A DNA stretch of 63,624 nucleotides, filler included, from Octopus bimaculoides (Eukaryota), in assembly GCF_001194135.2 (NCBI RefSeq). It is 5 parts of 4 records of this genome, joined end to end, with 100 filler letters (N's around TTAATTAATTAA, not from the genome) between each part and the next. Parts side by side here need not be neighbours in the genome. Positions count along the whole stretch, not along the records: positions 26,283 to 39,797 come from NC_069005.1; 4 more parts are not named here. The stretch is one strand, 5' to 3'. Under the pieces are notes generated by a model. That model saw only the letters and a list, made by a program, of their open reading frames with translations. It was not told where the DNA came from and did not search any database. The position numbers were made by a program, and so were the translations under genes. Shown here in pieces: positions 1-63,624 of this stretch (position 1 is its first letter; the number at the start of each line of letters is the position of its first letter).

Positions 1-2076
1 TGGCGACAAATTTCGTCTAGGTATGTGGGTGGCTGTGAGTACACGCTATAGACAACACTCAATGTGGTAGAAATGTATTTAGCATTCTCACTGGCTGCCG
101 CTCGAACAATTTTTTTCCCCTCTGATATATATTGTTTTAAAAACAGCATATCCATAAGAGAATTATCTCTAGACGAACGGTGTAGTAAATTTGTCTTTCA
201 TGATGGATTTTCATTACATGTGATGCTTATATATATATATATATATATATTAATACACGTATTATACACATGCATTCACTTATTGAGAGTATGTGAGAGA
301 CAGAGAGGGGATAGAAAGGGATGAGACAACGAAATTGAACATGATTGAGATAAATGGATATTTTGTTCATCTGCTTACCGTAGCTACAGAGTAAGTTACT
401 CAAAGAACTGTTAAAGGTGCTACTTGCCTCTGTTGTGAAAATCCAAAGTGTCATCACACACGGATATACATACGCAATGTAATTGTTATAAGAGGAATGA
501 TTCTCTTTCTAATGGCTGAAAAGTCCGATTCTTACATAAAATCTGTGTCTGTATGATTTTTACTTGATAGATAGATAGAATGCACTTTGTCCTTTGTCCT
601 CTTCTCAACTGCGATGTTCTTTTCACACAGTTCTACAGCAGTCGAGATAGTTTGATTCCAGTGTTTGCAATTGACTGATTCTTCTTACTAGTTCTTCAGG
701 TTAATGTCTGTCTATGCTGATGCTGCTGAAGGCATCCGTTTGGTCTTTTGACGATGCTAAGTTTGCTGTCAAGAATATGACTAGAAGTATTGTGTTTGGA
801 AGTAAATTTAAGAAAAGTTGTAATTATATTACTTCATCAGTTAAGTTTTTGACTGAAATAATTTCAATACTTTTTAAATCAAAAACCGACGTATATCCCT
901 GGCTATTGGAATACACTTTTAATTTACTACCAGACATATACATATCATACGCAGCAAAGGATTAATTTTTTCCTCCTTGATATTTTCTTCGTTTAGAAAG
1001 TTATGGAAAAAAAGAAAACTTTTGGACAATCAGAAAATAAAGTCAAAGAAAACTGAGATTAAATTTCCAAATTCATATGAAATATTTTGATCAATTATTA
1101 ATTAAAAAATGTAAAAAGCACATATGCTGTAAAATCTTATCTCGCTTGAAAAGCAATCAATCTTCTTATAAAAAAAAAACTATTTATGAATAGAAACAGA
1201 AGTATAAGCTGTCATTTGACTTATAAATAAAAAAAACAAGAAGCACAAAAACTCCTCAAAAGCAGAGAAATAAAAATAGATAAAAATATAAAGTACGAGA
1301 ATAACCACGATAGGCATTTTACAGAAACGTTAACACTGACTGATTTTTCTATTTAACATGACCAGCTGGAACTGAGCAGAATGATATATTCTGTTATCAA
1401 TCAAATGCCTGCCGATAAGGACGAGTGAAGAAATGCAAGAGTTCCAGCAACCTGTTTTTCCTATAAGTTAATTTGGTTATTGGAAATTGATTTGTAAAAG
1501 ATAGCATTTTGTTTATTGTGAACAATAGAGATTTGTCGCTACAAGTCTGATCTGTTATCCAGAGAAATTGTCGGCCATCTATGTATTGAATGAATTAAGG
1601 CAAAAGATATCAAAATTGCATCTCTCTAAAATTACCGATAGTGATTGATTAATAGTGAAATTTATGAGAAAGATGAAGTAGAAAAAACAAAACAAAAACA
1701 AATCTAAATGAAATTACAGTGAAAATCAATTTGCATGCTTGGTGGAGCAATGGCTATACTTTCAATTGTAGAGCTTAAAAACAGATTTCTGATGAATTTT
1801 CATGCTTTCATTAAGACTGGCAACTGTTAGGAATGCTACCTAAAATAAACTGCTTTTCGGACAATGTTTTACCATATACATAAAATGTAAAGTTAATCTA
1901 TGATGCTATCATCGGTTACAAGAAAACAATTAAACATTATTTATCTGAATGGCATTTGAGCCTACAATATAAAAACCCCATGAATACGGTTTTAAAGTTA
2001 AACTAAATATATGAGTTTGTTTACTGTATATCAGACACTTCCACACATGATAAATGTTCCTGATTCAGGCAACAAG

Positions 2077-2352
2077 ATATTATATTGACTACAGTACTTC
2101 ATTGGTATTTCATTTTATCTACCCGAAAGGATGAAAGGCAAAATTGATCTCGACAGGATTTACTCTCAGAACACAAAGAGCTAGAACAAATCACCCATAG
2201 CATTTTACGACGCTCTAACGATACAGTTAATCTACCGCTCTTCCTACATGTAATAATAACGGTATCTAATTTAGGCACAAGGCCTAGAAATCTGAGGGGC
2301 AGAGAATTAACTAATTACCTCGATCTTAGCACTTGACTGGTACTCTATTTTA
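2077..2352 (-). mobile_element. Two degenerate family A SINE pieces
   Basis: acccgaaaggatgaaaggcaaaatt and ggcacaaggcc...gactggtact match family A. Confidence 0.65.
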
Positions 2353-3942
2353 GGGGATTATAATAATATCCGTGTATAAGAAACTCCCATGTGTTTTTAA
2401 TCTAATTTTTGACAAAAAGGGTTCCTTATACACGTTAAAATACGGTATATATTGTGTGTGTGTATGCATGTATGTATCCATATATATATTTATTTATATG
2501 TATATTATCTCTTTCTATACATTCACACGCGCACGCGCACACTCACACTCACACTAATACGCGCCTGCGCGCGCACACACAAACATATTTATGTATTCAT
2601 AAGTTTTGAATTCCAACTTAAGGATATTAAGTTAATTTGAGAATATTGTAGAAGGCACTTGTCAAATATGCCAAACAGGGTGGTGGAGGGGAAATATGGG
2701 ATCCCATAGACGCGAAGTGAACTTCTTAACCGTTCACCTATGCCTACGCCCAAATTAATTAGAATAAACATATATAAAAATTTGTACAAATAACATTTAA
2801 CAAAACATTAAAATGAGTTAACAGATGAGTCAGAATATTACCTGTAACGTTAAAGGTATTACTTTTATAACGGTGAATATTTATAGTAGCTGAAAGAAAA
2901 CTAAATATGAAACGGAAAGTAGAACATATTCATCAAACCGTTATATCTGTTTGAAATGAGTAGGTAATTTGAACTTGTGTCATTTTCATCTTTGTTGACA
3001 ATAATTTGTTGATCTTTTGCAATGATTAAAAATAATTCTTAAAATTAAACAAATTTATTTAAATTTACACAACATTACGAAGCATTTTCACACTTTTTAC
3101 AGGAATGATTCGTTAAGAATACTTATATAAAATGTAAGAGGCCAATTTTACTTATCAGAAATAATTATAATTAATTTATTAGACAATCTTGTTTAACTTA
3201 TGAAAGATCTGATAATTTAGTTTAATTTGAAGACATAAAGTTTGATTAATTGAAAATCACTAATGTCTAAATTATATATCTGGACCAAAAAGTATTTCCG
3301 TTAGGAAAATTCGTTTAGTTAAATCTGTAAATATAAGAATATAATTAAATGTATATTACAGACTTGCTAATATTGTGCTGTTTATAGAATAATCAAGAAT
3401 TGCTCGAGGAATTGTGTACGAATATATAAAATACATATGCTGTGAAAAATATATAAAATGTTCATAGTCAATTCAAGTAAGCGTCTTAATTAAATACAAC
3501 TCAGGTAAACATCCGACTTGCTTGAGGCATATTTTCAAATTACTGTTCAATGAGAAACACACATGTTCCCAATCATGCAAATACAGCAATGGTTTATCGA
3601 AGAAAAGTAAGTACATAGGTCAAAGTTGAAATAAATAAGACTTGTTTCAACTTCACCCTAGCATAGAAACAATATAGACAGAAGCATTCAGCAAAGTTAA
3701 CTGGCGAATGAGAAATTAGTTTGAAGAGATAAAACTGTTTGCGAGAAAATAAAATATTGTAGTTTGATTTACACTGATAATTGATCACTGTGTTATATTG
3801 CAGAAATAGCTTTATGGCGTATACCAAAAAAAAAAAAAAAAATCTATGAGAATTAAGAGAAATGTATTTCATTGCTAGAAGTTAAAATGTAAATTATAGG
3901 CACCCAATATTTCCATTTTTATAATATTAAAGAAACTTAAAA

Positions 3943-4150
3943 GGCAGCAAAGTGGCAGAATCGTTAGTATACCCGGACAAAATGCTTAGCGGCATCTAGT
4001 ACGTTTGCTTGTTCTGAGTTCAAATTCTGTCTCGGTCGACTTTTCCTTTTATCGTTTCAGTGCCGATAAAACAAGTACCAGTTGAGCACTGCGGTCGGTA
4101 ATCGAACTCCTTTTCCCGAAACTGCTGGCCTTCTGCCAAAATTTGAGACC
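3943..4150 (+). mobile_element. tRNA-derived SINE, family A
   Basis: A-box-like tggcagaatcgttag, B-box gagttcaaattc, tail ggccttctgccaaaatttgagacc; homologous to many other copies in the window. Confidence 0.85.
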
Positions 4151-5659
4151 AATTTTAAAGAAGCGTAGACATTTAATGTATTGAGCATATTAATTTAACG
4201 TGATTGGGGCAACGTTTAACTAGAATTTTTGTTATCGACCTATCTATTTGCCCGTTTGACTGTTCAGTGAGAAAACTCCTAAAGCCATAATTTTTGAGAT
4301 ACTCAGTCACAAGGAAAAGAAATAATGTAATCTAATAACCTAAATTAGATAAATTGAATCTGGGAGAAATTAGCTTTTAAATTAAGAGCATCACAGCTCA
4401 GCTTTTCAGTTATAAGGAAGATTGGTCTAATAAATAATTTAAGACAACTGAGAAAATTAAGTATGATCTACTGACAGAGTCTTTTCGATTTTAGTTTCTG
4501 TCACGTGAATTTTCATGAACGTTAATGATTTGTCTTCTTATTACAGGTGTAATTTCAGATGTTTTAAATATTCTTTACGGTATTAGATTTGTTAGCTCGC
4601 TGTTAATTATGTTTTTATACGGGAGGTTCCCCTGGGAAATTTCCAATGTAATTATTTGTATTTCCAAATCATAATTGTTTCACACCAAAGTCATTCTGTA
4701 ATCTTCGTATGTGTTAATTATTCTTCATTGAAGAGGTTTCATAAAATTAAAACATGTCCAGAGTTGTCATATTAATAACCAATATCAGTGTGCCATGATT
4801 TACACCGTTTAAATTTTGCGCAATTAAAATTTGGAATTTTTTCCCTCTACTCTTTATGAGAAAAAAAAGTCATTGATGTTAACAAGTTTATTTCACATTA
4901 TACAATTTCAAATGCATAAATACATTTTTCCGATCACTACATTATGTACTTTATCATAATAAGGTTATTGGACAAGGTTATTGGATGTTCACTTGGTTAT
5001 AAAGAAAAAGTGCTTATTGGTTGATTAACTAAATGCTTGTCAGAATGAACTATTATTGTCTGGTATGGCATTGTATTTCACAAAGGGGAATATATTAGTA
5101 CATGATTCTTTCATACTAACCCAATGAAGTCCTCACAGAGTTTTGCCATGTTCCTCAGAAACTATATGCAGGAGATCTCGCCAAACACTTGTTGCTCTTT
5201 CTCTCTTTCCTCTACAGGAATCTGTCACAATCTGTGGAAACGTTAGTGTTCTATCCCAACAATAAATTATAGATCTCTCTTCCAACATATCAAAACTGTT
5301 GAAGAAAATAATTGTAAATAATCTCCTTCTTACCTATCTCCCGCGCGTTGCGCGTGTCTCCCTAGTGACCACTAATAAGATGTCAATAGAACCACATTTA
5401 CAGGAAATTTGTCACTAACCAGTGATCCGTAACCTGTGGTCCCTTTGGTGAAATAAATGTCGTCGCGACATAATGATACTCAAACTGTATCTAACAAAAG
5501 TCCTTGTTAAACACAATTCCAGTTGATCACCTACGATCTACATCCAACTTTAATTTTTCGTGTTAGAAGCTTCCTGTCATTCATAACATTTTAGCATGCA
5601 CCAACGGAAATCCGCCTGATCTACATCCTATGAAATCTGATGTGTCTCAAAATATGCAC

Positions 5660-7350
5660 TTCATACTTTTAATTGTTTGGTGCGGAAGAAGTTGACTGTA
5701 TCAGTCGCTCTAAAACTGGGAAGGTGGGTGTAGTTGATGTTATTCTTGAAAAACCTGAATCCAACAATTCCAGGGAAAAAAGCAGATGGAAAATTTCATT
5801 GAAATTAAAAGGAAGGAGAGCAGACATAGCATTTAATGTTGGGCTCAAGAGGAATCGAAGAGAAACAATATAGATGATGAGAGAAGGAGAAGCGTGTGAG
5901 TTGGCAGTATCTAGATATAGAGGGAACCTTGCTAGTCAGTCCAGAAGATCTGTGTAATACGCAGTGTCTGTGGAAAAGGTAGAGCGAAGAAATATCGCAT
6001 TTCTGGACAAGAGGTTGTTATGTGTTGTTGAGTGAATCCATGACAATAACTGAGGTGGTATGTTATGGATGCAATCAAGAATATCCATATGTTTAGTAGT
6101 AGAAACAATTCAAATGTGTGTGAAGTTTTTCATCCTAGGTCTCACTTGAAATACTTGAAGTTGTACAGAGTTGCAATCGTTGGAAGAAAGAATTCTCTAG
6201 ATCTCCAAAAGAAAGCCAGTCTTTGAGAAACAGTCTTTACTGCATCGTTCTTGTGGAAACATCAGTAGAGATAATAATTATGAGACCTATTATTTGTAGA
6301 ACCTTTGAGGACTTTTCGCTATTTAGTTGAGTGTTGATCGTGGTAAGAGGGATGTGGGGGAAGCGTCTATCCCTGATATGCGCAGTGCTTTTGTGCTATC
6401 GAAGGAGCCAAGACGATTCATCATCAGCCTTCAACCAGCCTATGGTTGGCCGGAACTACATTGAAAATCCCTTTCCACACTACACGGTCCTGCATTGCTG
6501 TGTTCAGATCTCTAATATCCAGCCCAGTGTCCCGAGATATAGTATCTGGAAATGTCAGTTTCCTGGAGAAAATACTTCCAAAAAGATGCCATAGGAATAG
6601 GGACGAGATAACCTCTTTCTCTGCTCGATGACGGCGGCCAGCAAATTGTAGCCGTTTCTGCTTTAGCTTTAGGGATATTGGTATCAGATTTCTGTAGACG
6701 CTACTAAGCGTTGGGTGTGATCTCCAACTGATGTTCTGTATCTTTCTGAGCAGGTTGCTATATGTTCCATCTAGTTGTTTTTCTAAGAGAGCCGATAAGA
6801 TCCAGGTCTCTGATCCAGGTCTCTGGATCAAGATGATTAATATGACCCAATGGAGGACGCTTTCGAGGACTATTCATGGAGATGGTGCAAGTTTCGTCTA
6901 GGCTGCATGTAGGTTACACATGTGTGCGGAAAAGTAAGAGAGGAATGAATAGTGGTATAGACCGTGTAGAAGTAGCCAGACTGGAAGTGACGTTGATGTG
7001 TAGGAGGAAGACTATAGGAGACAAAACCGAACTTTGAGATACACCGGATTTAATACTGTGTTGGTAAAAGAGAGCTATAGTAGTAATGACTACGATGATA
7101 GCATCTGCCCGGAAGCCTTTGATCCAATAGACGAAAGACAGTTATAACACAGAGGCAGTTTGTGATTTCAAATGCATCAATTTGCTGATTTCAAATGGCA
7201 AACGAGATGAGGTTTTCTGTAGATTGGCTTTACGAAAGACCTACTGGAAAATCATTTAGAAGATATTCAAGGTGTCTGAGAAGGCGAGTCTTAACTCGCG
7301 AGTGTCCATCATCATTGAAATGTTGAAGTATTAAACTGGGAGGTAGGGTA
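5660..7350 (-). mobile_element. Degenerate CR1/L2-group LINE, RT and C-terminal region, interrupted by an RTE insertion
   Basis: Minus-strand frames give VGLS*SQSTENLISF (YGFR..RST.DLL-like), SGVSQSSVLSPIVFLLHIN (SGVPQGSVL-like), HINHL|GSFDSTK (split by the insert), TVSQRLAFFWRSREFF and CDISSLYLFHRH, with many stops and frameshifts. Confidence 0.75.
6419..6828 (-). mobile_element. 5'-truncated RTE-clade LINE 3' end
   Basis: ORF GSETWILSALLEKQLDGTYSNLLRKIQNISWRSHPT...RLQFAGRRHRAEKEVISSLFLW...TAMQDRVVWK resembles an RTE ORF C-terminus. (TGA)n tail; flanked by caagacgatt (6409-6418) and caagatgatt (6829-6838). Confidence 0.85.
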
Positions 7351-9298
7351 CATTGGTGATTAGCTTTCTGTCATTTCTAATTTCACAAACACTGATGACA
7401 CTACATTTTATGCTTTCAAAGCTCTAGCAAAAATTCTTTATCAATATACAAACTAGATACCTTAGTAACTGTATAAAGAAAGACGTTAAAAAAAATCGTT
7501 CCAGGGTAACTACACTTTTTTAAACAGCACAAACGCTCGATTTTACACATATTACTGGCACAGAATTGTAATTCTAGTTGTTAATAACACACGCTGTTTC
7601 TTCTCTCCGTATCTTCTGTTATTACTAAAATCGGCCTTTTCTTTTGAACTAGTCAGCTGCATATTCCTCCTCTACAAGAAATCTTCGTCCTCTTTACATT
7701 TTCTGCTCTCATTTACTTTAGTGTGACTGTCATCGTAGACATTAAATTAGACCTCCCAACAACCAAAAAAACCTCCAGGCTTCTAGAATCCTCGCCTCAA
7801 CTACTTTTTGACTTCGCCTAATGACATCGAAAAACATTAGATATTCAATCTGAACATTAATTGAATAATTTCATGAGATCGAAAGCTACAATAATCATGC
7901 TTATCTTCCTTCTCTGTTTTATAAAAATGTCTATCATTTGTTGCAGTGTGACTAAATTTGATTAAAGCAAATACATTAATTCATATTAATTTTATTATTG
8001 ACTTAGTTAATGAAATGAAGAGTAAAATGAAGAGTAAAACAATTGTTGCTGAGACCAATTTACATAAATCTTTCGTAAATAAGAATGAAGGGCAATTTTG
8101 AAAATAAGCCCAGGAAGTCATAACAGAGTGGAAACAATCGTCGTCTGGGACTGAGTGAGAAGAATCAAGAAATGAGGAACAATTATATGTACTTTGCCGT
8201 GATAAATTTTAAATATGATTCTGACATCAGCAGTGAAGAAGAGGAACTGAGAGTGTTGGGTATGTTGGGAAAAAGCAATATAACATTGGAATTGATTCTA
8301 GGAGAGCCAAATTCACAATCACGAGGGATCATTTCACACATGCGCACGCACGCACAAATTGTTGTCGTTCTATTAACCTCATATATAAAAGTGATTAGTT
8401 TAAAGAATTGAAACTATTCACTTGGATATAATTATGGTAGCAGCTCTTGTGAATATAACTTTTGTTATGACGCTAAATATGAACTTTATTAAATGAATTT
8501 AATTTATTTCAATTAGGAAAAAAAGAAAGAAATCCCATATTACATCGTAGAAATATTCTTTCATACGTGTCTAAATTAACTGTTATTTATTCATGTCAGG
8601 AGCCCTCAATTAATAATCATTGCAGTGAAAGAAAGAGAGAACTTGCAGACGTCACTTCTTTCTCTATTCACAGTTGAGCGACTTGGTTGAATAATGAACA
8701 TAAAGTAACTATATTTTATTGGAATAATTGGTGCATAATTTTATGACTGAATCGAAATGAAGAAGGTATTGTACAAACATTTAATTTTCGTCTTTAATGC
8801 TTGAAATCATATAGAAGTGTCTCTGTATTTCAAAACAGAGTACATTTCATATAAATGCATTTAAAAGCAGAAACTTTTAAACAACTATTATACAATACTC
8901 AAATTTGTTTTCTCTTTTGTACTCTGAATAACAATATTAAACTAATTTATTCTTCAAATGAAACACATCAAAAACTTCATCTTATACCTATGAATTTTCT
9001 TTAATAATATAGTCATGAACATTTAAATATTTCCAAATATCTTTTAAGAATATGAGAAAATATATGAATATACAAAATCATTTTTATCATTACCTAATTA
9101 TTAAGTGATAAAAATAACAATAGGCTATTATATAATAAGTTATGGAGGTGAATTTGCTTCGGAGACTAAATAGAAAATATTTCAAGCTAAACTACGAAAG
9201 CTAAATTTCGTGGTGCTAGTGAAGGCAGAGCTTTGGAAATATAAATATACTTTATCCCCCCAAATTGTGTGTTCCACCTTTCTTTACCCACCCTCTCT

Positions 9299-9356
<58 letters not shown>

Positions 9357-9714
9357 AGAGTGTCATATATATGTTATGGTGGAGAGTCATTTTGCCAATA
9401 TAAACATGCACATTGTATTTCACTATTGTTTATTAGTAACAACCAAATAATTAACTACTTAATTGTTTAACTAACCACGTGTTTGGTCAGTGATTTGGTC
9501 AATCAATTTGTGGGTTTGTCAAAGCCGTTTCATTGAACTCTATCGATGGTCTACTCTCCTTTGCTCTTCTTCCTCAACAGAAATAAATCTAGCGATCCCA
9601 TTGCTTTACTAACAAGCATTGACCTTCTTTAATCTTCAATTACTTTCTTTACCTACTCACCATCTCTTACTAATTAATTAATATTTCTTAGAATTTGAAT
9701 CCTATCACAATAAC

Positions 9715-9922
9715 GGTTTCAAATTTTGGCATAGAGTCAGTCAGCAGTTTATGTGTGGAGAAGGAAGTCGATTACATCAGCCCCAGTGCTTGCTTATTTT
9801 ATCGAACTTGAAGTTATGAAAAGCAAAGCAAACCTCGGTGGAAATTGAGCTCAAAACGTTAAGACAGACGAAATATTGCTAAGCATTTTGTCCTGCATGC
9901 TAACAGTTCTGTCAGCTCGCTC
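9715..9922 (-). mobile_element. Family A SINE
   Basis: ggtttcaaattttggca...gtcgattacatcagccccagtg...gctaacagttctgtcagctcgc. Confidence 0.85.
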
Positions 9923-11879
9923 ACTTTAATATCTTTACAATGATAAAGCAACATTGCTTTTCTTATAGAAATCTTCTGAAATTGTAAGTTACCAGCTTAA
10001 CATTACTTTCATAAAATGTAGTTTTTCATCTTTCTCTGCTTAACCATTGAATGGAAAATTATCATGGCTGTTTTAATAATGTGCTAAGTAGAACTTTCAG
10101 TCTCGATCAAAACTAATTTTGTTATAAATTTGACTCTGCTTTTAATTTTGAGCTCCCCATCATTTGAATTTTGTGTTGCTATTCCTTAAAATTGCTTTTG
10201 TGAAAAATATATGTTGCTCCGAAACATGTAGTGACTAAGGAAAGGTGTTCAGATGAAATCTCTAAAATCGGATGAAAACTGGGCATACATTTTCTTTTAG
10301 AGATTTCTGTAGTTTAACGCAGCAGAGACAAACCTTTCTTATATACTTCACAAAATTTGAAGTATTCTCATCTTTAGATGTTTCTTTTGAATATTTGAAT
10401 ATCATATTTCTGTCTAGACTTAGGTTATAAATATATTTAAATTTATTATTGTCCACTTAAGGAGTTTCTTTTCCTGCTGATGATCATCTCTTAATGTATT
10501 ATAGCAATCTTTACAATAATCAGAGTTATAATAACACTAAATTAGTTGCTTTATACATATTTCAACCAACAAGCATATATAAGAATTTGGCCAATGACAA
10601 GAATGGAAGGTTCCAATGAAAAAATACTCAACCTTTCTATATAAAATATTTTTCGTATATTTTTATTAAATATAAAGTGATAATATATCTAATAGAAATA
10701 AGTTTCGAACTAAATTTGACGTATCAGCCATTTTAGTGACTTACAAAATATATTGAAACGTCTATTTATCTTTTTATTGTGAAAATAGAGTTGAAAATAT
10801 TTTGTATTCTATCTGTTTTAATATAATGTTTGCTTTCCAAATTTGTTTATAAAACGCTTTTCAGGTAAATGGAAAAACTCCAATAAAATGAAAATCTAAA
10901 TACTACTATTATGAATATAAACTGCAATGTAAGTCATTTTAAACCGAAATACTATTTTCTTTGTGAGGTGCACTGAAAGTCTTGTAAAAAATACATATAT
11001 AGTAAAAGCTAAGTGCTCAAGGAATGAGAATTGTGTAATACAGAATAATGAATACACCAAATTTATAAAAACATAAATTTCATAAGTATTTTAAAAAATA
11101 TTATTTATGTTTCATGAAATGAAAAATATTTGTAAAGAACTTTCTTCATATTAAATTGTTTAGTTTAGTGATTTTATTTTATTTTATTTACTATCATAAC
11201 TTAGCAGAATGTAATCAGAATATTATTTTTAAAAAATAGTAGAGAAGGGAAGTGATGGTCGTAATATTCGTAAAGCATCATCATCTTTGGTGGAATAAGT
11301 GGAGTGGAATTGTTATTGGGAATTGAAAACAAACGCATTACTCTTCAGTTCAGTAGCGAAACACTTGGTATTATCTCAATCGTTGAGTACCTGACGATAT
11401 AGATTCTATACTCTGAAACATTACTTGTTTTACTACTTAGGAGTTACACAAGGTAAGCTGCGCATGAGTAACTTCAGTGTGCTGGCATTTTAAGGAATTA
11501 TTAAACAAGAAACAAAAGCCTTTAAAGAATATTTTGGAGTGAGTACATTTCTAAAGACTATTCTTAAGGAGTTGTAAGTTTTATGCAATAACAATAAATA
11601 ACCTTAGAGATTTAATCATAAAATCAAATATAAAAGACTGAGTGTTTTCTTGCAGATGTAAAAGCATTAGCTATTTACTATTCTGATGTCTTAGGTTCTG
11701 GAGAATAAATATATATTAGAAGACTTTTTTCTGATTACTAGTTTTAGACACCAAACCATAAAAGTGTTTAATGAATATATTAATTATGTTCTATCTCAAT
11801 AAATGGTACAAGGTTACGAATTTTAAAAGAGTGATTTATGTGAATGGTTTAAGTCTAGTACATGGCCATTGTTTAATTT

Positions 11880-11995
11880 AAAGGCGACAGGAAATGAAAA
11901 ATATAACTAACTGCAGAGCGATTTGACCTCAGAACGTCAAGCGAAGTAACTGAATGCCATAGGGTATTTTTAGTCAGTGCTCTAATGTTTCGCTC
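11880..11995 (-). mobile_element. Degenerate family A SINE fragment
   Basis: gatttgacctcagaacgt resembles the reverse complement of the B-box region. Confidence 0.4.
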
Positions 11996-13953
11996 ATTCT
12001 ATTGTTTCCTAGATTTAAAATACTGAATACGCTTTACTGATCAGATAAAAAGTATATTAAAAATATTTTAAATATAGTCTTAATTGAAGAGTAACGAGTT
12101 AGCTGCTCGGATGAAATATTAAAAATTGGAAATCAACTGAAATCCAAAAGCTGAAAAATATTCTATAATTTACGAATACAGCTATTATGTGAATACACTC
12201 CCCCAATTTATATCTGCTTTCTAGCCTTCTTCATTGTCTGTAGTTAAGAAGTCTGTAACAAAAGAAAACAGCCGTGTGATACTTCTGTCCCTTAAAAATC
12301 ATTTTCTGCATGTTTTTTAAAAAAAATCTTGACATAACAATATGTCACGGACTTTATCCTTGTTACGCAATTCATTAATTATGTTGTTTTACAATTTGAT
12401 GCCAACTCGATCAATTTTATGTCAAATAAATTTCAAATTAACTTTTTAATTTATTGATAAACACTACTGAAACTGCTGTAAAACAATTAGCAATAATTTG
12501 GTAATGAGTTAAATCAGTTAAAATTATTTCTGACTTCCTTTATATGAATCAAAACATGGGGTAGAAAAATACTCAAAGATCTACTGTTATTTCATCCAAT
12601 TATTGTGTTAATTCTATATATAGATTGATTGAGATCCTTTTCTTACTATGCCGTTCCAATATTTTAGTATGAAACCACTCAAGTTTAGCCTCATGAAACT
12701 GACTGCAAAAATGCGCTGCGGAGAATGTACAAACGGGTCAGGCAAATCTAAAGATTCTAAAAGTGAAATGTTCTCACATAATGATATAAGCTTTATCCAG
12801 ACTATTATTATCCTAACAATCTGAGTTTATATTATTTTCTTGGTTGCTGCACTTAAATTTCTTAGCTGAAAACAGAAAAATGTGAATTTTGACTTACTAT
12901 ATTAAAAGAGAATATTTACTTAATTTTAAAATTCGATTATACCGGACATTCTACATAAATTTTATGGTAAAATCTATGAAATTAATATGATCATTATTTA
13001 GATTCTAGTTTAGATAAAAATATAATCGAATGAAAACTTAATATTAACAGTAGCTAGATGAGCGCATACACATTTTCTGTAGATTATATCTTAAACATTA
13101 TTAAATACAGCTCTACCAATGTCTAATGGGGAATGAAAATTAAAAACAATTTCAATTGAAAAATAAAAATTACAACTTTGATCTAAATTAAGGGAAGTTT
13201 GACAGTTCTTGAATTTTCTCGAAGATAGAAATCGGTCTATAATTGGATTCAGAATTATTTTCGTAAATAGTTTTTTTAGACGCCAAACACCGAGTGAGAA
13301 TCAATAAAAAAGGAAAACAAACATTATTATGAAAGCACTGTTAACATTTGCTTCTGACATTTAGTATTAAGAAAAAACTGATCCAATTAATTTCCTACAA
13401 AACGCAAAAAGTGAACAAGACGCAAGAAATTGATTCTTATTAGGAAACTATATTTCAAGTGATTAAATATTCACATTAGTTCAAAACTGTTGATGTTTGA
13501 TTAATAGAAATGTTCTTATTATAAAAATAATTTACTCAAATCCCCTTTGGTCAAAATGATAATAAATTTTTTTTAGAGTAACAAAAATTAAAGAAGTGAC
13601 AAAAAATGAACTTAAATATAAATTCCATGTCCGAAATATCACAAAAACACGTCCAATCTTAAAATTCTATCTTCTAAGATTTCTTATCAACAAATTCATC
13701 TGGGGAAGTTCTAAGAATTATGGAGAATAGTTTTCATTTGCTTACATTCATGCGAACAGACATAAGTATTTGCATGTATACATACATATATATACAAATA
13801 TATAGGTGTACACGATTGTGCATGTATATAGTGACTATATATATATATATATNNNNNNNNNNTATACATACATATGTACACACATACACACATACATACA
13901 TATACATATATGTATATATATATATATATATAAGTCAGTAAATGGTGGGGTTG

Positions 13954-13996
<43 letters not shown>

Positions 13997-16146
13997 CTCA
14001 TTACGTATTTACTTCAGTGACGTCATTGACTGAAAAATTCTGAACCTACGGCATTTAAACCACGATATAGTATTTGTTTTGCGTACGTCATTCAGTACAT
14101 CGCAACGTATAATAACTATTTAAGTTTATGCTCTCGGTTCACTTGAATATTTTCTTTATTTTTTTTTTATAGATATAGAAACATTCTTATAAATACACTT
14201 TCTCTTAAACTCATATGATCAATGTTGCTACATTGCCATACGATTGTAATAAAGCCGACCTGATATCTATATATTGATAGATCAATGCACCTCTAAATAA
14301 TCGATTTTATCACGGAAATAATTACAAAATATTATTGTTATTGTGACACTCTAAATATAGCGCGAAATGTTATTACTAGTTGACGACGAAGTTGTGATCC
14401 TTTTGTTTTTGAGCATATTTTAAACTGAATTGTGTGTGTATAATTTTTTTAAATTTTGAGGATGTTTGTTATTTCTTGCAGGCCAAAGGGGTTATTTCTT
14501 AGCTCGTTACAAGTGAGAAAACAGTGTCCGTAGCTTTTAGGTCCTCCAAGTCTAAGAGATGGAAATATTTAGGAACATAATAGCAATAAATGCTCAGATT
14601 AAATATTTTAAGTTATGGATTGATAGAAAAAGACAAGAATTAACAGTATTCTTAGAGAAACGAAACCGAAATAAAGATTAAATAGATGGTTGGATAATAT
14701 ACACTGATTTAGAGGATAACTATGTTAGCAAGATAAAAACATTGCTGTTACGGTAGAATACTCCTCAACGGTGGATCTAATAATTCAATGTGTTTGTGAG
14801 TGTGAGGGGGTATTATTAGGAGCATGAACATTTTATTGTTGTTTCTAAAAAGTACATAAAGTGTTTTGTTTGGTAATATAAGTTGTTTTGACTATCGCCA
14901 TAAGCAAAAATATATCTTTTCCATTTAATTAGATCAGCGAATCGAAAAGGCAATATTCGCAAGATCATCTTACTTTGAAGGGTAGCGAACCATTAAGACC
15001 AGCTGGTTTCTACCGTAGAGCAATTCCAAGACAACACATTACCAAAAACTTTTAATAACTACTCTAAGAATCATGTAATTTGGTGAACTATCCATGTAAA
15101 GAAATTTTTTATTTTCTTTGATTACTGTTCTATAAATATTACAGAGAATATTTCTTATGTAAAGCACATTTTGTAGAAATACTGAAACAATTGGAATCAC
15201 TTTTCCCTTCTCAACTATCAGTATGGGTCCACAAACAATGGCCCACACTTAAATGAAGAATAAGAAACTAGATTTGCAACACCTCTGTTTATACTGAGTA
15301 CAATACTCACATAAACAAAGTTTAATATTGGCGCGTCATTCACAGCTCCAGAACAATTAAATTTTCGATCGGTTTGAACAGGAACTAAATGTCTGTGTCG
15401 AAGTCTTGGCCATTAGTGATGTGTGTTTTTGCAATCATCAAACATTTTATGCACCATGTATTTGAATTTGTAGGGTGTGTGATAGTTTAATCTGAGTGCC
15501 CTTTTAACTAATAACCTTATGATGTAATAAATAACATCAGGATATGAAATTATAAGTCGCAAACTATACAAATAAACCATTATAATTTGCTAGCTAACAC
15601 CGTGTGGCAATGTATGTTTTTTAAGCGAACATTGATTAGGTATAAGAAAATGTTCATAATATCTGGACACAAAAAAGAAGAAAATTTGTTTTTCACATTA
15701 CAAATAACCTATGTAAATATTGAATATGATGAGTTAAATTTGCCTTGTTGACATTAATTCAATGTTAATATCAGACTATACGGCATATAAACACCATTGC
15801 GATACTGCTTTATTCACTTTTGCTTTCAAGAAAAACATTGAGATCAAATGATTAAAATTGTATTGATCTCTTTCAAACTGATGATCGGACCGACTGTCTA
15901 AAGAGGAATTTAAATTTCCTGTTATATATATTTTCCCAAAAAATCAATATATTAATTTTTACAAAGAGCAAGAATATAAAGTATGCTGATAAGTTCGTTG
16001 ATCATTAATCATTTTAAAAGATAAAAAAGATGATAGTAATTTTAACACTAAGTATGGTTGGTGACCTTTTATTCTAAACAATAAAGGTAAGTTATCTCAT
16101 GCCAGTTAATGTTATATATCTATACGTTTATATATATACATATATA

Positions 16147-16180
<34 letters not shown>

Positions 16181-16214
16181 CATATACTATGTATACACAC
16201 ACACACACACATAT

Positions 16215-18395
16215 TTTTAAAAATCAGTTTCAGCTCAAACGTGTGGCCATGCTAGGGCACCTCTGTTTTGCTACACTGTTATTATTTAGAGCCTCCTCTG
16301 ATATGTAGCATTTGGTGAATAAAAGAGTTTGATGTCGCTGCCATTATTTGCGCTTCCTCCCGCGAGGTAGGTACATCTGGGACTCCCGACAGGAAAAGAT
16401 CCAGTTTTGTTTTGAAAACACCTGTATCCACTTTGTGTAAGTCCCTCAGGATCTTTGGGAGAATATTAAAAAGCTGCTGTTGGTCTTTGAAACCCAGGCT
16501 GTTGCAGTAACCGGTCATGAAGCGCGATGGCATTGTTGGGATCTTTGGCATTGTGCAGTGGCGACCCGTTTTGGAATTTGTGTAGCTTTCAATGCCAAAA
16601 CTTGGCACAATTTCTTCCAGGATCTTCCAGATGTATATTACTGCATATCTCTCTCGACTTCACTCCAAGGAGTAGAGTCTTAGCTGTTTCAGATTTTACC
16701 AGTAGCTGTTGCAATGAGACGATCTTCTTTGGGCAGCTTCTCTGGATTGCTTCAAGGTCACTGTGGGGTGACCATAGTCGAGAGCAGTATTCAAGGCGGC
16801 TGAGGACGAATGTCCTCCAGATGACCATCATGGTCTCCTTCTCTCTGGTTCTGAAAGTTCTCAAGATCCAGTCAGCCAGCCAGCAGTATGCACTTTGTCA
16901 CCATTTTGGTAATGCGCACTTCGAAAGAGATATCATCACTCATGTCGATACACAAGTCACGCACTGATTTAGGTTCTGCGATTGTTATCACCCCTGGACC
17001 GGTGTACCCTGTAAGTTTTTCATTCAGTTTTAGGCACTGGTAGCGCATGGCTTGGAATTTTCCAGTATTAAACTGCATATTATTGTCCTCATCCCATCTG
17101 TAAATTGCGTCCAACTCTTGCTGCAGGCGTGCAACATCACTCGGGTTTTGTATTTTCTGCGAGACTTTCGTATCGTCTGCGTAGCAAGCAAGGGTGACTA
17201 TCCGGGCAGCTGAGGGCATATCTGAGAGGGCTGCTATGAAAATCAGTGTTCCGAAGACAGCATCCTGTGGAACACCACTCATTTTCTGTGTTTTCTTTGA
17301 GGTGGCTCCATTGGCCACAACTGACTGACTTCTATCTTTCAGAGAGTCATGTAACCACTCTCTAAGTTTTCCAGTTATACCATGGTCACACAGTTTGCCG
17401 CATATCATACCATGATCAACTTTATCAAAAGCTTTTGCAGAGTCAAGCTATATTACGTTCACATTTGAGTTGTTGAGTAACTGCCTCAACACCCAGTCAT
17501 AGTGCTGTAGGAGCTGGGTCAAGCAGCTTTTACCTGGTCGAAAACCATGCTGGGAATCACCCAGCAAATCGTTTTCTTCAAGGAATGCGATTAGTTTCCC
17601 TTTGACTATTCGTTCCATGACTTTGCTGATGTGTGAAGTCATAAGGATAGGCTTATAACTTTTGGCATCTGCTACTACTTCTTCCTTTATGGATTGGGCA
17701 TAGTATTTGCTCCTTCAGTTTGCTTGGCAGCTTGCCATTTGTAACAAAACTCTGGAAGAGAATCTCTAGTGGTTTCGCCTGGGCACGTTTACACGATTTG
17801 AGGAAGATTGCTGGGAAACCACCAGGGCAAGCAGTTGAGTTTGCGTTCATCTCATCTATGGATAGTACTATATATTCTTCACCAATGTCGATGTAATCCA
17901 TCGTAACTGCCTCGCCGGTTATAGGTGAGGCGGCAAATAAATCCACTGGTTCGTTCGCTTGGGGATTCCATTGTAAGCTCCATATTCTTTTGTGGGACTA
18001 CTGGAACAGAGGGACGTCTGGTTGTTGCTTCTTCATCTTTCCTATCCTTATCAGCCTGGTTGTTCACAAGGGTGGGGGCTCCATTCTTTTGTGGGACCAC
18101 TGGATTAGAGGGACTTCTGGCTGTTGCTTCATCTTCCCTATCCTTATCAGCCTTGCCACAGTTGTTTTCCATGATAGCGTCAGGAGTGTCAATGTGTGGT
18201 CTAATAAGGGCATATGATCGGATAAATTCGTTTTTCTTCCGTTTTGTTTGCTCAATGGTTCAACAGAAACTATTGTTCTTCTGTGCAGCAGTAATGATGT
18301 TTGGCGGATCTCCACTAGCGATTTCCAAGTTTGCAACAGAAGTTTCAGTTCCTTCCTCCCCCACTTTGGTGCCATCTTCGCTGTCTTAGCCCAGA
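16215..18395 (-). mobile_element. Decayed CR1/L2-group LINE (RT with YADD), apparently lacking the endonuclease region
   Basis: Frames include SKVMERIV, QHGFRPGKSCLTQLL, KAFDKVDHG, SGVPQDAVFGTLIF, CYADDTKV (17183-17172), MQFNTGKFQ, LSRLEYCSRLWSP and FKTKLDLFLSGVPD. The 5' part is an unrelated repeat-containing ORF. Confidence 0.9.
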
Positions 18396-18419
18396 TGGGG
18401 ATGGGGAAATTCGAATGGA

Positions 18420-19145
18420 AGTGAGAGAGACAGACAGGGATAAAGATAAGGGGAGACAAAATAGAGGGAGAGGAAGGGGAATAGAAAGAGAGAGAGTGAC
18501 AAAGTAAGGGAGAGAGCGGAGAGAAAATGAGAAATATATGAAGGAAAAGGAGAGAGAGAGAGTGAAGGGAAGATGAGGGAAAATGAGGAATATATGAGGG
18601 AGAGAAGAGAGAGAGGTAGAGGTGGAGAGAGAGGTAGAGGTGGAGAGAGAGAGAGAGAGACCGAAGGAGAAAGAGAGGAGGGAAAAGGAGGAAGATATGA
18701 AAGGGAGAGAGAAAGAGAAAGACAGAGACAGAATGAGGGAGAGAGAGGAGGAAAAAGAGGAAGATATGAAAGAGAGAGGGGAAGAGTGGGTAAAAAGATA
18801 TGAAGGAAAGAGAAAAACAGGGTACGGGACGAAGAAGGCCGCTGTAAGTGAGTGAGAAGTTATACGAAATACGATAGCGGGAAGAAAGAGAAAGAGAGGG
18901 AGAGAGTTAGAGGCAGAGAGAGACTAGAGAGACGGAGAGAGAGGAGAGAAAAGAGGAAGATATGAAAACGGGAGGGAGAGAGGAAGAGTGAGAAAGAGAG
19001 AGGGGGAAAGAGGAAGATATGAGAGAGGGAAGAGCAGGCAACGAAGATATGAAGGAAAGAGAAAAACAGAGGGTATAGAAGGAAAAGACCGCTGTAAGTG
19101 AGTGAGAAGTTACATGAAAAACGATACCAGGACGAAAGAAGAGGA
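18420..19145 (+). repeat. Polypurine (GA-rich) low-complexity tract with an internal 250-bp duplication
   Basis: Almost pure A/G; ccgctgtaagtgagtgagaagtta at 18839 and 19089; recurrent gaggaagatatga. Confidence 0.9.
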
Positions 19146-19620
19146 TTCGCGACGAATATGCTGCCTTAAATTTTTCAAACAGCGGATTGTAAACAAAAGT
19201 AAACAATAGCTCCTACCGCAAATTTTTCATTCGGTAACACCAAAATAAACAAAATACACAAAATGCATACGATATTTATTCACAAGAGGTAAAATTCCAG
19301 TTGTTGTTGTTGTACGAAGCAGTTTCTTTCAAACAGAAATCGATGTCTGTTTACACACGGCCACTTGTTGAAAATACGATTTATTACGACGCGGTCTTTG
19401 TTGACGATAACTCTGGCTTGCGTCGCTGAATTTAGTGTAATATATTGAACTCGTTTTACAAATATATTACAGTAGACCGTTAAGAAATAACAAGTGCTAT
19501 ACGCTTTTGTAGATGTTTCCATTGATTTAGGGAATTCCTCTTGGTTTTTTTCAGGAGCACGCAGAAACACGGAAAAACATATCTTCCACAGCCGAAACCG
19601 GAAGGATGGCTGATTAGAAC

Positions 19621-19780
19621 AGGCGTGGCTGTGTGGCAAGTAGCTTACTTCCTAACCACAAGGTTTTGGGTTCAGTCCCACTGCGTGACATCTTGGGCAA
19701 GTGTCTTCTACTATATCTTCGAGCCGACAAAAGCCTTCTGAGTGGATTTGGTAGACGGATATTGAAAGAAGCCTATCGTA
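19621..19780 (+). mobile_element. tRNA-derived SINE, family B
   Basis: aggcgtggctgtgtggcaag...gggttcagtcccactgcgtgacatcttgggcaagtgtcttc, ending in a (TA)n tail. Confidence 0.85.
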
Positions 19781-19784
19781 TATG

Positions 19785-19831
<47 letters not shown>

Positions 19832-20740
19832 NNNNNNNNNNNNNNNNNNNNNNNNNNNNNNNNNNNNNNNNNNNNNNNNNNNNNNNNNNNNNNNNNNNNN
19901 NNNNNNNNNNNNNNNNNNNNNNNNNNNNNNNNNNNNNNNNNNNNNNNNNNNNNNNNNNNNNNNNNNNNNNNNNNNNNNNNNNNNNNNNNNNNNNNNNNNN
20001 NNNNNNNNNNNNNNNNNNNNNNNNNNNNNNNNNNNNNNNNNNNNNNNNNNNNNNNNNNNNNNNNNNNNNNNNNNNNNNNNNNNNNNNNNNNNNNNNNNNN
20101 NNNNNNNNNNNNNNNNNNNNNNNNNNNNNNNNNNNNNNNNNNNNNNNNNNNNNNNNNNNNNNNNNNNNNNNNNNNNNNNNNNNNNNNNNNNNNNNNNNNN
20201 NNNNNNNNNNNNNNNNNNNNNNNNNNNNNNNNNNNNNNNNNNNNNNNNNNNNNNNNNNNNNNNNNNNNNNNNNNNNNNNNNNNNNNNNNNNNNNNNNNNN
20301 NNNNNNNNNNNNNNNNNNNNNNNNNNNNNNNNNNNNNNNNNNNNNNNNNNNNNNNNNNNNNNTATATATATATATTTATATTTATATAGTATATTTTAAA
20401 AAAAACCTTAGGGAATAATAATTATTCCAGATTATCAGGATATTTACTATTCTACACTTTACTAATAATGCAAAGCAAAGAGTGTCAATTATAATATTAT
20501 TATTACAAATTTGGGATTTTACCAATAGGACTATAACTTCAATTTCAGGACAACCTTATTTACACATAGAACATTATATCCAAAATACTAATCTAATAAT
20601 ATAAGCATTTTAAAGCCTACTATAACATACAATAAGAATCAAATACATTAGAATTAATTATAAATTATTTAAACATCTTTTTAAAAAATATATATACCTT
20701 ACTTGTTATTAGTCTGTGGGGAAAGAAGATAACATTAATC

Positions 20741-20797
20741 AACGCTACATGTGTTTCAGCGCTGGTGGTTCGTTTTACCAGTGCATCCTCAGGCTAT
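20741..20797 (-). ncRNA. Type I hammerhead ribozyme-like motif
   Basis: GC-CTGAGGA-TGCACTGGT(N10)ACCAGCGCT-GAAA-CACATG-TA-GC. Stem II has 7 of 8 pairs, stem III contains palindromic ACATGT, stem I is eroded. Confidence 0.55.
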
Positions 20798-20804
20798 TTT
20801 CCTC

Positions 20805-20867
<63 letters not shown>

Positions 20868-21099
20868 TTATTAACGGATCCAACTTAATCCTACAAATTC
20901 TAAGATATCTTCATTAAAAATAAATATATATATATATATAACTTGCTAATATATTTTTACAAAATTTAAAAGATTTTAAAACTTAGAAAATTATGAAATT
21001 TTTAAAAATTCATAAAAATTTAATAAAAAATTAATAAAATAAAATTAAACACCTAAAAAAGTAGCGATATATATAGAAAGCGCTAAACATAAAGAAACC

Positions 21100-21735
21100 C
21101 TCATCGACTATTTTATAAACACGTCAAATTAAACCGCCTATCTATATAAACTTTATGGGAATTAATAATTTATTGTGAAATTTACCCCTATCAATACTAG
21201 TATATATTACCAGTATTATGACAAGCGTATGCTAATAATATTTAAACAGTAAAAAACCTCTATATATGTCATAAATTTATTGAATAAAACTAGTAAATGG
21301 AACTATTTACCACAATTAACAAAGGCAGAATACTTATCTGCATGTTTAATCTTTCTTTAACCTGTGCAAATGGCTGCACCTTCTGTCCTGCGTTAAGCAT
21401 TATGGGGAAAAGAATACACTACTCTAGAAAAAATTCTTTAAGACTAATATCATTTGAGAGGTTGAATACAAAGGGAGGTAATAATAAGATACTCTTATCT
21501 ATATGTATAATTGGATTTTTTTTTCAGTGTTAAAGATTTAGAGATTTATTTTATTTAATATGTGGCCTGTCTAATCCTTTTTAAGGTAATATTCTTTACG
21601 TATTTTTTTTCTTGGTTTTAGGTATATCCATATCTAATACTATTATATAATTCTATTAAAAACTACATTTAACTATCTTCCTCATTAATTGTTTGAGAAA
21701 TTACATACTGGGGGGGGAGTTATCTTTTCATATAT
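21100..21735 (-). mobile_element. Highly degenerate Penelope-like element C-terminus
   Basis: Minus frames give RILP*KG (LPYKG-like), FSRVVYSF and RKIKHADKYSAF (GIY-YIG-like). Followed on the same strand by a T-rich tract and a hammerhead-like motif at 20741-20797. Confidence 0.45.
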
Positions 21736-21906
21736 TTTTCATTTTATTATACATGNNNNNNNNNNNNNNNNNNNNNNNNNNNNNNNNNNNNNNNNNNNNN
21801 NNNNNNNNNNNNNNNNNNNNNNNNNNNNNNNNNNNNNNNNNNNNNNNNNNNNNNNNNNNNNNNNNNNNNNNNNNNNNNNNNNNNNNNNNNNNNNNNNNNN
21901 NNNNNN

Positions 21907-21971
<65 letters not shown>

Positions 21972-22534
21972 ATGTATGCATGTACATATATCGATGCTGT
22001 ATTTCTTCGGTCAGAAAGTGACTTTACGATTTATTTTGTTAGTATTACTGAAACTCACAATTTGGCAACTTAAATTTAAATTAGCTTTTACAGTTAATTT
22101 CAATTATTTCGTCACTTTAGAAACGTTTTTCAAGCAAGATATTTCTCGATATTTTTACCTTTTATTGTTAACTCTCTTGAGTTAATTCCTATACTTTCCC
22201 TATTTCTATATTCTGTTAATATTTCACATGATGCTTTTTGCTGATGACGACATGTCAGCAATTATTGATGTTCGGCACATCAAATTTTTCAAGCCGTTAA
22301 TATTATAAGTATATACTTACTTGAGTAGATATAATATGATTTTATTTTCTTGCTAGTTTTTGTTTTAGCCACCATTAGGTTTCATTATTTGTCAAAGTAT
22401 GAATTCATTTCATTTTTAACGAACTTTTAAACACTTGTAGAGAAAACAGTGTTTCCATTACATTTGCGATATATTAATTCCTCTCTCTTTCTCTCTCTCA
22501 CTCATTCACTATTCCTCATTTTATACACACGCGT

Positions 22535-22570
<36 letters not shown>

Positions 22571-23789
22571 ACACACATATTTACACTCATACATAGTATG
22601 TGTATGTAATTTATTATATACTCACGTGTGTGTGTGTCTGTGTGTGTACATACGTATATATATGTATAACATAATTAGTATGAGACTGTTGGCATGATCA
22701 ATATAGTTGTGAAGGAAATGTTACAACTATAATTGGATGAATAATTGCGTTCAAAAATTATTTTTATTATTATTTTATATATAAAGCAAAATAGATCCTC
22801 GTTATTTCATTTGCATTTAAATATATTCTACATCCATAGACTCATTGTGCGGCGCTGTGATTTAGTAATATCATTTCTCAATAGAAAATCTTCGAAAGAA
22901 ATGTAATGTTTCCGTCAATGATAAAGAATTATTGAATTGAGAAATTCATTATAAATGTGATTTACGAGTGAATTTATCTCTGTTGATGTTGGGATAAATA
23001 GTTCAATTAAAGTAGTTAATTTTACTCGCTCTAAGACGCCTTCTATTGATTTTAACTTCAAGTGTAGAATGTGGAAAATTAACGTTCTTTGTGTATTTTA
23101 GTGAAGCGTATCTTTTTACTTTTAAATGATTTTTGTCAGTTATCTTTTAATTGATCTAAAAAGCTGGATATGTAGATTGCTTTTGAAGTATTGGAAAGAA
23201 ATGTTACACTCCTGAATATATTCATTGACAATATTCAACATGGGATTTTTCTTTAAAATTCCATTGTTTTCAATATAACATTTTTATTTTGTAAAGATTT
23301 AACGTTCCACTTTATCATGCATCACCATATAAGATATACTTTACTATTACATTTTGAGAATAAAATTTGTTATTTAATTTTCAGTTTATTTTTTGGAATT
23401 TTTTTTTCTTTAGAATGTTATAGTCATCAAATTCATTGTGAAGAGAGCCTAATTAATTTATATATTCATCAACGTTGGAGAAAATGAAACAGATGCGCTT
23501 TAGAAAAACAGCTTTCATGTCTAAAGAATTTCTTTTCATCTTGTTCCAATTATTTATGCTTTAATTAAATTAGACATACCTATTGATACTAGCAGACAAG
23601 ATATACTAACATATTTTATTTTTAGAAAATGTCCACAAGCTGAAATCCATAAAGTTATAAAATAAATTCCACAAAAAATTATCAATTATCAAACATTTTA
23701 TGAAGAACAATTGTGAATAATTATGTACTATATAATTAATTGAAAGGTAATTTATTTCATCAGATAATGATCCCTTTTCAAATAATATA

Positions 23790-24010
23790 TACCGGGTGCG
23801 GTGAATATATTGTCGTCTAAATTACATAAAAATGAAAATAACACTGATATCTCATTTTAACAGATATATTTACCAAAATTGCATAAAAATATTTTGAAAT
23901 ACTAAAGAGTAAATTTATTCAATAAAATTGCCCTTGGCCTCCAGACGGCTTCGGAATCTCCTGTGACTCTTCTGGACGGTCTCGTTGTTTAAGTTGGTCA
24001 ATGCTGCCGT
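23790..24010 (-). mobile_element. Tc1/mariner-superfamily transposon end
   Basis: TA-CCGGGTG terminus at 23790; minus-strand ALTNLNNETVQKSHRRFRSRLEAKGNFIE* resembles a transposase C-terminus. Confidence 0.7.
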
Positions 24011-24550
24011 AATCTTTGGTATTACACGGAATTTTGTTAGTCTCTCACTCAACTATAACATAACTTAATTTGCCATTACTATCATTACATTCAAGTATGA
24101 AGTCGATCTTTTTTCTACTTCAATTATTAGATATTTTCCTCTTATAAAATACACACATACAAGAGGAACAAATTCTATATATAATAATACTTTGAATGTG
24201 GATCTCGAGAAACAGTAAGAGTAATTACCCGATCAACGACGGGTATTGCTGCTATTATAGAATAAATTAGAGAGAAATTAAGTTTATACGCTTATTCAAC
24301 ACTTCTTACACGAATAAATAAATCTATTATTTAAGGTTTTAGCTTATAATCGGAATACATGATGAAATCATCAGAGATAATAAACAATTTCTTGATGTAA
24401 TCTGAATGTAAGTTAAAACTTTGAATAAGGGATGTATTGTTCATTAATGAGACCCATTTAAGAATGTGTTGAATGTTATGATAAACATATCTCTACTCTT
24501 ATTTTTTATGTATATATTTACATAGATATATGTATGTATGTATACGTATA

Positions 24551-24619
<69 letters not shown>

Positions 24620-26226
24620 ACGCACACATTTAAGGAGTAAATATATTTATATGTATATATACACACATAAATATGTATAATGTATATCTATATTCCATTA
24701 CATATATGCATACATAGTTTATTAGAGGTTCTTTTAAGTTGCAAACTTGTAGCAGCTGAATGAAGAAATAAATCAAAATGCTCGGAAACACTGACATCAA
24801 TATTTTAAATTCATAAATGAACGGAAAATATACAGTGAACGCTATCTAGGAAAGCCTTATCTGGAGACATTTAGAACTTGAACTATTCACCTTTCTGAAA
24901 ATTAATTTCATAATGCAAAATGAAAATTGTTTTCATGTAAATACCACAAAGACGCTTGCATCAAATAACCCCGTACTAGAAATTATTTCACATATACATC
25001 TATCAAGAGGAAAATAAATCAACAAAACTAATTTTAATTAAAAGTGTATCTTTGACCATATTTACAGATGAGCTATGTAAAGATTAAAGCACAATACTTA
25101 TTGAATTTCTATAACACGTAACCTCTATATTTCAGTGATAACATCACCTAAAATGTGTGACATTAATGTTGTTACAAATTTACTCTGAAATGTATTATTT
25201 GTGACACATTAACCCATGCCTGTAGACTGTGCCTGTTTTCACCATATCATTATCCATTCTGTATTATGCGTTCCAGATTGCCTTCTAAACTCTTTACTAA
25301 AGCTATTTTTCACCAGGATTGTGGCCTTATCGGATTCTTTTCCTGTTCAATGTTTTACTATAAACGTTCATTTTATAGAACTTCAAAGTCAATAAAACAG
25401 CATTGATCCCATCTATCCGCATTCTACAAATGTTACGATTGCTGCCACTTCTTCGATTTATTGATAAATGAATAAAGAAAATACCCATATAAGAGTCAAA
25501 GCTTTTCAAAACTCGTTTGAAAACCAATGGTTTTGCCATTTAAGATCTAATTCAGCAGTACGGTAATATATTCGATTTTATGAACTGAATATTCAGAAAA
25601 ATTTTTATTTAGAAAGCTAATATAGTTTCTCCAACGTTACAGCTTCTGTTGAAATATCTCGGAACTCTATTATTCATAAATAATATGAAAATATATTTTT
25701 ATCATGAATAGAAGCATTCATGACAAAATCAAAAATAAAATTTGATTTCGTAAATCAGAAAAATATATGAAGCATTGTCTCTTATCAACCATATTTACTT
25801 CTCTATCGTTGAAATGGGCTCAGTATTTATCTATATGCGGTTTGTTATGAATATGCCTTGGGTCGTTATTGTGACTCAATGAGACGCAAATGACAAACAT
25901 ACTAGAATATAGGGGATCTGACTTATATTATCAGGAACAATTTAAACATATCTCTTACTTTACTTCTATAGCTCTTCAAACTGTATTGTTTGGCTAAGAA
26001 ATACACATTGCAATTCAAGTCAGTTTAAGCCTACTTACTGTATTTATATCTTCACTGAAAACATGCGCATACATATACACACACTTTCTCTTTGTCACAC
26101 ACACATATACATGCATATATCATATGTGTGTTTGTAGGTACATTATACACACACACACATGCACACACACACACACACACACNNNNNNNNNNNNNNNNNN
26201 NNNNNNNNNNNNNNNNNNNNNNNNNN

Positions 26227-26238
26227 TTAATTAATTAA
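26227..26238. other. Assembly linker TTAATTAATTAA inside an N gap (also 39842, 55716, 60761)
   Basis: Identical palindromic 12-mer with stop codons in all six frames, always embedded in Ns. Confidence 0.95.
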
Positions 26239-26282
26239 NNNNNNNNNNNNNNNNNNNNNNNNNNNNNNNNNNNNNNNNNNNN

Positions 26283-26415
26283 AGACGACCGAGTCAGTGA
26301 GAGAGGGGGAGGGGGTGTTATGTGGTCTTCTCGAAGCAGACGACCGAGTCAGTGAGAGAGGGGGAGGGGGTGTTATGTGGTCTTCTCGAAGCAGACGACC
26401 GAGTCAGTGAGAGAA
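26283..26415. repeat. 55-bp tandem repeat beside a gap
   Basis: agacgaccgagtcagtgagag starts at 26283, 26338 and 26393. Confidence 0.9.
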
Positions 26416-28552
26416 GGGGAAGAGATTATTCCTGTTGAAAGCGGTGATTATCTCTTAAACTTATGTGATATATCTTTTGACATTATTCATTATTTTTTTA
26501 TTCACACATATCACATGATTGCAACGAGTTGTATATTATGTATATTAAAAATATTTATTGTTATTAAGAAATATTGTTGAAGAGATAAATAAATATTGTT
26601 GAAATAATACAACAAAAAAGGAATGTGGGTGCCAGAGAGAAATATTTAATAAAAATATTTACTTAATACACAAGGAGAGTTTCACCACCAAAGTCAGTAC
26701 AAGCAATATTTTCAGTGAATAACTCGACATTTTCAATCAAAATTATTTTTATGCACATTTACGTATTTATTATATAAATATTTTCCTATTTGTTTGATTT
26801 CATCAATATTAAGTCAGTTCGTATTGAGAGATCTCGTATTGATGAACTTCGACATTTAAATAATTGAAAAAAGAACACAATTTACAAAAGTAAACAATAG
26901 AAAACATTTAAAAAAAAAGAAAAAGAAATATATAGAAATAAAGAGACTCACAGTTACCCACGGCACCAGGAGACACTGCTGTTCTCTTCTAAAAACATTT
27001 GTTACAACCCAAAACACTCACCACATTGGAATTATACCAAAAACGACCCAACTGCGGATGATTGCAATGCTGCAACTCTCGAACAGCCTCTTCCTTCGTT
27101 CCACCTACCATTTGAAATTTCATTGAAATGGAACAGCAGTGAAGAGAAAAACTTCATTGACAAAGACACAGCTCACGGCAAACATTTTTCAAATGTTACA
27201 GGTTGAAAAATTATTTTCTATGAAGTCATCCAGCAACATGCAAGGGCTTTATTCCGTAAATATCCACAATAACATGTAGCAACGATATTCTGGGAATATT
27301 TCGATGAAACATTATTAAGGGACATGCCCAAATAATGGAATTGTCAGTTCACACTTGCAATATATATCTTGCAGAGAACTCCATGTAACTGTCTTTAGCC
27401 CCGTAAGCCATGTGTTACTCCATATTTTTGGAGAATACAAATTTATTATTCTTTAACAAGAATAGTATTGACTGTGGCTTCGAAGTTACGGTCAATACTA
27501 TTCTTAAAGAATAATAAATATGTATGAGTGTAACTATATATATACATATGTATGTATGTATGTATGTATATTTTTTTAACAGCAGGACTTGAAGCAGATA
27601 AATTATAAGAAGCAACTTGTAAAATGTTGCGTTAAAAAATCTCTTGGTTGGGAAAAACGAACCCACATCTTCCGTGAACATGACAGACATTCTACCATTA
27701 TGCCAATACAGCCCAACGCATTGAATTTCTTCCATTCACTTTGATCTTACCAGTTAGAATTGTAGAGTGTTTACATCATAAGAATTTAGAAACTTCGATA
27801 GAATGTGAAATAATTTTTTTTTTTTTTTTTAACAGTGGGACTCGAAGGAGATAATAGAATATAGCTTTACTTCGAGTTCCAACTCGGAAAACGATTATTT
27901 TCATATTTCTCGAAGATTCTAAATTCTTATGACGTAAATAATGTGTGTGTGTGTGTGCGTGCGCATACAAACATATATACACACACACACATATTAATGA
28001 TTTTATCAAGTGGAGAGCGTGAAATAAAAACTTTATAGGTAACATTTTTTACTAAATATATAATTATGTCAAAGGGTGCGGGTTGACCACACCAACACGC
28101 TAGAAATAGATGCCAAATGGCTCTAAAAACCACTTATATATATATATATACATAGTTATTTATGCTGATCTGACTAAAGCAACCACTCACACAAACACAC
28201 ACACACTTTATCTTTCTCGGAACATACACAAAATACAAGTTTCGTGTGTTTATACCGTTTCATAAAAATGCTAGATCCAAATCGTGCCCCCAGCAGCTGC
28301 GTCTCAACAATCGATCCATTATTCATTGAGAGATTTCCAAAGTCTCTACAATGTAATCACCCTTAACAAGCTGTTATTATCATTTTGCTAGAAAGAGTTT
28401 CACAACCAGTTTTAAATATACGGTGTAATGGATGCTTTTTTTGTATTTCTTTTCCAGATCTTTTGTACAATTTGTGTCTAGCTTGAAAACAGTTGAAACA
28501 TTGTCCCTTCCGAGTCCTCTAAATGTTTGGTATATTGCTGACTGTTCGATAG

Positions 28553-29896
28553 TCAGAAAGTCTCCGACATCACCGTAAAGAAACAAAATGTAATCAAAAT
28601 TTCCAGAAAGACAATCAGGCAACTGACATAGAAAAGGTAATAATCTAAAAGATCGCAAAGTTGGCGCCTGGTCTCGACTCCATCGGTGATTCTGGGTTTG
28701 TCATTGAGGTAAGACTCATGGACTCCGGCTATTACTTCTGGAGCGTCAGATTTCCACGTGTTTTTAAGCAGAGGTAAAAATAGACTTCGGGTCATGTTAA
28801 CAAATGAAACCAAAGTTGCTCGCTTGTTTCTCTCGTTGTTGCAAGAGTGAATTCGCTGCAAGAAACTGCCCAAACCGTATGGGAAAGTAAACGGGTTTCT
28901 GTGGCAGTGTCTGACCCGAGTGATGAAACAGGAGAGCATGAAAGTCAAAATGCATTGTATCACATAAAGGATGACAAAGACGGCCAGGATTGAAACCTGG
29001 CCGGCACTGTGCGGTAGTATACTGCTGAAACTGTTCATGAAAACAGCGAAAGAAAGAATCAGAACATTGGAGAAGGATATTTTTTCGCCAGTGTCAACTG
29101 GTATCAAAAAGACGAGTGTTGTACAGAAATACATGAGAAGCAATGGCGATATAACAACGAGCATGTAATAAAGATAATTACGTTGGATGGTGAAGAAGAA
29201 ATAGATTTTACTGGCGCAATTTTCGGTGGAGACTTTTTCGTTCATTTTCGCTTCAACCTTCAACAAATGCCAACCATCATGAATGCTAAAGTGAGACATG
29301 TTGTATGCGTTGTCAGGGTGCACGTTGATGCACACCCGGTTTTCTATGTCGGCCAGGGTGGAGAAGACGATTTCACAGACTTGGGTATCGAACGGAAAGT
29401 GAGAGACTTTGATGCGACAATGGGTCGTGTAGACGTCCGTGCTTTTCATGTAGACATCTCCGGTGTAGTCGATTCGTAACGGCTGGGATGCCATCGTGTA
29501 AGCATTAACGGCGTTGATGACCATCAGCGGCGGCGTCCATACGGAAGTAGATTTCAGAACAAGATATTCAATTCCATCGTGTTTTGAAGGATTCCACGTC
29601 AAAATTTCGTCCGTCCATTGCTGGAAAATCGAACCTTTTAAAGTGAAGATTTCATTTTTTTCGTCTATACTGACGATATAGTCGAGATAAAAAGTCACAA
29701 ACAATTGAACATCATCCGATGAATTATAGAGGGGTTTGATCTCACTGTCATAGTCCTTCATTAGTTCTTTCTTTAATCGGCCCTCCGGGGGCAACTTGCT
29801 TTCTGAACAGAGAGTAGACTGTATCGACACTATTAATGCCAGCAATAGAAACGATAATGTTGGTGAGGGCGGAAACAGCGACGTTCGATCGGTCAT
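28553..29896 (-). CDS. Intronless atypical nicotinic-AChR-like Cys-loop channel subunit (cephalopod chemotactile receptor-type), 447 aa
   Basis: ATG at 29896 (MTDRTSL...) and TGA at 28553. Signal peptide (SFLLLALIVSIQSTLC); ECD motifs LMKDYD, IDEKNE, WTDEILTWNP, VWTP; Cys-loop CRIKVSHFPFDTQVC (29419-29375). M1 YYMLVVISPLLLMYFCTTLVFLIP, M2 GEKISFSNVLILSFAVFMNSFSSILP, M3 VSILAVFVILYVIQCILTFMLSCFI, M4 LLDYYLFYVSCLIVFLEILITFCFF. No loop-C YxCC. Confidence 0.95.
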   Translation of the reverse strand: MTDRTSLFPPSPTLSFLLLALIVSIQSTLCSESKLPPEGRLKKELMKDYDSEIKPLYNSSDDVQLFVTFYLDYIVSIDEKNEIFTLKGSIFQQWTDEILTWNPSKHDGIEYLVLKSTSVWTPPLMVINAVNAYTMASQPLRIDYTGDVYMKSTDVYTTHCRIKVSHFPFDTQVCEIVFSTLADIENRVCINVHPDNAYNMSHFSIHDGWHLLKVEAKMNEKVSTENCASKIYFFFTIQRNYLYYMLVVISPLLLMYFCTTLVFLIPVDTGEKISFSNVLILSFAVFMNSFSSILPHSAGQVSILAVFVILYVIQCILTFMLSCFITRVRHCHRNPFTFPYGLGSFLQRIHSCNNERNKRATLVSFVNMTRSLFLPLLKNTWKSDAPEVIAGVHESYLNDKPRITDGVETRRQLCDLLDYYLFYVSCLIVFLEILITFCFFTVMSETF

Positions 29897-30043
29897 AATT
29901 GATAGGAACGGAGTCAGTTGGAAACGAATTTGTGTAAGAATGAAAAATATATTGAAAGAGATGAAGATGGACGAGCGACAGGATGCTGGAGAAGTTTGAA
30001 AAGTGAGACATGGAAGTGTTGAAAGTATCGATAAATAGCAATA

Positions 30044-30081
30044 AATATATAAGAGCTTCGTGCAGGAGCTTTTTTGATTGG
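30044..30081 (-). promoter_or_regulatory. Candidate CCAAT + TATA-like promoter of the receptor gene
   Basis: Minus strand reads CCAAT (30081-30077), then TATATATT (30051-30044), about 150 bp upstream of the ATG. Short motifs in AT-rich DNA, so weak. Confidence 0.3.
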
Positions 30082-30083
30082 AT

Positions 30084-30119
<36 letters not shown>

Positions 30120-30988
30120 AGCGTAGATACGTAAACAAAAAATATAAAAAGCAAGTATATGAAATAATTATCTAAAGATTAAAAAATCTCGTGATAAGGG
30201 TGGTGTAAGGGTGGGCGATAGAGAAAGAAAGAAAAAGAGATTGAGAGAGGGAGGAGAAAGAAATACAGAGGTAGGTAAGTGGGAGGTAGAGAGACAGACA
30301 GACAGACAGAACGGGGTGGATATTAATGGAGAATAAAGAAGTGTATTTCTATTGATTTACGAGGGACAATAATGGTGTTTTGTTAATAATAGTGTTTCTT
30401 GTTTTGTTGTCAAACAATAAGTTGTAGCTTCTCTCGCTCCTCTTTAGATCCGTTTAATCAACTTAATGCAAACACTTGATAACAAGAAAACTAATAGAAG
30501 AATTGTCATAAAGGCGGTGGCCGCAACACGGCGGTATCGGAGGACTGGTGGTGGTGGTGGTGGTGGGACTAGTGGTGGTGGTGGTGGTGGTTTTAGACGT
30601 GACGTGATTATGAGGAGCATTATTGTCATCTTCCTCTTTCTAATCATCCCCACCANNNNNNNNNNNAGTGGTGGTGGTGGTGGTGGTGGGACTAGTGGTG
30701 GTGGTGGTGGTGGGACTAGTGGTGGTGGTGGTGGTGGTTTTAGACGTGACGTGATTATGAGGAGCATTATTGTCATCTTCCTCTTTCTAATCATCCCCAC
30801 CATCATCATTATCATCTCCATCGTCGTCATCATCATCAATGTGGTCGCCGTCGTCGTCTCAACATCATCGACATTGTCACAAAGGTGGATTCAAAATGAA
30901 ACCTGAGAGTAGAAATGGGAAGTTATAGTGTTCATGCCTTTCCACTCGGCATTAATGACAGGAGTAAAGTAAACTGGCGTCAGTTGTG

Positions 30989-31020
<32 letters not shown>

Positions 31021-31732
31021 TGTACACATGTCTAGTACGACTTTAAACAACATCCGGTTGTGGGGAACCTGGTTCGAGAGTTCCACTGATTTGTGGAACA
31101 TCAAATCACTTCATCGCCACTATTTTTCCCAAGAGAAATGGCACAGTTGAAAACCAAGTTCCAACAGTAAACAATGACGCCGTTGATTCCCCCAGTCCCC
31201 ACCCCGCCCCAACACCTATCTTGGAACTATCCCTGTTAGAAGTGACGAAAGCCATACGGTTGCAGACATCCCGGGAGATACCAGGTTCTGAGACAGGGAA
31301 GGAGGAGCAGCGTACAGACCGAAGGCCAAGAGGCCCGCTAGTACACACACACACACGTATGTATGTATGTATGTATGTATGTATGTATGTATGTATGTAT
31401 GTATGTATGTATGTATGTGGCGACTATGACGACGATGGTGGCGCAGGTGGCACTGGTGTTGCATATGACAACAACAACAACAGCAATTCTGTTATTAACA
31501 ATGCAAGTATTTTTTACCCATTTTTTTTTTTTTTATGTTTCTTTCCAGATTTATTTAGATTAATTTTCAAACGAAACATTGTTTTGTTTCCTTCTCTCAA
31601 CACGCAACTCTACAACATCCGGCACACACACATCAGGCACACACCACAACGCCAACGACAGCCAACGACAACAGCACAACACTGTCACGCACACAAGACC
31701 GCCACCACCACAAAATACACGTTCATAATAAC

Positions 31733-31763
<31 letters not shown>

Positions 31764-32458
31764 TGTGACTCTAAAACGCAACCTTCAAACAAGTCCAAGC
31801 AAATTAGTCTCCAGTTGATATTCAATGCATTCACTTCACATTTCTCACAACTTTTTTATAAGCATTATATGCATGTTTGTATATGTATCTATGTACATGT
31901 GTATGTGCACATATATATATACACAGTGTGTGTGTGTGTCTACATGTATGTACATACACACATGGGCAGTCAGTCAGACAGAAGACAAACAGAGACTAAA
32001 TGGAAAAAACAACAAAAGTCCTGCGGACGTTCACCATTAATATTATTAGGGTGATGTTCAAAGAAAAAGTGATATAGAATAAAAGTGTAACGTTTCGGAC
32101 ATAGTCTTTCATCGTATACTAGGGGAAAGTCCAAGGAGAGACAAGGAAGAGAGGAAGGAAATAAGAAACCCAGTCAAAAACGTGGTTTAATTTCACGTGC
32201 TCCCCCTCTGACTGACCGAAAGCGTGAAAGGTAATGGATATCTGCAGATTGTGACAAAAACATCTGCCACACTAGCTTTATAAAGATACCATTATCACCC
32301 GCCTAAAATATGGTAAACTATTGGTTTGGTGCTAGTGAAGTTACACAGCTGGTAACAGTATCTCTGTGTAGCTAATGTAGGGGTGTTTTGCAGCAAACTG
32401 TATGTGTATATGTATATATGCATGTTTGTGTACATACATACATATCTACAACAAATTA

Positions 32459-32727
32459 ATAAGAATGAACAGCGGTTCAATCCGTGTGACATATGTTTCA
32501 GTAGCACAGTATCTTATTGTCTATAGGTTTATTACATCACACGTCTTCAGACACCTTGAACTGCCGAGGTAAAGAGATCGATCGCAATCGATCTCTGCTA
32601 CCACGACAGTTTAGTTGCATAAAGGCATGGCAGGCATTTCATATTCTGTATTATACGCATAATCGACAAACTAGCATGCTGCTGAAACATATGTTGCACG
32701 CACTGAACTGGTGCCGTCCATTCTTAT
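32459..32727. repeat. Decayed ~270-bp palindrome (fold-back or MITE-like)
   Basis: Outer arms 32459-32506 and 32677-32727 are imperfect reverse complements; perfect 10-bp central hairpin AGAGATCGAT-CGCA-ATCGATCTCT at 32573-32596. Confidence 0.75.
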
Positions 32728-32975
32728 AATCTTATTTTCAATATTTACTGCATGCTATATGTAATTAATGTTACTACTCAGACTGGAATTCTGAAGGACC
32801 TGCTGTCTTTTCAGAATTGTTCCAAATGTTGCAGAGGTAAAATGGAATAATGCTAATTGATTGGTAAACTAATTCACTTATTAATATTCCCTCAGATTAC
32901 TCTATTAACCAATCACATGATGGAATCCACTGAGCTAGAGACCATCACCGAGATAATCCTAACGCACTGATACCG

Positions 32976-33021
<46 letters not shown>

Positions 33022-33489
33022 NNNNNNNNNNNNNNNNNNNNNNNNNNNNNNNNNNNNNNNNNNNNNNNNNNNNNNNNNNNNNNNNNNNNNNNNNNNNNNN
33101 NNNNNNNNNNNNNNNNNNNNNNNNNNNNNNNNNNNNNNNNNNNNNNNNNNNNNNNNNNNNNNNNNNNNNNNNNNNNNNNNNNNNNNNNNNNNNNNNNNNN
33201 NNNNNNNNNNNNNNNNNNNNNNNNNNNNNNNNNNNNNNNNNNNNNNNNNNNNNNNNNNNNNNNNNNNNNNNNNNNNNNTGGGTACGTATGTGCATATGTG
33301 TATATGTGTGTGTGTGTGTATATATATATATATCTTGTTTTTTATCCTGCCTTTCTGAAATGTTTCAAAGAAATATTGCATTGCTTCTGTTTACTTCTTG
33401 TTATGATTCCTTTTTCTCTCAATTAAAAATTTGTTTCAACAATGGCAGCCCCAAAGATTTACTATTTTTTATGACTGTGTGAAGTGGAA

Positions 33490-34135
33490 TGAACGCGAAA
33501 TCACGTGGTTAGGAAGTCCCGGTTCTTCTAAGGCGGGTTTCTAGGCTGGGTTCCAAAGATACCAGGGCAAATAATGGGATAGACTATAGGGAATTTGTGA
33601 CAAAGCTAACAGAGTGAATACGTGATACGAGACGGAAAAATATGAAGGGGTGATGTTTGTAGAGGGGATGCTGTAAGGAGGGGTTAACCAGCGAATTTAG
33701 GAAGGCTCTGAAGGACACCAAACTCAACCCCTCTGGAAAACCAGAGGGGTCCATTAGATCTCAATTATGTAAGACATACCCCTTTGACAAAACCACATGT
33801 ACTGATAGGGACTGAGTGGGATGTACCTTTAAACTCAGTATTAATTGTAAGACCAGAACTGTGGGGTGCATGGAGGGGGATTGTAAGAACCGGAATACAA
33901 CATAGTTTTGGGGAGACGTCTGGGAGTTTCGCGGAGAGACTAAATGGACGTTGTCAGAAATGAGAAGAAACAGTCGTCTATGTTCTATCAGCATTTTAGA
34001 GATGGACATGGTGGCATGCTGGGGCGAATTAACATCGACAGTATGAGAGCTAAACATTCATGAGAGCTGTCAGATAGATAAATATGTGAAATTGTTCTTA
34101 TGAATGAGACATTACCGATGCTTAATAGAAAATAT
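33490..34135 (+). mobile_element. Penelope-like element 3' fragment (Cys linker and GIY-YIG endonuclease)
   Basis: GSIRSQLCKTYPFDKTTCTDRD*VGCTFKLSINCKTR, GETSGSFAERLN, FYQHFRDGHGG, DR*ICEIVLMNETLPMLNRK, with stops and frameshifts. Confidence 0.7.
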
Positions 34136-34518
34136 ACAGTCAATTACATCAACCCCAGGACATAACAGGTACTTTATTGGCCCCCAAATGGATGATAATC
34201 AAAAATGACCTCTGTGGAATTTAAAGAACTGGTAGAAATAGTGCTAAGCATTTTGTCTGACACAATCTTTCACCACAATAATAATAATAATAATAATAAT
34301 GATGATGGTTTCAAATTTTGCCACAAAGGCAGCAGCTTTGAGGGAAGAGATGCGTCGATTACATCAACCCCCAGTATTCAACTGGTACTTATTTTATTGA
34401 CCCCAAAAGGATGAAAGGCAAAGTTAACCCTGGCAGAATTTGAACTCAGAATGTAAAGACCGATGAAATGCAGCGAAGCAATTTCATCCAGCTTTTGCTA
34501 ACAATCTGACCGATTCAC
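34136..34518 (-). mobile_element. Two adjacent family A SINE copies
   Basis: Both contain attacatcaacccc; the second has ggatgaaaggcaaagtt...gaatttgaactcagaa. Separated by (AAT)n. Confidence 0.8.
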
Positions 34519-34875
34519 AAACTTTCACCATCATGGTAGGAATAGTAAAAAAAAAAATAATAATAATAAATTAAACAAATGAAAAAAACATTAAATTTTG
34601 CAAGCTTCATTTTTTTTTTTCTTTATTTTCAATTCACTTTATTAATTTAAATGACAAAAAAATGGTTCTAGAAAGGAAAGGTTAGGGTATAGAGGTGGGA
34701 TAGGGTAGGGGGGAGACAGAGGCCATCCAATGGGAAAAGATGAGTGAGAGAAACAAAAGAGACTGGGAAGAAGAAGAAGAAGAAGAAGAAGAAGAAGAAG
34801 AATGAAGAAGAAAGAGAGAGACGAGAGAGAGAGAGAGTCAGAAATAAGAATTTGAGAAATTACAACACAATCAAC

Positions 34876-34909
<34 letters not shown>

Positions 34910-35389
34910 GTGTGTGTGACCTTAAAAGAAAGTATGGATGTATGTAGTTATACAGACACACTGAAAGTCCATTGCAGAAATGCACGTCAAGTTTACTGAC
35001 CAAGTGAACAGTTAACAACTGATCAATTACACCAAACACACACACACACATTACAGACTTTTTGTTTTTTAACATATTCAAATAAAGAAAATTTTTAATA
35101 TAAATAAAATAAAATAAAAAAACTCGTCTGAAATTTTTAGAAAATGGTAAATAAATTAAAAAAATAAAAGAAAAACCTTTACAACCAAGCAACAAAGTGA
35201 ACAAGCATTGCACAAACAAATGCAGACACATACATGCAGAGTAACATAGCAGTGCAGAGGGATTCTTTTGGTGGTAAGGTAACATCACCATGACAACTTG
35301 TTAATTTGAAGTAGGAACAGGGTTGAGAAACAAAGGATCAGAACATATCTATATATATATATATATATAGACAGACACACACACACACA

Positions 35390-35533
35390 ATGAGCTTCGC
35401 CATCTACCAAATCCACTCAAGACTTTGGTCAGCCTGAGGCTATACCAGAAGACACTTGCCCAAGGTACCATGCAGTGGGAGTGAACCCAGAAATGTGTAG
35501 TTGGGAAGCAATCTTCTTACCCACACAGCCACG
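35390..35533 (-). mobile_element. Family B SINE
   Basis: agaagacacttgcccaagg...gcagtgggagtgaaccc...cacacagccacgc. Confidence 0.85.
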
Positions 35534-35553
35534 CGTGTATGTGTGTGTGTATG

Positions 35554-35588
<35 letters not shown>

Positions 35589-35995
35589 NNNNNNNNNNNN
35601 NNNNNNNNNNNNNNNNNNNNNNNNNNNNNNNNNNNNNNNNNNNNNNNTATATATATAGCAGATATATTATTGTATTATAGACACATCACCACCACAAGAC
35701 AAGCTACAAAAAAATTGGTAACTAAAATCAATTCAGTTCCGGTACTAAAGTTGGAACTGATTGTTTGATTCCCAAGACTTTTGCCAACTTGGAACATTTT
35801 TCAATCCCAAACCTACTGTCAAAAGCAAAAATTTCAAATAAATCTGTTTTCTAAGAATTAAATTCCTTTTTATTTTTCCTTCCTATTATCATGTGTTTCA
35901 GTTTATTTTGTTTGCTAAGAGGAAACAGGGATGTCTACAATTTTGGCTGCCATAGCAGAAATCAGTAATACTTAGTGAAAGCAACAGTTGCTTAG

Positions 35996-36030
<35 letters not shown>

Positions 36031-36224
36031 TGTGTGTGTGTGTGTCATCTACAACATCCATAATTCTTTTCCCATCCTATGCAATCATAAAAATATGTTT
36101 TAAGTTTTATTTCAATAAATTTCTTTAAAGAATATTCAGCTGAGGATTGCATTCCCAGCATGAAACTTACTTTAACTATTCTAGCTTTATATACACTCAC
36201 ATAATATTCTGTTTATAAAACATC

Positions 36225-36255
<31 letters not shown>

Positions 36256-37087
36256 GAAACTCACTCGGATTTTTTATTGAGCACTACATATGAATGTCGA
36301 CTGCTTCAACTTTCAATTTATACACACAAAAAAATTTTCTTGCTCCAATATGGCCACAATCCAATGATTAAAACGTGTATGTGTGTGTGTGTGGTTTTTG
36401 CTCTCTATTGATTGATATATTTCTTTTCTGCTCAAATTCCGAAAACAGTTTCCCCACGTGGCCACCACCCCGCCCAAAATAATCGTAGTAACAATAGAAT
36501 AGTCAACTAACTCAAGTCAGTATTTGGTAAGTATTTTATTGAATTTTCCAAGATGCAAAACAAACTCTGGCAAATAAATAAATAGGGCAATTCTCCTCCA
36601 TAACAACGAAATACTTTGTACTTTCAAACACCGCATTGCACCCTGCCTTGTGTGAATGAGATACTTAGTCTATCTGGTACACACACACACACTCTTTGAG
36701 AATGGTACTCCTCATGTCTTACCCCACAAGTGTATTGTTACATACCTGCATAAACTGAGGTTGAAACTTAAAACAGTTTTATAAGAAGCTGCAAAACAGC
36801 AAATCTGCAATTAGAATACATTTTAAACATGCAGTGTTTGAAAAACTATCTCTATGGAGAAAGAGAGGGAGATAGAGAGACAGAGACAGAGAGAGAGAGA
36901 GACAGAGAGAGAGAGAGAGTTATAAAGGAAGAGAGATGCCTATCTTGATTATGTTAATAAGCTTTGGACACAGTTGATTCACCAAAATCCCAGATAGTCT
37001 CTTTCCTGTCCATCATCGTTGGCAAAGTAATCAGTAAACTTATCCAACATGAATACAAGACATTCAATGAATAAATAGAAAAAAACA

Positions 37088-37240
37088 CATCAACATCATC
37101 ATCATTTAACATCCGCTTTTTCATTCTGGCATGGGTTGGATGGCATGACAAGAACAGACGAGCCAGAGGATTCTGCCAGCTGCTATGGAGGCTTTGGCAT
37201 GGTTTCTACAGCCGGATGCCCTTCCTAACACCAACCACTT
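37088..37240 (-). mobile_element. SINE or RTE-type 3' end with (CAT)n tail
   Basis: catcatcatttaacatccgc...ggcatgggttgga...ggatgcccttcctaacaccaacc. Confidence 0.6.
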
Positions 37241-51108: not shown

Positions 51109-51619
51109 AGCCACCGGAGATTCTATTTGAAAAATAACCGTTATGGAAATAAAAACAAAGGGAAATAAGCAGGGGAAACAAACAACCATAAACATAAACA
51201 AAGGGAAATTACTGTGTGGTGTCGAAACCCGTCTAAAATTGCGTATATCATACACGCACGCACATATCTCAATGTGCGTACGTTTATATCTACATGCGCA
51301 CGTACCCTCGCACATATACTGTTCCTTGTGCGTGTCTATAAGCGCACGGAAAAAAGGTTTGGAGGGGAGTAAAAAACAGAAAAACTATATGTGGGAAAAT
51401 ACAAAAACCCTTAACCAAATACCTATGTAAAAACCTAAAAATAATTAAAAACATATAATATCGAAATATAAAAATAAAAAATAAAAATATAAGATTCAGG
51501 TAAAAATTGAAAAAAGTGAAAAAAGTGAAAGAGGTGAAAGAACTTAATATGGGAGCCTATCAGTGCCGCCAATCAGCACAAAATATTTTTAAACATATAT
51601 AAAAAATATGTGTATAAAG

Positions 51620-52690
51620 TATAAGAAATAATTCTCGAGACACAAAAAATATATATGTAATAGGAAGCAAGTCCAATCTGTAGCCTCAGGAGGACCAAAA
51701 ACGTAGTAAATATTTGGTCACATGTGGACATGTGGCTTCATAAATGATGGTTTCGGACATGCAACCTCCATTTAGCAGGCACAAGTTCTTATCTCTGCAT
51801 GAACAGCTGGCTTCATTTTTCGCCTTTTGTGTGTTGTTTGCGATTATATTCTTAAAATTAGCAGTTGAGCTGAAACTGATTTTTAAGTTATGTCTGTTGA
51901 AGATCTTCCTGTAATTATTGTTAACTGGAAAGTGTCTGTCTATCAATGCCAAGAAATATGTGCCTATGTTAAAGGTCACTTCAGGTGACTAGGGGGGGGG
52001 GATGAACCAGATAATTTTCCTATTTCTATGCTTTCTCCTTTTTGCTACTGGACTGTTGGTAGGTGTATAGGTTATTCCCTCGTTAAAACCACTGTCTTTT
52101 AGAGCCTTATTATATAAGCAATATATTTTCAACGGTATTGAAAATGTCTATATCGGAGGAGAGGCTAGATATTCTTTTACTATTGTTCTTAACTAAATTT
52201 CTAAACACTATGGGGGGATGGCAGGAACCCACATTGATGTAACTAAGTCTATCGTTGGGCTTCCTATAAGGTTTATAAATATTATTATTTAGATCTAGGG
52301 TCACATCTAGATAGTTGACGACCGTCAGGTTGGTGTCTGTAGTTATACTAAGGCCAAAGATTCTCATCAATTGGATAATATTCTTTCTGAATCTATCCTG
52401 TGCTGGTCCATTTGTATTAGTGGTTAAAGCTAGGCCATCATCTTTATAAATTGCAAAGTGTACGTCAGGAAAGGTCTTGCACAACGCCTCTAGTAAGAAT
52501 AGTCCAATAAGATCGCATATACTTGCTCCATCATATGACCCCATACTTACATCGAAAGCACCCTCTGTATCGGCAGTCTTGACCCACTCTGCGTTCTCGC
52601 TGAAGAGTAAGGTCTTTCTAGCATGGAAAATTATATCTTTATCTTGTGTACTGATTTCTATAAATCCGCTTGCCTCACTTTCGCAAGCGT
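51620..52690 (-). mobile_element. Penelope-like element (Naiad-like) RT to Zn-finger/GIY-YIG remnant
   Basis: FDVSMGSYDGASICDLIGLFLL, IYKDDGL, VVNYLDVTLDL, YKPYRKPN, SCHPP, RKIIWF-PPP, NIGTYFLALIDRHFP, CSCRDKNLCLLNGGCMSETIIYEAT. Frameshifted and truncated at a (TA)n tract near 52690. Confidence 0.85.
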
Positions 52691-52889
52691 ATATATATAT
52701 GTATATATACACGTACATATAAATATATACGTATACTTTTAAACTCTGTTTTGAAAAACATTCAAAGTTGTTAATTCTTTCCGGACTCCACAAACAGGTT
52801 TGTTTAGTGTGCATTACAGTACATGACAGACAAATACAAAATAATCGATGCATAGTCCACTTCACAGGACATTTTCACTTTACATAAAC

Positions 52890-53028
52890 GGTGTGGTTGT
52901 GTGCTAAGAAGCTTGCTTCCCAATCACACGGTTCCTGGTTCAATTTTATTGTCTTCTACTATAGTCTCGACTGACCAAAGCATTGTGAGTGGACTTGGTA
53001 GGCAGAAACTAAAAGAAGCCCGTCGTAT
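52890..53028 (+). mobile_element. Family B SINE (internally deleted)
   Basis: ggtgtggttgtgtgctaagaagcttgcttcccaatcacacggttcctggtt...gagtggacttggtaggcagaaact. Confidence 0.8.
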
Positions 53029-53650
53029 ATATATATATATGTGTGTAGGAAATCCCAAAATGGAACAACAAACAAAAAAAAACACAACAACGTGAGAACG
53101 TGGTACATGTAAAGTATTAGCAGACGCTCACGGAACCAAAGAAATATGGTCTAACGTTGCGAGCAACACTCTTCTTCAGAAACAGAGGAAAGGAAGAGGG
53201 AGGAAGAAAATCGCCAAGTATTCACATCTGGTTACATTTTGAAATGACCAGAAGGGAATGGGTGAAGAAAAAGTTCTTTTTAAAACAGGAGAGTGTAGGA
53301 GAAGGAGGTATGTGTGGGTATGTGCGTGCGGGCAAGTCTGTGTGTGTGTGTGTGTGTGTGTTTGTGTGTGTAATAGCACGTGTCTTTGCGGTGTATGTGT
53401 GTGGTTTTGGCGGTTTATGTGTACCTGTGAGTGAACTTCGTGTCGCTTAATGTTCTAGGAAGAATTCAGTAGCATGGTAGCAGGAGTGGCGGTCTTTTTC
53501 TGTCGTTGAGTATCTCTTCACATGTGCGTAGAGGAATGGTCAGTAGAAAGGTGTTTGACTGGCAATTTGAAGTATGTGTATGCGTGTGTATGTTCGTGTG
53601 TGTGTGTGTGTTTTGTGTGTAGTGTGTGTATGAGTCTCTCTATCACTCTT

Positions 53651-53682
<32 letters not shown>

Positions 53683-53958
53683 GTATATATATATATATAT
53701 ATATATATTTATTTATTTATTTATTTATACATATATTGATAGAAAAGGTAAGACAACAAAAGAAGGAAAGAGACCTCGATATTATGTAAATAGAGGAATT
53801 TATCTGTAAATAATATATGAATAATATATATAATGTGAATAATATATATATGTAAATAATATATATATAGTTGGAATTACAAAAATATAAACAAAACAAA
53901 AGATGAAGACGGGTGTGTAGAGAGAGGGAGAGAGACCATCGGAGAGACAATCAGTGAA

Positions 53959-54217
53959 GGTGTTGGCTTAGTGTTTAGAGCATGGGGCTCACAATCTTGA
54001 GGTAGTGAGTTCGATTCCCGGACTGGGCTGTGACATGTGGTTTTCAGCAAGACACCTTATTTCACATTGACCCAATTCACTCGACTGTAGAAACGAGCTG
54101 TGACGTCACTGGTGCCAAGCTGTATCGGCCTTTGCCTTTCCCCTTTTGAACATCGGTGGCATAGAGAGAGGAGGCTGGTATGCATGGGTGACTGCTGGTC
54201 TTCCATAAACAACATTG
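53959..54217 (+). mobile_element. tRNA-derived SINE, family C
   Basis: tggcttagtgtttagagc...gagttcgattccc...agcaagacaccttatttcac...ggctggtatgcatgggtgactgctggtcttccataaacaac. Confidence 0.85.
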
Positions 54218-54247
54218 ATGTGTGTGCGTGTGTGTGTGTGCGTGCGT

Positions 54248-54436
54248 GTTTGTGTGAACGTCTTTATGTCTGTGTTTGTCCTCCACAGGTGTTTGCGTGA
54301 ACGTCTTTATGTCTGTGTTTGTCCTCCACAGGTGTTTGTGTGAACGTCTTTATGTCTGTGTTTGTCCTCCACAGGTGTTTGTGTGAACGTCTTTATGTCT
54401 GTGTTTGTCCTCCACAGGTGTTTGTGTGAACGTCTT
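54248..54436. repeat. 43-bp minisatellite running into a gap
   Basis: Unit gtttgtgtgaacgtctttatgtctgtgtttgtcctccacaggt, about 4.3 near-identical copies. Confidence 0.95.
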
Positions 54437-54682
54437 NNNNNNNNNNNNNNNNNNNNNNNNNNNNNNNNNNNNNNNNNNNNNNNNNNNNNNNNNNNNNNNN
54501 NNNNNNNNNNNNNNNNNNNNNNNNNNNNNNNNNNNNNNNNNNNNNNNNNNNNNNNNNNNNNNNNNNNNNNNNNNNNNNNNNNNNNNNNNNNNNNNNNNNN
54601 NNNNNNNNNNNNNNNNNNNNNNNNNNNNNNNNNNNNNNNNNNNNNNNNNNNNNNNNNNNNNNNNNNNNNNNNNNNNNNNNNN

Positions 54683-54925
54683 GGAATTTGAACTCAGAAC
54701 GTAACGGCAGACGAAATACCTATTTCGTTATTGCCCACAAGGGGCTAAACATAGAGGGAACAAACAAGAACAGACGAACGGAATAAGTCGATTACATCGA
54801 CCCCAGTGCGTAACTGGTACTTAATTTATCGACCCCTAAAGGATGAAAGGCAAAGTCGACCTCGGCGGAATTTGAACTCAGAACGCAACGGCAGACGAAA
54901 TACCGCTAAGCATTTCGCCCGGCGT
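54683..54925 (-). mobile_element. Family A SINE with a tandemly repeated segment
   Basis: ggaatttgaactcagaacg(t/c)aacggcagacgaaatacc occurs at 54683 and 54867. Confidence 0.85.
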
Positions 54926-55597
54926 GAAGAAACCTTATACCAATTGAATATATTTTGTAGCATTTTTATGCATGCTTTTTTTTTTTCTTTTTTTTGGCGT
55001 CGCGATTCTGTTTTTTTTTTTGCGTATTCCTTATAAGGTTCACTGACGCCATTCATATGCCTGCCTGTCTATGCGTTTTTGTATCTCTACTCCCGTCTCT
55101 CCCTCTCACTTATATACACGCGCGTACACACACACGCGCGCGCGCGCATGCACGCACGCACACTGAAACGCACGCAAACATTCACACATTTACATTGACA
55201 TCTTTTCATATTCATATGTCTCCCTCCCCATTCTATGTCACTGCTTTGTATTTGTCATCTTCATTTATGACACATACGTAAATTTGATCGTCAAATTGTC
55301 AGACAGATGGCTGTTCCAATTTTATCTTGCTTTTTCCGATCACAGGAACTGTTCAACATAAACCAAAGAAATAAGTTTGGAGAAGGTCAGCATACTTCAC
55401 TACTAATTATTGTCTCCGAATACTATATATAAAATTCTTACTGATCTAATACTAGAGCTACACTGCAGACAAGAATTCCATGTTTGCGGGTAATTTGTAG
55501 TTATGATATAATAAATCCACTTGCATTCATTATTGTCTATCTCATCCAAAATATAATTAATGCTTCTGAACATAGTTATGCATGAGTATATATTTGC

Positions 55598-55628
<31 letters not shown>

Positions 55629-55772
55629 CACACACATACACTTATATATATACACTATATATATATATATANNNNNNNNNNNNNNNNNNNNNNNNNNNNN
55701 NNNNNNNNNNNNNNNTTAATTAATTAANNNNNNNNNNNNNNNNNNNNNNNNNNNNNNNNNNNNNNNNNNNNG

Positions 55773-56081
55773 ATGGCTGTGGTCGTATCGATAGCTGTGT
55801 TGTCAGCGTTGGTGGTGGTGGTGGTGGTGGTGGTGGTGTTGATGTTTGTGGTGGTAGGGTCAGTAATATTGGTAGTGTTGGTGGTGGTGGTGGTGGTGAT
55901 CGTAGACCTGATGGTCGCAGATTTTTCGTGTGATGGTATTGGTCATGTATGTGACTCACATGACCGATGGTCGTAGTTTAGGCATCGTAGTCAGTGGTCG
56001 TGGTGATCGTGTTGGTCGTGGTGGTCGTGGTGGTAGTGACGTTATTGGTGATGATCGTAACGTTCATATTGTTTCTTGCTC

Positions 56082-56123
<42 letters not shown>

Positions 56124-56560
56124 GGTTTATAATCCGGGTTATTTTGTATTGGGGGTAGTTGTAGGAGTTGTTATGGTTTCGGTGCTGTTCTTAATGTTGT
56201 CGGTGGTGCTCCTAGCCCTGACCTGTTGCACTCGATCACCTCTACGTCCGCTGTGCACGAGCAAAAATTATGATCAACGAGTTATATTCCATCCATGACT
56301 ATCCCCTCTATGAATGCTCTCCGCATCTGACTACATTTTCTAGTGAATGCTATTCATATTTAGTGATTGTAATGTGCGATTTAAGTGGTATTTGACTGCT
56401 ACTTCTGCAGCGTGAGTGACCACTTAGCTCTACCTCATAGACAAATTTTGGTGGTGGTGGTCATAGTTGCAGCAGTGGTGGTAGCGATGACATGATAGTT
56501 GTGGTTGGGTTTGTGGTGATGGCAGTGTTGGTGGTACTAATATGATAGTGTCAGAAGTCG
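55773..56560. repeat. (GGT)n/(AGT)n compound trinucleotide region
   Basis: Seen directly in the sequence. Confidence 0.9.
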
Positions 56561-56770
56561 GCGAGCTGGGAAAAACGTTAGCACGCCGTGCGAAATGCTT
56601 AGCGGTATTTCGTGTGTCTTTACGTTCTAAGTTCAAATTCCGCCGAGGTCGACTTTGCTTTTCATCCCTTCGGGGTCGATAAGTTAAGTACCAGATGTGT
56701 ACTGGGGTCGATCTAATCAACTGGTCCCCTCCTCAAAAATTTCGGGCCTTGTGCCTCGAGTAGTAAAGAA
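56557..56770 (+). mobile_element. Family A SINE
   Basis: ggcgagctgggaaaaacgttagcacgcc...gttcaaattccgccgaggtcgactttgc. Confidence 0.9.
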
Positions 56771-56811
56771 TATGATAGTGTCAGTAATAGTAGTGATGGT
56801 GAAATGAAATG

Positions 56812-57011
56812 GTGAGAACTTGGTTGGATCAATTTTTCGAGACGAAATCAGGTGATTTCTACGAACGAGGTATTGAAAATCTTGTTGAACGTTGGGAAGA
56901 AGTTGGAAACAAGAAGGGTGAATACATTATTGAATAATTAGTTATTTTTTATTAAACATTTAAAAAAAATTAAATTTAAATAACGGCGGTAACTTACTTG
57001 CCAACCTAATA
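56812..57011 (+). mobile_element. mariner transposon right end
   Basis: VRTWLDQFFETKSGDFYERGIENLVERWEEVGNKKGEYIIE* (stop ends at 56937), then TIR ...aacttacttgccaacctaa followed by TA. Confidence 0.9.
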
Positions 57012-57247
57012 CACACACACACATACATATGTATATATATATATATATATATNNNNNNNNNNNNNNNNNNNNNNNNNNNNNNNNNNNNNNNNNNNNNNNN
57101 NNNNNNNNNNNNNNNNNNNNNNNNNNNNNNNNNNNNNNNNNNNNNNNNNNNNNNNNNNNNNNNNNNNNNNNNNNNNNNNNNNNNNNNNNNNNNNNNNNNN
57201 NNNNNNNNNNNNNNNNNNNNATATATATATGTTTGTTACTATATTTT

Positions 57248-57545
57248 GAAAGCGTATAGATCAACGTTTGGAGCGTTGGGTTCACAATCATGAGGTAGCG
57301 AATTTGACTCTCAGACCAGGCTGTGTTGTGTTCGTAAGACACTTTATTTCACGTTGCTCCAGTTCACTCAGCTGTAGAAATGAGATGTGACGTCGCTAGT
57401 GCCAAGCTGTAACAGCCTTAGACTTCCTTTGGGTAACATCAGTAGTATGAAGAGGGGAGGCTGGTATGCATGGGCCACTGCTGGTCTTCCATAAACAACA
57501 TTGCCCTGGCTTCCTAAGTGCAATCCCATGGTCATTCATGGTTTT
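57248..57545 (+). mobile_element. Family C SINE
   Basis: Shares aagacactttatttcac and ggctggtatgcatggg...ctgctggtcttccataaacaac with 53959. Confidence 0.85.
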
Positions 57546-58338
57546 TACCTTCTATTACCACATGAACCACCAATAATCTTGAAAGCACTCACCTAAAGAT
57601 GTGTAGGTACACAGCTATTGCTGGAACATATTGATGCAATATTCTTTGTAATGTATAAACATGTACTCTGAGTAGGGTACTCGTGTCTGTCGAATATTCA
57701 GCCACTTGCACGTTAACTTCACATGCAGGTTGATCCGTTGATCGTAAAATCTGGAGTTAGGCTAATGCAGTTGATCGTATCACCTGGAGACAGGATAATA
57801 CAGCCAGTTAATACAAAACAGTATCTCAGGATAAATGCAGCACTTACTGACCTATCAACAATATGTGTATTACGTACGGTACATAGATAGCTATTTTAAT
57901 TAAATACTACCTCAGTTTCGTATACGGGATGTATATAATAATTTGCTTCCGTTTTCTCACAGAAAATCCTCGCAAAGTTGAAAACTCGTAAATCGAAAAA
58001 TCGAAAAGCGACATCTTCCTGTATCCTTGGTTTGATAAATGCTTAGGAATAAGCTCTAAACAACATGGTATTGCAGAAATAGTTTATTCCAATGATCATT
58101 ACATGTCACCTATGAAACACGCTACGTGTCACTGCTGACAGCCAGCCGTGTTATCGTCTCACCATCACAAATCTGTGACTGCATTATCTAATGTGAACCT
58201 TCATTGTTTTTAAAAGAATTTTGGAGTCCGATTTGAGATGTGAGATAATCTGGCTGTTATTAAACAATCTCATATCGAATCTTTCTTGTGATTGTTGGGC
58301 GAGTGGCGGGAATTTTGCCGACAAAAAGACAGAAAGCC

Positions 58339-58405
<67 letters not shown>

Positions 58406-58448
58406 TGATGATGATGATGATGATGATAATAATATATGAAAATGATAA

Positions 58449-58660
58449 CGGCGAGGTGGTAGAAATGTTAAGCACACCGGGCAAAATACATAGCGGCATT
58501 TCGACTGTCTTCCCGTTCTGGGTTCAAATTCCGCCGAGGTCAACTTTGACTTTCATCATTTTGTGTTCGATATAATGAGTACCAGTCGAGCATTGGGGTC
58601 GATGCAATCTACTTATCCCCTCCCCATAATTTGCTGGCATGGTGTCAAAATTTGAAATCA
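58449..58660 (+). mobile_element. Family A SINE
   Basis: cggcgaggtggtagaaatgtta...gggttcaaattccgccgaggtc...caaaatttgaaatcattatc. Confidence 0.85.
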
Positions 58661-60131
58661 TTATCATTATTACTTTCTTTAATTATATTGCACCAAGTAT
58701 TATATCATGCAATATGCCTTCGTTCATAAGGTATCGAGGATTCATCTGACTGCCATTTCTAGTACGATATGCGAACGTGTTACTTCCTGATGTTATTCTT
58801 GCTGGTCTTGCTGCTTTTGTTATTGTTGTTGCTTTTGTTGTTGTTGTTCTTCTTCTTTATCATCAAATTCATCAAAAGCGTCCCATTCCTCCCTCATCAA
58901 CCTGTATGTAAGGAGTGTAGGACAAAATCCACCTAAGACAAAACCCCTTAGGAAAATAACAGAACCCTGAGGACAAAAAAAAAAAAGCACAAGCAATTTT
59001 TAAATCATGATTTTTATTCCTATTATTTATAGTTTACGAACACCTCTCTGAGATTTGAAATATTGCATTCATTATATAATAATCATTTTGTTATATTTAG
59101 AGATGGTCATATTTTTGCCAATTAACCACACGCACTATGTATTTGATATATATCAAAACAAATAGAGATTGATACGCGATTAGTAATTCAGACGAAATAC
59201 TTCTTAAGCTCTCTGACAAGACGTCATGGGATCAATATTGTACTCTTCCCCCCTTCGCTCTATTTATTTTAATGGCAAGGAGATATTCATTGTATTTTTT
59301 CCCCAATATACTTCTCCTTTTCTTTCCAATTTAACATTTATTTTATTAGGTTCTTTTTCTATTTTATAATTATTATTGTTTTTTGTTTTATTATTGATGT
59401 TGCTTTTGTTCTTATCTTCTTTACTTTGTACTTTTGTTCTTTACTCTACAACCCTCTTTAAAAATTGTATTAGCCTTATTATTGCATCTTTACAAATAAT
59501 AGCTTGGTCTCATATTTTACGATCACATACCGAAACATTATTAGTCTTATTCTTACTTTACTAGTTATAGCGTATTTATGATCTCTGATTACTATTTTTA
59601 AAGATTACTGTAAACTATTTATGTTTATATTAACTCGAGGCAAATCGATTTTGATACTTTAGGTTAAAATAATTAGTGTCTCCCTCGCTGTCATTTATTT
59701 TGTATATTTTCAAATACTTCCCATAAACAACTTTACTCAAAATACAATAGTAATTGCTAAAATATAATAGCAATCTGTCACTGATCACTAAGAGATAGTA
59801 GAATACCAAATTATTTTACTGGATGTCAATTCTATTCAAATCCATAATATGAGACGACACTGGTTTAAGGCTGATGATTTAAAACGGATGACTTAGTTGG
59901 GGAATAATGCCACTTTGACCATAAACCTTCTTTAGTTTTCGTTGGAAGTTGGTTTGTTTAGGCTTTGAAGAAAATATCGTATGGTGGCGGTTCCTTGTAT
60001 TTATAGTTAATCTATTGATTGACTGGTAAGATTGAACAAGGAACACAAACACACCCAAATGCATATTCGAAGCGGCTGTAAGCCTTATTGTAAATGACTA
60101 AATATATAGAGCCCATTATGAGTATATATTG

Positions 60132-60470
60132 CTGATATCCCCTTCGGTCATGACTGACCATAGGATTGCACCTAGAAAGTTACCCTCACAGGCACAAGTC
60201 TGGGCAAGGTTGTTTATGGAAGACCAGCAGTCGCCCATGCATACCAGCCTCCCCTCTCTATGCCACCGATGTTATCCAAGGAAACGGCAAAGGGGCATAT
60301 ACTGCTTGGCACCTGTGACGTCACAACACATTTCTACAGGTGAGTTAATTGTAGCAACGTGAAATAAAGTGTCTTGCTCAAGAACACAACACGCAGCCCA
60401 GTACAGGATTCGAACTCACAACCTCACTACCCTAAGCTCGACGTTCTAACTACTGGGTCATGCGCCTTCA
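60132..60470 (-). mobile_element. Family C SINE (near full length)
   Basis: gttgtttatggaagaccagcagtcgcccatgcataccagcc...aaataaagtgtcttgctcaag...ggattcgaactc. Confidence 0.9.
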
Positions 60471-60581
60471 CAAATATCTAGTATGTTTACATATATATGT
60501 GTGTGTCTATGTGTATCACACGCATACATATATACATATATTTCTATTTTCTATTTTCTCTCCCTGTTTATTTCTGTGTTC

Positions 60582-60617
60582 CTTTCCGTCGAAGAGCGTA
60601 GGCTCGAAACGTCAAAG
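60582..60617 (+). ncRNA. Minimal hammerhead-like motif within a dispersed repeat
   Basis: CTTT-CCGTCGA-A-GAGC(GTAG)GCTC-GAAA-CG-TC-AAAG. Core deviates from CTGANGA. Confidence 0.4.
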
Positions 60618-60903
60618 ACTTCCTCACTTCCCAAGCGTTAAACTAATACATCTGTTTGTTGTTTACACACTTGTCTTCGTCTATTGTTTTTTGGTAAATT
60701 CCTCCTACATATATATANNNNNNNNNNNNNNNNNNNNNNNNNNNNNNNNNNNNNNNNNNNNTTAATTAATTAANNNNNNNNNNNNNNNNNNNNNNNNNNN
60801 NNNNNNNNNNNNNNNNNTATATATATATACGTACGTACCTATATATATATACGTATGTACGTACGTATATATATATATATATATATATATATACGTACTT
60901 ACG

Positions 60904-60941
<38 letters not shown>

Positions 60942-61949
60942 TAGGTACTTACGTATATATATACGTATGTACGTACGTATAGATGTTTGTGTGTAGAGAG
61001 ATATATATGAAGATATAAACAGAAGCAGATGCTCACTCATGCACACATATATTTACTTTCACACGGTCACTCACATACATACTCGCACATGCACACTAGT
61101 GTTTAATAGAAAACAATGATGTTGGCATCAAATTTGCAATGGAGACTTTGATGTAATGGAAGAACAAAGAACTACAAGCATAGCCACCACCATCACCACC
61201 ACCACCACTACTACTACTTCTACAGTAACAACATCAGCAACAGTGACTACAATTGGAATTAATTAACTCTTTGATGTGAATAATGTTAATCATTGTGGAA
61301 TTGATTGAAGAGAGAGAGAGAGATTGTTGGTGGTGAGAGACTATTTGATGGGGGATGTAGAGGTAGTGGGGAGAAGGGGTAGGTAATAAATGTTGAGTAA
61401 AACGAAGTGGGATGGGTGAGGCGGAGGAGGAGAAGATTGATGATGATAATGAAGATGATGGTGGTGGTGGGGATAATGATGCTGGTAGTGATGAAGATGA
61501 TGGTGGCACCGGTGATTTTAATGAAGAAAGTAGAAGAATGAAAAAGAAATGCTAAGAAGTCTGTAAAGACAAGAAAGAAGCATTGTAAATTCTCTGGAGA
61601 GAGAGATAGAGAATGGCGGTGCCATAAGTCTGCCAGACAGACAGTGTTGTTGCTTTCACCAAATTCTCAAGATACTGCAATGAGATGTTGTTACATTCAT
61701 GCCTTTCCAAAGGAGACGCTGGCAGCTGAAGATGAAGAGAAATGGTATAATTGATTAATCAAGTGACCACCCCTACAGACTCAGCTTGTCGGAGAGGTAC
61801 TCGTACAAGTACTCTCAGTCTCACACACCTGCTCTGGCAGGTGCTACAGATTTACCTCGTCAAGGAAGCAACTGATTCGGAGGTGTTAGAGCCCCAGTGA
61901 ATTACTGGTACTCTCAGTCATTAATTATTTCTTTTTTTTTTATCTTTTA

Positions 61950-62110
61950 TCTTATTCTTGTTTCAGTCATTGGACTGTGGCCATGCTGGGATACTGCCTT
62001 GAAGGGTTTCGTCAAATTCAATCGAGTATTAATTTTGTTTTTCTTTTCTGTCAGTCTCCTTTTGCCAACCTGCTAAGTTACAGGGACATGAACGAACGAA
62101 TACCAATTGC
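61950..62110 (-). mobile_element. SINE 3' portion with the same tail as 62431-62480
   Basis: gtttcagtcattggactgtggccatgctggg. Confidence 0.7.
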
Positions 62111-62430
62111 TAAGTGATGGCAGTATGTATAGGCATTCATTCGCGATTAATTAATGATCTTACAAGGCTGGAGAGTGCCATCTATCATCTCAGAGTTGCC
62201 AGAAGGGTGTCAAGGGGAACACCAGACCACCACTCCTTGATCTGCTATCAAAGATGACCCTAGTCATCATCATCACCATCATCAACAACAGCACTACTAT
62301 CACTTCTGCCACCATCACCAATCTCCTCCTCCCCCTCCTCTTCTGTTTTTCTCTCCATTTATAACTGTTCTAGATTCTTGTAATTTCACTGTTATTATTA
62401 TTATTATGCATCTAATAAGCTAATCATTAA

Positions 62431-62604
62431 TTCTTTTATTTGTTTCAGTCATAAGACTGCAGCCATGCTGGAGCACCGCCTTTAGTTGAAGAAATCGACC
62501 CCAAGACTTATTCTTTGTAAGCCTAGTACTTATTCTATCAGTGGGACTGAACCTGGAATCATGGTGGTTTAGAATCAAACTTCTAAACCACACACCTACG
62601 CCTG
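62431..62604 (-). mobile_element. SINE with a family B head and a LINE-like 3' tail
   Basis: Head caggcgtaggtgtgtggtt...ggttcagtcccactg is joined to tail ...ggcggtgctccagcatggctgcagtcttatgactgaaac. Confidence 0.75.
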
Positions 62605-63043
62605 CTTCAATATTATTGTACTTCAAATAAATTTTTTTTTTAAATTGCAGAAAATTCACTGGAATATTAATGTTATATCAATTCCTTTTTAAAATAATTC
62701 AAAGTAGAACTGTTCTTGTTAAATTCATTAAGATAATTAAAGACAAATATTTGAAAATGTTATAATTTATTAAATGAATTATTAATGACTTTGCTTGAAG
62801 ATTTATGGTTTTAAATATATTTTTGTACAGTTGTTTGTTTTTGAATTATTCAAGTGTGAAAATTAAATGAGATACAATGACTATAAATTTAAGGTGTGGC
62901 CCAACTTAGAGACAGACGAAAGACAATTTGGGCGGAAGTTCAAATGCTACTCATTTGTGTCACTCTGCTTGCATCAATGTTGTTCATGGAGAAAAAAAAA
63001 GTTACTGCTTCGTTAACCACAGTTTAGTCATTCCATATATATA

Positions 63044-63262
63044 GATGAGGGGTGCTGGAAAGTTCCTGGCTTTAAGGATATTGGGAAAGGCCTGGTTGGA
63101 AGCCCAACCTTCTGAGTTTTTTACAGGGCTTAGAAAAACTGAAGGACCACTGCAATAAGTGTGTGAATCTGAGAGGGGAATATGGTAGATAAAATCAGAG
63201 TTAACTCATCTTTATCTAGTTTCTTTTACCCAAAGCCAGGATCGTTTCAACAGCTACTCATA
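63044..63262 (+). mobile_element. Internally deleted mariner (MITE-like)
   Basis: Left end atgaggggtgctggaaagttcctggcttt and right end aaagccaggatcgtttcaacagctactcata form imperfect TIRs. Inside is [22 protein letters not shown], a mariner C-terminal remnant. Confidence 0.8.
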
Positions 63263-63624
63263 TGTGTGTATATATACATATACGTACGTACGTACATATA
63301 TATATATACATACGTACGTACGTACATATACATACGTACATATATATATACATACGTACTGACATATATATATATATATACATACGTGCATATATATATA
63401 AAAATACGTATTATATATATACGTACGTACATTTATACATACGTATATATATATATACGTATGTACGTACATATATACAAACGTCTACGTACGTACATAT
63501 ATATATACGCACGTACGTACATATATATATATATATATATATACGTACGTACATATAGATACGTACGTACGTACATATATATATATACGTACGTACCTAT
63601 ATATATATATACGTACGCACGTAT
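63263..63624. repeat. (TA)n/(TACG)n compound microsatellite (also 60818-60985)
   Basis: Interleaved tatata and tacgtacgtacg runs. Confidence 0.95.

What the first reader, a model, noticed from the sequence alone, without database searches (positions are those of the whole stretch)
28553..29896. Intact chemotactile-receptor-type channel that has lost every acetylcholine-cage residue
Seen: complete single-exon pLGIC ORF. Loop A reads WTPPLMVIN (no Tyr), loop B FSTLAD (no Trp), loop D KGSIFQQW (no Trp55 equivalent) and loop C KVSTENCASKIY (no Tyr190, no CC). Established: octopus atypical nAChR-like genes (CRs) lack these residues, are enriched in suckers and detect poorly soluble compounds by contact. 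Inference: this is a CR subunit with an unknown ligand, possibly an uncharacterised family member.
Basis: partly seen in the sequence, partly recalled or inferred. Interest (0 to 1): 0.8.

Follow-up and report, generated by a model that had tools for sequence, protein, structure and literature searches.

The report
Orphan octopus acetylcholine-receptor-like channel gene
This is an intact, evolutionarily conserved octopus ion-channel gene of the nicotinic-receptor type that can no longer bind acetylcholine in the usual way, but I could not show that it belongs to the octopus "taste-by-touch" receptor family, and such genes are common in molluscs.

Summary
Window 28553-29896 (- strand) is an uninterrupted 447-codon ORF encoding a complete pentameric ligand-gated channel subunit. 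It has a signal peptide, a ligand-binding domain with an intact Cys-loop, M1-M4 and a GEK cation-selectivity motif. The acetylcholine aromatic-box positions read S89, I127, L181, and loop C lacks both the CC pair and any aromatic residue.

The window is Octopus bimaculoides chromosome record CM046625.1, and the exact protein is already in public databases. Single-exon 1:1 orthologues exist in O. vulgaris and O. sinensis (90% identity) and in Argonauta hians (67%). dN/dS is 0.1-0.3, and 0.03-0.05 in M1-M3, so the gene is functional.

The "chemotactile receptor (CR)" label is not established.
- Solved CRT1 never appears among its PDB matches, although CRT1 does appear for an abalone relative.
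- Apart from its own orthologues, every named protein among the 24 representative clusters checked is non-cephalopod, at 33% identity or less.
- A neighbour-joining tree gives no supported sister group.
- The 26 CRs are published as a cluster on chromosome 15. This gene sits on a small chromosome, probably chromosome 25.

No CR sequence could be retrieved, so no tree including CRs was built.

The parts
28553..29896 (-). Complete coding sequence, 447 codons plus TGA stop, with no intron in the CDS
   Evidence: The identical protein is called as a single-exon gene on GCA_001194135.2 CM046625.1.
29807..29896 (-). Signal peptide (about aa 1-30, MTDRTSLFPPSPTLSFLLLALIVSIQSTLC)
   Evidence: There is a hydrophobic helix at 12-28 in the model. 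This is the least conserved part of the protein between orthologues. The cleavage site is inferred.
29177..29806 (-). Extracellular ligand-binding domain (aa 31-240)
   Evidence: Pfam Neur_chan_LBD covers aa 39-240 with E=3.7e-40. dN/dS is 0.22 against O. vulgaris.
29630..29632 (-). Codon S89, at the position of loop D Trp55
   Evidence: The residue is conserved in all four orthologues.
29516..29518 (-). Codon I127, at the position of loop A Tyr93
   Evidence: It is Ser in Argonauta.
29375..29419 (-). Cys-loop C160-C174 (CRIKVSHFPFDTQVC)
   Evidence: The sequence is identical in the three Octopus species and has one change in Argonauta.
29354..29356 (-). Codon L181, at the position of loop B Trp149
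   Evidence: It is Met in Argonauta.
29210..29242 (-). Loop C tip (aa 219-229, NEKVSTENCAS): no aromatic residue and a single Cys (C227)
   Evidence: This is the most variable binding loop among the orthologues.
28904..29176 (-). Transmembrane helices M1-M3 (aa 241-331)
   Evidence: Model helices are at 241-264, 271-293 and 303-330. dN/dS is 0.03-0.05.
29021..29089 (-). M2 pore lining from -2' to 20' (GEKISFSNVLILSFAVFMNSFSS). It has -1' Glu, 9' Leu, 16' Asn and 20' Ser.
   Evidence: The segment is identical in all four species.
28694..28903 (-). Intracellular M3-M4 loop (aa 332-401)
   Evidence: Model confidence is low here. Identity to Argonauta is 48%.
28556..28693 (-). M4 helix and C-terminus (aa 402-447)
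   Evidence: Model helix at 402-446. The last 20 residues are identical in all four species.

Best explanation
The gene encodes a functional, cation-selective pentameric ligand-gated channel subunit descended from nicotinic receptors. It has been kept as a single-copy, intronless gene in octopods (Octopus and Argonauta) and is not gated by acetylcholine through the classical aromatic cage.

Shown:
- The ORF is intact.
- All structural and gating hallmarks are present: the Cys-loop FPFD, the beta1-beta2 DEKNE motif, the pre-M1 Arg239, -1' Glu and 9' Leu.
- Purifying selection is strongest on the pore.
- The ligand-binding loops evolve faster than the rest of the protein.

Inferred:
- It assembles into pentamers, alone or with other subunits. 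A non-cholinergic ligand opens it at the subunit-interface pocket. That pocket is now lined by I127, L181, S89, F91 and Y149, plus the charged R141, K151 and D183.
- It is an orphan long-branch lineage. It is best filed with the many divergent, cage-less nicotinic-like subunits of molluscs rather than with the 26 clustered chemotactile receptors.

The tissue of expression and the ligand are unknown.
For: - Family and fold.
- Residue mapping.
- Origin and prior annotation.
- Orthologues are single-exon, with no second channel gene called within 10 kb in four species.
- dN/dS is 0.21-0.34 for O. bimaculoides against O. vulgaris or O. sinensis. It is 0.11 against Argonauta, 0.03-0.05 in M1-M3 and 0.22 in the ligand-binding domain. 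M2 is identical in all four species.
- Only the CDS is still alignable between Octopus and Argonauta.
- An exhaustive HMMER search of 1.84 billion representatives finds nothing above 33% identity outside the orthologue cluster.
- Named neighbours are scallop, oyster, clam, abalone, limpet, sea slug, nemertean and tardigrade proteins.
- In a neighbour-joining tree the octopod group has 100% bootstrap and its best sister has 24%.
- About a third of the 120 nearest relatives also lack TrpB, and most lack the CC pair.
- Abalone and zebra-mussel relatives are intronless.
- A preprint describes several molluscan clades with convergent loss of ACh-binding residues: PMC13174522.
Against: - No expression evidence was obtained. 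None of the four orthologous proteins is recorded on a short, transcript-like contig of the collection. This is weak negative evidence.
- No CR sequence could be placed in a tree. A deep sister relationship to the fast-evolving CRs is therefore not excluded, because similarity ranking penalises long branches.
- The chromosome number rests on my reading of accession order, not on a tool result.
- Pocket residues differ between Octopus and Argonauta (I127S, L181M, F91K, Y149T, R141H). This could mean the pocket is not used at all.
Confidence: 0.6

Rival explanations
1. It is a genuine but divergent chemotactile receptor. On this view it is an early offshoot of the CR family that left the chromosome-15 array. 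It would be expressed in sucker or other sensory epithelium and would detect contact chemicals, alone or with other CRs.
For: - It shares the CR hallmarks given in reviews: nicotinic descent, an intronless gene, loss of ACh-binding residues, a cation-selective pore and faster evolution in the binding loops (PMC11526382).
- It is cephalopod-restricted as far as the searches show.
- Leu occupies the TrpB position. CRT1 is described with A152/L153 in its pocket, but the equivalence of those positions is my inference.
- Groups sister to CRs, found outside suckers, have been reported in cephalopod transcriptomes (10.1101/2025.06.15.659772).
Against: - CRT1 is never among its PDB matches, yet CRT1 does match an abalone protein.
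- No octopus paralogue appears among the 150 best representatives, as far as those with names show.
- All 26 CRs are reported on chromosome 15, and this locus is on a 35.5-Mb chromosome.
- It is a strict 1:1 orthologue under purifying selection, not part of an expanding, diversifying array.
- Its pocket positions include Arg, Lys and Asp, whereas the CRT1 pocket is described as exceptionally hydrophobic.
Confidence: 0.2
2. It is a non-ligand-binding accessory subunit. Its own orthosteric pocket would be unused. It would co-assemble with ligand-binding partners (canonical nicotinic subunits or CRs) and tune assembly, trafficking or conductance, as vertebrate beta1, alpha5 and beta3 subunits do.
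For: - The pore and M1-M3 are almost invariant (dN/dS 0.03-0.05), while pocket-lining residues are not conserved between Octopus and Argonauta.
- It is single-copy and conserved, unlike tuning receptors.
- CR subunits are reported to combine into varied multimers (10.1101/2025.03.03.641191).
Against: There is no direct evidence of co-assembly. The ligand-binding domain still shows purifying selection (dN/dS 0.22). Several pocket residues (S89, K151, D183, T180) are conserved across octopods.
Confidence: 0.15
3. It is a silent or decaying retrocopy that happens still to be open.
For: The gene is intronless. No transcript-like contig carrying the exact protein is on record.
Against: The ORF is open in four species spanning the Octopus-Argonauta split. 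dN/dS is 0.1-0.3 and M2 is identical in all four. Only the CDS survives as alignable DNA against Argonauta.
Confidence: 0.03

Closest known systems
Cephalopod chemotactile receptors (CRT1/CR518, CR840, squid CRB1)
   Same: Both descend from nicotinic receptors, have intronless coding sequences and have lost the acetylcholine aromatic cage. Both carry a cation-type pore motif and show faster change in the binding loops than in the pore.
   Different: - This gene is not in the published chromosome-15 array (inferred).
- It shows no detectable preferential similarity to CRT1.
- It is a single-copy 1:1 orthologue, not part of an expansion.
- Its pocket positions include R141, K151 and D183.
- Its expression and ligand are unknown.
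Divergent cage-less nicotinic-like subunits of other molluscs (e.g. Haliotis XP_071102249.1 = P0084, XP_048243633.1 = P0130; Dreissena P0007)
   Same: These are its nearest relatives by score, at 24-33% identity. They are single-exon genes and lack loop-C CC, TrpB and other cage residues. They share the GEK pore motif, and P0084 and P0130 share a 'WTP' loop A in place of 'WxPD'.
   Different: The abalone genes sit in tandem pairs of recent paralogues (62-70% identity), whereas the octopus gene is solitary. No supported sister relationship was found.
Alpo4, orphan nicotinic-like receptor of Alvinella pompejana (PDB 8BX5 and related)
   Same: It is a lophotrochozoan orphan with no CC pair and an unknown agonist. 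It scores comparably to vertebrate subunits against the window protein (126.8 bits).
   Different: Alpo4 keeps the aromatic cage residues (PMC10338036). This protein does not.
Vertebrate muscle and alpha7 nicotinic receptors
   Same: These are the best sequence and fold matches among solved structures (141 bits; TM 0.7-0.8). They share the gating elements and the -1' Glu and 9' Leu.
   Different: All agonist-contact aromatic residues are replaced. The 20' ring is Ser rather than acidic. The M3-M4 loop is short.

Membership tests
Cys-loop / pentameric ligand-gated ion channel superfamily | Ligand-binding beta-sandwich with a 13-residue-spaced Cys-loop, followed by four transmembrane helices | tested here: met
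   Pfam ligand-binding domain E=3.7e-40. C160-x13-C174 with FPFD. The AF2 topology shows 10 strands plus M1-M4. Foldseek TM is 0.7-0.8 to nicotinic receptor structures.
Cys-loop / pentameric ligand-gated ion channel superfamily | Cation-type selectivity filter (GEK, -1' Glu) and the 9' Leu gate | tested here: met
   M2 numbering. The segment is identical in four species. Actual selectivity was not measured.
Acetylcholine-gated nicotinic receptors | Aromatic cage: loop A Tyr, loop B Trp, two loop C Tyr, loop D Trp | tested here: not met
   The positions read I127, L181, S223/T224 and S89. The second loop-C Tyr is ambiguous (Y232 in BLASTP only).
Acetylcholine-gated nicotinic receptors | Vicinal Cys-Cys at the loop C tip (alpha-type subunits) | tested here: not met
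   Only C227 is present.
Cephalopod chemotactile receptors (CR) | Intronless coding sequence | tested here: met
   The feature is not specific: abalone and zebra-mussel relatives are also intronless.
Cephalopod chemotactile receptors (CR) | Loss of acetylcholine-binding residues | tested here: met
   The feature is not specific: roughly a third of the 120 nearest relatives lack TrpB and most lack CC.
Cephalopod chemotactile receptors (CR) | Member of the tandem array on O. bimaculoides chromosome 15 (syntenic with squid chromosome 4) | tested here: inconclusive
   - The cluster location comes from PMC9068888.
- The gene lies at about 343 kb on the 35.5-Mb record CM046625.1.
- The orthologue is on O. 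vulgaris OX597838.1, in an assembly numbered by homology.
- The accession-to-chromosome mapping (chromosome 25) is from my own knowledge.
- No second channel gene lies within 10 kb. This says little, because octopus gene density is about 8 genes per Mb.
Cephalopod chemotactile receptors (CR) | Phylogenetic placement inside the CR clade | tested here: inconclusive
   No CR sequence could be retrieved. Indirect evidence is negative:
- CRT1 is absent from its PDB matches but present for abalone P0084.
- Named nearest relatives are all non-cephalopod.
- There is no supported sister in the neighbour-joining tree.
Cephalopod chemotactile receptors (CR) | Exceptionally hydrophobic orthosteric pocket | tested here: inconclusive
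   Pocket positions read I127, L181, F91 and Y149, but also R141, K151, D183 and S89. No model coordinates and no CRT1 alignment were available.
Cephalopod chemotactile receptors (CR) | Enriched expression in sucker sensory epithelium | not testable with these tools
   No expression data could be reached. No paper in the library mentions the orthologue accessions.
Cephalopod chemotactile receptors (CR) | Gated by poorly soluble compounds and not by acetylcholine | not testable with these tools
   This requires electrophysiology.
Cephalopod chemotactile receptors (CR) | Lineage-specific expansion with diversifying selection in the pocket | tested here: not met
   The gene is a single-copy 1:1 orthologue in four species. 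Pairwise dN/dS for the ligand-binding domain is 0.22. Site-wise tests were not possible with four sequences.

The most novel reading that the evidence does not exclude
The gene could be a conserved, single-copy partner or co-receptor subunit for octopod sensory channels. This would parallel Orco or IR25a/IR8a beside the fast-evolving tuning receptors. Alternatively it could be the founder of an independent octopod-specific receptor lineage for a polar or charged ligand. Either would explain three observations: a near-invariant pore, a solitary locus outside the CR array, and strict 1:1 orthology across Octopus and Argonauta.
Probability: 0.08. Interest if true: 0.7.

Novelty: new member of a known kind. 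Interest (0 to 1): 0.3.

Why it matters
If the gene proved to be sensory, it would add a conserved, non-clustered member or partner to the octopus taste-by-touch system and give a tractable orphan to de-orphanise.

As the evidence stands, its main value is cautionary. An intronless structure plus a lost acetylcholine cage does not identify a chemotactile receptor, because the same combination occurs in abalone. A single-exon zebra-mussel gene lacks TrpB, Trp55, Asp89, Tyr93 and the CC pair (it keeps a Tyr at the Tyr151 position). CR family boundaries need a phylogeny and expression data.

Tried and rejected
1. Retrieving CR sequences for a tree failed.
- The three word-indexed protein searches used the window protein, a 67-sequence profile and abalone P0084. 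Apart from the orthologues, they returned no cephalopod protein.
- The exhaustive representative search lists only the best 150 hits, without names.
- The key CR papers (PMC7605239, PMC10228259, PMC10262778, PMC4795812, PMC11055638) are not held.
- The MolluscaGenes supplement is not held.

2. Reading the CRT1 sequence out of PDB alignments failed, because only the top five alignments are printed.
- CRT1 ranked 59th for P0084 and 46th for a P0084 segment.
- I then made a bait from P0084 carrying five residues published for the CRT1 pocket. This raised CRT1 only from 92.3 to 95.7 bits (rank 50), so my mapping of the published numbering was mostly wrong.
- Searches with P0102 and with the 67-sequence profile did not list CRT1 at all.

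3. Foldseek against the PDB showed only vertebrate receptors in its top 50.

4. The neighbour-joining tree of 120 relatives gave no supported sister. No maximum-likelihood program was available.

5. A check of the supplements for chromosome sizes or accession mapping found nothing.

6. Rfam, tRNA and tandem-repeat scans of the piece found only microsatellites.

7. I rejected the 533-codon ORF starting at TTG 30154. The upstream 86 codons are low-complexity, are not conserved in frame in O. vulgaris, and carry stops in Argonauta.
Full report
**What is in the sequence.**
On the minus strand, an ATG at 29896 opens a 447-codon reading frame that ends at a TGA at 28555-28553. There is no gap or N inside it. 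The piece is AT-rich, with about 6-7% stop codons expected per codon. The longest stop-free run in 200 shuffles was 205 codons, and the chance of 447 stop-free codons is about 4e-13 per start. G+C rises to 0.43 over the ORF against 0.32-0.35 in the flanks.

The mechanical ORF list extends the frame to a TTG at 30154. That extension is a low-complexity CTT/TTC-type tract. It is not conserved in frame in O. vulgaris and contains stops in Argonauta. The ATG is therefore the start.

**What the protein is.**
- Pfam finds the neurotransmitter-gated channel ligand-binding domain (E=3.7e-40). The membrane region scores 27.9 bits, just under its 28.1-bit cut-off.
- The best solved-structure relatives by sequence are vertebrate muscle beta/alpha subunits (141 bits), followed by alpha7 and 5-HT3A. 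The annelid orphan Alpo4 scores 126.8 bits.
- An AlphaFold2 model built on 67 homologues has mean pLDDT 84.6. It shows the signal helix, the N-terminal helix, ten strands, M1-M3, a poorly defined intracellular loop and a long M4.
- Foldseek returns nicotinic receptors with TM-scores of 0.7-0.8 at 20-25% identity.
- All the coupling elements are canonical: beta1-beta2 SIDEKNE, the Cys-loop C160-C174 with FPFD, and the pre-M1 Arg239.
- M2 reads GEKISFSNVLILSFAVFMNSFSS. This gives -1' Glu and 9' Leu, as in cation-selective nicotinic receptors, with Asn at 16' and Ser at 20'.

All four quoted strings are there, and the alignments bear out the claim.
- Against human muscle alpha1 (HMMER): Tyr93 -> I127, Trp149 -> L181, Tyr190 -> T224, and Cys192/193 -> N226/C227.
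- Against human alpha7 (BLASTP): Trp55 -> S89, Gln57 -> F91, Asp89 -> P123, Leu109 -> R141, Gln117 -> Y149 and Leu119 -> K151.
- The only soft point is the second loop-C tyrosine. BLASTP sets Y232 opposite alpha7 Tyr195, whereas HMMER puts alpha1 Tyr198 in a gap.
- In the model, the loop C tip is residues 219-229 (NEKVSTENCAS) and has no aromatic residue. Y232 is already in beta10, and it is His in Argonauta.

**Where it comes from, and whether it is new.**
The exact protein is encoded once, as a single-exon gene, on Octopus bimaculoides GCA_001194135.2 record CM046625.1 (35.49 Mb), at about 343 kb. It is already present in NCBI, UniRef and EukProt.

Its 90%-identity cluster also holds O. vulgaris CAI9741029.1 and O. 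sinensis XP_029651307.1. Argonauta hians GAB1607972.1 is 67% identical. All carry automatic "acetylcholine receptor subunit alpha-like" names. In each of these genomes the gene span equals the CDS length, and no other channel gene is called within 10 kb. tblastn of the protein against the piece and against 21 kb of the O. bimaculoides locus finds nothing else.

**Is it functional?**

| Comparison or region | dN/dS |
|---|---|
| O. bimaculoides vs O. vulgaris or O. sinensis, whole CDS | 0.21-0.34 |
| vs Argonauta, whole CDS (synonymous sites saturated) | about 0.11 |
| M1-M3 | 0.03-0.05 |
| Ligand-binding domain (vs O. vulgaris) | 0.22 |
| Intracellular loop (vs O. vulgaris) | 0.33 |

M1-M3 shows one amino-acid change against O. 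vulgaris. The M2 pore lining and the last 20 residues are identical in all four species.

Between Octopus and Argonauta only the CDS is still alignable. This is a constrained gene, not a decaying retrocopy.

Within the binding loops, S89, T180, D183 and K151 are conserved. Five other positions change between Octopus and Argonauta: I127S, L181M, F91K, Y149T and R141H. The loop C tip is the most variable stretch.

**Is it a chemotactile receptor?**
The library's review gives these defining features for CRs: nicotinic descent, intronless genes, tandem clusters, sucker enrichment, 26 genes in O. bimaculoides against about 6 in squid, activation by hydrophobic compounds, and diversifying selection in the pocket (PMC11526382). 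Neither is discriminating.

- **The two features are widespread.** Among the 120 nearest single-domain relatives from the exhaustive search, most lack the CC pair and roughly a third lack TrpB.
- **Non-cephalopod relatives share the gene structure**.

  | Relative | Gene structure | ACh-binding positions |
  |---|---|---|
  | Haliotis P0130 | single-exon, in a tandem pair 5-8 kb apart | all five scored aromatic-box and loop-A positions and the CC pair lost |
  | Haliotis P0084 | single-exon, in a tandem pair 5-8 kb apart | all five scored aromatic-box and loop-A positions and the CC pair lost |
  | Haliotis P0003 | single-exon, in a tandem pair 5-8 kb apart | keeps TrpB |
  | Dreissena P0007 | single-exon | TrpB, Trp55, Asp89, Tyr93 and the CC pair lost; Tyr at the Tyr151 position |
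  | Pecten P0082 | multi-exon | keeps TrpB |

  A 2026 preprint likewise reports several molluscan clades with convergent loss of ACh-contact residues. It also reports a "CR-like" clade reaching into gastropods, bivalves and chitons (PMC13174522).
- **No octopus paralogue is close.** After the orthologue cluster, the exhaustive search of 1.84 billion representatives drops to 33% identity or less. I looked up 24 clusters outside the orthologue group. Every one with a name is from a scallop, oyster, clam, abalone, limpet, sea slug, nemertean or tardigrade. No decapodiform orthologue appears either.
- **No preferential similarity to CRT1.** The PDB copy holds CRT1 as 9e6b_A "Chemotactile receptor CRT1" and 8eis_A "Octopus sensory receptor". 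These entries show up for abalone P0084: 92.3 bits at rank 59, and E=0.006 for its loop B-to-M1 segment. They are not in the best 60 for the window protein. They are also missing from the complete list of 60 matches at E<=10 for its residues 176-266, a list that reaches down to 5-HT3A and the nematode betaine receptor.
- **The tree is uninformative.** In a neighbour-joining tree the octopod group has 100% bootstrap. It sits about 1.7-1.8 substitutions per site from everything else, and its best sister has 24% support.
- **The chromosome appears to be wrong for a CR.** Albertin et al. [quoted passage not shown] Squid copies are on Dpe04, in the same ancestral linkage group (PMC9068888). The present gene is on records of 35.5 Mb (O. 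bimaculoides), 45.6 Mb (O. vulgaris) and 28.9 Mb (O. sinensis). These are small for genomes averaging nearly 80 Mb per chromosome. The O. vulgaris assembly was numbered by homology with O. bimaculoides (PMC10700109). From the accession order I read chromosome 25 in each. That step is my own knowledge, not a tool result.

**Limits.**
I could not obtain any CR sequence, so no tree with CRs was made. CRs evolve fast, and so does this lineage. Similarity ranking could therefore hide a deep sister relationship. A cephalopod group "sister to chemotactile receptors" has been reported from salivary-gland transcriptomes.

Absence of neighbours within 10 kb means little at about 8 genes per Mb. No expression data were reachable. 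None of the four proteins is recorded on a transcript-sized contig, which is at most a weak hint of low expression.

**Most likely mechanism.**
This is a cation-selective channel subunit whose pore and gating machinery are kept intact. Its interface pocket has been rebuilt with aliphatic residues (I127, L181), an aromatic pair (F91, Y149), a small polar residue (S89) and charged residues (R141, K151, D183). It therefore responds to something other than acetylcholine, or it serves as a non-binding partner in heteromers.

The mixed, partly charged pocket and the strict single-copy conservation differ from what is described for CRT1 and the CR array.

**Verdict.**
The gene is real, intact and constrained. 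It is already annotated but uncharacterised. It is best described as an octopod-restricted orphan among the many cage-less nicotinic-like subunits of molluscs. CR membership is unproven and, on the indirect evidence, less likely than not.

Noticed in passing
window 30542-30655 and 30689-30802: Two 114-bp blocks at 99% identity flank the 11-N gap at 30656-30666. They lie in a (GGT)n / Pro-Gly-coding low-complexity tract. This looks like a gap-flanking duplication from assembly rather than biology.
   Followed up: partly
window 26283-26420: A 55-bp unit is repeated 2.5 times at 98% identity, right at the edge of the piece.
   Followed up: no
window 29897-30154: Upstream of the ATG there is an 86-codon stop-free extension made of a CTT/TTC-type tract and (AAGA)9 at 30084-30120. 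It is not conserved in frame in O. vulgaris and is interrupted by stops in Argonauta, so it is not coding.
   Followed up: yes
window 29330-29332 (C189) and 29216-29218 (C227): Two extra cysteines in the ligand-binding domain are conserved in all four octopod orthologues. One is on beta8 just after loop B, and one is at the loop C tip. Whether they pair, within a subunit or across the interface, could not be judged without model coordinates.
   Followed up: no
L005 3804-5057 and 10001-11254; L007 10001-11083 and 18707-19783; L008 10001-11134 and 19271-20416: Abalone (Haliotis rufescens and H. cracherodii) carries tandem pairs of single-exon nicotinic-like genes. The P0084 and P0130 families lack the acetylcholine cage, and the P0084 family has paralogues at 62-70% identity. 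This matches the gene architecture described for octopus CRs.
   Followed up: partly
P0084 (Haliotis cracherodii XP_071102249.1): This abalone protein is the only query for which solved CRT1 entered the PDB match list. Under my alpha7-based mapping of the published CRT1 numbering (an inference; a bait built on related positions gained only about 3 bits), its Phe and Leu lie at positions where published CRT1 pocket residues are F124 and L153. It may belong to the 'CR-like' clade reported outside cephalopods (PMC13174522).
   Followed up: partly
L004 12938-21323 (-): In Argonauta hians the nearest called neighbour, 1.6 kb downstream, is a transferrin-domain gene. No neighbour is called within 10 kb in the three Octopus genomes.
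   Followed up: no
window 30991-31024, 31357-31418, 32977-33021, 34876-34918, 38458-38537, 39691-39729: There are dense di- and tetranucleotide microsatellites, (TG)n, (GTAT)n and (TA)n, several of them abutting N gaps. No tRNA or Rfam family is present in the piece.
   Followed up: yes
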